Below, one piece after another: positions 1 to 64,000 of a stretch of DNA of 64,000 bases. Source of the DNA: Macrostomum hystrix. Taxonomy: Eukaryota; Animalia; Platyhelminthes. Each line of letters begins with the position of its first letter. Within the stretch, counting starts at the first letter, position 1. The stretch spans positions 13,082,001 to 13,146,000 of the forward strand of contig CATNEN010000007.1 of assembly GCA_950097015.1 (NCBI GenBank), given 5' to 3'. The notes beneath the pieces are model-generated. The model did no database searches. It worked only from the letters and a program-made list of their open reading frames with translations, and was not told the DNA's origin. The translations under genes and the position numbers were made by a program.

Positions 1-206
1 GAATTTCTTTAGTCTAATCGGAATCCACCCGAATTTCTTTAGCCTAATCGGAATCCACCCGGATTTCTTTAGCCTAATCGGAATCCACCCGAATTTCTTT
101 AGCCTAATCGGAATCCACCCGAATTTCTTTAGTCTAATCGGGATCCACCCGAATTTCTTTAGCCTAATCGGGATCCACCCGAATTTCTTTAGCCTAATCG
201 GGATCC
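1..206. repeat. 30-bp intronic minisatellite (GAATTTCTTTAGCCTAATCGGAATCCACCC), ~7 copies, continues off the window
   Basis: Exact 30-nt periodicity. Confidence 0.95.
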
Positions 207-225
207 AACAAGATCTGGGACTTAC

Positions 226-3200
226 GAGCCCTGACAATCTTGCAGGCGTCCTCGGTCTCATCATCCCCGTAGTCGCAGTCGTAGAATCCATCGCACACCT
301 GGTCCATGGAGAGGCACCTGTGGGGTTCAGGTTTGCAGTATTTGATGATGATTTGGTTCCAGATGAAATATCACTAATAAGCCACTGAGCGCAAATTACT
401 TGTGGACTTTCTTGCAGTAGAACTGCTGGCTTGTGCAGGTGTCTGCAATGCGTAGCGCATTTATTTAGTACAGAGGAACACATGAGCTTGCAATTGGCTA
501 ACCCATTTGAGAGTCAAGTGACTCACAGTTCCTACAGAAGGTTTCGTCCTCGTCCTCCTTGCCCACGCAGTCGACATAGCCGTCACAGACCTGGCGCTCC
601 GCCACACAGCTAAACGAGCAGCGAGGAGATGAGTACATGAGTGAAACTTTTGTGAGGGGCGTGGCATTGACCCACTGACTCAGGATTCCCACTCAAGACC
701 TGGCATTGACCCACTGACTCAGGATTCACACTCAAGACCTGGCATTGACCCACTGACTCAGGATTCACACTCAAGACCTGGCATTGACCCACTGACTCAG
801 GATTCCCACCCAAGACCGGCATTGACCCACTGACTCAGGATTCACACCCAAGACCTGGCATTGACCCACTGACTCAGGATTCACACCCAAGACCCAGCAT
901 TGACCCACTGACTCAGGATTCACACCCAAGACCTGGCATTGACCCACTGACTCAGGATTCACACCCAAGACCTGGCATTGACCCACTGACTCAGGATTCA
1001 CACCCAAGACCTGGCATTGACCCACTGACTCAGGATTCACACCCAAGACCTGGCATTGACCCCTGCTCGCCCCCTGTCTCACACGGGCCGATAGCTGAGC
1101 ATGCTGGGGCAGAAAAAGTCCTCGGGCCGGTCGCACTCGTCGCTGTTAAATCCCGGCGCCATCTGCGGCCCGTCCTGCGGCTGCGGCGGCTGCTCCGAGC
1201 ACTGCCTGAGGCTGCAGTAGCCGAACACGTTGTTCTTGTTGTCCACCCAGCACCAGGGCTTCGCGTCGCCATCCGGGTTGCGGCAGAGGCCCTGCCCACT
1301 GAGACCGGCGTTCGGGTGCGTGTCCGGGTTGATCAGCTTATTTTCGCTCCACTGCTGGCATGGCGTGCCCTTGTCCGTCCTGTGGCGGGCGGCGGTGCTC
1401 ACACTGCACTTTAGCCGTAGCTTAGTTCCCGAGATCCAATCTGAACTTTTTTATGCGTCTTGTCCGGCTCTCCTACTACATCGATCTACTATCTCCAATC
1501 ACGTCTATTCTCTCAAATTTCATCTATTCTCTCCACCGAATCTATTCTCTCCACTTTCATACATTCTCTCCCCTTTCATACATTCTCTCCCCTTTCATAC
1601 ATTCTCTCCCCTTTCATGCATTCTCTCCCCTTTCATACATTCTCTCCCCTTTCATACATTCTCTCCCCTTTCATGCATTCTCTCCCCTTTCATACATTCT
1701 CACCCCTTTCATACATTCTCTCCCCTTTCATACATTCTCTCCCCTTTCATACATTCTCTCCCCTTTCATACATTCTCACCCCTTTCATACATTCTCTCCC
1801 CTTTCATGCATTCTCTCCCCTTTCATACATTCTCTCCCCTTTCATACATTCTCTCCACTTTCATACATTCTCTCCACTTTCATACATTCTCTCCCCTTTC
1901 ATGCATTCTCTCCCCTTTCATACATTCTCTCCCCTTTCATACATTCTCTCCACTTTCATACATTCTCTCCCCTTTCATACATTCTCTCCCCTTTCATACA
2001 TTCTCTCCACTTTCATACATTCTCTCCACTTTCATACATTCTCTCCCCTTTCATGCATTCTCTCCCCTTTCATACATTCTCTCCCCTTTCATACATTCTC
2101 TCCACTTTCATACATTCTCTCCCCTTTCATACATTCTCTCCCCTTTCATACATTCTCTCCACTTTCATACATTCTCTCCACTTTCATACATTCTCTCCCC
2201 TTTCATACATTCTCTCCCCTTTCATACATTCTCTCCACTTTCATACATTCTCTCCCCTTTCATACATTCTCTCCCCTTTCATACATTCTCTCCCCTTTCA
2301 TACATTCTCTCCCCTTTCATGCATTCTCTCCCCTTTCATACATTCTCTCCCCTTTCATACATTTTCTCCACTTTCATACATTCTCTCCCCTTTCATACAT
2401 TCTCTTCCCTTTCATACATTCTCTCCACTTTCATACATTCTCTCCACTTTCATACATTCTCTCCCCTTTCATACATTCTCTCCCCTTTCATACATTCTCT
2501 CCACTTTCATACATTCTCTCCCCTTTCATACATTCTCTCCCCTTTCATACATTCTCTCCCCTTTCATACATTCTCTCCACTTTCATACATTCTCTCCACT
2601 TTCATACATTCTCTCCCCTTACATACATTCTCTCCACTTTCATACATTCTCTCCCCTTTCATACATTCTCTCCCCTTTCATACATTCTCTCCACTTTCAT
2701 ACATTCTCTCCACTTTCATACATTCTCTCCCCTTTCATACATTCTCTCCCCTTTCATACATTCTCTCCACTTTCATACATTCTCTCCCCTTTCATACATT
2801 CTCTATTATCTCCACCGAATCTATTCTCTCCACCGAATCTATTCTCTCCACCGAATCTATTCTCTCCACCGAATCTATTCTCTCCACCGAATCTATTCTC
2901 TCCACCGAATCTATTCTCTCCACCGAATCTATTCTCTCCACCGAATCTATTCTCTCTACCGAATCTATTCTCTCCGCGCACCTGGCGGCGAGTCCGCGGT
3001 ACTCGGTGCCCTTGCCGTCGTAGCAGTCGGTGCTGCCCACAGCCAGCTTCTGACAGACGAATGGCAGGCGAGTCTTGCAGCTGACGTTGTCCCACCAGAA
3101 ATAGTTCACGTCCACGTCTCGCCCAGTGCGCAGATGCTGGAACAGCTTCGACATGGCGATGCAGGAGCGCTTCAGCGGGTCTCCGGCGGGCCGGGCGTCC

Positions 3201-6200
3201 TTTTGGGGCTCGAACCCGGGAAACCACAGCGGCTGCTTAGCCATGTGAATCGTGTCTACGAAGGCCCAGGAGGTGTGCTGGGCTCCTGCATCCCTGAAGG
3301 AGCCGAACTGGCCTCCTGTCCACACAGCGTTGAGAGCTGGCCGGCCGTAGGGCGATGAGCAAGTGAGCGAATTACTGAGCAGTGCGCTATCTTTATAGTT
3401 CTCATGCAACATGCACTACTCTTTCAAGATACTGTACAATACTGGCACTCTGATATCACTCTGCCCACTCTGACGTCATAGGAAAAGCCCTAACCGACTT
3501 TACTCATGTTAACTGGTCTGGCGAAATATGCCAGATACCAGAATGACTCAAGATAGCCTTGATACAGTTTGCTGTCATGGCCTTGATACAGTCTGCTGTC
3601 ATAGCCTTGAAACAGTTTGCTGTCATGTCCTTGATACAGTCTGCTGTCATAGCCTTGATACAGTCTGTTGTCATAGCCTTGATACAGTCTGCTGTCATAG
3701 CCTTGATACAGTCTGCTGTCATAGCCAATTGATACCGTCTGTTGTCATAGCCTTGATACAGTCTGCTGTCATAGCCTTCATACAGTCTGCTGTCATAGCC
3801 TTGATACAGTCTGCTGTCATAGCCTTCATACAGTCTGCTGTCATAGCCTTGATACAGTCTGCTGTCATAGCCTTCATACAGTCTGCTGTCATAGCCTTGA
3901 TACAGTCTGCTGTCATAGCCTTCATACAGTCTGCTGTCATAGCCTTGATACAGTCTGCTTTCATAGCCTTGATACAGTCTGCTGTCATAGCCTTGATACA
4001 GTCTGCTGTCATAGCCTTGATACAGTCTGCTGTCATAGCCTTCATACAGTCTGCTGTCATAGCCTTGATACAGTCTGCTGTCATAGCCTTCATACAGTCT
4101 GCTGTCATAGCCTTCATACAGTCTGCTGTCATAGCCTTGATACAGTCTGCTTTCATAGCCTTGATACAGTCTGCTGTCATAGCCTTCATACAGTCTGCTG
4201 TCAAACATTTGGCCTATAGCGTTCCTAGTTTTCCCAAAACTTCCCCATTTTCCACTTCCTTAGCAGAAATGCACTGGATTTGCTTGAAATTTGACATCCT
4301 GATCCCGCAGATGTGCTGCAGCTGATTACAAGTCAACTCACATCTGAACTTTGTGTACAGCATGTTGGTGATGTAGTTATTCTCCTCCAATGAGTTCACG
4401 GACACCAGCCTGGCTCCTTGGGCCTTGCAGGCGGCGGCGGCCTCCGAGGCCGTTTTCGGCTCCGTCTCAAGTCGGTAGCAAAGGCCATCAAAACTGGACC
4501 AGCCCCAATCACATCCTGAGAGTACGACGGCGAATGTCTAACTTTGCTGCGATTTTAGAGCGTTTCATTGCAAGTGAGGGACGGGAAAGCAGGGAGACAG
4601 TCAGGCTATGCCCGTCAGGCTGGGTCAGTCAGGCTGAGACAGTCAGGCTGGGACAGGCATGCTGAGACAGTCAGGCTGGGACAGGCATGCTGAGACAGTG
4701 AGGATGGGACAGGCATGCTGAGACAGTCAGGCTGGGACAGGCATGCTGAGACAGTGAGGATGGGACAGGCATGCTGAGACAGTCAGGCTGGTTCAGTCGG
4801 GCTGAGACAGTCAGGCTGGTTCAGTCAGGCTGAGACAGTCAGGCTGGTTCAGTCAGGCTGAGACAGTCAGGCTGGGACAGGCATGCTGAGACAGTGAGGA
4901 TGGGACAGTCATGCTGAGACAGTCAGGCTGGTTCAGTCAGGCTGAGACAGTCAGGCTGGGACAGGCATGCTGAGACAGTGAGGATGGGACAGTCATGCTG
5001 AGACAGTCAGGCTGGTTCAGTCAGGCTGAGACAGTCAGGCTGGGACAGTCAGGTTGGGACAGTCGGGCTGGGACAGTCAGGTTGGGACAGTCGGGCTGGG
5101 ACAGTCAGGTTGGGACAGTCGGGCTGGGACAGTCAGGTTGGGACAGTCGGGCTGAGATAGTTAGGCTGGGACAGTCAGGTTGGGACAGTCGGGCTGGGAC
5201 AGGCATGCTGAGACAGTGAGGATGGGACAGTCATGCTGAGACAGTCAGGCTGGGACAGGCATGCTGAGACAGTGAGGATGGGACAGTCGGGCTGAGACAG
5301 TCAGGCTGGGACAGTCAGGTTGGGACAGTCGGGCTGGGACAGTCAGGTTGGGACAGTCGGGCTGGGACAGTCAGGTTGGGACAGTCGGGCTGAGACAGTC
5401 AGGCTGGGACAGTCAGGTTGGGACAGTCGGGCTGGGACAGTCAGGCTGGGACAGTCGGGCTGGGACAGTCAGGTTGGGACAGTCGCGCTGGGACAGTCAG
5501 GTTGGGACAGTCGGGCTAGGACAGTCAGGTTGGGACAGTCGGGCTGGGACAGTCGGGCTGGGACAGTCAGGTTGGGACAGTCGGGCTGGGACAGTCAGGT
5601 TGGGACAGTCGGGCTGGGACAGTCAGGCTGGGACAGTCGGGCTGGGACAGTCGGGCTGGGACAGTCAGGCTGGGACAGTCGGGCTAGGACAGTCGGGCTG
5701 GGACAGTCAGGCAGTCAGGCACCTGTGTTGTAGATGCACTCCACACCGGCGGTGGAGTTGAGATCGCAGGCCGGCATGAGCTTGCGCTTGCAGTCAAACA
5801 GCGAGTTCTCGTCGCCGTCGTTCTTGCACTGCACGTGGCCCACAATGATGTCCCGCCGCTTGTAGTGCCCGACGCCGTAGTTGGAGTTCTTGTAGGCTCG
5901 GTTGGCGCCGCTGCGGGAAGGGCTTGCAGCTGTGACTTCCGCTGCCGGTCCCGCCACTTAGCAGACTTCGCTCAGCCCATCCAATCTCTTTCAATTGAAA
6001 CCATACTAATCCCACCCACTTACTGTCACCGATCCCATTTCGTATATCTTATTCAATCTCGTTAAAAGAACCCGATCTAATCTCACCTCATTTCATATCT
6101 CACGCTTCTAATCTAATCAAATGTTGTTCGATAAAACCCTATCTAGTCTAATTTATTTCAATGAAACCCAGTCTAATCTACGAATACTTCAATGGAACCC

Positions 6201-7851
6201 AATCTAATCTAATATATTTCAATGAAACCCAATCTAATCTAATATACTTCAATGAAACCCAATCTAATCTAATATATTTCAATGAAACCCAATCTAATCC
6301 AACCCCAGTAAATTCCACCCAATCTCAGTCCATCTAGCCTGGCTTCAGCTAATTTAGTCTCATGCAATCCCACGATAGTCTGTACCGCCTTTTCATTTGC
6401 CACCTTATCTTCTGCACTCTCCGCTCACAGCTCAAATCCCAGCTGGTGGCAGACCAGGGTGGCCTCGATCTGCTGCATGTAGTCGCCGCAGACAAGGCCC
6501 CAGACGCCGTGGTAGTTGACCTCGATGCGGCCTTCATTGGGGTTCATCTTAGCGAGCTCGCCGCGGATTCGCACTATCTGCGGAGTAGGCGGCACCCCGC
6601 CAGTGCGGTGTTTGGTGAGCACATCCGGCTCCGTGCCCGGCGAGGAGCGCGGGTAGCTCGCCTGCGGCTCCATGTTCGAGTCGCCGAACAGGCGCAGCGG
6701 GATGAAACTGCTGGCAGCATCGCGTCGGCTGCGCACCTGCCACGAACCCTCGACTGCGGGCAGGTGAGAGGTTGAGACTGGTGAGAGAAGCTCCCTAGTC
6801 AGGCCGCGAACCCTCGACTGCGGGCAGGTGAGAGGTTGAGACTGGTGAGAGAGGCTCCCTAGTCAGGCCGCGAACCCTCGACTGCGGGCAGGTGAGAGGT
6901 TGAGACTGGTGAGAGAAGCTCCCTAGTCAGGCCGCGAACCCTCGACTGCGGGCAGGTGAGAGGTTGAGACTGGGGAGAGAAGCTCCCTAGTCATGCCGCG
7001 AACCCTCGACTGCGGGCAGGTGAGAGGTTGAGACTGGTGAGAGAAGCTCCCTAGTCAGGCCGCGAACCCTCGACTGCGGGCAGGTGAGAGGTTGAGACTG
7101 GGGAGAGAAGCTCCCTAGTCAGGCCGCGAACCCTCGACTGCGGGCAGGTGAGAGGTTGAGACTGGTGAGAGAAGCTCCCTAGTCAGGCTGCGAACCCTCG
7201 ACTGCGGGCAGGTGAGAGGTTGAGACTGGGGAGAGAAGCTCCCTAGTCAGGCTGCGAACCCTCGACTGCGGGCAGGTGAGAGGTTGAGACTGGGGAGAGA
7301 AGCTCCCTAGTCAGGCTGCGAACCCTCGACTGCGGGCAGGTGAGAGGTTGAGACTGGTGAGAGAAGCTCCCTAGTCAGGCCGCGAACCCTCGACTGCGGG
7401 CAGGTGAGAGGTTGAGACTGGTGAGAGAAGCTCTCTAGTCAGGCCGCGAACCCTCGACTGCGGGCAGGTGAGAGGTTGAGACTGGGGAGAGAAGCTCCCT
7501 AGTCAGGCCGCGAACCCTCGACTGCGGGCAGGTGAGAGGTTGAGACTGGGGAGAGAAGCTCCCTAGTCATGCCGCGAACCCTCGACTGCGGGCAGGTGAG
7601 AGGTTGAGACTGGTGAGAGAAGCTCCCTAGTCACGCCGCTTACTATTTTCGTCATGCTGCTGGGAAGAGATCTTGTCCAGATCTTAAACCATGTCCAGAG
7701 AGACCTCACTCCGGCCCACCTGTCAGATCAAAGCCCCATTTGGTGTTGGAAACTCACGGCTTTTGACCGGTCTGTTCATCAGGCTCAGAGCAGCCATCGA
7801 GTCGACCAGCAGCAGTAGCGGCAGCAGCGGCAGCAGCAGCCGGGTCGGCAT
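226..7851 (-). CDS. Secreted modular protein: signal peptide-SRCR-C-type lectin-kringle-LDLa-LDLa..., 3' part outside the window (probably a Tequila/GRAAL/SVH-1-like modular serine protease)
   Basis: Exons (minus): 7851-7758 (MPTRLLLPLLPLLLLVDSMAA, signal peptide), 7682-7644 (AAG acceptor, symmetric phase 1), 6753-6429 (RSRR; SRCR EGRIEVNYHGVWGLVCGD), 5910-5723 (SRCR 2nd half), 4515-4342 (CTL CDWGWSSFDGLCY), 3336-2982 (CTL end, kringle CYDGKGTEYRG), 1379-1083 (kringle CRNPDGDAKPWC; LDLa start), 609-527, 442-400, 317-226 (LDLa CDGxxDCxxxxDE). All junctions are GT-AG and phase-compatible. No protease domain is visible in the window. Confidence 0.88.
663..1062. repeat. 39-bp intronic minisatellite, ~10 copies
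   Basis: Unit CACTGACTCAGGATTCACACCCAAGACCTGGCATTGACC. Confidence 0.95.
1523..2975. repeat. Compound intronic array: 19-bp (CTTTCATACATTCTCTCCC) plus 18-bp (CCGAATCTATTCTCTCCA)
   Basis: Direct periodicity; source of the spurious 540-630 aa ORFs. Confidence 0.95.
3555..4203. repeat. 24-bp intronic minisatellite (GATACAGTCTGCTGTCATAGCCTT), ~27 copies
   Basis: Direct periodicity. Confidence 0.95.
4592..5720. repeat. 14-bp intronic minisatellite (GGACAGTCAGGCTG and variants)
   Basis: Direct periodicity; abuts the donor at 5722. Confidence 0.95.
6135..6300. repeat. ~30-bp AT-rich intronic repeat (AATGAAACCCAATCTAATCTAATATATTTC), ~5 copies
   Basis: Degenerate periodicity. Confidence 0.85.
6744..7639. 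repeat. 64-bp tandem repeat, 14 copies, each containing the 3' splice site of the SRCR exon
   Basis: GAACCCTCGA starts at 6744, 6808 ... 7576; the minus-strand unit contains CTCTCACCTGCCCGCAG|TCGAGGGTTC. Confidence 0.95.
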
Positions 7852-9167
7852 GGCAAAAGCAGTATCAAGGAGAAGTCCACTAAGCGGTCAGGCAGGCAAA
7901 AAGTTGCGGAAGGAATTTCGGCATCTCCGCAGAAATCGCGGCCCGGTCGGTTTTCTTTTTATCTTTTCTGCGGTTCGCCGAGCCCACTCGCTCATCTGGT
8001 CGATAAAGCCGCAGACAAGCGGGGCGCTGCGGCTCCTGGCCCCAGCTGTCAGCGGCATCGCCCGGGTTGCTGGAGGCCGCCCCGTCATATTTCACCCCGA
8101 CCTCCCTGCCGTAATTGGCTCCCGTTCCGGCCAGCTCGAGAAAATAATTGGCTGCCCAACCTTCTGTCCCTAATTTAAAATGTTTTGCGCGCAGACAATT
8201 CTTTCCTCCTTCTGCGTATGTTGCTACTCACTATTAATCGAGAGTAGCATGTTGGGGCTCTTCGTATTTTGGTTCCTGCTTTTTAAAGTTAAAAATGCTT
8301 GTAGGAGATTGTAGTCCAGTGGTTAGAGTTTCCGATTTCTGAGCAAGAAGAGATGGATAGTTGATAGACGTTGCGGACCCAATCAATGGACTGAGCCGTT
8401 GTACACAGCCTTTGGAAGTACCCTGCAAAAGCAGCAAATGTGCTTCTGGCTGTACATGTGGCCTAACTGCATGACTTAGGTGCAAGTTTTATGCATAAAT
8501 TTCTGCAATGCAGCATTTTAATGCAGCATACATACATTATGCATTCTCTTACTGTTGTGAATTTAGTATGAACAGTTTGAGCATATATAGATGCCCAAAG
8601 CTTTCTCCATCTCCTGTGTTTCAGCTCTTTTGTCCTTCTTTATTTTGATCTTCATTTATCGGTTGCTGGGTCGTTGCTGGGCCCATTGCTGGGCCCGATG
8701 CTGTAGTCTCTACAGCCAGGGGAAGCCGCGGAGTCCAGGGACGGCGCGAACAGTTGCTTCCCGCACGCCTGTTTCCATGGCGCTGGCAAAACAAACTCCC
8801 CTTCGCTGCACAAAGTGAATCGGAACTGGCTGGCCGCTGGTCGGAAGTGACTGTGCTGGTTTGGGCACTTGGCCGGTTGCTGCGGAACACTCCGCCCACC
8901 TGTAACTCGATACCTGCTGTTGGTGGTTTTAAGGGGAAATCGGCAGGCATGTCAGAAGTGGCGGGTTTATGGTCGCAGGGGAGCCACCGAAACCTCTGCA
9001 GCCCAGCAGTTGGCAGATCGGGTTGCCTGCATTTTATTACCGGCCCGCTCTGATCCCCACTGGGAGAAATCCCAATGCTTAAGGCCTCGGCTCACTCAGG
9101 CGGGAAGCCGTGAAATCCGATCCGGTGATGAGATTTCCTGCGATCAACAACTGAAGGCAGCCTATTG

Positions 9168-9530
9168 TGGCGCCTGGCCTGCTTGGAGTAGGCTTGGAGG
9201 AGCTTCACAGAATACTCTGCTGGCTAATAGTCAGATCTGGCGCGCCTGGCCTGCTTGGAGTAGGCTTGGAGGAGCTTCACAGAATATTCTGCTGGCCTAA
9301 TAGTCAGATCTGGCGCGCCTGGCCTGCTTGGAGTAGGCTTGGAGGAGCTTCACAGAATATTCTGCTGGCCTAATAGTCAGATCTGGCGCGCCTGGCCTGC
9401 TTGAGTAGGCTTGGAGGAGCTTCACAGAATATTCTGCTGGCTAATAGTCAGATCTGGCGCGCCTGGCCTGCTTGGAGTAGGCTTGGAGGAGCTTCACAGA
9501 ATATTCTGCTGGCTAATAGTCAGATCTGGC
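9168..9530. repeat. 72-73-bp minisatellite, 5 copies
   Basis: Unit GGCGCGCCTGGCCTGCTTGGAGTAGGCTTGGAGGAGCTTCACAGAATATTCTGCTGGCTAATAGTCAGATCT. Confidence 0.95.
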
Positions 9531-10644
9531 TCTCAATGTTCGCGCGCAGGATGTATACAAGCGTATTTTGTTGCCGTGTTTTTGCACCGAGTCAAAAGTT
9601 GTGCTCACTGGATAGTTTTTATAGAATAAATAGTAAATATGAATTCATGCTCTCTCAAGTTATCGAGAAAAGTTTGCAGTAGACGACTCCCACTCCCCAC
9701 CTGGTGCTTAGGTGTCATTCCTTGATCACTCTCATCCGTAGGCCTTACAATCCTCACTCGAATGGGAATTGTGCCAAGTATCCGAAAAGCGGGTTTCCTC
9801 TCTCCCAATCTCATAGTCAGAGTGCGCGCGAGTCCGTCGGGAAGGCGCTGAGGTGCCTTACATTTTCCCGCAGCTAATTAAAGTTGGGCAAAAACAAAAT
9901 TGGTCGCTGGGCACGGATTGCGGAGGCTGGGCGGGTCGCGTGCGGCCCCCTAGTGGCAATTTGGCACAGAGCCGGGCGCCGATAAGGCGGCCCTACAAAA
10001 ACTGCCTCGCGGCCGACACACGCGACTGGTCGCTTGATGGAAGGCTTTGGATTTCTCGCCCCCTGGGTCGCCGGGTGAGATGGAGAGATAAAAAACTCTG
10101 GCACACGAGCGCCCGGCTTGGCCCGCTGCCAGCAATGTTCTCATAGAATTCTAAATATTTATGCCGGCATGTGTGCCGCCCCGCCTGCCTCCTAGAAGGC
10201 TGAGCAAACAATTGGAAAGCAGGGCGGGGGCCGCCCGGATACCCACTCAATGGGAGGAAATTCCCATTCTGTTCTCATTTAGTTCTCGCCGTCCCATTGG
10301 AAGTGGCCACTGCAGGGCCGTGAGCGCAAGTTGTCAAATTTATTTCTCCCTAATAGAAATTTCCCGCAGTTTGCCTCTCTAGCAAATATCCCCTCATTGT
10401 TGCATCATCTAAAAGCTTCTGAGAAATGTTTATTTTGAAACAGAAATAGCTGGACAGGGAGTTGGGCCTCAAGCGCAGGCGGTCAGACCCGAATTATTGA
10501 GATCAGAATTAAACTGCTCGGCTTAAAAATTATTAAAGGCTTGCAATTTACAATTCGAGCAGCTTACAGGCTATGCAGGAGTTCTTGGCTGTGAATTAAA
10601 AGTCCAGAAGAAAAAAACACTGCAGGTCAGGCATTTGGATAATA

Positions 10645-13383
10645 TGCGTGAATCTGATCTGTGAATCTAAATCAGTGCGTGAATGTGAACTGGGAATCTA
10701 AATCAGTGCGTGAATGTGATCTGTGAATCTAAATCAGTGCGTGAATGTGAACTGTGGATCTAAATCAGTGCGTGAATGTGATCTGTGAATCTAAATCAGT
10801 GCGTGAATGTGAACTGTGGATCTAAATCAGTGCGTGAATGTGATCTGTAAATCTAAATCAGTGCGTGAATGTGAACTGTGGATCTAAATCAGTGCGTGAA
10901 TGTGAACTGTGGATCTAAATCAGTGCGTGAATATGAACTGTGGATCTAAATCAGTGCGTGAATGTGAACTGTGGATCTAAATCAGTGCGTGAATGTGAAC
11001 TGTGGATCTAAATCAGTGCGTGAATGTGAACTGTGGATCTAAATCAGTGCGTGAATGTGATCTGTGGATCTAAATCAGTGCGTGAATGTGATCTGTGGAT
11101 CTAAATCAGTGCGTGAATATGAACTGTGGATCTAAATCAGTGCGTGAATGTGAACTGTGGATCTAAATCAGTGCGTGAATGTGATCTGTGAATCTAAATC
11201 AGTGCGTGAATGTGAACTGGGAATCTAAATCAGTGCGTGAATGTGAACTGGGAATCTAAATCAGTGCGTGAATGTGAACTGTGAATCTAAATCAGTGCGT
11301 GAATGTGAACTGGGAATCTAAATCAGTGCGTGAATGTGATCTGTGAATCTAAATCAGTGCGTGAATGTGATCTGTGAATCTAAATCAGTGCGTGAATGTG
11401 AACTGGGAATCTAAATCAGTGCGTGAATGTGATCTGTGAATCTAAATCAGTGCGTGAATGTGATCTGTGAATCTAAATCAGTGCGTGAATGTGATCTGTG
11501 AATCTAAATCAGTGCGTGAATGTGAACTGGGAATCTAAATCAGTGCGTGAATGTGATCTGTGAATCTAAATCAGTGCGTGAATGTGATCTGTGAATCTAA
11601 ATCAGTGCGTGAATGTGATCTGTGAATCTAAATCAGTGCGTGAATGTGAACTGGGAATCTAAATCAGTGCGTGAATGTGAACTGGGAATCTAAATCAGTG
11701 CGTGAATGTGATCTGTAAATCTAAATCAGTGCGTGAATGTGATCTGTGAATCTAAATCAGTGCGTGAATGTGAACTGGGAATCTAAATCAGTGCGTGAAT
11801 TTGATCTGTGAATCTAAATCAGTGCGTGAATGTGATCTGTGAATCTAAATCAGTGCGTGAATGTGAACTGTGAATCTAAATCAGTGCGTGAATGTGATCT
11901 GTGAATCTAAATCAGTGCGTGAATGTGAACTGGGAATCTAAATCAGTGCGTGAATGTGAACTGGGAATCTAAATCAGTGCGTGAATGTGATCTGTGAATC
12001 TAAATCAGTGCGTGAATGTGATCTGTGAATCTAAATCAGTGCGTGAATGTGATCTGTGAATCTAAATCAGTGCGTGAATGTGAACTGGGAATCTAAATCA
12101 GTGCGTGAATGTGAACTGGGAATCTAAATCAGTGCGTGAATGTGATCTGTGAATCTAAATCAGTGCGTGAATGTGAACTGGGAATCTAAATCAGTGCGTG
12201 AATGTGATCTGTGAATCTAAATCAGTGCGTGAATGTGATCTGTGAATCTAAATCAGTGCGTGAATGTGAACTGGGAATCTAAATCAGTGCGTGAATGTGA
12301 TCTGTGAATCTAAATCAGTGCGTGAATGTGATCTGTGAATCTAAATCAGTGCGTGAATGTGAACTGGGAATCTAAATCAGTGCGTGAATGTGAACTGGGA
12401 ATCTAAATCAGTGCGTGAATGTGAACTGGGAATCTAAATCAGTGCGTGAATGTGATCTGTAAATCTAAATCAGTGCGTGAATGTGATCTGTGAATCTAAA
12501 TCAGTGCGTGAATGTGAACTGGGAATCTAAATCAGTGCGTGAATTTGATCTGTGAATCTAAATCAGTGCGTGAATGTGATCTGTGAATCTAAATCAGTGC
12601 GTGAATGTGAACTGTGAATCTAAATCAGTGCGTGAATGTGATCTGTGAATCTAAATCAGTGCGTGAATGTGAACTGGGAATCTAAATCAGTGCGTGAATG
12701 TGAACTGGGAATCTAAATCAGTGCGTGAATGTGATCTGTGAATCTAAATCAGTGCGTGAATGTGATCTGTGAATCTAAATCAGTGCGTGAATGTGAACTG
12801 GGAATCTAAATCAGTGCGTGAATGTGAACTGGGAATCTAAATCAGTGCGTGAATGTGAACTGGGAATCTAAATCAGTGCGTGAATGTGAACTGGGAATCT
12901 AAATCAGTGCGTGAATGTGAACTGGGAATCTAAATCAGTGCGTGAATGTGATCTGTGAATCTAAATCAGTGCGTGAATGTGAACTGTGAATCTAAATCAG
13001 TGCGTGAATGTGAACTGGGAATCTAAATCAGTGCGTGAATGTGAACTGGGAATCTAAATCAGTGCGTGAATGTGAACTGGGAATCTAAATCAGTGCGTGA
13101 ATGTGATCTGTGAATCTAAATCAGTGCGTGAATGTGAACTGTGAATCTAAATCAGTGCGTGAATGTGAACTGGGAATCTAAATCAGTGCGTGAATGTGAA
13201 CTGGGAATCTAAATCAGTGCGTGAATGTGAACTGGGAATCTAAATCAGTGCGTGAATGTGATCTGTGAATCTAAATCAGTGCGTGAATGTGATCTGTGAA
13301 TCTAAATCAGTGCGTGAATGTGATCTGTGAATCTAAATCAGTGCGTGAATTTGATCTGTGAATCTAAATCAGTGCGTGAATTT
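10645..13383. repeat. 31-bp satellite A (GTGCGTGAATGTGAACTGGGAATCTAAATCA), ~88 copies
   Basis: Direct periodicity. Confidence 0.97.
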
Positions 13384-13995
13384 TATCTGTGGATATGAAT
13401 GGCTGATGAATTGGGATCTGTGGATATGAATGGCTGATGAATTGGGATCTGTGGATATGAATGGCTGATGAATTGGGATCTGTGGATATGAATGGCTGAT
13501 GAATTGGGATCTGTGGATATGAAGCGCAGTTGAATTGGGATCTGTGGATATGAAGCGCAGTTGAATTGGGATCTGTGGATATGAAGTGCTGATGAATTGG
13601 GATCTGTGGATATGAAGTGCTGATGAATTGGTATCTGTAGATATGAAGTGCTGATGAATTGGGATCTGTGGATATGAATGGCTGATGAATTGGGATCTGT
13701 GGATATGAAGCGCAGTTGAATTGGGATCTGTGGATATGAAGCGCAGTTGAATTGGGATCTGTGGATATGAAGTGCTGATGAATTGGGATCTGTGGATATG
13801 AAGCGCAGTTGAATTGGGATCTGTGGATATGAAGTGCTGATGAATTGGGATCTGTGGATATGAAGTGCTGATGAATTGGGATCTGTGGATATGAAGTGCT
13901 GATGAATTGGGATCTGTGGATATGAAGTGCTGATGAATTGGGATCTGTGGATATGATGTGCTGATGAATTGGGATCTGTGGATATGAATTGGGAA
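13384..13995. repeat. 31-bp satellite B (GATCTGTGGATATGAAGTGCTGATGAATTGG), ~20 copies, contiguous with A
   Basis: Direct periodicity. Confidence 0.95.
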
Positions 13996-14357
13996 TTTCT
14001 CGGGAATCGCTCATGGCTTTTGGCCTGCACATTACAGTGAGAAGCTCAATGAATCACCAAGCAGATCAGCGATTGTCTGCCAGCTTGAAAGCCAGGAGCT
14101 GGGTGGGATGTCAGCTGTGCCCAGCGTGTTGGAGCTTGTGTCTGTGCACAGGAAGCATTTTGCACTTAAGCACTTAAGCCCTCCATTTCCCATTGCCCGT
14201 GCCCTGACCCAGTTCCCGCCACTGCCAAGTCCGTGAGAAAGGCGGCCCCTGTTTTCCTATTTTTTCTTCCCTTTTCCTCATTCCGCCACCCGTGCCACCT
14301 GAAGCCCGCACACGGGCAGCCTGCTTTGAAGTCGTCTGGGTGGCCTCGTGGCTTCTA

Positions 14358-15093
14358 CCCGATTGTGAGCGATTTGGCAGAGAAGCTGAGATGAGGACTG
14401 AGCAGCCCCGATTGTGAGCGATTTGGCAGAGAAGCTGAGATGAGGACTGAGCAGCCTCGATTGTGAGCGATTTGGCAGAGAAGCTGAGATGAGGACTGAG
14501 CAGCCCCGATTGTGAGCGATTTGGCTGAGAAGCTGAGATGAGGACTGAGCAGCCCCGATTGTGAGCGATTTGGCAGAGAAGCTGAGATGAGGACTGAGCA
14601 GCCCCGATTGTGAGCGATTTGGTAGAGAAGCTGAGATGAGGACTGAGCAGCCCCGATTGTGAGCGATTTGGCAGAGAAGCTGAGATGAGGACTGAGCAGC
14701 CCCGATTGTGAGCGATTTGGTAGAGAAGCTGAGATGAGGACTGAGCAGCCCCGATTGTGAGCGATTTGGTAGAGAAGCTGAGATGAGGACTGAGCAGCCC
14801 CGATTGTGAGCGATTTGGTAGAGAAGCTGAGATGAGGACTGAGCAGCCCCGATTGTGAGCGATTTGGTAGAGAAGCTGAGATGAGGACTGAGCAGCCCCG
14901 ATTGTGAGCGATTTGGTAGAGAAGCTGAGATGAGGACTGAGCAGCCCCGATTGTGAGCGATTTGGTAGAGAAGCTGAGATGAGGACTGAGCAGCCCCGAT
15001 TGTGAGCGATTTGGTAGAGAAGCTGAGATGAGGACTGAGCAGCCCCGATTGTGAGCGATTTGGTAGAGAAGCTGAGATGAGGACTGAGCAGCC
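14358..15093. repeat. 49-bp minisatellite, 15 copies
   Basis: Unit CCCGATTGTGAGCGATTTGGTAGAGAAGCTGAGATGAGGACTGAGCAGC. Confidence 0.95.
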
Positions 15094-15690
15094 TGTTATG
15101 GCTCCAATGAGTAGTGCAATTCACCTGTGATAGCCCGACATAGATATATCACCTGCATTCATCTAGTCATAAAACAGTTGATAATGGAACTCTTTCACCT
15201 CAGATTCCCAGAGGAACTCTGCCGGGCTTTGTACTGTGCCAAAGTTTCAAAGCCCAGACACAGGAATAGTTTGAGACTGGTCTCATGGCTACCAATAAAT
15301 ATAGTAATGGAGACTCACGCAGTCCCGAAAGATACAAATTGGTGCATCATCCACTGTCACTATAGCTGCCGGCTCTGCTTTGCCTGTCGCGAGCCTCAAA
15401 GTTTTTAATTGCCCGATCATGGGTTATACAACTCGGGCCCGCAGATTCCCATGCTCTGTGATTTCCTGCCCATAATTGTAGCGATCCCCTGTTGCCACAG
15501 GAGACCCGGGGCTGCCAAAACTGGGAGTGCGGGGTCATAAAGCACAGCAACACCCAGGGCTGCTCGTGTAACCAGGCCACCCATTCCCGACTGAGTAATC
15601 TCTCACTACAGAATCAGATGTCAGCCTATTGCCTGTTTTGCTCTTTTTGTTACTGTGGTCTGCGTTTCTGTATTACCCAGCCATACAACT

Positions 15691-15957
15691 TGTCATGCAC
15701 TGTCTAGAGACCACTGGCCAGCCATCCAGCTGCCACTGTCATGCACTGTCTAGAGACCACTGGCCAGCCATCCAGCTGCCACTGCCATGCACTGTCTAGA
15801 GACCACTGGCCAGCCATACTGCGGCCACTGCCATGCACTGTCTGCAGAGCACTGGCCAGCCATACTGCTGCCACTGCCATGCAATGTCTGCAGACCACTG
15901 GCCAGCCATACTGCTGCCACTGTCATGCACTGTCTGCAGACCACTGGCCAGCCACTG
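15691..15957. repeat. 46-bp minisatellite, ~6 copies
   Basis: Unit TGTCATGCACTGTCTAGAGACCACTGGCCAGCCATCCAGCTGCCAC. Confidence 0.9.
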
Positions 15958-17102
15958 CTTCTTCCTTCTGGAACCTCAGTGCACGATAAGACTGTCGACG
16001 CCAGACCTCTCTGATCAGTTGGTAGAGGCCCTTCATTCGCAAAAATTGCAGCATTGCGTCACCGCAGAGGCAGCGCGCACAGTATCTCTTGACTAAGTCA
16101 TCCCACTCTCCCACAACTCTCGCAGAAGTCAAACAGGCGGCTTGGCAGATAAGCCAGAGTGTCAACTCTGCCATGTAAGTGCCAGCGCCAATGCGGCCAG
16201 TCCGTAAACAAATACACAGCCAGGGCAAGAGCAAACACACATGCATGTGTGGTTGGCAATAAATTAACCAAAACTGATTAGCTGCTGAACCTGTTGCATC
16301 ACCTGCGGCCAGTGCAGGAATTAAGCAAGCTGTCAGCCCCAGCACTGCGAAGGCCGCAGTGAAGGCAGGCGGCAGTTGCTCCAGGCCTGTCACAAGCGCA
16401 GGCAGCTTCATTTTTGGAACGTCTAACCCGGCTCCCCACTGTGCGAGTGAAAAACTGCAGCGCCCTGTTTATTGCCCTGCACTTGGGCTCAATTGCGTCA
16501 CCTCCGCCTGCGTGCGACTTTTTGACGTGAAAAGCAATGGTTGGGTCATCGCCTATTCTCTTGCGTAGCTTTTTAGCCCAGCAATTCGCGTGGGGCTGGT
16601 AGATCGGAATTTCACACTCCACAGCGCTTCCTTAGTGAGGCGGCGTTTGAGTTAAAGTGAATTTGAGTTGTCTGGCTTATTTTGCACCGCAACTTGTTTA
16701 CTATATTTTGTTCTCACTTATTTTAATCCACTGCAAGTACATACTCATTTTCTCTAATACGAGTACATTCTGTCTACCTGTGTGCGCCTAGCCCACCTCC
16801 CCAAATATTGTCACCTTCCACCACTCTACCCTGATCGCTATATAATATCTCGCTATTGATTATCGCACACTGTATAGAATTTTGCTCGCCTTGTTCTCAA
16901 ACTAGCAGAATGTACTTTTCTCAGTCATTTGCGACATGACACTTAGATCCACGGGCCCCGACCTCATGGTAGTATTCAATGACCTGCTAAATTAAAGGTA
17001 TTGAATTTCGCACAACAACAGCATCATTCATAACAGCTGTCATGCGTTCCTTGATGAGTAGTGAGCATCTGAAAGTGCGGAAACACTGAATGAAGAGTCA
17101 TT

Positions 17103-18232
17103 AGCTGCCCTGACACGGGTCATGGAATAGAGAGCTGTCCTGACATGGGTCATAGAATAGAGAGCTGTCCTGACACGGGTCAGAATAGAGAGCTGTCCTG
17201 ACACGGGTCAGAATAGAGAGCTGTCCTGACACGGGTCAGAATAGAGAGCTGTCCTGACACGGGTCAGAATAGAGAGCTGTCCTGACATGGGTCATAGAAT
17301 AGAGAGCTGTCCTGACACGGGTCAGAATAGAGAGCTGTCCTGACACGGGTCAGAATAGAGAGCTGTCCTGACATGGGTCATAGAATAGAGAGCTGTCCTG
17401 ACACGGGTCAGAATAGAGAGCTGTCCTGACACGGGTCAGAATAGAGAGCTGTCCTGACATGGGTCATAGAATAGAGAGCTGTCCTGACACGGGTCAGAAT
17501 AGAGAGCTGTCCTGACATGGGTCATAGAATAGAGAGCTGTCCTGACACGGGTCAGAATAGAGAGCTGTCCTGACACGGGTCAGAATAGAGAGCTGTCCTG
17601 ACATGGGTCATAGAATAGAGAGCTGTCCTGACACGGGTCAGAATAGAGAGCTGTCCTGACATGGGTCATAGAATAGAGAGCTGTCCTGACACGGGTCAGA
17701 ATAGAGAGCTGTCCTGACACGGGTCAGAATAGAGAGCTGCCCTGACACGGGTCATGGAATAGAGAGCTGTCCTGACACGGGTCAGAATAGAGAGCTGTCC
17801 TGACACGGGTCAGAATAGAGAGCTGTCCTGACATGGGTCATGGAATAGAGAGCTGCCCTGACACGGTTCATGGAATAGAGAGCTGTCCTGACATGGGTCA
17901 CAGAATAGAGAGCTGTCCTGACACGGGTCAGAATAGAGAGCTGCCCTGACACGGGTCATGGAATAGAGAGCTGTCCTGACATGGGTCATGGAATAGAGAG
18001 CTCAACTGACATGGGTCATGGAATAGAGAGCTCAACTGACATGGGTCATAGAATAGAGAGCTCAACTGACATGGGTCATGGAATAGAGAGCTCAACTGAC
18101 ATGGGTCATGGAATAGAGAGCTCAACTGACATGGGTCATAGAATAGAGAGCTGTCCTGACATGGGTCATGGAATAGAGAGCTCAACTGACATGGGTCATA
18201 GAATAGAGAGCTCAACTGACATGGGTCATAGA
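17103..18232. repeat. 28/30-bp minisatellite (GAATAGAGAGCTGTCCTGACAYGGGTCA[TA])
   Basis: Two interspersed length variants. Confidence 0.95.
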
Positions 18233-19248
18233 GTTCAGGAGTAGAGAGAGGCTTTCCACTGAAATTCCTGGAAAGCCCATAGTGAAAGTGAGTCCAAGGA
18301 TCTGCGGCACCAACCCACCCCTATCTTCCTGACTCCTCTTTAAGGGCGCACATGCGCAGTCATGCCCTGCATTGCCCGCAATGGGATAAATGGGATGAGA
18401 ACTTGACGATCAGCCACAGGCCGAGTTGTTTCTCCAAACAATTGGATCTCAGGGAAGGCGGAGCGCACCTGGCCAGCCCGGGTCACGATGGGGATTACGC
18501 CATAGGCCACTCCCGAGCTCATTGATATCCCAGCGTGACGGGGACTCGTGGATTAAGCACAGCGCGAGAAGTTGGCAAGCTCAGGCAATGCAACACTTCC
18601 TGCCAAACTGCTGACCTCGGCAACAACTTCATGGCGGCCCAATATTTAGGGATATTTTATGATGGAATAACTGCAGTGACGCAACCCCGCAGTGTTATCC
18701 GAGCTGTCACCGATGACGAGCCGCGGGCCGGCTTCCGGCCTCCTCCTGCCTCCTAATTGCCTTCTCAAAATGCTGTCTATGGCCGGCCCCCCGCCGATGT
18801 CCGTGCGGTTCGCGACAAAAACTGGCGTGGCGTCACCCCGTGAGCAGCCGGATGGGAGCTCGGGCCGGCCTCCTGCGCCCGCCCAGTCTCTGGGCGGATG
18901 GGAGCAACTGTTGGCCCCTGTCTAAAGTGTCGAGTTGTGGGCTGATCTCCCTCATTCAATTCTAATATTGCCGTTTGCTATGCTTAATTCAACAAGTCTC
19001 AAGCGGCTGTCTGTGGCGTTGAGTGGGTCTGCATTCTGTGCATTCATGAGCTCGCATACTGCGCACGAGATAGAGAGGCAAATTATACTTTCACCTGCCC
19101 GTCATCGCTTCGTTTGAGGGAAATAGGCTTAAATGGAGAGTGGAGAGCGGCACGAAAATAGGAAAAGGTGAGAGAGAGAAGCATTGATAAAACTGAAAAA
19201 TTGCTAAAAGAAAGAACGAGAAAAAGGGAAATAAAAGTTTGTTAGGCG

Positions 19249-20120
19249 CAAGCAAGTTAAGCCGTGAGTTAAGACACAAGCAAGTTAAGCTGTAAGTTAA
19301 GTTAAGCTGTGACTTAAGTTAAGCTGTGAGTTAAGTTAAGCTGTGACTTAAGTTAAGCTGTGAGTTAAGACACAAGCAAGTTAAGCTGTGAGTTAAGACA
19401 CAAGCAAGTTAAGCTGTGCGTTAAGTTAAGCTGTGACTTAAGTTAAGCTGTGAGTTAAGTTAAGCTGTGACTTAAGTTAAGCTGTGAGTTAAGACACAAG
19501 CAAGTTAAGCTGTAAGTTAAGGAACAAGCAAGTTAAGCTGTGAGTTAAGGAACAAGCAAGTTAAGCTGTGAGTTAAGGCACAAGCAAGTTAAGCTGTGAG
19601 TTAAGGAACAAGCAAGTTAAGCTGTGAGTTAAGTTAAGCTGTGACTTAAGTTAAGCTGTGAGTTAAGACACAAGCAAGTTAAGCTGTGAGTTAAGGAACA
19701 AGCAAGTTAAGCTGTGAGTTAAGGAACAAGCAAGTTAAGCTGTGAGTTAAGGCACAAGCAAGTTAAGCTGTGAGTTAAGGAACAAGCAAGTTAAGCTGTG
19801 AGTTAAGGAACAAGCAAGTTAAGCTGTGAGTTAAGGCACAAGCAAGTTAAGCTGTGAGTTAAGTTAAGCTGTGACTTAAGTTAAGCTGTGAGTTAAGACA
19901 CAAGCAAGTTAAGCTGTGAGTTAAGGAACAAGCAAGTTAAGCTGTGAGTTAAGGAACAAGCAAGTTAAGCTGTGAGTTAAGGCACAAGCAAGTTAAGCTG
20001 TGAGTTAAGGAACAAGCAAGTTAAGCTGTGAGTTAAGGAACAAGCAAGTTAAGCTGTGAGTTAAGGAACAAGCAAGTTAAGCTGTGAGTTAAGGAACAAG
20101 CAAGTTAATCTGTGAGTCAA
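19249..20120. repeat. 28-bp/17-18-bp nested minisatellite (CAAGCAAGTTAAGCTGTGAGTTAAGGAA)
   Basis: Direct periodicity. Confidence 0.95.
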
Positions 20121-21985
20121 GCTAAGCCGTTAGTTAAGGCATAATCCGAATTGGTAAAACAAATAGCATGGAAACGCCATGTCGCAAGTGAGAGAAAAAC
20201 AAAGACACACTTGGTGGCAAAGATGAAGATCGGCAATTGGATAAAAGGCAGGCACTTAGCGCCTCTGAATTTGCATGGCAAATGAAAACAGCAACGCCAG
20301 TGTGTGGAATGGCCACTCCTTCAGGCGATCTCGCGGCTGTTTTGTGGAAGTTTCACGCACCGCGGGCTCGAACAATGGCTGGGCAGCGGGCCACAGCGTA
20401 TTGTTGTGCCCGCGACCGCAGCCGAGCGTGGCGAATCCAATTTCGGTCAGGGGGTTGGGCCATAGAACACGGCGACGCCCGCGGAGCTGCCCGGCAACCG
20501 AGTGCAGCGGGGCCTAATTGCGGGAGTGCGCCAGGAGTTCGCAGTACAATACGGCCCCCACTGGCCACTTAATCACCAGTTGCTCCGGGCCTCCATCAAC
20601 CCGGCACCGCCCCGAGGGCCCGGCCGTGTCGTGTGTCTCCGAGCTGCCTGCTCACGGGGATCGAATGCGCCGGCTCGCACTGATCCCATAGCTCCCTGGC
20701 CATCTCGCACTAATTTGTCTGTTGCAAACACCCCGCATGCAAATTATAATTTATATTCTAATTCGGCAATTAAGTTCCTATGCGGCTCACCCCGCCTCCA
20801 TAACGGAACGGAGTCCTGTCTGAGATGCATGAGCAGCCTGAGTTGAATGACATGAATGTGGCAACACAAGCGCTTGTGGCGAACTCATAAATCAATTCTC
20901 CGTTTCCTGTGGGTCTCTGAATAGGAGATAAATCAGCATGCTTTGAGAACATGTCAATACAATGTGTGCCAGGGAAATTTAGAGCTGCCTCTCGCTTAGG
21001 GTGATGGAGACAAAGTTGACATAAATTCTCAGCTGTTTGCTGCCCGCATGTTTGCTTCGTTGGGGTCTGACAAAAAACTATTTATCTGCTCCATGCAAAA
21101 TTCAATAGAGGTTTTCGGGATCAGTGGCTCGATGCGATCTCCCTGGCAGGCGCATTGTTGCCTCATCGCCGCAATGATATATTTTTAGTCCCGTCAAGTG
21201 CCCGAGCCACTCAGCGCATAACCTCGATTGCGCGGCCATTTCGCAAACTATTTTTTGCTGCCTTCAATCAGACACCCCACCGAGCCTGCAAAAATATTCT
21301 TGGTGAAGGAGCCGTGAAACAAGCAATTGGCGATCACTAGCAGTTTTTCCTCAAAGTCTTGTCAACAAGCAGCAAAAAGCAATGGCAAACTGGCCTTGCG
21401 CAATCACTGCCGTTGGTGGCCCTTGCCTTTGCGCAATGTCCACTTCTATGGTTTTTTTTCTTTACAAGATTTGTCCAACGGAAATGAAAAGGCAATAACA
21501 GGGATATTTAGCAACCAGGTCTTGGACTGAGATGCCTCAAGTGGGGCATTGGGCTTGAAACTCGTCTGAGCAGAGGCGCAAAAAACACACAAATGAGCCT
21601 CTTGAGTACTGCCCGAGTGCCCCCAAATCGATACAAGTTTGATTGAAGCCCATTGTCTAGATCTCATTGTCCATTCTTATGCTCGATAGTTATCAATATT
21701 CTTTAACGTTAAGCAAATGAAAACTCATTTCGACACCAGGCCTCAAAACTGACCCCGCAGCCGTCTCTGCGGCCCCATTCCGGTCTCCCGGTTAGCTGAG
21801 AGGCCTGAACTCAGTGCACCTCTTGCGCGATTGCATCGCGAAAGATCAGGTGAAACAGAAATTTAAAGCAACAAGCACCATGTATTTTGAGCTATTGTTT
21901 TTAACGAAGAAGCTTCTGTCTTCTTCCATGCTCGCAGTCTTTTTTCAATTCCCACTCCATTTCTCCGCTGCATTACTTCCCTGCC

Positions 21986-22724
21986 AGTCTGACTGGTTTC
22001 TGCAGTTCACACTAAAACTCACTCTAGTCTGACTGGTTTCAGTTCTGCAGTTCACACTCAGACTCACTCTAGTCTGACTGGTTTCAGTTCTGCAGTTCAC
22101 ACGCAGACTCACTCTAGTCTGACTGGTTTCAGTTCTGCAGTTCACACTCAGACTCACTCTAGTCTGACTGGTTTCAGTTCTGCAGTTCACACTCAGACTC
22201 ACTCTAGTCTGACTGGTTTCAGTTCTGCAGTTCACACGCAGACTCACTCTAGTCTGACTGGTTTCAGTTCTGCAGTTCACACTCAGACTCACTCTAGTCT
22301 GACTGGTTTCAGTTCTGCAGTTCACACTCAGACTCACTCTAGTCTGACTGGTTTCAGTTCTGCAGTTCACACTGAGACTCACTCTAGTCTGTCTGGTTTC
22401 AGTTCTGCAGTTCACACGCAGACTCACTCTAGTCTGACTAGTTTCAGTTCTGCAGTTCACACGCAGACTCACTCTAGTCTGACTGGTTTCAGTTCTGCAG
22501 TTCACACGCAGACTCACTCTAGTCTGACTGGTTTCAGTTCTGCAGTTCACACGCAGACTCACTCTAGTCTGACTGGTTTCAGTTCTGCAGTTCACACGCA
22601 GACTCACTCTAGTCTGACTGGTTTCAGTTCTGCAGTTCACACGCAGACTCACTCTAGTCTGACTGGTTTCAGTTCTGCAGTTCACACGCAGACTCACTCT
22701 AGTCTGACTGGTTTCAGTTCTGCA
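21986..22724. repeat. 45-bp minisatellite, ~16 copies
   Basis: Unit AGTCTGACTGGTTTCAGTTCTGCAGTTCACACGCAGACTCACTCT. Confidence 0.95.
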
Positions 22725-23214
22725 TTTCTGAATTGGTTTTTTTTCCAGTCCCTCCCTCAGCAACACAAACTAGAGTTCCTGATTCAAGAAAATTGGAGAC
22801 AAAGTCTGACAGCAAGTTTTTTGATACTCATCTGAGCTCGAATATGTACAGCTTGACTTGAGTTTATAATATTTGGCAGAATGACACTGAATAATGGAAC
22901 AGTTTAAGTCAGTCAAGTATCATAAGCAAATTAAGTAAATAAAGAGATATAGATATATTTATAACTCATGTCACAAGTGAAGTAGGCGCAGTTCAAGCTA
23001 AAATATGAGCAGAGAGATCACTTTGCGTCTCAGCTGTAGCAACAACTGTAGCATAATAGATGGCATATAAACACTGTGCGAGCACTTTGTCAATGAATAG
23101 ATTCGCTGTATATACAGTGCATGATGCTCTTCTGTACTCCGTATTTACAGCAAGTAACAAGTAAGCTAATTCGGAAGGCAAACAAGATATGAACAAGTGC
23201 GCATGGAAACTATG

Positions 23215-23261
23215 ATCACAAATCTGTACAAAGTGGCTGCCATTGGTTCGGGCTATCACAG
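23215..23261 (-). promoter_or_regulatory. Two K-boxes (miR-2 family seed sites) in the hes 3' UTR
   Basis: mRNA-sense CTGTGATA (23261-23254, full K-box, 8-mer) and TGTGAT (23220-23215), 33-80 nt after the stop. Confidence 0.65.
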
Positions 23262-23293
23262 ATTCAACACTCCGAGCTCGACCAGCTATCCGA

Positions 23294-23740
23294 TCACCAG
23301 GGCCGCCAGACTGACGCCGCAGAGGCAGCCGCGGGAGCAGCGCCGTGCCAGCTGTTAGCGTCCTCCGTCTCCACAGATGGCGCCCGTGCGGCGTCCGAGG
23401 CGCAGCGAACCAGCGACTGTCGACGGCTTGCTGCGGCGGCATCCGCAGTCTCGCGGCCTCGGCCAGCGGTGTTGTTAAGGCAGCCTAGTGGCCGGCGCTG
23501 CCTTGGCTGCAGTTGCTGGCGCTGCAGGCAGGAGACCGTGAGCTCCAGGATATCGGCCTTCTCCAGCTTCTGGTACTGGGCAGGATCCATCTGGAACTGC
23601 TCCATCAGCAGCTCCTTGAGCTGGTCGAGGCTGGCGTTGATCCTGGCACGCCGCTTGCGCTCCATCATTTGCTTAGTGACGCGGCGGCTCTGCTGCTGGC
23701 CAGTTCCGCTGCTGCTGCTGCTGATGCACTGGTTCTCCAT
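23294..23740 (-). CDS. hes: HES/hairy/E(spl)-family bHLH transcriptional repressor, intronless, 148 aa
   Basis: bHLH KQMMERKRRARINASLDQLKELL...KLEKADILELTVSCL; C-terminal WRPW Groucho-binding tetrapeptide immediately before the stop. Confidence 0.95.
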   Translation of the reverse strand: MENQCISSSSSGTGQQQSRRVTKQMMERKRRARINASLDQLKELLMEQFQMDPAQYQKLEKADILELTVSCLQRQQLQPRQRRPLGCLNNTAGRGRETADAAAASRRQSLVRCASDAARAPSVETEDANSWHGAAPAAASAASVWRPW

Positions 23741-23865
23741 TTGTTGCTTAGTGAAGACAGGAAAAGTTTTGGCAGGGCTGAGTGAATCGAGAGGATTGGC
23801 TTGGAGAATGTGATTTAGGGCTGTTTGGGATCTGAGTCAAGTCTCCCATGGGGCCACGGTGGGGG

Positions 23866-23955
23866 AATTTTATAGAAACCCAGGTGGGGTGGTAGGGGGC
23901 GCCCACTAGCGCTGGCCAATGGCAGTCTCGTGCCAGCCAATGGGATCTCGCGTGC
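23866..23955 (-). promoter_or_regulatory. hes core promoter: TATA box, two CCAAT boxes, N-box and class-C site
   Basis: Minus-strand TATAAAA at ~23874-23868; CCAAT at ~23916 and ~23937; CACGAG (~23932-23927) and CACGCG (~23954-23949). Confidence 0.55.
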
Positions 23956-24520
23956 GCCTTTTTCCTTAAACACAGTGGTCCAAATTCCATCCCCAATACC
24001 CATTAGTCTTGGTTGCCAACTGTAAATATGCGGGCAATGAAATCTACTGGGCAAGCGATGAGTATTAGGGATATCTGGGATATCACTGGGATCATTGGCC
24101 AGATCTGGCACGCCCGTGGCACGTATTTGCTCGTAGCCGTCAATTTGCATTGAGCATGCGGGAGGCTGTGAGATGTTGTGCAACAAACAGCGCCGCTGCT
24201 CATGTTCGGCCATAGACAAAGCGACCGACTCTGTATCCAGCGGGTAGACCTTCCGATTGCCTAGATGATAGATGAGGGAGCCTGAGTGGGATTTGGGGTC
24301 GTAGCCATCCTCAACAAGGCTGTGAAACTAACTCGTGTATCCGGCCGTGCTCACTGGCAATTAGCTCAACTTAGAAAGACATGGCGACTGCATATGAGCT
24401 GTAATTCATGCATTGCACACTAATTATGGGTACACTCGGTTGGGTGGCCGATCGGTGAGTCCGGTTTTTGTAATTGGGAGGCTTTTCATTATCCGCCTTT
24501 TTGGAGACTGCAAGCATAGA

Positions 24521-24885
24521 AGCACACTTCTGCGTGAATATGGCACTCTTCTATGCATATGGCACACTTCTGCATGAATATGGCACTCTTCTATGCAAAT
24601 GGCACACTTCTGCATGAATATGGCACTCTTCTATGCAAATGGCACACTTCTGCATGAATATGGCACTCTTCTACTTGCATATGGCACACTTCTGCATGAA
24701 TATGGCACTCTTCTATGCATATGGCACACTTCTGCATGAATATGGCACTCTTCTACTTGCATATGGCACACTTCTGCATGAATATGGCACTCTTCTATGC
24801 ATATGGCACACTTCTGCATGAATATGGCACTCTTCTATGCATATGGCACACTTCTGCATGAATATGGCACTCTTCTACTTGCATA
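24521..24885. repeat. 40/43-bp minisatellite built from two ~20-bp ATATGGCAC subunits, ~9 copies
   Basis: Direct periodicity. Confidence 0.92.
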
Positions 24886-24896
24886 TCTGACCCTTT

Positions 24897-27343
24897 GATT
24901 CAAATTCAATTCCCCAGCTTTTGCCATGGGATTCAATTGCCATTCCCCAGCTTCACGCGTGAGATTCAATCGCCATTCCCCAGCTTCACCCGTGAGATTC
25001 AATTGCCATTCCCCAGCTTTTGCCGTGAGATTCAATTGCCATTCCCCAGCTTTTTCCGTGAGATTCAATTGCCATTCCCCAGCTTTTGCCGTGAGATTCA
25101 ATTGCCATTCCCCAGCTTCACCCGTGAGATTCAATTGCCATTCCCCAGCTTTAGCCGTGAGATTCAATGGCCTTTCCCCAGCTTCACCCGTGAGATTCAA
25201 TCGCCATTCCCCAGCTTCACCCGTGAGATTCAATTGCCATTCCCCAGCTTCACCCGTGAGATTCAATGGCCATTCCCCAGCTTTTGCCGTGGGATTCAAT
25301 TGCCATTCCCCAGCTTTTGCCGTGGGATTCAATTGCCATTACCCAGCTTTTGCCGTGAGATTCAATTGCCATTCCCCAGCTTCACCCGTGAGATTCAATT
25401 GCCATTCCCCAGCTTTTGCCGTGAGATTCAATTGCCATCCCCCAGCTTTAGCCGTGAGATTCAATTGCCATTCCCCAGCTTCACCCGTGAGATTCAATTG
25501 CCATTCCCCAGCTTCACCCGTGAGATTCAATTGCCATTCCCCAGCTTCACCCGTGAGATTCAATCGCCTTTCCCCTGCTTCACCCGTGAGATTCAATGGC
25601 CATTCCCCAGCTTTTGCCGTGAGATTCAATTGCCATTCCCCAGCTTTAGCCGTGAGGTTCAATTGCCATTCCCCAGCTTCACCCGTGAGATTCAATCGCC
25701 ATTCCCCAGCTTCACCCGTGAGATTCAATGGCCATTCCATAGCTTTTGCCGTGAGATTCAATGGCCATTCCCCAGCTTTTGCCGTGAGATTCAATGGCCA
25801 TTCCCCAGCTTTTTCCGTGAGATTCAATTGCCATTCCCCAGCTTCACCCGTGAGATTCAATGGCCATTCCCCAGCTTTAGCCGTGAGATTCAATGGCCAT
25901 TCCGCAGCTTCACCCGTGAGATTCAATTGCCATTCCCCAGCTTCACCCGTGAGATTCAATTGCCATTCCCCAGCTTCACCCGTGAGATTCAATGGCCATT
26001 CCCCAGCTTCACCCGTGAGATTCAATTGCCATTCCCCAGCTTTTGCCGTGAGATTCAATGGCCATTCCCCAGCTTCACCCGTGAGATTCAATTGCCATTC
26101 CCCAGCTTCACCCGTGAGATTCAATTGCCATTCCCCAGCTTTTGCCGTGAGATTCAATGGCCATTCCCCAGCTTTTGCCGTGAGATTCAATTGCCATTCC
26201 CCAGCTTCACCCGTGAGATTCAATGGCCATTCCCCAGCTTTTGCCGTGAGATTCAATGGCCATTCCCCAGCTTTTGGCATGAGATTCAATGGCCATTCCC
26301 CAGCTTTTGCCGTGAGATTCAATGGCCATTCCCCAGCTTTTTCCGTGAGATTCAATTGCCATTCCCCAGCTTTTGCCGTGAGATTCAATGGCCATTCCCC
26401 AGCTTTTTCCGTGAGATTCAATGGCCATTCCCCAGCTTCACCCGTGAGATTCAATTGCCATTCCCCAGCTTCACCCGTGAGATTCAATTGCCATTCCCCA
26501 GCTTCACCCGTGAGATTCAATTGCCATTCCCCAGCTTCACCCGTGAGATTCAATGGCCATTCCCCAGCTTTTGCCGTGGGATTCAATTGCCATTCCCCAG
26601 CTTTAGCCGTGAGATTCAATTGCCATTCCCCAGCTTCACCCGTGAGATTCAATGGCCATTCCCCAGCTTCACCCGTGAGATTCAATGGCCATTCCCCAGC
26701 TTCACCCGTGAGATTCAATTGCCATTCCCCAGCTTCACCCGTGAGATTCAATGGCCATTCCCCAGCTTCACCCGTGAGATTCAATGGCCATTCCCCAGCT
26801 TAACCCGTGAGATTCAATTGCCATTCCCCAGCTTCACCCGTGAGATTCAATTGCCATTCCCCAGCTTCACCCGTGAGATTCAATTGCCATTCCCCAGCTT
26901 TTGCCGTGAGATTCAATGGCCATTCCCCAGCTTTTGCCGTGAGATTCAATGGCCATTCCCCAGCTTCACCCGTGAGATTCAATTGCCATTCCCCAGCTTC
27001 ACCCGTGAGATTCAATGGCCATTCCCCAGCTTCACCCGTGAGATTCAATGGCCATTCCCCAGCTTCACCCGTGAGATTCAATGGCCATTCCCCAGCTTCA
27101 CCCGTGAGATTCAATGGCCATTCCATAGCTTTTGCCGTGAGATTCAATGGCCATTCCCCAGCTTCACCCGTGAGATTCAATGGCCATTCCCCAGTTTCAC
27201 CCGTGAGATTCAATGGCCATTCCCCAGCTTCACCCGTGAGATTCAATGGCCATTCCATAGCTTCACCCGTGAGATTCAATCGCCATTCCCCAGCTTTTGC
27301 CGTGAGATTCAATGGCCATTCCCCAGCTTTAGCCGTGAGACTC
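24897..27343. repeat. 33-bp satellite (GAGATTCAATTGCCATTCCCCAGCTTCACCCGT), ~74 copies
   Basis: Direct periodicity; source of the spurious 825/625/481 aa ORFs. Confidence 0.97.
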
Positions 27344-27712
27344 AGGCGAAATTATGTTGCACTTTAATTTAAGAATTTCGAAATTTACGAAAAGAAAATT
27401 GTTATAAAAATACTAAAGTAGCTTATCAATAAATAATAACAGTAATAGTAAAGCGCAGTCAACTGATCAATAAGTTGTTAAATAAAAATCTATTCATAAC
27501 GGGAAGTATACGCTCGTACATATGATACTGTTAGTAGGCAATTAAACATCTTAATGAAAATGTAGCAGTGGCTTCAGATCCAGAAAGCTTTGCTTGTTGT
27601 TTTGGCACTCATTGGAATGGGAAAATGCATGACAAGAATGTCATACTGATATTTGAAATACTGCTTCATAGTTTAGTTTTGTGCTAGCAAGCTAGTGAAA
27701 AGTAAAAGAGAA

Positions 27713-30193
27713 GAGCCCCTCTCAAGCACCCAGCCTACACTGCAGCAGTGATATCAGGATTCTGCATATTCTGAGTCTCTGTGCCCCTCTCAAGCACCCA
27801 GCCTACACTGCAGCAGTGATATCAGGATTCTGCATATTCTGAGTCTCTGAGCCCCTCTCAAGCACCCAGCCTACACTGCAGCAGTGATATCAGGATTCTG
27901 CATATTCTGAGTCTCTGAGCCCCTCTCAAGCACCCAGCCTACACTGCAGCAGTGATATCAGGATTCTGCATATTCTGAGTCTCTGTGCCCCTCTCAAGCA
28001 CCCAGCCTACACTGCAGCAGTGATATCAGGATTCTGCATATTCTGAGTCTCTGAGCCCCTCTCAAGCACCCAGCCTACACTGCAGCAGTGATATCAGGAT
28101 TCTGCATATTCTGAGTCTCTGAGCCCCTCTCAAGCACCCAGCCTACACTGCAGCAGTGATATCAGGATTCTGCATATTCTGAGTCTCTGAGCCCCTCTCA
28201 AGCACCCAGCCTACACTGCAGCAGTGATATCAGGATTCTGCATATTCTGAGTCTCTGAGCCCCTCTCAAGCACCCAGCCTACACTGCAGCAGTGATATCA
28301 GGATTCTGCATATTCTGAGTCTCTGTGCCCCTCTCAAGCACCCAGCCTACACTGCAGCAGTGATATCAGGATTCTGCATATTCTGAGTCTCTGAGCCCCT
28401 CTCAAGCACCCAGCCTACACTGCAGCAGTGATATCAGGATTCTGCATATTCTGAGTCTCTGTGCCCCTCTCAAGCACCCAGCCTACACTGCAGCAGTGAT
28501 ATCAGGATTCTGCATATTCTGAGTCTCTGAGCCCCTCTCAAGCACCCAGCCTTCACTGCAGCAGTGATATCAGGATTCTGCATATTCTGAGTCTCTGAGC
28601 CCCTCTCAAGCACCCAGCCTACACTGCAGCAGTGATATCAGGATTCTGCATATTCTGAGTCTCTGTGCCCCTCTCAAGCACCCAGCCTACACTGCAGCAG
28701 TGATATCAGGATTCTGCATATTCTGAGTCTCTGAGCCCCTCTCAAGCACCCAGCCTACACTGCAGCAGTGATATCAGGATTCTGCATATTCTGAGTCTCT
28801 GAGCCCCTCTCAAGCACCCAGCCTACACTGCAGCAGTGATATCAGGATTCTGCATATTCTGAGTCTCTGAGCCCCTCTCAAGCACCCAGCCTACACTGCA
28901 GCAGTGATATCAGGATTCTGCATATTCTGAGTCTCTGAGCCCCTCTCAAGCACCCAGCCTTCACTGCAGCAGTGATATCAGGATTCTGCATATTCTGAGT
29001 CTCTGTGCCCCTCTCAAGCACCCAGCCTACACTGCAGCAGTGATATCAGGATTCTGCATATTCTGAGTCTCTGTGCCCCTCTCAAGCACCCAGCCTACAC
29101 TGCAGCAGTGATATCAGGATTCTGCATATTCTGAGTCTCTGAGCCCCTCTCAAGCACCCAGCCTACACTGCAGCAGTGATATCAGGATTCTGCATATTCT
29201 GAGTCTCTGAGCCCCTCTCAAGCACCCAGCCTACACTGCAGCAGTGATATCAGGATTCTGCATATTCTGAGTCTCTGAGCCCCTCTCAAGCACCCAGCCT
29301 ACACTGCAGCAGTGATATCAGGATTCTGCATATTCTGAGTCTCTGAGCCCCTCTCAAGCACCCAGCCTACACTGCAGCAGTGATATCAGGATTCTGCATA
29401 TTCTGAGTCTCTGTGCCCCTCTCAAGCACCCAGCCTACACTGCAGCAGTGATATCAGGATTCTGCATATTCTGAGTCTCTGAGCCCCTCTCAAGCACCCA
29501 GCCTACACTGCAGCAGTGATATCAGGATTCTGCATATTCTGAGTCTCTGAGCCCCTCTCAAGCACCCAGCCTACACTGCAGCAGTGATATCAGGATTCTG
29601 CATATTCTGAGTCTCTGTGCCCCTCTCAAGCACCCAGCCTACACTGCAGCAGTGATATCAGGATTCTGCATATTCTGAGTCTCTGAGCCCCTCTCAAGCA
29701 CCCAGCCTACACTGCAGCAGTGATATCAGGATTCTGCATATTCTGAGTCTCTGAGCCCCTCTCAAGCACCCAGCCTACACTGCAGCAGTGATATCAGGAT
29801 TCTGCATATTCTGAGTCTCTGTGCCCCTCTCAAGCACCCAGCCTACACTGCAGCAGTGATATCAGGATTCTGCATATTCTGAGTCTCTGAGCCCCTCTCA
29901 AGCACCCAGCCTACACTGCAGCAGTGATATCAGGATTCTGCATATTCTGAGTCTCTGAGCCCCTCTCAAGCACCCAGCCTACACTGCAGCAGTGATATCA
30001 GGATTCTGCATATTCTGAGTCTCTGAGCCCCTCTCAAGCACCCAGCCTACACTGCAGCAGTGATATCAGGATTCTGCATATTCTGAGTCTCTGAGCCCCT
30101 CTCAAGCACCCAGCCTACACTGCAGCAGTGATATCAGGATTCTGCATATTCTGAGTCTCTGTGCCCCTCTCAAGCACCCAGCCTACACTGCAG
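27713..30193. repeat. 68-bp satellite, ~36 near-identical copies
   Basis: GCCCCT starts at 27715, 27783 ... Confidence 0.97.
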
Positions 30194-30686
30194 TAGTAAG
30201 TAGTGAATTAAAATCCAGGATGTTTATTTGATGTCTCAAATTTCGGATTCTCATATTATAATTTCTAAACCGCTTATGATGTCGGCAGTTCCTGACCAAT
30301 AAAATGCCTACTCCTCGTGCTCCAAGCGCAAGTCGCTCCGCTTTAGTTTGCTTACGTGGAGCAATTTCACGGCAATAAATGGCTCATAAATTAACATGGG
30401 ACCAACTGCTCGTGAGCTCACATGGCGACATCTGTCAGCATCACCGAGTCTTTGTCCTGAGCATCAGCGAGTGTCTCCAGGGGACATTGTTTGCCACACA
30501 GCTCGCATCAAATCCGCATGTCATCCATGCAGCCCCAGAATCGCAGACCGGAACTCAAATTTTCCTGCGTATCTGAGGGGATTCTGAACATGCGAGAGCT
30601 GGAAACGGAATTCCCTCTGTCTTGTACATGCCTCCGCCGCTTCCTTCAAGCGAAAAATTAACAAGCAGAGGTTTATTGAGTATCAA

Positions 30687-32123
30687 CCTGATGTGACTGC
30701 AGTGAGAGTTCAGTGGATGATTCAGCCACATGCTGCAGCACTCTGTCCCTGATGTGACTGCAGTGAGAGTTCAGCAGATGATTCAGCCACATGCTGCAGC
30801 ACTCTGTCCCTGATGTGGCTGCAGTGAGAGTTCAGTGGATGATTCAGCCACATGCTGCAGCACTCTGTCCCTGATGTGACTGCAGTGAGAGTTCAGCAGA
30901 TGATTCAGCCACATGCTGCAGCACTCTGTCCCTGATGTGACTGCAGTGAGAGTTCAGCAGATGATTCAGCCACATGCTGCAGCACTCTGTCCCTGATGTG
31001 ACTGCAGTGAGAGTTCAGTGGATGATTCAGCCACATGCTGCAGCACTCTGTCCCTGATGTGACTGCAGTGAGAGTTCAGTGGATGATTCAGCCACATGCT
31101 GCAGCACTCTGTCCCTGATGTGACTGCAGTGAGAGTTCAGCAGATGATTCAGCCACATGCTGCAGCACTCTGTCCCTGATGTGGCTGCAGTGAGAGTTCA
31201 GTGGATGATTCAGCCACATGCTGCAGCACTCTGTCCCTGATGTGACTGCAGTGAGAGTTCAGCAGATGATTCAGCCACATGCTGCAGCACTCTGTCCCTG
31301 ATGTGGCTGCAGTGAGAGTTCAGTGGATGATTCAGCCACATGCTGCAGCACTCTGTCCCTGATGTGACTGCAGTGAGAGTTCAGCAGATGATTCAGCCAC
31401 ATGCTGCAGCACTCTGTCCCTGATGTGACTGCAGTGAGAGTTCAGCAGATGATTCAGCCACATGCTGCAGCACTCTGTCCCTGATGTGACTGCAGTGAGA
31501 GTTCAGCAGATGATTCAGCCACATGCTGCAGCACTCTGTCCCTGATGTGACTGCAGTGAGAGTTCAGCAGATGATTCAGCCACATGCTGCAGCACTCTGT
31601 CCCTGATGTGACTGCAGTGAGAGTTCAGCAGATGATTCAGCCACATGCTGCAGCACTCTGTCCCTGATGTGACTTCAGTGAGAGTTCAGCAGATGATTCA
31701 GCCACATGCTGCAGCACTCTGTCCCTGATGTGACTGCAGTGAGAGTTCAGTGGATGATTCAGCCACATGCTGCAGCACTCTGTCCCTGATGTGACTGCAG
31801 TGAGAGTTCAGTGGATGATTCAGCCACATGCTGCAGCACTCTGTCCCTGATGTGACTGCAGTGAGAGTTCAGTGGATGATTCAGCCACATGCTGCAGCAC
31901 TCTGTCCCTGATGTGACTGCAGTGAGAGTTCAGTGGATGATTCAGCCACATGCTGCAGCACTCTGTCCCTGATGTGACTGCAGTGAGAGTTCAGTGGATG
32001 ATTCAGCCACATGCTGCAGCACTCTGTCCCTGATGTGACTGCAGTGAGAGTTCAGTGGATGATTCAGCCACATGCTGCAGCACTCTGTCCCTGATGTGAC
32101 TGCAGTGAGAGTTCAGTGGATGA
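30687..32123. repeat. 61-bp satellite, ~23 copies
   Basis: Unit CCTGATGTGACTGCAGTGAGAGTTCAGTGGATGATTCAGCCACATGCTGCAGCACTCTGTC. Confidence 0.97.
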
Positions 32124-32354
32124 GCGAGTCAAAGTCTAGATGTTTGGCAACAGACTCAAATAGAGCTGCTTCAGCCTGGAAAAGTGAACAGCCAGCAAAA
32201 GGTGGGTTGTGAATTGCTTTGGCTGCTAAGCCTCTGGCTGCAACTGCAGGTGCCGTCTATTTACACATTAATCAAGAAGGGATTCGAACTATAGTAGATG
32301 TTCAAATAGGCTAATCAGTTAGGCATTTGTCAGTGAAACTACTCAAACGAGTGC

Positions 32355-36529
<4,175 letters not shown>

Positions 36530-36609
36530 TGATTGATTTTTGTCTGCCTCGCTTCAAAAATAGCTCACGCGGATCAGCTCTGTTGGATTTGCGTGCCCTT
36601 CTCTCCCCA

Positions 36610-36920
36610 GAGCAAATTTTATAAACTCGCAAAATTTTATAAAGCTAGAAAGGCAGGAGATGCGGCAGGATTTTTTCCCTGCTCCGTTGGGGAAAATTTC
36701 CTGGAGATCAAGGAGGGAGGAGCGGGGGTAGGGCGGGGCGGAGCCCCGATCTCACATCAGCCCTCTCAGGCGGACCAATCGCTGGAGCCGAAGTTGAGGG
36801 GTCCGAGCTGTGGCAGGGCGATGGGGCTGGCCCCGCCTGCTCAGTGACGCATCCCTCAATTAGTCAGAATGCCGCACTGTCTCCCTTCCCTCAGCGCGAC
36901 AGCGACTTAATGCGATTAGG
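36610..36920 (-). promoter_or_regulatory. Phox2 proximal promoter: duplicated TATA, GC box, CCAAT, P3 homeodomain palindrome
   Basis: Two minus-strand TATAAAA at ~36617-36641; GGGCGGGGCGG ~36731; CCAAT ~36775; TAATGCGATTA 36908-36918. Confidence 0.5.
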
Positions 36921-37609
36921 CCCAATCAAATATTTATCGAGCCCCCAGGCTCTTCAGCCTTTTTGCAGATGCTGAAGCAGCAGCAGCAGCAGCAGGAGCA
37001 GCAAATATTTTCGCTCCTTTTTCATGCGCGGCGTTCTCCCAAGGCTCCGGAATTAATGAGCGGCCGGCTGCACGGGCCGGGGCAACAGGCTGCCGCCGCT
37101 CGGCCTAATCGATGGGACAAGGCGGCCTCGAGCTGGCGGGGAAGGCGATCGAGCGAGAAAAATTCTCTCCCTGTCTCGGCCCTGCTGATACTGCGGCAGC
37201 TCCCCGGAGGTGTCGCAGGCTTCGGCCTGCCTCCCGGGCACCCGAGTGAAAGGTCGAGCTGGGATTTCTTGGCAGGGCGCATCCGTCACTGGCGGCGATT
37301 TTCTGCAAAGTTCGCTTTTGCCTTTCATTTGGGCGGGATAGAAAATGGTTGAGGACAAACACACTGTGCAAGCAATGCTTTGAATAGTCCTGGATTATCA
37401 CAGACCTTGCACACGAGGAACTCAGCTTGATCTTCCGTATTTGTCTGCACTCGAGAAAGCCAAGTAGACCCTCGCATGCTAGATCAATATGCCAGACTTT
37501 TCTGCATTACGACATCACAGAGATTTAGATCATCCATGAATACGACAAAAATATGCGCAACATAAGCTTGCTCGCACTGCTAATCCCATGACCATCAGCA
37601 CCAGCAAGC

Positions 37610-39222
37610 TGCTTATTACAGTACAAGTGCTGCATGCCCACTGGCTTATTACACAAGTGCTGCATGCCCACTGGCTTATTACACAAGTGCTGCATGCCCA
37701 CTGGCTTATTACACAGGTGCTGCATGCCCACTGGCTTATTACACAAGTGCTGCATGCCCACTGGCTTATTACACAGGTGCTGCATGCCCACTGGCTTATT
37801 ACACAAGTGCTGCATGCCCACTGGCTTATTACACAGGTGCTGCAGGCCCACTGGCTTATTACACAGGTGCTGCATGCTGATGGGCTTATTACACAGGTGC
37901 TGCATGCTGACGGGCTTATTACACAAGTGCTGCATGCCCACTGGCTTATTACACAGGTGCTGCATGCCCACTGGCTTATTACACAGGTGCTGCGTGCCCA
38001 CTGGCTTATTACACAAGTGCTGCATGCCCACTGGCTTATTACACAAGTGCTGCATGCCCACTGGCTTATTACACAAGTGCTGCATGCCCACTGGCTTATT
38101 ACACAGGTGCTGCATGCCCACTGGCTTATTACACAGGTGCTGCATGCCCACTGGCTTATTACACAGGTGCTGCATGCCCACTGGCTTATTACACAAGTGC
38201 TGCATGCCCACTGGCTTATTACACAGGTGCTGCAGGCCCACTGGCTTATTACACAGGTGCTGCATGCTGATGGGCTTATTACACAGGTGCTGCATGCTGA
38301 CGGGCTTATTACACAAGTGCTGCATGCCCACTGGCTTATTACACAAGTGCTGCATGCCCACTGGCTTATTACACAGGTGCTGCATGCCCACTGGCTTATT
38401 ACACAGGTGCTGCATGCCCACTGGCTTATTACACAAGTGCTGCATGCCCACTGGCTTATTACACAGGTGCTGCATGCCCACTGGCTTATTACACAAGTGC
38501 TGCATGCCCACTGGCTTATTACACAGGTGCTGCAGGCCCACTGGCTTATTACACAGGTGCTGCATGCCCACTGGCTTATTACACAGGTGCTGCATGCTGA
38601 TGGGCTTATTACACAGGTGCTGCATGCTGACGGGCTTATTACACAGGTGCTGCATGCTGACGGGCTTATTACACAGGTGCTGCAGGCCCACTGGCTTATT
38701 ACACAGGTGCTGCGTGCCCACTGGCTTATTACACAGGTGCTGCATGCCCACTGGCTTATTACACAGGTGCTGCATGCCCACTGGCTTATTACACAGGTGC
38801 TGCATGCCCACTGGCTTATTACACAGGTGCTGCATGCCCACTGGCTTATTACACAGGTGCTGCATGCCCACTGGCTTATTACACAGGTGATGCATTCCCG
38901 CTTGCTTATTGCACAGGTGCTGCATGCTGACGGGCTTATTACACAGGTGCTGCATGCTGACGGGCTTATTACACAGGTGATGCATTCCCGCTTGCTTATT
39001 GCTCAGGTGCTGCATGCCCACTGGCTTATTACACAGGTGCTGCATGCCCACTGGCTTATTACACAGGTGCTGCATGCCCACTGGCTTATTACACAGGTGC
39101 TGCATGCCCACTGGCTTATTACACAGGTGCTGCATGCCCACTGGCTTATTGCACAGGTGCTGCATGCTGACGGGCTTATTACACAGGTGATGCATTCCCG
39201 CTTGCTTATTGCACAGGTACTG
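37610..39222. repeat. 30-bp satellite (ACACAGGTGCTGCATGCCCACTGGCTTATT), ~54 copies
   Basis: Direct periodicity; source of the spurious 550 aa ORFs. Confidence 0.97.
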
Positions 39223-39239
39223 ATTGATCTTATAAAGTG

Positions 39240-39775
39240 AAGGTGCTGAATGATCATATAGCGAAAGTGATGATTGATTATAGCTCAGGTGTAATGGTCA
39301 TAGCTCAGTTATACTGCTCATAGCTCTGTTGCTGAATGATCATAGCACAGGTGCTGAATGCTCATAGCACAGGTGCTGAATGCTCATGGCTCAGGTGCTG
39401 ATGATCATATCTCGGGTGCTGAATGATGATAGCTTAAGTGCTGAATACTCATAGCTCTGGTGTAATGCTCATAGCTCAGGTGTAATGCTCATAGCTCAGG
39501 TGTAATTCTCATAGCTCAGGTGTAATGCTCATAGCTCAGGTGTAATGCTCATAGCTCAGGTGTAGTGCTCATAGCTCAGGTGTAATGCTCATAGCTCAGG
39601 TGTAATGCTCATAGCTCAGGTGTAATGCTCATAGCTCAGGTGTAATGCTCATAGCTCAGGTGCTGAATGCTCATAGCTCAGGTGTAATGCTCATAGCTCA
39701 GGTGCTGAATGCTCATAGCTCAGGTGTAATGCTCATAGCTCAGGTGCTGAATGCTCATAGCTCAGGTTCTGAATG
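39240..39775. repeat. 20/22-bp minisatellite (GCTCATAGCTCAGGTGTAAT)
   Basis: Direct periodicity; shares the CAGGTGCTG.ATGC core with the adjacent 30-bp array. Confidence 0.9.
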
Positions 39776-40362
39776 ACAATTTTTACGGTTCCACCAGTAA
39801 CAGACAGGGCTATGATGGAGCCTTAGGCCGATGGAGTAATTTTTTCTCAATAATTTCGCCAGAATGCACAACCTGCACGCCTCATCAAACAGTGCCGCTT
39901 TACTCAGCCACTTTCATTCGCCTTTCAATCACTCAGCCATGGCTGACACTGATCCGCGGCAGATATTGACTGGGGCAGGGATCAGAGGGCTGCTTGTGTG
40001 GCGTTCTGTCCAATTTCCCGGAGAGCCGCAGCCAGCAGCCATCTGGGATTCTAAAAATGCTGCCCCGTTAATTGGGCAGGCGCGACCAGCCCGCAGTGAT
40101 TAATGAGATGAAAATTGATTTTCACAGGCCATTGCCAGACTTCATCATCGTTACTGCAGCTCGAAATTATCCTTGAAACTTTCTCTTATAACTCTCGTGG
40201 AAGATGAGAACGAAATCGAGACTGATTCGAGCTGGATGGTCCCCGCAGCGCGTCGGAAGCAAGTGGCAAAATAAACTGCTCAGACTCAGCCGGAGACACA
40301 TCAATAATTCAAGCTGAGGCGAGGCCAGAACTGCAGATAATAGCTGCATGGAAACGGATGTG

Positions 40363-40400
<38 letters not shown>

Positions 40401-40696
40401 TGCAGGACTCCCCTGGGTCACTTCCACAGGCAAGACTGCTCCACAGATAATCTCTGCTGCTGAGCCACTTCCGGTTTTGTGAGGCCTGGCTCGGTTGCCG
40501 GGCCGCTGCTGGACATCCGGTTCCTGCAGTCACTGGGCTACTTGTGATGCCCCGAGCACATGTGCTCTTCCTCTCACCTTGTCAGCTCGCATCAGTGTTC
40601 AACCCACATTGCCTTCCCCACCGATTATTAAAGCGTGCAATCGCACGCATTCTGTGTTGTTCTTTGCTGCGATTGCACGCAAACTGTTTATTAACT

Positions 40697-41237
40697 GTTT
40701 CCTGAACAGTTAGCATCCAGATGACTTCCATTATTTATAGTTGCTGTGACGTTGGTGGCTTCAGGTTTCCTGAACAGTTAGCATCCAGATGACTTCCCTT
40801 TTTTATAGTTGGTGTGACGTTGGTGGCTTCAGGTTTCCTGAACAGTTAGCATCCAGATGACTTCCCTTATTTATAGTTGCTGTGACGTTGGTGGCTTCAG
40901 GTTTCCTGAACAGTTAGCATCCAGATGACTTCCCTTATTTATAGTTGCTGTGACGTTGGTGGCTTCAGGTTTCCTGAACAGTTAGCATCCAGATGACTTC
41001 CCTTATTTATAGTTGCTGTGACGTTGGTGGCTTCAGGTTTCCTGAACAGTTAGCATCCAGATGACTTCCATTATTTATAGTTGGTGTGACGTTGGTGGCT
41101 TCAGGTTTCCTGAACAGTTAGCATCCAGATGACTTCCATTATTTATAGTTGGTGTGACGTTGGTGGCTTCAGGTTTCCTGAACAGTTAGCATCCAGATGA
41201 CTTCCATTATTTATAGTTGGTGTGACGTTGGTGGCTA
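40697..41237. repeat. 68-bp minisatellite, 8 copies (unrelated to the 27.7-kb 68-mer)
   Basis: Unit GTTTCCTGAACAGTTAGCATCCAGATGACTTCCCTTATTTATAGTTGCTGTGACGTTGGTGGCTTCAG. Confidence 0.95.
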
Positions 41238-41690
41238 TGCTGTTGATCACTGTCATAGCATTCCAGAGAATGCCCTGCATTCTCTCGCCAACCTTTACGA
41301 TGCTTTGCAGGCTACTAACAGTAGCCAAAACATATGGTATCCACAGTGTCTTGCAGACTTGGAAAATCCGGTACCTAGAAAACAGTATCCCACAAGCACA
41401 TGGCTGTATTGAATGCATTTTAGTCCATTTTTTAGTTTAAAAGTTTTCATATTCGTTGGCTGCTTCTGTGCCTCTGAAATGAAAATGCGTAAAGAAAACC
41501 TTAACTGAAATTCTCAAGCACTGCTTCGTACGAGGTTCTCACAATTAGAGCCAAAGCTGACCCAGATAGCTAGCGCAAGCGGAAACGCTGGTCAGCCTTG
41601 GGGTGCACGAGTTTATTTAATGGGCATAGAAAAAGTCAGGCTAGAAATAGGTCCATTTCAATCGCCTTGGTTTGAATTCATGAGGCTGTG

Positions 41691-42167
41691 TCAGCGGCGG
41701 CGCTTCCTCCGTTTGTCAGCAGTGGAAGCGAGGCTGTGCATGACACGGCAGTAGACACCATTGGGGTCAGCCTGCGCGCACATCATGAAGGAGGTGGTGA
41801 AGCCACCATCGGCTTCGCAGCTGACTTGGTTGCAGCCATCAAAGTAACGGAAGGCGCCTTCACGTTTTCTGCAGACCCTGGCAGGCTCGAGATTGCTGCA
41901 GCTGAAGGGGCCGAGCTGCTTGAACACCTCAGCCGTCTTGGCGCGGCACTCGCGCCGCTCCTCATTCGACTGGGGCGAGGAACACCAGCGCATGGTAGAT
42001 ACGAATTGGCCGCTGCCCGTGCACTCCACTCCGTTGCAGCCGTCGTTGTACTTAAAGCCAGCTCTTGCGATGGAGCACACAAGATTGGCGTCCAGCTGCG
42101 GGCACGTCTGGCCCGACACCACCAGAGCGGTAGCGCCAATCAACAGGAGAGACAGAAATGACGTCAT
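41691..42167 (-). CDS. Small secreted Cys-rich protein with two pacifastin-like repeats (putative serine protease inhibitor), 158 aa, intronless
   Basis: Signal peptide MTSFLSLLLIGATALVVSG; repeats C-x12-CNGVEC-TGSG-QFV-STMRWC and C-x12-CNQVSC-EADG-GFT-TSFMMC; TATA-like CATAAAT ~42250; AATAAA at ~41617-41612. Confidence 0.8.
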   Translation of the reverse strand: MTSFLSLLLIGATALVVSGQTCPQLDANLVCSIARAGFKYNDGCNGVECTGSGQFVSTMRWCSSPQSNEERRECRAKTAEVFKQLGPFSCSNLEPARVCRKREGAFRYFDGCNQVSCEADGGFTTSFMMCAQADPNGVYCRVMHSLASTADKRRKRRR

Positions 42168-42761
42168 ATCAGTTGCTATGCCAGTAAAACTTAATCGAAC
42201 TCTGGCTGAGGGGCTGAGGGCTGCTACATCGTAGAATGGAGCAGCGTATTTATGCTCTGCGAGCTAATCGGCCAGGCTGTAGGTCGTAAAGCCGTCTTTC
42301 ATTTTGATCAATAGTTGGCGCCATGTATGTGAAAGCGCGGTGCAAGTTCGCTACAGAAATCGAGCAATGTAGAAACAGTTACGAGCGTAAAGCTGTGGGT
42401 CTCATATCGAACATGGAGATCTGAGCGAAAACTCGATCAGGACCTGCGCAGTTACGCCGCGATACAACTTGCTGCTACATTGAAATTTTTCATAACATAG
42501 CAAAATCGATTTGGGTTTCGGAAGTTTCAACTTATAGAGCTTTTAAAAGGCCTATCGGAGCGGCCCGCTATAATTGTCCTCAGCTGCGCCATTTGCGTGT
42601 AGGAAAAATGTAGAAATTAACTAAAAAACTGAGCCTTTACAATCTTGAAGCCATTCCAGACTATTTGAATTAGCCCTTGAGCTTTGGTTCCATTCTGGAC
42701 TTGATTATTAAATGCGAAAAATATTAAACATATTTTCCAGTTTTTAGCCAACAAAAACGCG

Positions 42762-43001
42762 TTTTCTGCAGTGTACCAGCTATAGATTTATTGTCAGCAT
42801 ACCCACCCATTCACAAATTAGGTCGTGTACCTATTGAATGCTTTTCTGCAGTGTACCAGCTATAGATTTATTGTCAGCATACCCACCCATTCACAAATTA
42901 GGTCGTGTACCTATTGAATGCTTTTCTGCAGTGTACCAGCTATAGATTTATTGTCAGCATACCCACCCATTCACAAATTAGGTCGTGTACCTATTGAATG
43001 C
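42762..43001. repeat. 80-bp tandem repeat, 3 copies
   Basis: TATAGATTTA at 42781, 42861, 42941. Confidence 0.93.
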
Positions 43002-44697
43002 TGCTTTCTCGATTCGCCCATCACGGTAATTTATAGGCCACAATGCCACGCGGATAGTTCAAGCATCAGATAGATATAAGCTTCCCACTTGGATCGTTGC
43101 TCGATGCGCTACTATCGATGAATTAACAACAATAGACAAAGGTGGCTTTTTGCTTGCATCACTGCCACCGTGCATTTATCACCAATTGTCAAATGCGATT
43201 GTGAACAACTGCTGGCGTTTGACGCGCTCCGGCTCGACTGAAGCAGCCGAGTCCGTGGGTGTCAGGATTGGACGAAACTGGAATCTTACTAGCTTTCTAA
43301 GGAGAGTCTAATTGTTGAAAGCGTGAAGAAACAAAATGCAACTATATCGTAGAAAAATAGATCGTGAAAATCATTAAGATTCTTAGACAATTATCGGAAG
43401 AATCGTATAAGTTCTGATTAAACAGTGCAATTTTTTAAAGATCTTACAGGACCTTCCATAATAATGAATCGGTCTTGAAAGATAATTTCAAGATTTTCAA
43501 AAGATTGCGCTCCGGGAAACCTATCGCATATTGCTCAACACCACGCTAACCCAAACGTGAAACGGCTTCAAGAGCTTAAAAGAGCAACGCCTACTAGGAA
43601 TATGTTGCATCTTCAACAGATCTTCCCAAGTAAAAAGAATAACTGCAGGAGGCCTGCGGGCAATGGGCACATCATTTGGTGACACTAGACATGCAGCCAG
43701 CGAGGAGGCAATTCTGCCCATTTTGTGCACACACGCACACAGGTGCGTATATCTGCTCTGACTTTCTCATCGTCAGGCAGTGTAAACTTTCACAGTGCCT
43801 TGAAGGTTGGCCCTCAAGGGCGTAAATTGCTCGACAAGCCCCAAGCCTTCTCTCCGATCCGCGACTACTGCGCCCCAATTTATAATGTGACCTTACAGCG
43901 GAATCGAGTTTAGGGACTTTGCTGCGAGAGGAAGACGCGTAAACCCTCTGCCACTTACACACCAAATCTTACCTGCTACAGTTAATTTTTCTACTCGTAA
44001 AGAGTATTTTTGTGCATTTCTATGCCCATTAAATAAAATCATGCACCCCAAGGCTGACCAGCGTTTCCGCTTGCGCTAGCTATCTGGGTCAGCTTTGGCT
44101 CTCATTGTGAGAACCTCGTACGAAGCAGTGCTTGAGAATTTCAGTTAAGGTTTTCTTTACGCATTTTCATTTCAGAGGCACAGAAGCAGCCAACGAATAT
44201 AAAAAGGTTTATAGCCATGTGCTAACGAAACCAGCTTATTGACAATTTCGTGAAATTATATTGACATTGTATTGGATTAACAAGCACCGAAAAACTTATC
44301 TACAGTAAATGTAGCTCTTTAATTTTTCTGGCGTTTTTAATGCACTTATCAATAGCAAAAAAATGTACAACAAAGACAATTTTTTACTTAAGTTCTGATC
44401 GGTTGATAATAGTGAAGCAAAAATTTAAACTGCACAAGGTTAGTTGCGTGGCGGACTTAAACAAACGTTTAGCTCACTAAAAGCTGCGCTACTCTGCAGT
44501 ACCTAAACAGTTATCTTAGTATATTAATGAGACACAAAAAATTAATTATTTTATAAAAACGAACAAATGTTTTTTGTGGGATCTACTTTTGCAAATGCTA
44601 AATATAAGTTGTTGTCTCTGACCACTCGTTATACACAACAGTTCTCGACACTTTTCGCTGATTGAATTCAGAGCGCCTACCGGCACAAAATAGGAAA

Positions 44698-47324
<2,627 letters not shown>

Positions 47325-48651
47325 GCTGACTCGGGACCTGAACTCTTTGTTTTCTCTCGCTTTTGTCTTTGTTTTTTCTTCAATTTTTGCTGTTGACGTA
47401 GCGCATCGCCTCCAAGCTGATGCGGGGCGTGAAGTTAATCAGTAACTGTCCTCACTAAACCACCTTGGATCATCGTTGCATGTAAAATACGCAGAAAATG
47501 TTAGTGAACTTTTCGATGCTATTCTGTTATATCGCCTACTTTATCATAGTCTATTATTATTGAATGTCTGGATAGCGTGAGTTTATTAAATGGTCACTAC
47601 TACAACAGTTTTTGCGCACCATACCCGAATTCATTGGGCTGATCCTTCAGCACTCAAGCGAGTTATTACTGGCTTTTAGACTGTTGCTCCATTATCAAAC
47701 TTTTCTGTTTGATTCCCGTGACCTTTGACTGACATTTAGCAAAGCAATAGATAAGGATTGTTTCAAATCTACTGCAGTCATTGCCCCTAACAAAATATAC
47801 GCTGGAGCCAAGAGTGACTCCTGTTTTCTGAGTCTGCAAATTATGTCCTTATTCATGATGCATTGTCCACAATCCAGCCAGGCAAGCAGTCAGCCAGCAT
47901 CTGGTTTCCGTTTTAAAGCTTCGATTTGATTGCCTCGAAGTTTATCAGGCGGCGTTTATAAAGATTTCCGGAACTTTAAAAACAAAAAAGCTAGGAATTA
48001 ATAATGCCTTGCATAACAAAGAGTTAACCAAAACCAAAAAACATGCAAGATCAACAAATAATATTGCAGAGCTGCCTGCACCGTAGCTTGCTGCATCTGC
48101 AATTTTAGCTGCAGGCTGCAAGAATTTTCACGTTATTTAGCTTCATGCATGAGTGCATCTTAACAACATCTGAAGTACATACATCTGAATGTACTCGTAT
48201 GTTGTCTTGAAAATTTTCATGATTTCTATATAATTCAGCTTTTAAACGATTTATCAAAGTTCGAAGATGTGTTGAATACACCAGTGCGCAATAGCCTGTA
48301 TCAAATGCAGCTAATGCATTGTGGCGCCGACATCAAACTTGAATCTGCTTTATTTCGATATTTCCACATCAGTAAGTATAAAAACCTGCATGGCTCACTG
48401 CATGTTAACTTCCCAAATTGGCGTTTTATTAATTGAACACGTATATGTCACATACACAATGCTGCTCTGTTGCCTGAGTCGTTTGAAGCATTTCAAATGA
48501 ATCCAGAAGATCTGCATGCAGTCGATTGTGTGCATGTGTGCACTTGCAATTGCAAACTGAAGCGAAATTAAAATCGAATAATAGAGAATAATAATATTAT
48601 AAATTGAAAACCTATGAGATGAGATAAAAAACCGCGTACTGTTGATATTAA

Positions 48652-49040
48652 TGATCCATGGAAGCAGGTGAGGTGTCGCTTCAGGTCTACTGGCAGGCAG
48701 CGTATCAGTGTGGCCTTTACCATGTCGGGGCTCTCGTTCAGGCCGCACTGAGCCATTTTGGACGTCAAACGCTTGACGAAGACTGATGGCATATCGCCAC
48801 CGAGGTCGGAAGTATTCAGCACCTCGTTGAACTTATCCTGCCGGCTCTTTTGAAGCATGCCGAGCACGCTGTAGTTGGGAGGTGTCCCCGCTGATACGAG
48901 CACGAGCGACGTCCTCGGGCAGCTGGCAGATGAGGTGGCTAAAACGCGTCTTCTCGAAGGTGATGATCCGCAATTCGAACTGCGCGTCCAGCATCCGGAA
49001 CCACGCTTCAGGGTTGTTCCGAATAGAACGCTGGTATTTT
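48652..49040 (-). mobile_element. Frameshifted Ty3/Gypsy-type gag N-terminal relic
   Basis: NNPEAWFRMLDAQFELRIITFEKTRFSHLICQLPEDVA, then after a frameshift LGGDMPSVFVKRL...LIRCLPVDLKRHL; matches the PxxWFxxxEAQF-type gag N-terminus. Confidence 0.75.
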
Positions 49041-50105
49041 AAGCAAGGTTGACGGCCGGCAAGGAAGAGTCCTCCGCGGGTGCTAGGTTTTCTTGTCCAG
49101 CCGAGAGCGGCGCTGCAGAACTGTTTGCACTTTGCATTGGTGGGGCCAAGCCGTCAGAGTGTGATGCTGATGTTTCTTCGTTTGAAATTTGTGATGCCTC
49201 ACCGGACTAGTTGGAAATGTTTTGGTTTAAAGGAATTGAGCGAAGTCGGTGGTTCTTTAATTGGTCGAAGAAGTCAATCGATTGATTGATTGATTGAGTA
49301 AAAGAAGGAGACAGACGGGGAGAAAGATAGAGGGAGGGAGACAGAGGGAGAGGGAGACAGAGAGAGGGAGATCTATAGACAGGGGAAGGAGACAGCAGTA
49401 GAGGCAGAGAAGAGAGGTTGAGGCAGAATAGTGGAACCGAATATTGGGAGTAAATATTTGTTTACGATAGATTCGAAATACAATTGATCGAGAAGCAGAC
49501 TAGAATACTAATGCAAGCTGCAGACAAAGAGAATACATAAATATATAGAGAGATGTGGTTCTGAATTCAGGACTTATGAAGGTGATATGCAGATGCAAAA
49601 TTCAAGGACCACTAGCCATGGCGATTAACTAGTTGGTAACACGAAATTAAACTAACTATTTTTAAACCCTGGACCCTGGAGAATGGATAATCGTAGTAAA
49701 TCGAGCAACAAACTGGTAGGTCAAAGAGTAGCCCTTTGATTATTCGTCTTATCAAAGACAGCTAAAGAAAGTGTAAAATACATATTGTTAACATCGGCTT
49801 TTATAATAGATCTTGCAATAGATTATCCAATCATATTAGAATGACGAACTCTGACTAAATTGGTGCAAGACAATCTGCTGTCGTCAAGACTACATAAGGG
49901 TGTGTGCCTAGTGCGAGTTTCTGGGAAGTGCCGAAAATGTCCTGTATATGTTTGTATATGTCCTGTAAATTCTTGAAATTCTAGTTTTACTTGGGAAAGA
50001 GCCACTATAATGGAGCCACTATTGGGCGAAAGTGTTCATTGAATGTCGCCATTTTAAATTATGCTATTGGGGCCACGTAAAGTATGTACCGATAAATGTT
50101 TATCA

Positions 50106-50490
50106 GGATCAGACACCTGAGCAACTGGCTTCGATCGCCCATTCGCTGCTGAAAATCCACCAGTCCAACTACTCGCGGATTAACGTGGTGCAGCCACGTG
50201 ACCAAGCAGGGCAGCATCCATCTAACCCGACTCAGGAAACGTCACAACAGTCGCCGGTCGCTTCTTTCCATCTGGGCCAACGACCGGTCGTCTGCCGCGG
50301 ACATACGAGCTATGTACTATTACGCGGTCTCGCACCTGCCGACGCTGGTGCCAGTTCCCGCGTAGCAGACACAGCGACCAACAGCCAAGGATCCTGGGCC
50401 CGAACTAGCGAACTCCGACTCAGTCGCGTTCGAATTCTCCGGAGCGTTCCTTTACGGGAAACGTCAGGGCCTACCGCGATGCCGCAGTGA
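50106..50490 (+). mobile_element. Probable C-terminal half of the same gag relic, opposite orientation
   Basis: DQTPEQLASIAHSLLKIH resembles the LxxLAxxADxI helix that follows the 'LP..R..L' motif in this gag type. Confidence 0.5.
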
Positions 50491-51793
50491 GCAGTGCCAT
50501 GGATACAGCGGCCTTGTGTCAAGGTATAATAAAAATCGGAAGTGCATTGCTGATCAGTGGTAAATACAGCACCTAGCAACAAGAAAGCTGCTCTGAAATG
50601 GTTAAAAGTGTAAGCGGTACAGGTAAGTATATATCATTAATTCAAATAAATTTTACAATTAGCTGCATGTCATAAAATAATTAGAGCCCTAAACCTCCCC
50701 ATCTGGCTGTTGCACATGCCAGATCTATAGATAGGATTAGTGTGGAGATGCGCGGCTGCAATGCCACCGATGGATTTGTCACTAATAGGTATTGCTTTGT
50801 GTACATCCATGACATGTAAATCCTTGAATATATACAGTGGGAACCTTGAACCTCAACCTCGCATCAATTTTCATTAAATTTTCATAACGTTTTTTGCTAT
50901 CGTGAAGTATTTTTCTATTGACCATAGAAAGAGGCAGCAGTGCAGTCTTTCCTAATACATATATGTTATATGTGTTTTTTTCAAATATTTTATTAACCTA
51001 AAATTACGCATCATACTGTTTTCCTATCGCGTTCTCTTAAAAAAATCGATTTGTTTAACCTCAATCATAAAATAAACAAAAAAATCAGCACCTAATCGGC
51101 GTGCGAACCTAAATAATAATAATAATAATAATATACATTCAATCTCGAATACTGAACTGTTAAGGAAAGCAAGTCTCATCATTTCTCATTTCTCTAACAA
51201 CAGCATGTCTTCCAATTGTGGAATGACCTTCAATTTTCGTTTTCGAAGCGCTCAATATTAACAGAGTAGATATATTTGTTTCTTGAATGTCTTCTAATAT
51301 TTCTACACAGAAAGAATTTTTTGTTACCCAATAAAGAAAGACTGAGAACGTGAAGAAATATCTTTTAGTTTTGCATTGGATTTGAAATGAAATTACTCGA
51401 CTGCCGGTAAACCCCCACTATGTATCTAGACCCCAGCCGCTGCCAACCTCACGTCTACCTACCATAAGCTATCCAATAGACGAATAGAGGGCCATCGACA
51501 TCAGTTATTCCCCCCTAACCCCCACCCCAGCTGTAGCGCGATTTGGTTATTGCACTTATTGAGATGAATGATCGAAATTTGAATTTCGCGCAAAGCATAA
51601 AGGCAGCAATTAAACAAAAATAGACTTGCTAGCATCTGTTGGACATGCACCTGCCATAAATCATAGAGATTAAAAAGTGTCTACAAGTCTTGGTCACTAT
51701 GTCGTTGACCCTCTTAGACCCTGGACACTTAGTCATCCATATGACAACAGATAATGAAGTATCCAGGACCCTCAAAATTGTGTGCCTCAAGCT

Positions 51794-51841
51794 CAAGGAC
51801 CACTAGAAGAAGGATCCGGAGAATTCTTCTAGTGGTCCTTG
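51794..51841. mobile_element. 48-bp minimal DNA-transposon derivative (hAT/P-type)
   Basis: Perfect 18-bp TIRs CAAGGACCACTAGAAGAA, 12-bp spacer, 8-bp TSD CTCAAGCT (51786-51793, 51842-51849). Confidence 0.8.
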
Positions 51842-52175
51842 CTCAAGCTCTCTAATGTGCTTCATGCTAGCTACTTGGCTAGGTGCTTGTGTGTCATAAA
51901 AAGATGGTTAGTGTAGCAAGCTGCTCGTCTTTCTATGCCTGCTGGAGCTCTGGGCAGTAGGCTTTGGCGAAAATAGAATTTGCGGCTAGCCACAGGCATT
52001 GGTTGCTCAGTAGGACAGAAGTCTACATCAGGCACATTTGCTAATATAGAGAGTTAGTCATCTCACTGCTCGGGCCACAGTGGGCACTGAATGCAGCAAA
52101 TTTAAAAATAAGAATAACTATTTGTATATTTTATAACTTATAATTAATATCATTTAACAAAGCCATCATCTAGTG

Positions 52176-53066
52176 CAAGGGCAGGCAAACTCCAGATATG
52201 GCCAATGAAGGTCCATGACCTGGCCTGCAGGTGTTTTTTAGGCCCCTACTTTCTAATTTTGTATAGCCCACAGCTATATGGATAAAAAATAACTTAATAA
52301 GGGTTCATTAAAGTTTAATGGCATCTAATCCAAGACAAATTGATTCAATTAGGACATTTTTGTCTGTCTCTGGCCTCTTGTATTCTTGCAAAGTGGTTAG
52401 GCCTACTTGTAAAACTGTGGTTGAAGCAACTAAGACTGCAGTTGGCTTCAGTATGTGGTGGTTGGATATGGATAGGCCAATAGGCAAGTGACAACAAGCC
52501 TGCCAAAGAGCTGAGAGTGTAAAGATTGAGAATGAGTGAGCTTAGGGTTGGCTTATGTATCTTCTTTTCATACACTTGATCCTTTGATCCTTTTTCTGCC
52601 CTTTCCTGCCCTTGTCTATCTGACCTGTACCACTAGGCCTATATAAAGGTAACTAGCATAATTCAAGGTATATGTTTAACATAAACTAAATAAAAAAACA
52701 ATTTCAAATCTCTTCTATTTTATCTTTCTCCATCAATTTGATTGCTTGAAACATCATAATTATGTTTGGAACACTTGCAAAGAAAAGAAAAATTGACATT
52801 GAACATTGCATATTTAACCCAGACTCCCAGAGTAGAAGAAATATTTCTTCATTGAATGCTTTGGCCAAGCCCAGTGCCTCATCGGCTTTAAGACCATGGC
52901 CATTCTAAAAAAGTTTAATATACACTAGGAAGCTGAACACCAAACATCACCCTATGCATCAATTTCTGCCATTGAGAGGAAGGATGCTATCTATTTGCTC
53001 TCTAGCCTACAGACTCCAAACAGAATTATTTTCTGGCCCGTGTTTCAAAAAGTTTGCCCACCTCTG
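52176..53066. mobile_element. Non-autonomous hAT (Charlie-like) element, 891 bp
   Basis: Imperfect TIRs CAAGGGCAGGCAAACT / AGTTTGCCCACCTCTG, subterminal GGCC(C) motifs, 8-bp TSD ATCTAGTG (52168-52175, 53067-53074). Confidence 0.85.
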
Positions 53067-53499
53067 ATCTAGTGCTCTAGTGCTATGTATTATATGACAT
53101 AGTTAACAAGGTTCATTGAATAATGTTCAGCCTGTAATTATACTTGGACTTGCTATTTTTTCAATACTAGCCTTAGGCCCTAGGCCTATCCTTCAATTTT
53201 TGTATTAATTAACAATAGAACTACCAAGGGGGGATTTTCAGTATCTAGGTATAAAAACAGGTATCAAAATGGTTTGGTAGTCATACTGTTAATAAATGTA
53301 GGTTAGGCAACTTTGGCAAATGAGATATTTTCCTTAGGCCTATTTCTGAACAGTTGAATAAGCTAGGCTAGGATTTAATAATAAAGTAATCCTAAAATAA
53401 AAAAAATTGATTATGGGGATTCCAAACATGCTAGGATGGACCAAACCACCTTCTGTAGGTGAGCATGGGCCAATACCCATAGCACTAGACATCAATTGA

Positions 53500-53970
53500 T
53501 GCTCCTTTCCCAAGTCTAGCATAGTGTCTAGGTTGTCTAAAAGTACCTAGGTGTCTAGAAAAGAGATTGGTTTGCATCCCCATGCACAAATTCATCACTG
53601 GCAACCTTTCCTTGTGCTCTAGAATTTTGGCCCTGGTGTTCCACAGATAATTAATGGCCTAAATGCTACACCTAGTCTCAATGGTTGATAGCCATCGTTG
53701 AGGCCAATGGTATCCAGATACTGGCAGTGCACTCTAGGACAGGCAATGTAAAGCTAGTGTATGTTGTTCTGCCAGGACCACTAGGTGCAAGGGCCCATAA
53801 GCTGGGCTTGAAAAGTTTGTGGCATACAGATCATCTGCATAAAAGAACAGTATATTTGTGCATTTGTTGGGTAGGCCTAGCTGGTCAGGAAAGTCATTGA
53901 TAAGCATTGCAAAGAGTACTGGGACCAAGAAACTCCCCTGTGGTAGGCTCTTGAATTTGCAGAACTGCAA
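53500..53970 (-). mobile_element. Decayed non-LTR retrotransposon reverse transcriptase fragment
   Basis: LPQGSFLVPVLFAMLINDFP...FYADD motifs, downstream HLG motif; stops and frameshifts. Confidence 0.8.
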
Positions 53971-54612
53971 CAGCTAAGAAGATAAATTTGGGTGGTTGTG
54001 ACAGCTACCAATCTGCAGACTAAGTTGTGCCACTGGCTGTACATCTGTCCCAACAGAGTTAGGTGTAAAATCTGTGAATCAATCTGTATTATTTAAATTA
54101 TTTTTGCTTGATGTTTTTTGCTTTAGATACAAATATATTTCAGGTCTGTTGAGTTTTGCACATAAGTAACAGATCGGTTTATGTACATTAATATTAAAGA
54201 TTTATTTAACTACTTATATTCAATAAAAAGATATATATATTACTTATATGTTCCTAATTCTATTTATATGTATGTATATATATAATTTTCCTAACCATAT
54301 AGATAAATGTAATGAGATAAATAATAAATATATTGTATTAATTAATTTGCTTATAATATAACAACCAACACAATGCAAAACTCTAAATTGAAAAACTTGA
54401 AACAAAAAATGAGATAAAAATGATCTCGACATACTATGGAAAATTGGGTCACTGATGGTGCACTTCGTAAATTTTTTCATAAATGTTTATTCAATAACAT
54501 ATGCCTAGTAAGTTTTATTTCACATGTAAGCTATGATGCTTGCTTTTTTAAATCGCTCTTAGCTTGACGATTTGCCTGGTTGCTCCTTTCAGAGTGCAGG
54601 CTAAGCAAAAGT

Positions 54613-57164
54613 ATGAAGGGTGGCACCAGCAGTTTGACGGTGTCCAATGCCGACCTAAAAAACAGCCTTGACTGCCTACAGCAGGAGGTGCGAAGAGTCA
54701 AGTATCTGGGCTCCATTGACTACCACGGGTGCGATAAACTACAATCATTATAAAATTGGTTTCTACATTTTAAGAAACTGCTTACCATAACTGTGTTTGC
54801 TGCCAGTCTCTCCTATGCTCAGCTAGGTTTTAATCTTGAGTCTGTTGTGTCTGCATTTTGCAACGAGTCTCTCCAGATTCCCATCAGATCTTTCTATCAG
54901 AGCTCATTGTGTCAGTGTCTTTGAACCTATGCAATCCACTGGGTCAGTGTCTGTAAACCTAGATACAGTCTACTGGGTCAGTGTCCGTAAACCTAGATAC
55001 AGTCTACTGGGTCAGTGTCCGTAAACCTAGATACAGTCTACTGGGTCAGTGTCCGTAAACCTAGATACAGTCTACTGGGTCAGTGTCCGTAAACCTAGAT
55101 ACAGTCTACTGGGTCAGTGTCCGTAAACCTAGATACAGTCTACTGGGTCAGTGTCCGTAAACCTAGATACAGTCTACTGGGTCAGTGTCCGTAAACCTAG
55201 ATACAGTCTACTGGGTCAGTGTCCGTAAACCTAGATACAGTCTACTGGGTCAGTGTCCGTAAGTCTTGTATTGTCTGCAGTCTGTGCAAATCTGCAGTAT
55301 TTCTGTCCATCTGTTTTCAATATTCCAATCATTGCTAGCCGGGCAATTAGAACAAACCTTTCTTATCTTTGTAGCCTGGCGAAGGGTGAATATGCCGATT
55401 TGATTTCGGTGCTGCGGCATCTGCTCTGCGACTTCAGCCCAGCGCTTACTGGCCACCTCAACAAGCTTGGCTATGAGCTGGCCGGTAAGGAGGAGCGCCG
55501 CTTCCTCGAGACCGTGTACCTGCTGCTGCGGGATCAGCTCAGCTACCGGCCGGCCCTTACCTGCGCTCAGTTCCTTAGTCAGAGCTACCCCAGCCGCAAA
55601 GCTGCCATGGTAGCTGATGTCTGCCGCCTGGGCCGCGAACTCGCCGCCCGCCTGCGACGACCAACCGTTCAGCGGTCCGTTTTTGACCCTCAGCGGCTGA
55701 AGCGGCCTGCCACTGCGGCAGTTGCAGCAGCTGGAGAAGTTGAAGTCATCGAGACCGTGCCGACCAATGCTGGAAGTTTAGGCGAGCGACCGAAATCCGC
55801 CGGCATTGGCAGCGGAGGACACGCGCCCAGAGCGCAGGTTGTACGGGAGCCCCGGCACCCCAGCAGCTGCGGCGCCAGTCCCAGGGCTCCAGCTTCTCAT
55901 GCCGCATCATCGGGGGCAAATTTTCCACTGGCTGCCAGATACTCCGTGCCTGTCACCACTGTACTGGCTTCCGAGGATGGTCAGTACTTGCCTGTGCTCT
56001 TTTGTCTTTTTGTAGCACCTAAGAAGTTTCTGTGATTTTGAACTCCTTATCCCTTGGGTTTCAGGATTTAGGAAGGAAAAAAGTTTTTACTAGCGTACGC
56101 GATCAATAGGTGTTGATTTGCATATATATTTTCGGTAAATAACTGATTCATTTTTTAAGGTTTTCAGCTTTTAATGTTTTCAGCTTAACTCATCCGATTA
56201 TCAGTTAAAGCAGCAAAAGTTTTATTTCTGTATCCGTGAGCATGCGTTCTCAGGCAAAATTCTCAGGGGTCAGCAAAATGGACAGAATTGTCTTCTCGCT
56301 GGCTGAGAGTCGACTGTCGCGAACAGAATACTTCAGCGCGCACAATTAAAATGAAAAAAATATTAATTTGAAAATGCAGACGGAGCTTTACCTATTATAA
56401 CAAATTTCTTCTGCATCAGTTGTAGTGCACTTCCTTGCTACTATGTTAATTTTGTTAATTTTGTTAACTAGTAAGGATATATTTTAGCGAACGTATTTTA
56501 TGGAATTTCTGCAGAGCCACCTGAGCTGACCAACCGTGGTGTTCAGACAGGCCCTTGGGCTGCCGAGCAGCGGGTGGCCGAGCTAGCTGGCTGCCTGGCT
56601 CAGCAGGTCTCAGACCTCGCGGCACGGCTCACCTTGCTGGAGCAACGTGTGGCGCGTTTGGATGGCGTGTCGCCGCCTCACCCGCAGCAGTCGACTATGG
56701 CAGCCGCCTCCGGGAACCACCGACAGTCGCAGCCGCCGCCGTCGGCTCCAACCGATCAGCGTCACTGGGCGCAGCAGCTCCCAGCAAGCAGCTTCAGTAG
56801 TGGCATAAGTGGCGGCGGTCGGCTCATGCAGGGCCGCCTGCAGACATCGGACGATTCGCCGACGCGATCTCAGCCGCAGCCATCGGCTGCTATTGCCACG
56901 GATTTTCGCCGCCGGCCGCTGGTGTCGCCTTCACCGCCTCCGTTGCTTCGCAGCCGCAGCCGGGAGGCTTCGGGCAGCGAGGACGTGGCGACGTCTGCGA
57001 CTCGAGTAACGGCTAACTCAGCAGCAGCAGCTGAGGCGGAGGCAACGGCCGAGATCAAGCAGGACCTGCTGAGCCAGGCGAGACGCATCGAGCGACTCAT
57101 TGCGGGCACTCAGTCGCTTCTGGGCTCGGCCACCACGCCAATGCTGCGCGCCTCAGCCGAATGA
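54613..57164 (+). CDS. CEP44: Centrosomal protein of 44 kDa (CEP44), ~456 aa
   Basis: Exons 54613-54728, 55375-55979, 56515-57164; DLKNSLDCLQQEVRRVKY...GLAKG...ELAGKEERRFLETVYLLLRDQLSYRPALTCAQFL matches the CEP44 N-terminal domain. A possible upstream exon 50598-50622 splices in frame to the acceptor at 54593. Confidence 0.88.
54937..55262. repeat. 34-bp intronic minisatellite in CEP44, ~9.5 copies
   Basis: Unit CTACTGGGTCAGTGTCCGTAAACCTAGATACAGT. Confidence 0.95.
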
Positions 57165-57874
57165 TGCAATCGCTTTTGGAGCTAATGTAGCGCTCACTTG
57201 ATGTTTTGAATAGGCTCAGAGCTTTTATATTAGCGAGAGTGGGATTAAAATGCTTAGCAAAAATATCTGTCACTAATTTCATGGCCATGCCCACTGATTC
57301 GCTCCTTGATGCGCATTGCTTGGTTGTCCTTGTTCGTCTCTGCTCTGGCTCATTAAGCTAGCTTTGATTCACGAGCTGCCGGCTGGTGGCCCAACATTAG
57401 GTACTCTTTTTTCTCTTTCCGAGAGCTTGCTGCTTGCTCTTTTTTATCTCTCCGAATGCTTGCTAGGACCAGCAGGTGCTGATTTTTATAATTGCATTGT
57501 GCAAATTCGAAACGACCTTTAAGAAGTCGTCCCACCTGACCGAAACCGTCCGCATCTCCTTTTCATTTTCCACGTCTATTTATTTACCTGAATACCTGAG
57601 TGTGATTCAGCTCCTTATTTACTGGCCATGCCGTGAAAACTCCTAAATACAATGATTGCCTTGCTGTGCAAGCTGGAGGGCGGGTTTCTGTGCTTGCTTC
57701 ACGGGTGCCACAGAACTTTTATTGCACTCCTGCGTGTAGTTGGCTATGAAACGAATCGATGCTATGCTCTTTAGCTTGACTGGAATTTGTCTTAAATCAA
57801 TGATAACAAGCATTGCATCGCCTGGCAGAGCCTACCTACTACCCACATTTAGTGTACTACCTCTGTTCCTTCTG

Positions 57875-58030
57875 CGAGCCACCTACTACCCCCAGTTCAC
57901 TGAGGAGCCACCTACTACCCCAGTTCACTGAGCGAGCCACCTACTACCCCCAGTTCACTGAGCGAGCCACCTACTACCCCAGTTCACTGAGCGAGCCACC
58001 TACTACCCCAGTTCACTGAGCGAGCCACCT
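57875..58030. repeat. 29-30-bp minisatellite, ~5 copies
   Basis: Unit GAGCGAGCCACCTACTACCCCAGTTCACT. Confidence 0.9.
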
Positions 58031-58437
58031 TTCCCTTGTTCTATTCGTTGTTTCAGCTACGGTTTACTGACATTCTGTGAAATTCAAGACACTCTCATAG
58101 GTCTACGAGTCTACGAGTCATAGAGCTCGAGTAATTCACTTTTTTGTGCGCACAAAATAACAAAACATTTGTGTGCAAACCAAGCAAAGATTCTTAATAA
58201 AGTTATGTGCGCGGGGGTTAAGGTTTCGTTCTGAAGATATACAATAATAGAAAATGAAAGAATAGTTACTTGGAGATTATGATCTAAAACTGGGGCTTAG
58301 TAAGCTAGTAATATCAGTTGCGTTAATACATTGCATTTGGGTCCACGCAGTCCATACTGTCTTTAAGTGTAGTCATTTGCGGGAAGCCTTTCCGCCTGCA
58401 TTGAAGACGCTTAATTTTTTAAGTAAAGTAAATTCAT

Positions 58438-61400
58438 TTACTGCGGCCCTGAAGTCAAATTCCTACGCAGAAGCTTTAGAAGGTCCTCAGCCAGCACCTC
58501 CCTGCGATCTTCTGAGATTCCATGAGACTCTTTGCAAAAGCCATCGCAATCTTCCCATTCAATAACCTTCACGTGGCGATGCTTCTTGCAATACTTCTTT
58601 AAGCCCCTTCCGAACTCATTCAACATGTCACTGACTTGGTCCTGGTTCACCAGGCCGATGAAGCCCAACTCCAGCTGCCGGTGCAGATATGAAAACTGTC
58701 CAGGAACTTCAAAAGCCAGCCTGACGTCTTCCCAGACCCAGACTTTGTAATCGTAAGTCCTGTCGTTCGATCCGGTGAAATTCTGCTTGGCTAGCACAGC
58801 ACCGTTGGCTTCCAGACAGCGCTGTAGCGTTGCAGGATCAGGATAGCGACTGCTAGTTGGCAGGACCAAGAAATACGGAGGGCTAAATGGTATCTCCTGG
58901 CCCTGGCCCACCTTTCTCCTCAGGTCTGAAAGCAATTGATTTTATGTCAGGGATTCCATAAATTTTATTTAGCTTGAGCAGTTACACTCGCATCACCTCG
59001 CAGGTTCATCGGGTTCAGTTTCTAAACCATGAAACAGTTCCTTTACCCCAATGAAACACTTTTCGAATGCAATCTACATTTTCAGATGTTCTTCGATATG
59101 TCACATGCAGTCTCTAGCCAGCGATTTTCTTACCCTCTTCCATCTTGTCCACAAAGCCGCAGCATATATTGGCGGTCAGGACTGTAGTCATTGACATCAG
59201 TGGGAAAACGTCTTCAACCCTCAGGCAGTTAGCGTCTGTAAGGTCTGAAATTTGGTATTGAGTAATGTCTTTCGAAGGTTTTTCAGTCAGTTGAGCTGAT
59301 AACAAAAATACTTTACTCAATGAAAATTTATAATTCTTGCGAGTATTAGTGAAAAATAGACTTACGAAGGTCCGTAAAAACGTCATCAAGAGTAATTTGT
59401 CTTGGCACAACTGCTAGGTTGGCAATTTGGTAGGCAGGACTCTGGTTGGACAAACTCGGTACTTGCTTGACGCAGCAATACGGCAAATGTTTTAAGTAAT
59501 CCGGCAACAGATCGTGGATGTCAACCTCATCTCTGGCATGTCCCACAATGATCACGGAAATGCAGCATTCGCCGCTGACATTCATCTGCAGTGTTCAGAT
59601 AGCACCAACTGGCCTAAAAGTATTGAAGAATCTCAAAAACAAAAAATTAAGCAAATAACTACCTTGGCTGCCGCGGATTTAAAATCGCAATCGCGCTCAT
59701 TCTCTTCCAACACAAATACGATTCTGCGAAACTGACTGATGTCCTCTTGCGACATGCGTTCTCTGGCGGCCAGCAGCTTGTACCGACCCTTAAACAGCCT
59801 TTCAAGTGACATTAAAACTGCCGACTTTTGATCAAATTCAACCAAAGAACTGCCCATTTTCACTAACATGTATGAGTCATCAGCAGTTGCTGATTTTCCA
59901 CTGGATAGAAGCTGGATCTGAGTTTTATCACAATACTTCTGAACCTCTTCTTCCAGGCGCTCTTGAAGAGCCTCGGGACTCGCCACCTCAAGCAGCTCCA
60001 CTCGCTTTCCCACTTCGCTATCTGCGTTAGTTTCCTCAAAAAGTAGCTCAGAAAACTGTGGGTGGTAGTGAATGAGCTTCAGATCTTCTTTAAACTGTTG
60101 AAATATGCTTGCTCTGAGCCCACACGTATCTCCTTGCTGTTCTTTGATGTCCATTTTTTGTATGTTGAAAATTGGAGAAGCCCAGTCCGCAAAAAGAAGC
60201 GCGTGCGTTGGGCCGGAAGGGGCACCACTCCTCAGCTCTATCAAATAGATAAATACTTTCCTTTCGTAGTCCTCGCATGTGAATGTGAGTTCGTTCTTTT
60301 TCACGCATCCAGGAAACAGTTCCACAGGGTTAATCGATTGACTCAGTTGTTCCGGAAGAAGTACGAAGTACTTTTTTACTACGATGATGCTGGCCGAGGG
60401 CACAGTAATTCCCATGTCAGCCAGCGCTCTCGTACTAAGCGCGTCCCCTTCATACAAAGCACTGCTAACCCGAGCGTCAAGGTTGGGCACAACGAGGCGC
60501 AGGAATGTGGACGCGAGGTTCCATGCAAAACTGCTGCCTGTGCTCTCAAAGATCTTTGTGTCTAAAATTTTGCGTCAGTGACAGAAAGGATAAGCTAAAA
60601 TTTGTAACAGTTAAACATTGGGTAGCTTGGGTAGGTGAGTGCTTGCTGATATAAGTGTGCCAAGGATTTGCTGTATATACTTCGTGCAAGAAATCTACGC
60701 AAGTAAGATTTTTTGGAAGCCTCTACTGGACAGCCACCAACTTTGCGAAAGCCAGTTTTTAAACTTCATTTGCAGGGTTGTTTCAGACTAAATCAATAGT
60801 TGCTTTTTCAGTATTTCGATGCGTCAACACGTACGCATGCATTTACATGACGCTGACATGGACGACACTATGGCTACCAAACTGCCTTTTCCTGCTTGCC
60901 TTGTCAATCTCATTAGAGCTATTTGTGCGGAGCTACTCTGTGAAAATTCCTCACTGCAGACAAGCGGATATTCTTCTCCGCTGGAGATGTACTTCATCAT
61001 TTAAAATAAAACAGTAAGATCTCCCTATATTGAGTCAGATTTTTCCTGCAGAAAAAATCTATAATGTTTCGGTGGCATCGGAATCGGAATTTTTTCTACG
61101 AAGTTAGAAAGACTTAAGCGAACATTGAACTACTCACCCTGTTGCTGCTGAGGGTTGAGACCCTCAATAACTGCTCTGGCTAGATCTCTTAGCTTTCGTT
61201 CATTGTCTTCTCCAGTCAGCTTAACAACTGATTTAAAGAGGTCGCGCACCCTCGGATGTTGCAGAAGTTCGCGCGGATTCTCCTCCAGTTGAGTCCGGGA
61301 GGCGAAGTTGTCCACCACATGCACGCGACGAGTGCTATTAGATACGCGCTGCAATTATTTTTGGGGCTGTATAAAAGGAACGAATGGCAGTATGGCAGAA

Positions 61401-62775
61401 AGGCAGTATGGCAGAAAAAAGAAAATTCAGGTGAAGGATGAACAATATGCTGATTCGTATTTTATATTAGACATTTTCCTCCGTTCGGCTCGCCTTTTAG
61501 AGGTGCCATTAAGATATTGATGTACTTAGCTTAAAAGCGACTCTTAAATCACCGTAGTATATGCAATTAGAGAATTTAGTTAAGCTTTTAAATTTATGCC
61601 CAAACAGGCAATATAAACTCAGTAAACTCACAAAAGAAAGTCTCTCTCAAGCAATATTATTCACAAACCAATGCCAATCATTACCCTTTTCATTGTCAGC
61701 AAAAGAAGCGGTCGAATGTATGCGGGTGGCAGCTGGCAAGCAATATTATTCACAAACCAATGCCAATCATTACCCTTTTCATTGTCAGCAAAAGAAGCGG
61801 TCGAATGTATGCGGGTGGCAGCTGGCAAGCAATAGTATTCACAAACCAATGCCAATCATTACCCTTTTCATTGTCAGCAAAAGAAGCGGTCGAATGTATG
61901 CGGGTGGCAGCTGGCAAGCAATAGTATTCACAAACCAATGCCAATCATTACCCTTTTCATTGTCAGCAAAAGAAGCGGTCGAATGTATGCGGGTGGCAGC
62001 TGGCAAGCAATAGTATTCACAAACCAATGCCAATCATTACCCTTTTCATTGTCAGCAAAAGAAGCGGTCGAATGTATGCGGGTGGCAGCTGGCAAGCAAT
62101 AGTATTCACAAACCAATGCCAATCATTACCCTTTTCATTGTCAGCAAAAGAAGCGGTCGAATGTATGCGGGTGGCAGCTGGCAAGCAATAGTATTCACAA
62201 ACCAATGCCAATCATTACCCTTTTCATTGTCAGCAAAAGAAGCGGTCGAATGTATGCGGGTGGCAGCTGGTTAAACACTAGCACGATGGCGTCAGCTGTG
62301 AATACCGATTCCACTACGCTTTTCCAGTCATTGAGATTTTCCGAGGTGGGTAGGACCTCAACTCTGCGATCTTCTTCTATGTTGCTCGCAGCTGGCACTC
62401 CAGCTTCACCAGCCTCCTTAATATACCTTTCAAGATCTGCGCTGGCCTGGCTCCTGCTTCCGATTACAATCAGAGAGACTGTCGCGCAACTTTCAGAATC
62501 TGAAATTTTTAATTTGTCGCTGTGTTGTCGAATACGTTTTTCTTAAATTAGAATATAATACACAGTTTTAGTTAAAACCAGCACCTTATCAGCGTGCACA
62601 AAAATTCTAATAAGTATTTGTAACTCGGCAGCTAGCGGCAAGAAAGTGTTTGCTTGACAGCCTAGCAGTTCGAAGAACAGCACCATCTCAGAACCTTACC
62701 GAAAGGCGTTCTAAATGGAGTGACCGTCGCTCCGATTCCTTTCAGTGAGTAGGACTGTCCTTCCCGCAGCGGCAT
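58438..62775 (-). CDS. STING: Divergent tandem STING protein: TIR-like-STING-TIR-like-STING, no transmembrane segment, 778 aa
   Basis: Exons 62775-62700, 62499-62219, 61348-61138, 60561-59663, 59585-59366, 59295-59134, 58925-58438 (2337 nt, all GT-AG, phases match, no stops). Domain 1: FAWNLASTFLRLVVPNLDARV / KYFVLLP / DWASPIFNIQKM. Domain 2: GFVDKMEEDLRRKV / YFLVLPTSSRYP / GSNDRTYDYKVW / FGRGL / KVIEWED. These align in order with human STING [69 protein letters not shown] (recalled, aligned by eye). Confidence 0.75.
61649..62270. repeat. 89-bp tandem repeat, 7 copies, spanning the exon-2 3' end and donor of the STING-like gene
   Basis: Donors GTAATG at 62218, 62129, 62040, 61951, 61862, 61773, 61684. 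Confidence 0.95.
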
Positions 62776-62923
62776 TTCTGAAAAATTTATTCAATCAAGC
62801 TCTGTGTGAGTTTCGCAAACGGAGTTCATTGCATAATATGAGGTACCGGGTCTTTAGCTGTATGCAGTCCTAGTTGGCTCTGACAAACTCTTTTATCAGA
62901 TCCTTATTATCTAGTAAATTTGT

Positions 62924-63718
62924 GCGTTGCTTTGAGGCCTAGGTTCAATCAGTTGTTTCATGTGTAAGGGTAAAAAATTCATTCCCCTACCTTAGCAGAT
63001 GATAGTGTAATTCCAAGCGTGGAATGTACAACGGCGACGCTCGATTATATATTTATTGTCAGACGATTCGATTAGGGTAGCGGCAAGTTATTGTGCTGTC
63101 TGCATCAAGAGACAAACAGCTCATTTGGCTTTAGGCTTGGGGTAGGACAAGGGTTGAATTGCTTTTAGTTAGCAGATTGTTAAAACCCTACCCAGGGCTT
63201 TCTTATCTGCGTGTTTGTACAGACCTTGAGTACTTACGTGCTCCAGCCTACCAGGGACGCCGATATAGCTTTACCCTCCGCTTCGCTTGGATCTGTCGCT
63301 GGGACAGAAAATACATTTATTTTCTGCCCTTGTGCCACTCAGCTGGGGAGACTTACTTTCTGGTGTTCATAGCTGGTGCAGTACTACATGCAAGACAGGT
63401 GTGGGGTCTGGGCTACAATAATCATAAACTAAGAAAGACGAGAGGTACGAGAGAGTAGGGCTACAACAATGCCCAGCGCAGCGAGACAAGAAAAGAGACT
63501 ATCAGGCCGGCAGTCACGATGCCATCGCCAACCCCCTCCGCTGAGCCTAACGTGCTGCCTTTGCAGACAGGGTGTTTTGTTGCCCACAAATCGGAGGCTG
63601 CATATTCTCGGCATGCAGCAAGTACAGCGAATTGGCATCGATAAGCGTTGCTTTGAGGCCTAGGTTCAATCAGTTGTTTCATATGTAAGGGTAAAAAATT
63701 ACCCTACCTTAGCAGATG
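62924..63718. repeat. Dispersed ~75-bp direct repeat (62924-63001 and 63645-63718)
   Basis: GCGTTGCTTTGAGGCCTAGGTTCAATCAGTTGTTTCAT..CCCTACCTTAGCAGATG present twice. Confidence 0.8.
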
Positions 63719-64000
63719 GCGTCAAACAATCGATCTATATCCATCTAAGAATACGAGCTCGTATATCAATGTTTCACGAAGTCAAATGGGCCGTGCCCGA
63801 TGTGTGCTGCTTTCAGGCATGCCGCATAAATGGCGACCATTTCTGGGCTAAATATGATTTTATGCAAACAGATTTTGAGCTACCTGTAAAAGGCAGGTGA
63901 CTTAACTTTAGAGATAGTTTTTTTACTTTCTCGGTTAATGGGTTTGCGATTCGTTTTAGATGGAGTGCGTTTGGTGTGACGTAAAAACTGGGTGTCAGGC

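Follow-up and report, generated by a model that had tools for sequence, protein, structure and literature searches.

An apparently intact gene of the flatworm Macrostomum hystrix with two predicted STING ligand-binding-domain folds

The window analysed here, a stretch of 64,000 nucleotides of the Macrostomum hystrix genome (assembly GCA_950097015.1, contig CATNEN010000007.1, positions 13,082,001 to 13,146,000), carries on its minus strand, between positions 62775 and 58438, a gene of seven exons whose predicted product comprises two STING-type ligand-binding-domain folds, each preceded by an alpha/beta segment. As judged from its coding exons, this double-STING gene is real and apparently intact in Macrostomum. 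The explanation which we consider best, and which we hold to be probable, is that of an intact seven-exon gene encoding a soluble protein in which one alpha/beta segment leads into STING domain 1 and another into STING domain 2, with a nucleotide pocket formed by pairing of the two STING domains in cis. Searches as well as AlphaFold models were run exon by exon, the models being template-free and built from family sequences only.

Exon structure, protein family and genomic context

All exons of the gene (Table 1) are delimited by GT-AG borders, canonical dinucleotides being present at 12 of 12 splice sites. The exons join in phase and sum up to 2337 nt, which corresponds to 778 codons plus the stop codon without any internal stop. 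Precisely such a seven-exon, in-phase reading frame of 778 residues had been proposed by a preceding sequence-only reading of the window, and it is borne out by the GT-AG borders, by the total length and by the conservation of the exons among paralogs; all peptide motifs quoted in that reading are likewise found in minus-strand frames at the places it had given for them. Each of exons 2 to 7 is conserved at the protein level and retains its position in the order of exons within paralogous loci, the introns being unconserved, and the exon order of the gene is colinear with annotated proteins of Macrostomum lignano. The protein encoded by exon 2 shares 43-54% identity with four paralogs of a tandem cluster on contig C2, its last 20 residues included, that of exon 3 shares 50-63% identity with paralogs, the LLQH motif being invariant, and the first 49 residues of exon 5 are 50-54% identical to paralogs of the C2 cluster. 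The two alpha/beta segments comprise residues ~26-189 and ~416-570, and in each of them a phase-0 intron interrupts the sequence at a corresponding position.

The least certain exon of the model is exon 1, which is directly preceded by an in-frame stop and for whose 25 residues a counterpart was sought in the paralogous loci, none being detectable. For exon 4, an alternative acceptor at position 60537, located 24 nt downstream and resulting in a protein of 770 residues, was rejected; both the paralogs and the M. lignano proteins keep the eight extra residues as well as the acceptor position, and from these alignments the acceptor at 60561, leading to 778 residues, is the better choice. The unit of the minisatellite listed in Table 1 covers the end of exon 2, the 5' splice site of this exon and 41 nt of intron 2, the final 48 nt of exon 2 belonging to its first copy. 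No transmembrane block is present in any exon, the maximum 19-residue Kyte-Doolittle mean amounting to 1.53 and falling inside a predicted beta strand. This confirms the absence of a hydrophobic block noted earlier, and the predicted protein of 778 residues is soluble and devoid of a membrane anchor.

Table 1. Features of the double-STING gene and of the adjoining minisatellite (positions refer to the window)
Feature	Position	Strand	Remarks
Exon 1	62700..62775	-	ATG at 62775; 25 codons + 1 base; donor GT 62699-62698
Exon 2	62219..62499	-	N-terminal alpha/beta segment, first part; LIVIGS ... AIVLVF ... TMKR; borders in phase
Minisatellite	61648..62270		89-bp unit, 7.0 copies, 99% matches
Exon 3	61138..61348	-	N-terminal alpha/beta segment, second part; RVHVV ... 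LLQHPRV; acceptor phase 0, donor phase 1
Exon 4	59663..60561	-	899 nt; linker, STING domain 1 and first half of middle alpha/beta segment
Predicted STING ligand-binding-domain fold no. 1	59921..60535	-	residues ~199-403; opens with helix alpha-1 (SSFAWNLASTFLRLVVPNLDARV)
Middle alpha/beta segment, first half	59663..59884	-	beta-alpha-beta-alpha-beta-alpha in exon 4 model
Exon 5	59366..59585	-	middle alpha/beta segment, second half; SVIIVG ... LLPDYLKHLPY; in phase
Exon 6	59134..59295	-	linker and putative degenerate alpha-1 helix of STING domain 2 (VLTANICCGFVDKMEE); in phase
Exon 7	58438..58925	-	remainder of STING domain 2, protein residues 618-778; coding 58925-58441; TAA 58440-58438

A search of the genome with exon 4 yields matches at 12 further places, and the number of paralogous loci is at least 12. 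The window gene lies alone on contig C7, apart from the C2 tandem cluster, with which it groups in the tree as its sister on a long branch, the branch of the cluster member C2_9104k being longer still. Every residue which is invariant within the family in alignments A1, A3, A4, A5 and A6 is retained in the window copy. A phmmer search over 1.84 billion proteins returns relatives from M. lignano only, some of which are automatically named “Stimulator of interferon genes protein” in UniProt. According to these searches, the gene belongs to a multigene family which is restricted to Macrostomum. The sole Mab-21 match in the genome is the orthologue of MAB21L1, which shares 96% identity with its M. 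lignano counterpart, and the genome scan reveals neither a cGLR other than MAB21L1 nor any SMODS. With respect to canonical STING, a six-frame genome scan gives no PF15009 match above the cut-off, the best one scoring 25.6 bits compared to a cut-off of 27. The sequence-only reading had surmised a flatworm host, possibly Macrostomum, which agrees with the identity of the MAB21L1 proteins and with the confinement of the protein relatives to M. lignano. It had, in addition, proposed to look for paralogs and cGLR enzymes, of which the former are present at the loci described above and the latter are represented by MAB21L1 only, and it had expected the protein to escape a plain sequence search. The missing Pfam match and the outcome of the phmmer search accord with that expectation.

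Two STING folds on one chain

That exon 4 encodes a STING ligand-binding-domain fold is supported by structural comparisons of its AlphaFold model (mb8e59d387194), which is of moderate confidence (pLDDT 69.6). In a Foldseek search of the PDB the best match is 8ydn (E 1.5e-6), and of the at least 141 matches at E≤1e-3 all that are listed are STINGs, the superpositions showing TM values of 0.55-0.60 and an rmsd of about 5 Å. Likewise, the top 15 of 48,161 chains compared by VIA are all STINGs (Z 10.8 to 6.2), with 155-171 residues being aligned in the case of the animal STINGs. When a profile of the family is compared with the PDB sequences, 60 of the 60 best matches are STINGs with E values from 1.1e-3, the match extending over the alpha-1 helix only, and the phmmer alignment of the best paralog with PDB sequences is confined to this helix too. 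The alpha-1 helix of domain 1 carries the motif A-W-x(5)-aromatic-L-R-L-x-x-P-x-L, which it has in common with canonical animal STING, while the family-invariant residues of this domain are A, W, F, L and P within alpha-1 together with an A-x-P strand (A-S/x-P). The window gene itself gives no PF15009 match, neither at E≤10 (exon pieces) nor at E≤1, and does not reach the gathering score; this family is matched by 7 of 11 paralog copies (best E 4.8e-5), the window copy not being among them.

For exon 7, the STING ligand-binding-domain fold is similarly supported by a model (mf7ff72f47f93; pLDDT 78, pTM 0.75) which is the only confident one out of five (78 vs 50-58) and which, comprising exon 7, lacks the alpha-1 helix of domain 2. 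Every match listed by Foldseek for this model is a STING (best E 1e-5). The best VIA match is the coral STING 8efm (Z 10.6) with an rmsd of 2.6 Å over 125 residues, and again the first 15 places among 48,161 chains are taken by STINGs, unrelated chains reaching a Z of at most 5.1. The profile of exon 7 returns nothing relevant from the PDB sequences and no link to STING, and its hhalign comparison with the exon 4 profile is not significant, the short helix which is aligned being the positionally equivalent one. All 9 paralogs compared share the A, N and F of exon 6, which form a degenerate alpha-1 pattern, A-N-x(4)-F. Because of this pattern and of its position we infer that the exon 6 helix represents alpha-1 of STING domain 2, a domain which also contains a family-invariant R-x-Y motif. 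Hence, the two STING regions which had been recognised from ordered motifs are corroborated by the structure searches with Foldseek and VIA for both the exon 4 and the exon 7 model.

In the VIA comparisons, both models taken together, animal STINGs attain Z values of 9-10.8 as against 6-7.6 for bacterial STINGs. A genome scan for prok_STING (PF20300), conducted without positive control, gives no match at E≤10, and there is none among the 11 family copies. As animal STINGs outscore bacterial ones and as the paralogs match PF15009 and never prok_STING, an assignment of the STING domains to the animal rather than to the bacterial type is supported. The residues which contact the ligand in human STING are Y167, R238, Y240, E260 and T263. 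Read from the sequence, the position of human Y167 appears to keep an aromatic residue in alpha-1 of both domains, whereas the residue at the Y163 position seems to be lost in both helices and that of W161 in domain 2 as well. In structural alignments the identity to solved STINGs amounts to 12-21%. Prediction of a complex of domain 1 with exon 6 and exon 7, each given as a chain of its own, resulted in a score of 0.00, which carries no weight for or against pairing.

Nature of the alpha/beta segments

Both alpha/beta segments had been taken for TIR-like in the sequence-only reading, a claim which finds no support in profile scans with TIR matches elsewhere in the same genome, in a PDB search or in the model of one half of the middle segment. 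For this half, VIA returns generic Rossmann/flavodoxin-like domains only (Z 5-6), and no TIR is found among the 50 VIA matches listed for residues 213-291 of the exon 4 model. In the Pfam genome scan at E≤10, TIR_2 is matched at 48 places and TIR at 18, many of which represent real TIR genes; in this same scan none of the matches to these two families (PF13676/PF01582) lies within the double-STING gene or any paralog locus. By hmmscan no TIR is detected in the exon pieces or in the M. lignano relatives, the exon pieces showing chance-level Pfam matches only. The comparison of the exon 2 profile with the PDB, in which the oyster TIR-STING chains are included, gives no TIR and returns solely designed TIM barrels. 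There is no match in a SEFIR genome scan, performed without positive control, no usable match of exon 2 in the ESM Atlas, nothing beyond chance level and no TIR by PADLOC, and no protein-family match for exon 5. The middle domain of an M. lignano relative matches flavodoxins at TM 0.6, albeit in an Atlas model which is poor (pLDDT 0.40), and TIR domains have a flavodoxin-like fold themselves. On the basis of these models and searches, the segments may be described as flavodoxin-like in topology; a TIR identity cannot be demonstrated for them, and it would be unwarranted to presume an NADase activity. A duplication of an entire alpha/beta-STING module is unsupported by sequence, since the hhalign comparison of the exon 2 profile with the tail of exon 4 is not significant.

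Relation to known systems and possible function

Proteins with two STING and two TIR domains have been listed as a class for oyster (2024; PMC11103948). These resemble the Macrostomum protein in being soluble without transmembrane helices, in their animal-type STING, in harbouring two STING domains per chain and in the non-STING alpha/beta domain which precedes each of them; the STING domain of 6wt7, used for the oyster comparison, matches the two models with VIA Z values of 9.8 and 9.7. In contrast, the TIR domains are profile-recognisable in oyster while the Macrostomum segments are not, the sequence identity is only 12-13%, and oysters possess cGLRs (PMC9980059), of which the present genome contains none besides MAB21L1. 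Canonical animal TM-STING (human STING, PF15009) shares the ligand-binding-domain fold (Z up to 10.8). Yet its four-helix membrane domain and the vertebrate C-terminal tail are missing from the Macrostomum protein, which has two ligand-binding domains per chain where TM-STING is a homodimer and whose window copy stays below the PF15009 threshold. The bacterial TIR-STINGs of CBASS (e.g. SfSTING, PDB 7un8) are soluble alpha/beta-STING fusions of related fold, too (Z 6.0-7.6), but they score below animal STINGs, and the Macrostomum protein gives no PF20300 signal and shows no recognisable TIR or NADase motif. Moreover, each of their chains contains one STING domain, and their genes lie in an operon together with that of a CD-NTase, a counterpart of which is absent in Macrostomum. 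The M. lignano proteins PAA63807.1, PAA82216.1 and PAA82218.1 are members of the same family, colinear in exons 4, 6 and 7 and weakly in exon 5, and are orthologous to the C39 members in the M. hystrix genome (~70% identity). Compared to the window gene, however, their identity is 32-39%, none of them falls into the clade formed by this gene and the C2 cluster, their N-terminal regions are dissimilar to exons 2 and 3, and some lack the middle alpha/beta segment.

According to the mechanism we propose, the two unequal STING domains of one chain would probably pair in cis and thereby create a single, asymmetric pocket accommodating a nucleotide second messenger, because the cyclic dinucleotide site of STING domains lies at a dimer interface. 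As the genome contains neither SMODS nor any cGLR besides MAB21L1, the ligand would stem from microbes or from a synthase that is not recognised as such. Its binding would alter the association of the flanking alpha/beta segments, by which the signal would be passed on. A more far-reaching scenario, which we regard as rather doubtful, holds that Macrostomum lost TM-STING and cGLRs but retained and multiplied a soluble STING in the form of a single-chain “pseudo-dimer” whose asymmetric pocket reads microbial nucleotides or an unrecognised signal, its output being conveyed by non-TIR alpha/beta segments.

It is possible, albeit not likely, that the STING folds have lost the ability to bind cyclic dinucleotides and that the protein has been neofunctionalised as an adaptor, a scaffold or a sensor of another small molecule. 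This would conform to the extreme divergence of the protein (no Pfam match in the window copy, low identity to solved STINGs), to the fact that a cGLR or SMODS synthase is not recognised in the genome and to the alteration of several alpha-1 pocket positions. Nevertheless, the fold is retained in both domains, family-invariant residues are located in STING-typical elements, and the many copies retained with conserved coding exons point to selection on a function; also, it has been proposed that STINGs in hosts lacking a CD-NTase read exogenous nucleotides (PMC10732462). We deem it unlikely that the product of the gene is truly a TIR-STING-TIR-STING protein of bacterial or oyster type, in which oligomerisation upon ligand binding would trigger TIR NADase or TIR-adaptor signalling. 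Although the alternating beta/alpha pattern, the flavodoxin-like middle domain of the M. lignano relative and the comparably placed phase-0 intron of both segments would agree with it, the TIR/TIR_2 scans with their 18 and 48 genome places find nothing in the gene or its paralogs, and neither SEFIR (scanned without positive control) nor the exon 2-PDB profile, the ESM Atlas or PADLOC gives a TIR. The VIA matches are generic ones, a TIR being absent from the 50 that are listed, and hhalign does not link the two segments to each other.

The gene might, with a distinctly low probability, be a pseudogene whose reading frame is still open, either a paralog inactivated recently or one which is not expressed. 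Its solitary location on C7 away from the C2 cluster, its long branch, the missing paralog support for exon 1 and a very young minisatellite, which has multiplied the exon 2 donor seven times and could disturb splicing, would be in line with such a fate. Against it stand 778 of 778 open codons, canonical dinucleotides at all splice sites, the retention of every family-invariant residue in the five alignments and the even longer branch of C2_9104k. Very improbable, finally, is that the likeness to STING arose by chance or as a modelling artefact from an unrelated orphan gene, as could be imagined from the lack of a significant family match for the window copy and the moderate model confidence: two independent template-free models each rank 15 STING chains first among 48,161 representatives and well separated from unrelated folds, the 60 best profile-PDB matches are all STINGs, and PF15009 is matched by the majority (7/11) of the family copies. 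The explanation we prefer remains that of an intact gene encoding a soluble protein with a cis-paired pocket.

Flatworms have been reported to lack cGAS and STING (Schistosoma, PMC4117786; Schmidtea, PMC13563047), which matches the general absence from Platyhelminthes invoked by the sequence-only reading. The novelty implied by this reading is overstated, as the domain layout is already listed for oyster (PMC11103948) and some M. lignano relatives already bear automatic STING labels in UniProt; both circumstances temper the interest of the finding. Contrary to the reported loss, predicted STING-fold proteins persist in at least the early-branching flatworm genus Macrostomum, beyond Pfam thresholds and in a genome without recognisable cGLR. 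If the scenario of a single-chain pseudo-dimer were true, Macrostomum would possess a STING pathway with neither known upstream nor known downstream partners. The finding raises the questions of what a STING domain senses in a host from which no known ligand originates, and of whether a chain with two STING domains stands in for the usual homodimer. Since Macrostomum is a tractable flatworm, both questions are directly testable.

Gene model and associated repeats

The candidate gene, which we refer to as the window gene, is encoded on the minus strand. Its seven exons add up to 2337 nt and thus to 778 codons plus a stop codon, which is identical to the in-phase length proposed in the sequence-only reading. 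Likewise, every motif quoted in that reading was found in the open pieces of the three minus-frame translations of 58300-62900, and hydrophobicity stays below transmembrane grade in each of the seven exons, confirming the proposed lack of a membrane-spanning block.

Exons of the window gene (window positions)
Exon	Position	Strand	Remarks
E1	62775-62700	-	canonical GT...AG border, in phase
E2	62499-62219	-	canonical GT...AG borders, in phase
E3	61348-61138	-	canonical GT...AG borders, in phase
E4	60561-59663	-	canonical GT...AG borders, in phase
E5	59585-59366	-	canonical GT...AG borders, in phase
E6	59295-59134	-	canonical GT...AG borders, in phase
E7	58925-58441	-	canonical GT...AG border, in phase; TAA at 58440-58438

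When each exon was compared by tblastn with 10-kb stretches around the paralogous places, exons 2 to 7 turned out to be conserved in the same order while the intervening DNA is not. For exon 1 (25 aa) no counterpart is detectable in the paralogs, and it is here that the model is weakest. An alternative exon-4 acceptor 24 nt further downstream, leading to a protein of 770 aa, was rejected since the paralogs and the proteins of Macrostomum lignano conserve the eight extra residues together with the acceptor position; the original exon-4 border therefore stands.

A minisatellite (89-bp unit, 7.0 copies, 99% matches, 61648-62270) begins within exon 2. As each unit consists of the last 48 coding bases of exon 2, of the GT donor and of 41 bases of the intron that end with CAG, seven identical donor sites are present, and translation continued into any unit meets a stop codon 7 codons later. 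Although they overlap the first copy, the 20 C-terminal residues encoded by exon 2 are conserved in four paralogs, where they directly follow the rest of the exon; hence they represent real coding sequence, and of the seven donors the first is the homologous one. A further tandem repeat (29 bp, 5.4 copies, 96% matches, 57874-58030) is located about 400 bp downstream of the stop codon.

Fold of the STING domains and of the alpha/beta segments

STING domain 1 comprises residues 199 to 403, approximately, and is encoded by exon 4. A Pfam search with the exon pieces of the window copy gives no STING match; the Pfam animal-type STING ligand-binding domain PF15009 is matched by seven of eleven family copies (best E 4.8e-5). 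When a profile of these eleven copies was searched against all PDB sequences, the 60 best matches were without exception STING (E from 1.1e-3), the alignment being restricted to the alpha-1 helix. With 18 aligned family sequences as input, a template-free AlphaFold2 model of exon 4 was calculated (pLDDT 69.6), for which Foldseek finds at least 141 PDB matches at E<=1e-3, all of them STING among the matches listed and the best being oyster STING (8ydn, E 1.5e-6). An exhaustive VIA-align comparison with 48,161 chains places STINGs at all top 15 positions, with Z values of 9.1-10.8 for animal compared to 6.2-7.6 for bacterial STINGs. The fold thus supports the assignment.

STING domain 2 (residues about 593-778) consists of a helix in exon 6 and of exon 7. 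Sequence-profile searches with exon 7 reveal no link to STING. The exon-7 model (pLDDT 78, pTM 0.75), however, supports the second STING assignment by its fold, although only one of five models is confident: the top Foldseek matches are all STING (best E 1e-5), as are the top 15 of VIA-align, with coral STING 8efm at Z 10.6 (rmsd 2.6 Å over 125 residues) and the best unrelated chain at Z 5.1. The end of exon 6 harbours a helix-like stretch with A-N-x(4)-F invariant across the family, which, read by its position only, may be the alpha-1 helix of domain 2 in degenerate form.

In contrast to the STING assignments, the proposal that the N-terminal and middle alpha/beta segments are TIR domains could not be upheld by profile or structure searches. 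Pfam scans of the whole genome (E<=10) yield TIR_2 at 48 and TIR at 18 places, none of them in the window gene or its paralogs; a profile of exon 2 finds no TIR among the PDB sequences, which include oyster TIR-STING chains, and searches of the ESM Atlas and PADLOC return nothing. The first half of the middle segment is modelled as beta-alpha-beta-alpha-beta-alpha and matched by VIA-align at Z 5-6 to periplasmic binding proteins and to cobalamin-binding, receiver and Argonaute MID domains, TIR not being among the 50 matches listed. The Atlas model of the middle domain of an M. lignano relative, which is of poor quality, is flavodoxin-like (TM 0.6), and hhalign detects no link between the N-terminal and the middle segment. 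The most suitable name for both is alpha/beta segments, their pattern being flavodoxin-like; as the TIR fold is itself flavodoxin-like, very diverged TIR domains are conceivable, if improbable.

Elsewhere in the genome, a 41-kb stretch of contig C38 (C38:17955229-17995979) contains ten strong TIR_2 matches (70-86 bits), which apparently stem from either a gene pair or a two-TIR gene repeated five times in tandem. The genome thus harbours genuine TIR genes in expanded number, and these are unrelated to the STING family.

Family members, host and previous reports

Within the 220-Mb genome, the exon-4 protein has twelve further matches. Those of a cluster on contig C2 (8.97-9.10 Mb) are 45-50% identical, while members on contigs C39 and C38 are more distant (32-38%). 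A tree built from the first STING domain shows the window gene and the C2 cluster as sisters and joins each of the C39 subfamilies with M. lignano proteins. In one C2 copy (C2:8967306-8967882; loci L002, L011, L015) the exon-4 match comes as two neighbouring parts that do not share a frame (query 2-102 and 109-199; open frames of 133 and 99 aa); this copy is probably a frameshifted pseudogene. In two near-identical tandem members (C39:4249033-4249584 and 4253439-4253990; locus L025), orthologous to M. lignano PAA82216.1 with about 70% identity, a single exon encodes STING domain 1 as well as the alpha-1 helix of domain 2, with about 75 residues between them; these members represent a plain STING-STING variant devoid of the middle segment.

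Among 1.84 billion representative proteins only three relatives were found, all from M. lignano and 32-39% identical. The product of the sole Mab-21 gene shares 96% identity with a protein of M. lignano, compared to at most 74% for every other match listed, which bears out the suspected Macrostomum host; together with the roughly 70% identity of STING-family orthologue pairs, this indicates a species other than M. lignano.

STING has been considered lost in flatworms, judged from Schistosoma (PMC4117786), and absent from Schmidtea (PMC13563047), and our literature search found no paper reporting a Macrostomum STING. Novelty is limited in that UniProt already labels some of the M. lignano relatives STING: automatic names in their clusters include "Stimulator of interferon genes protein" besides "SEFIR" and "Death domain-containing", none of which our Pfam searches of these relatives reproduced. 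In addition, a class with two STING and two TIR domains has been described for oyster (PMC11103948), and the structure of a soluble TIR-STING has already been solved (6wt7).

Pathway partners and possible mode of action

In a six-frame profile scan of the genome, no PF15009 match exceeds the cut-off; three matches below it fall without exception within the soluble STING family. The single Mab-21 match (C24:4853213-4853761, locus L028) is a MAB21L1 orthologue (E 2.8e-174 to PDB 5eog), so that the Mab-21 scan detects this developmental gene and no immune-type cGLR; SMODS is not matched in the genome scan either. This outcome fits a published statement according to which cGLRs beyond Mab21-like proteins are missing from most platyhelminths (PMC9980059). 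As diverged genes may escape scans carried out in six frames and exon by exon, absence of canonical STING, immune-type cGLR and SMODS from this genome is only probable.

As is well established, the cyclic-dinucleotide pocket of STING domains is a cleft formed by two protomers. A single chain with two unequal STING domains could furnish both halves and thereby form one asymmetric pocket. As no host synthase was recognised, its ligand would be microbial or the product of an unknown enzyme; an exogenous ligand has already been proposed for eukaryotic STINGs lacking a CD-NTase (PMC10732462). The signal would then pass via the flanking alpha/beta segments, for which ligand-dependent self-association would be the simplest route.
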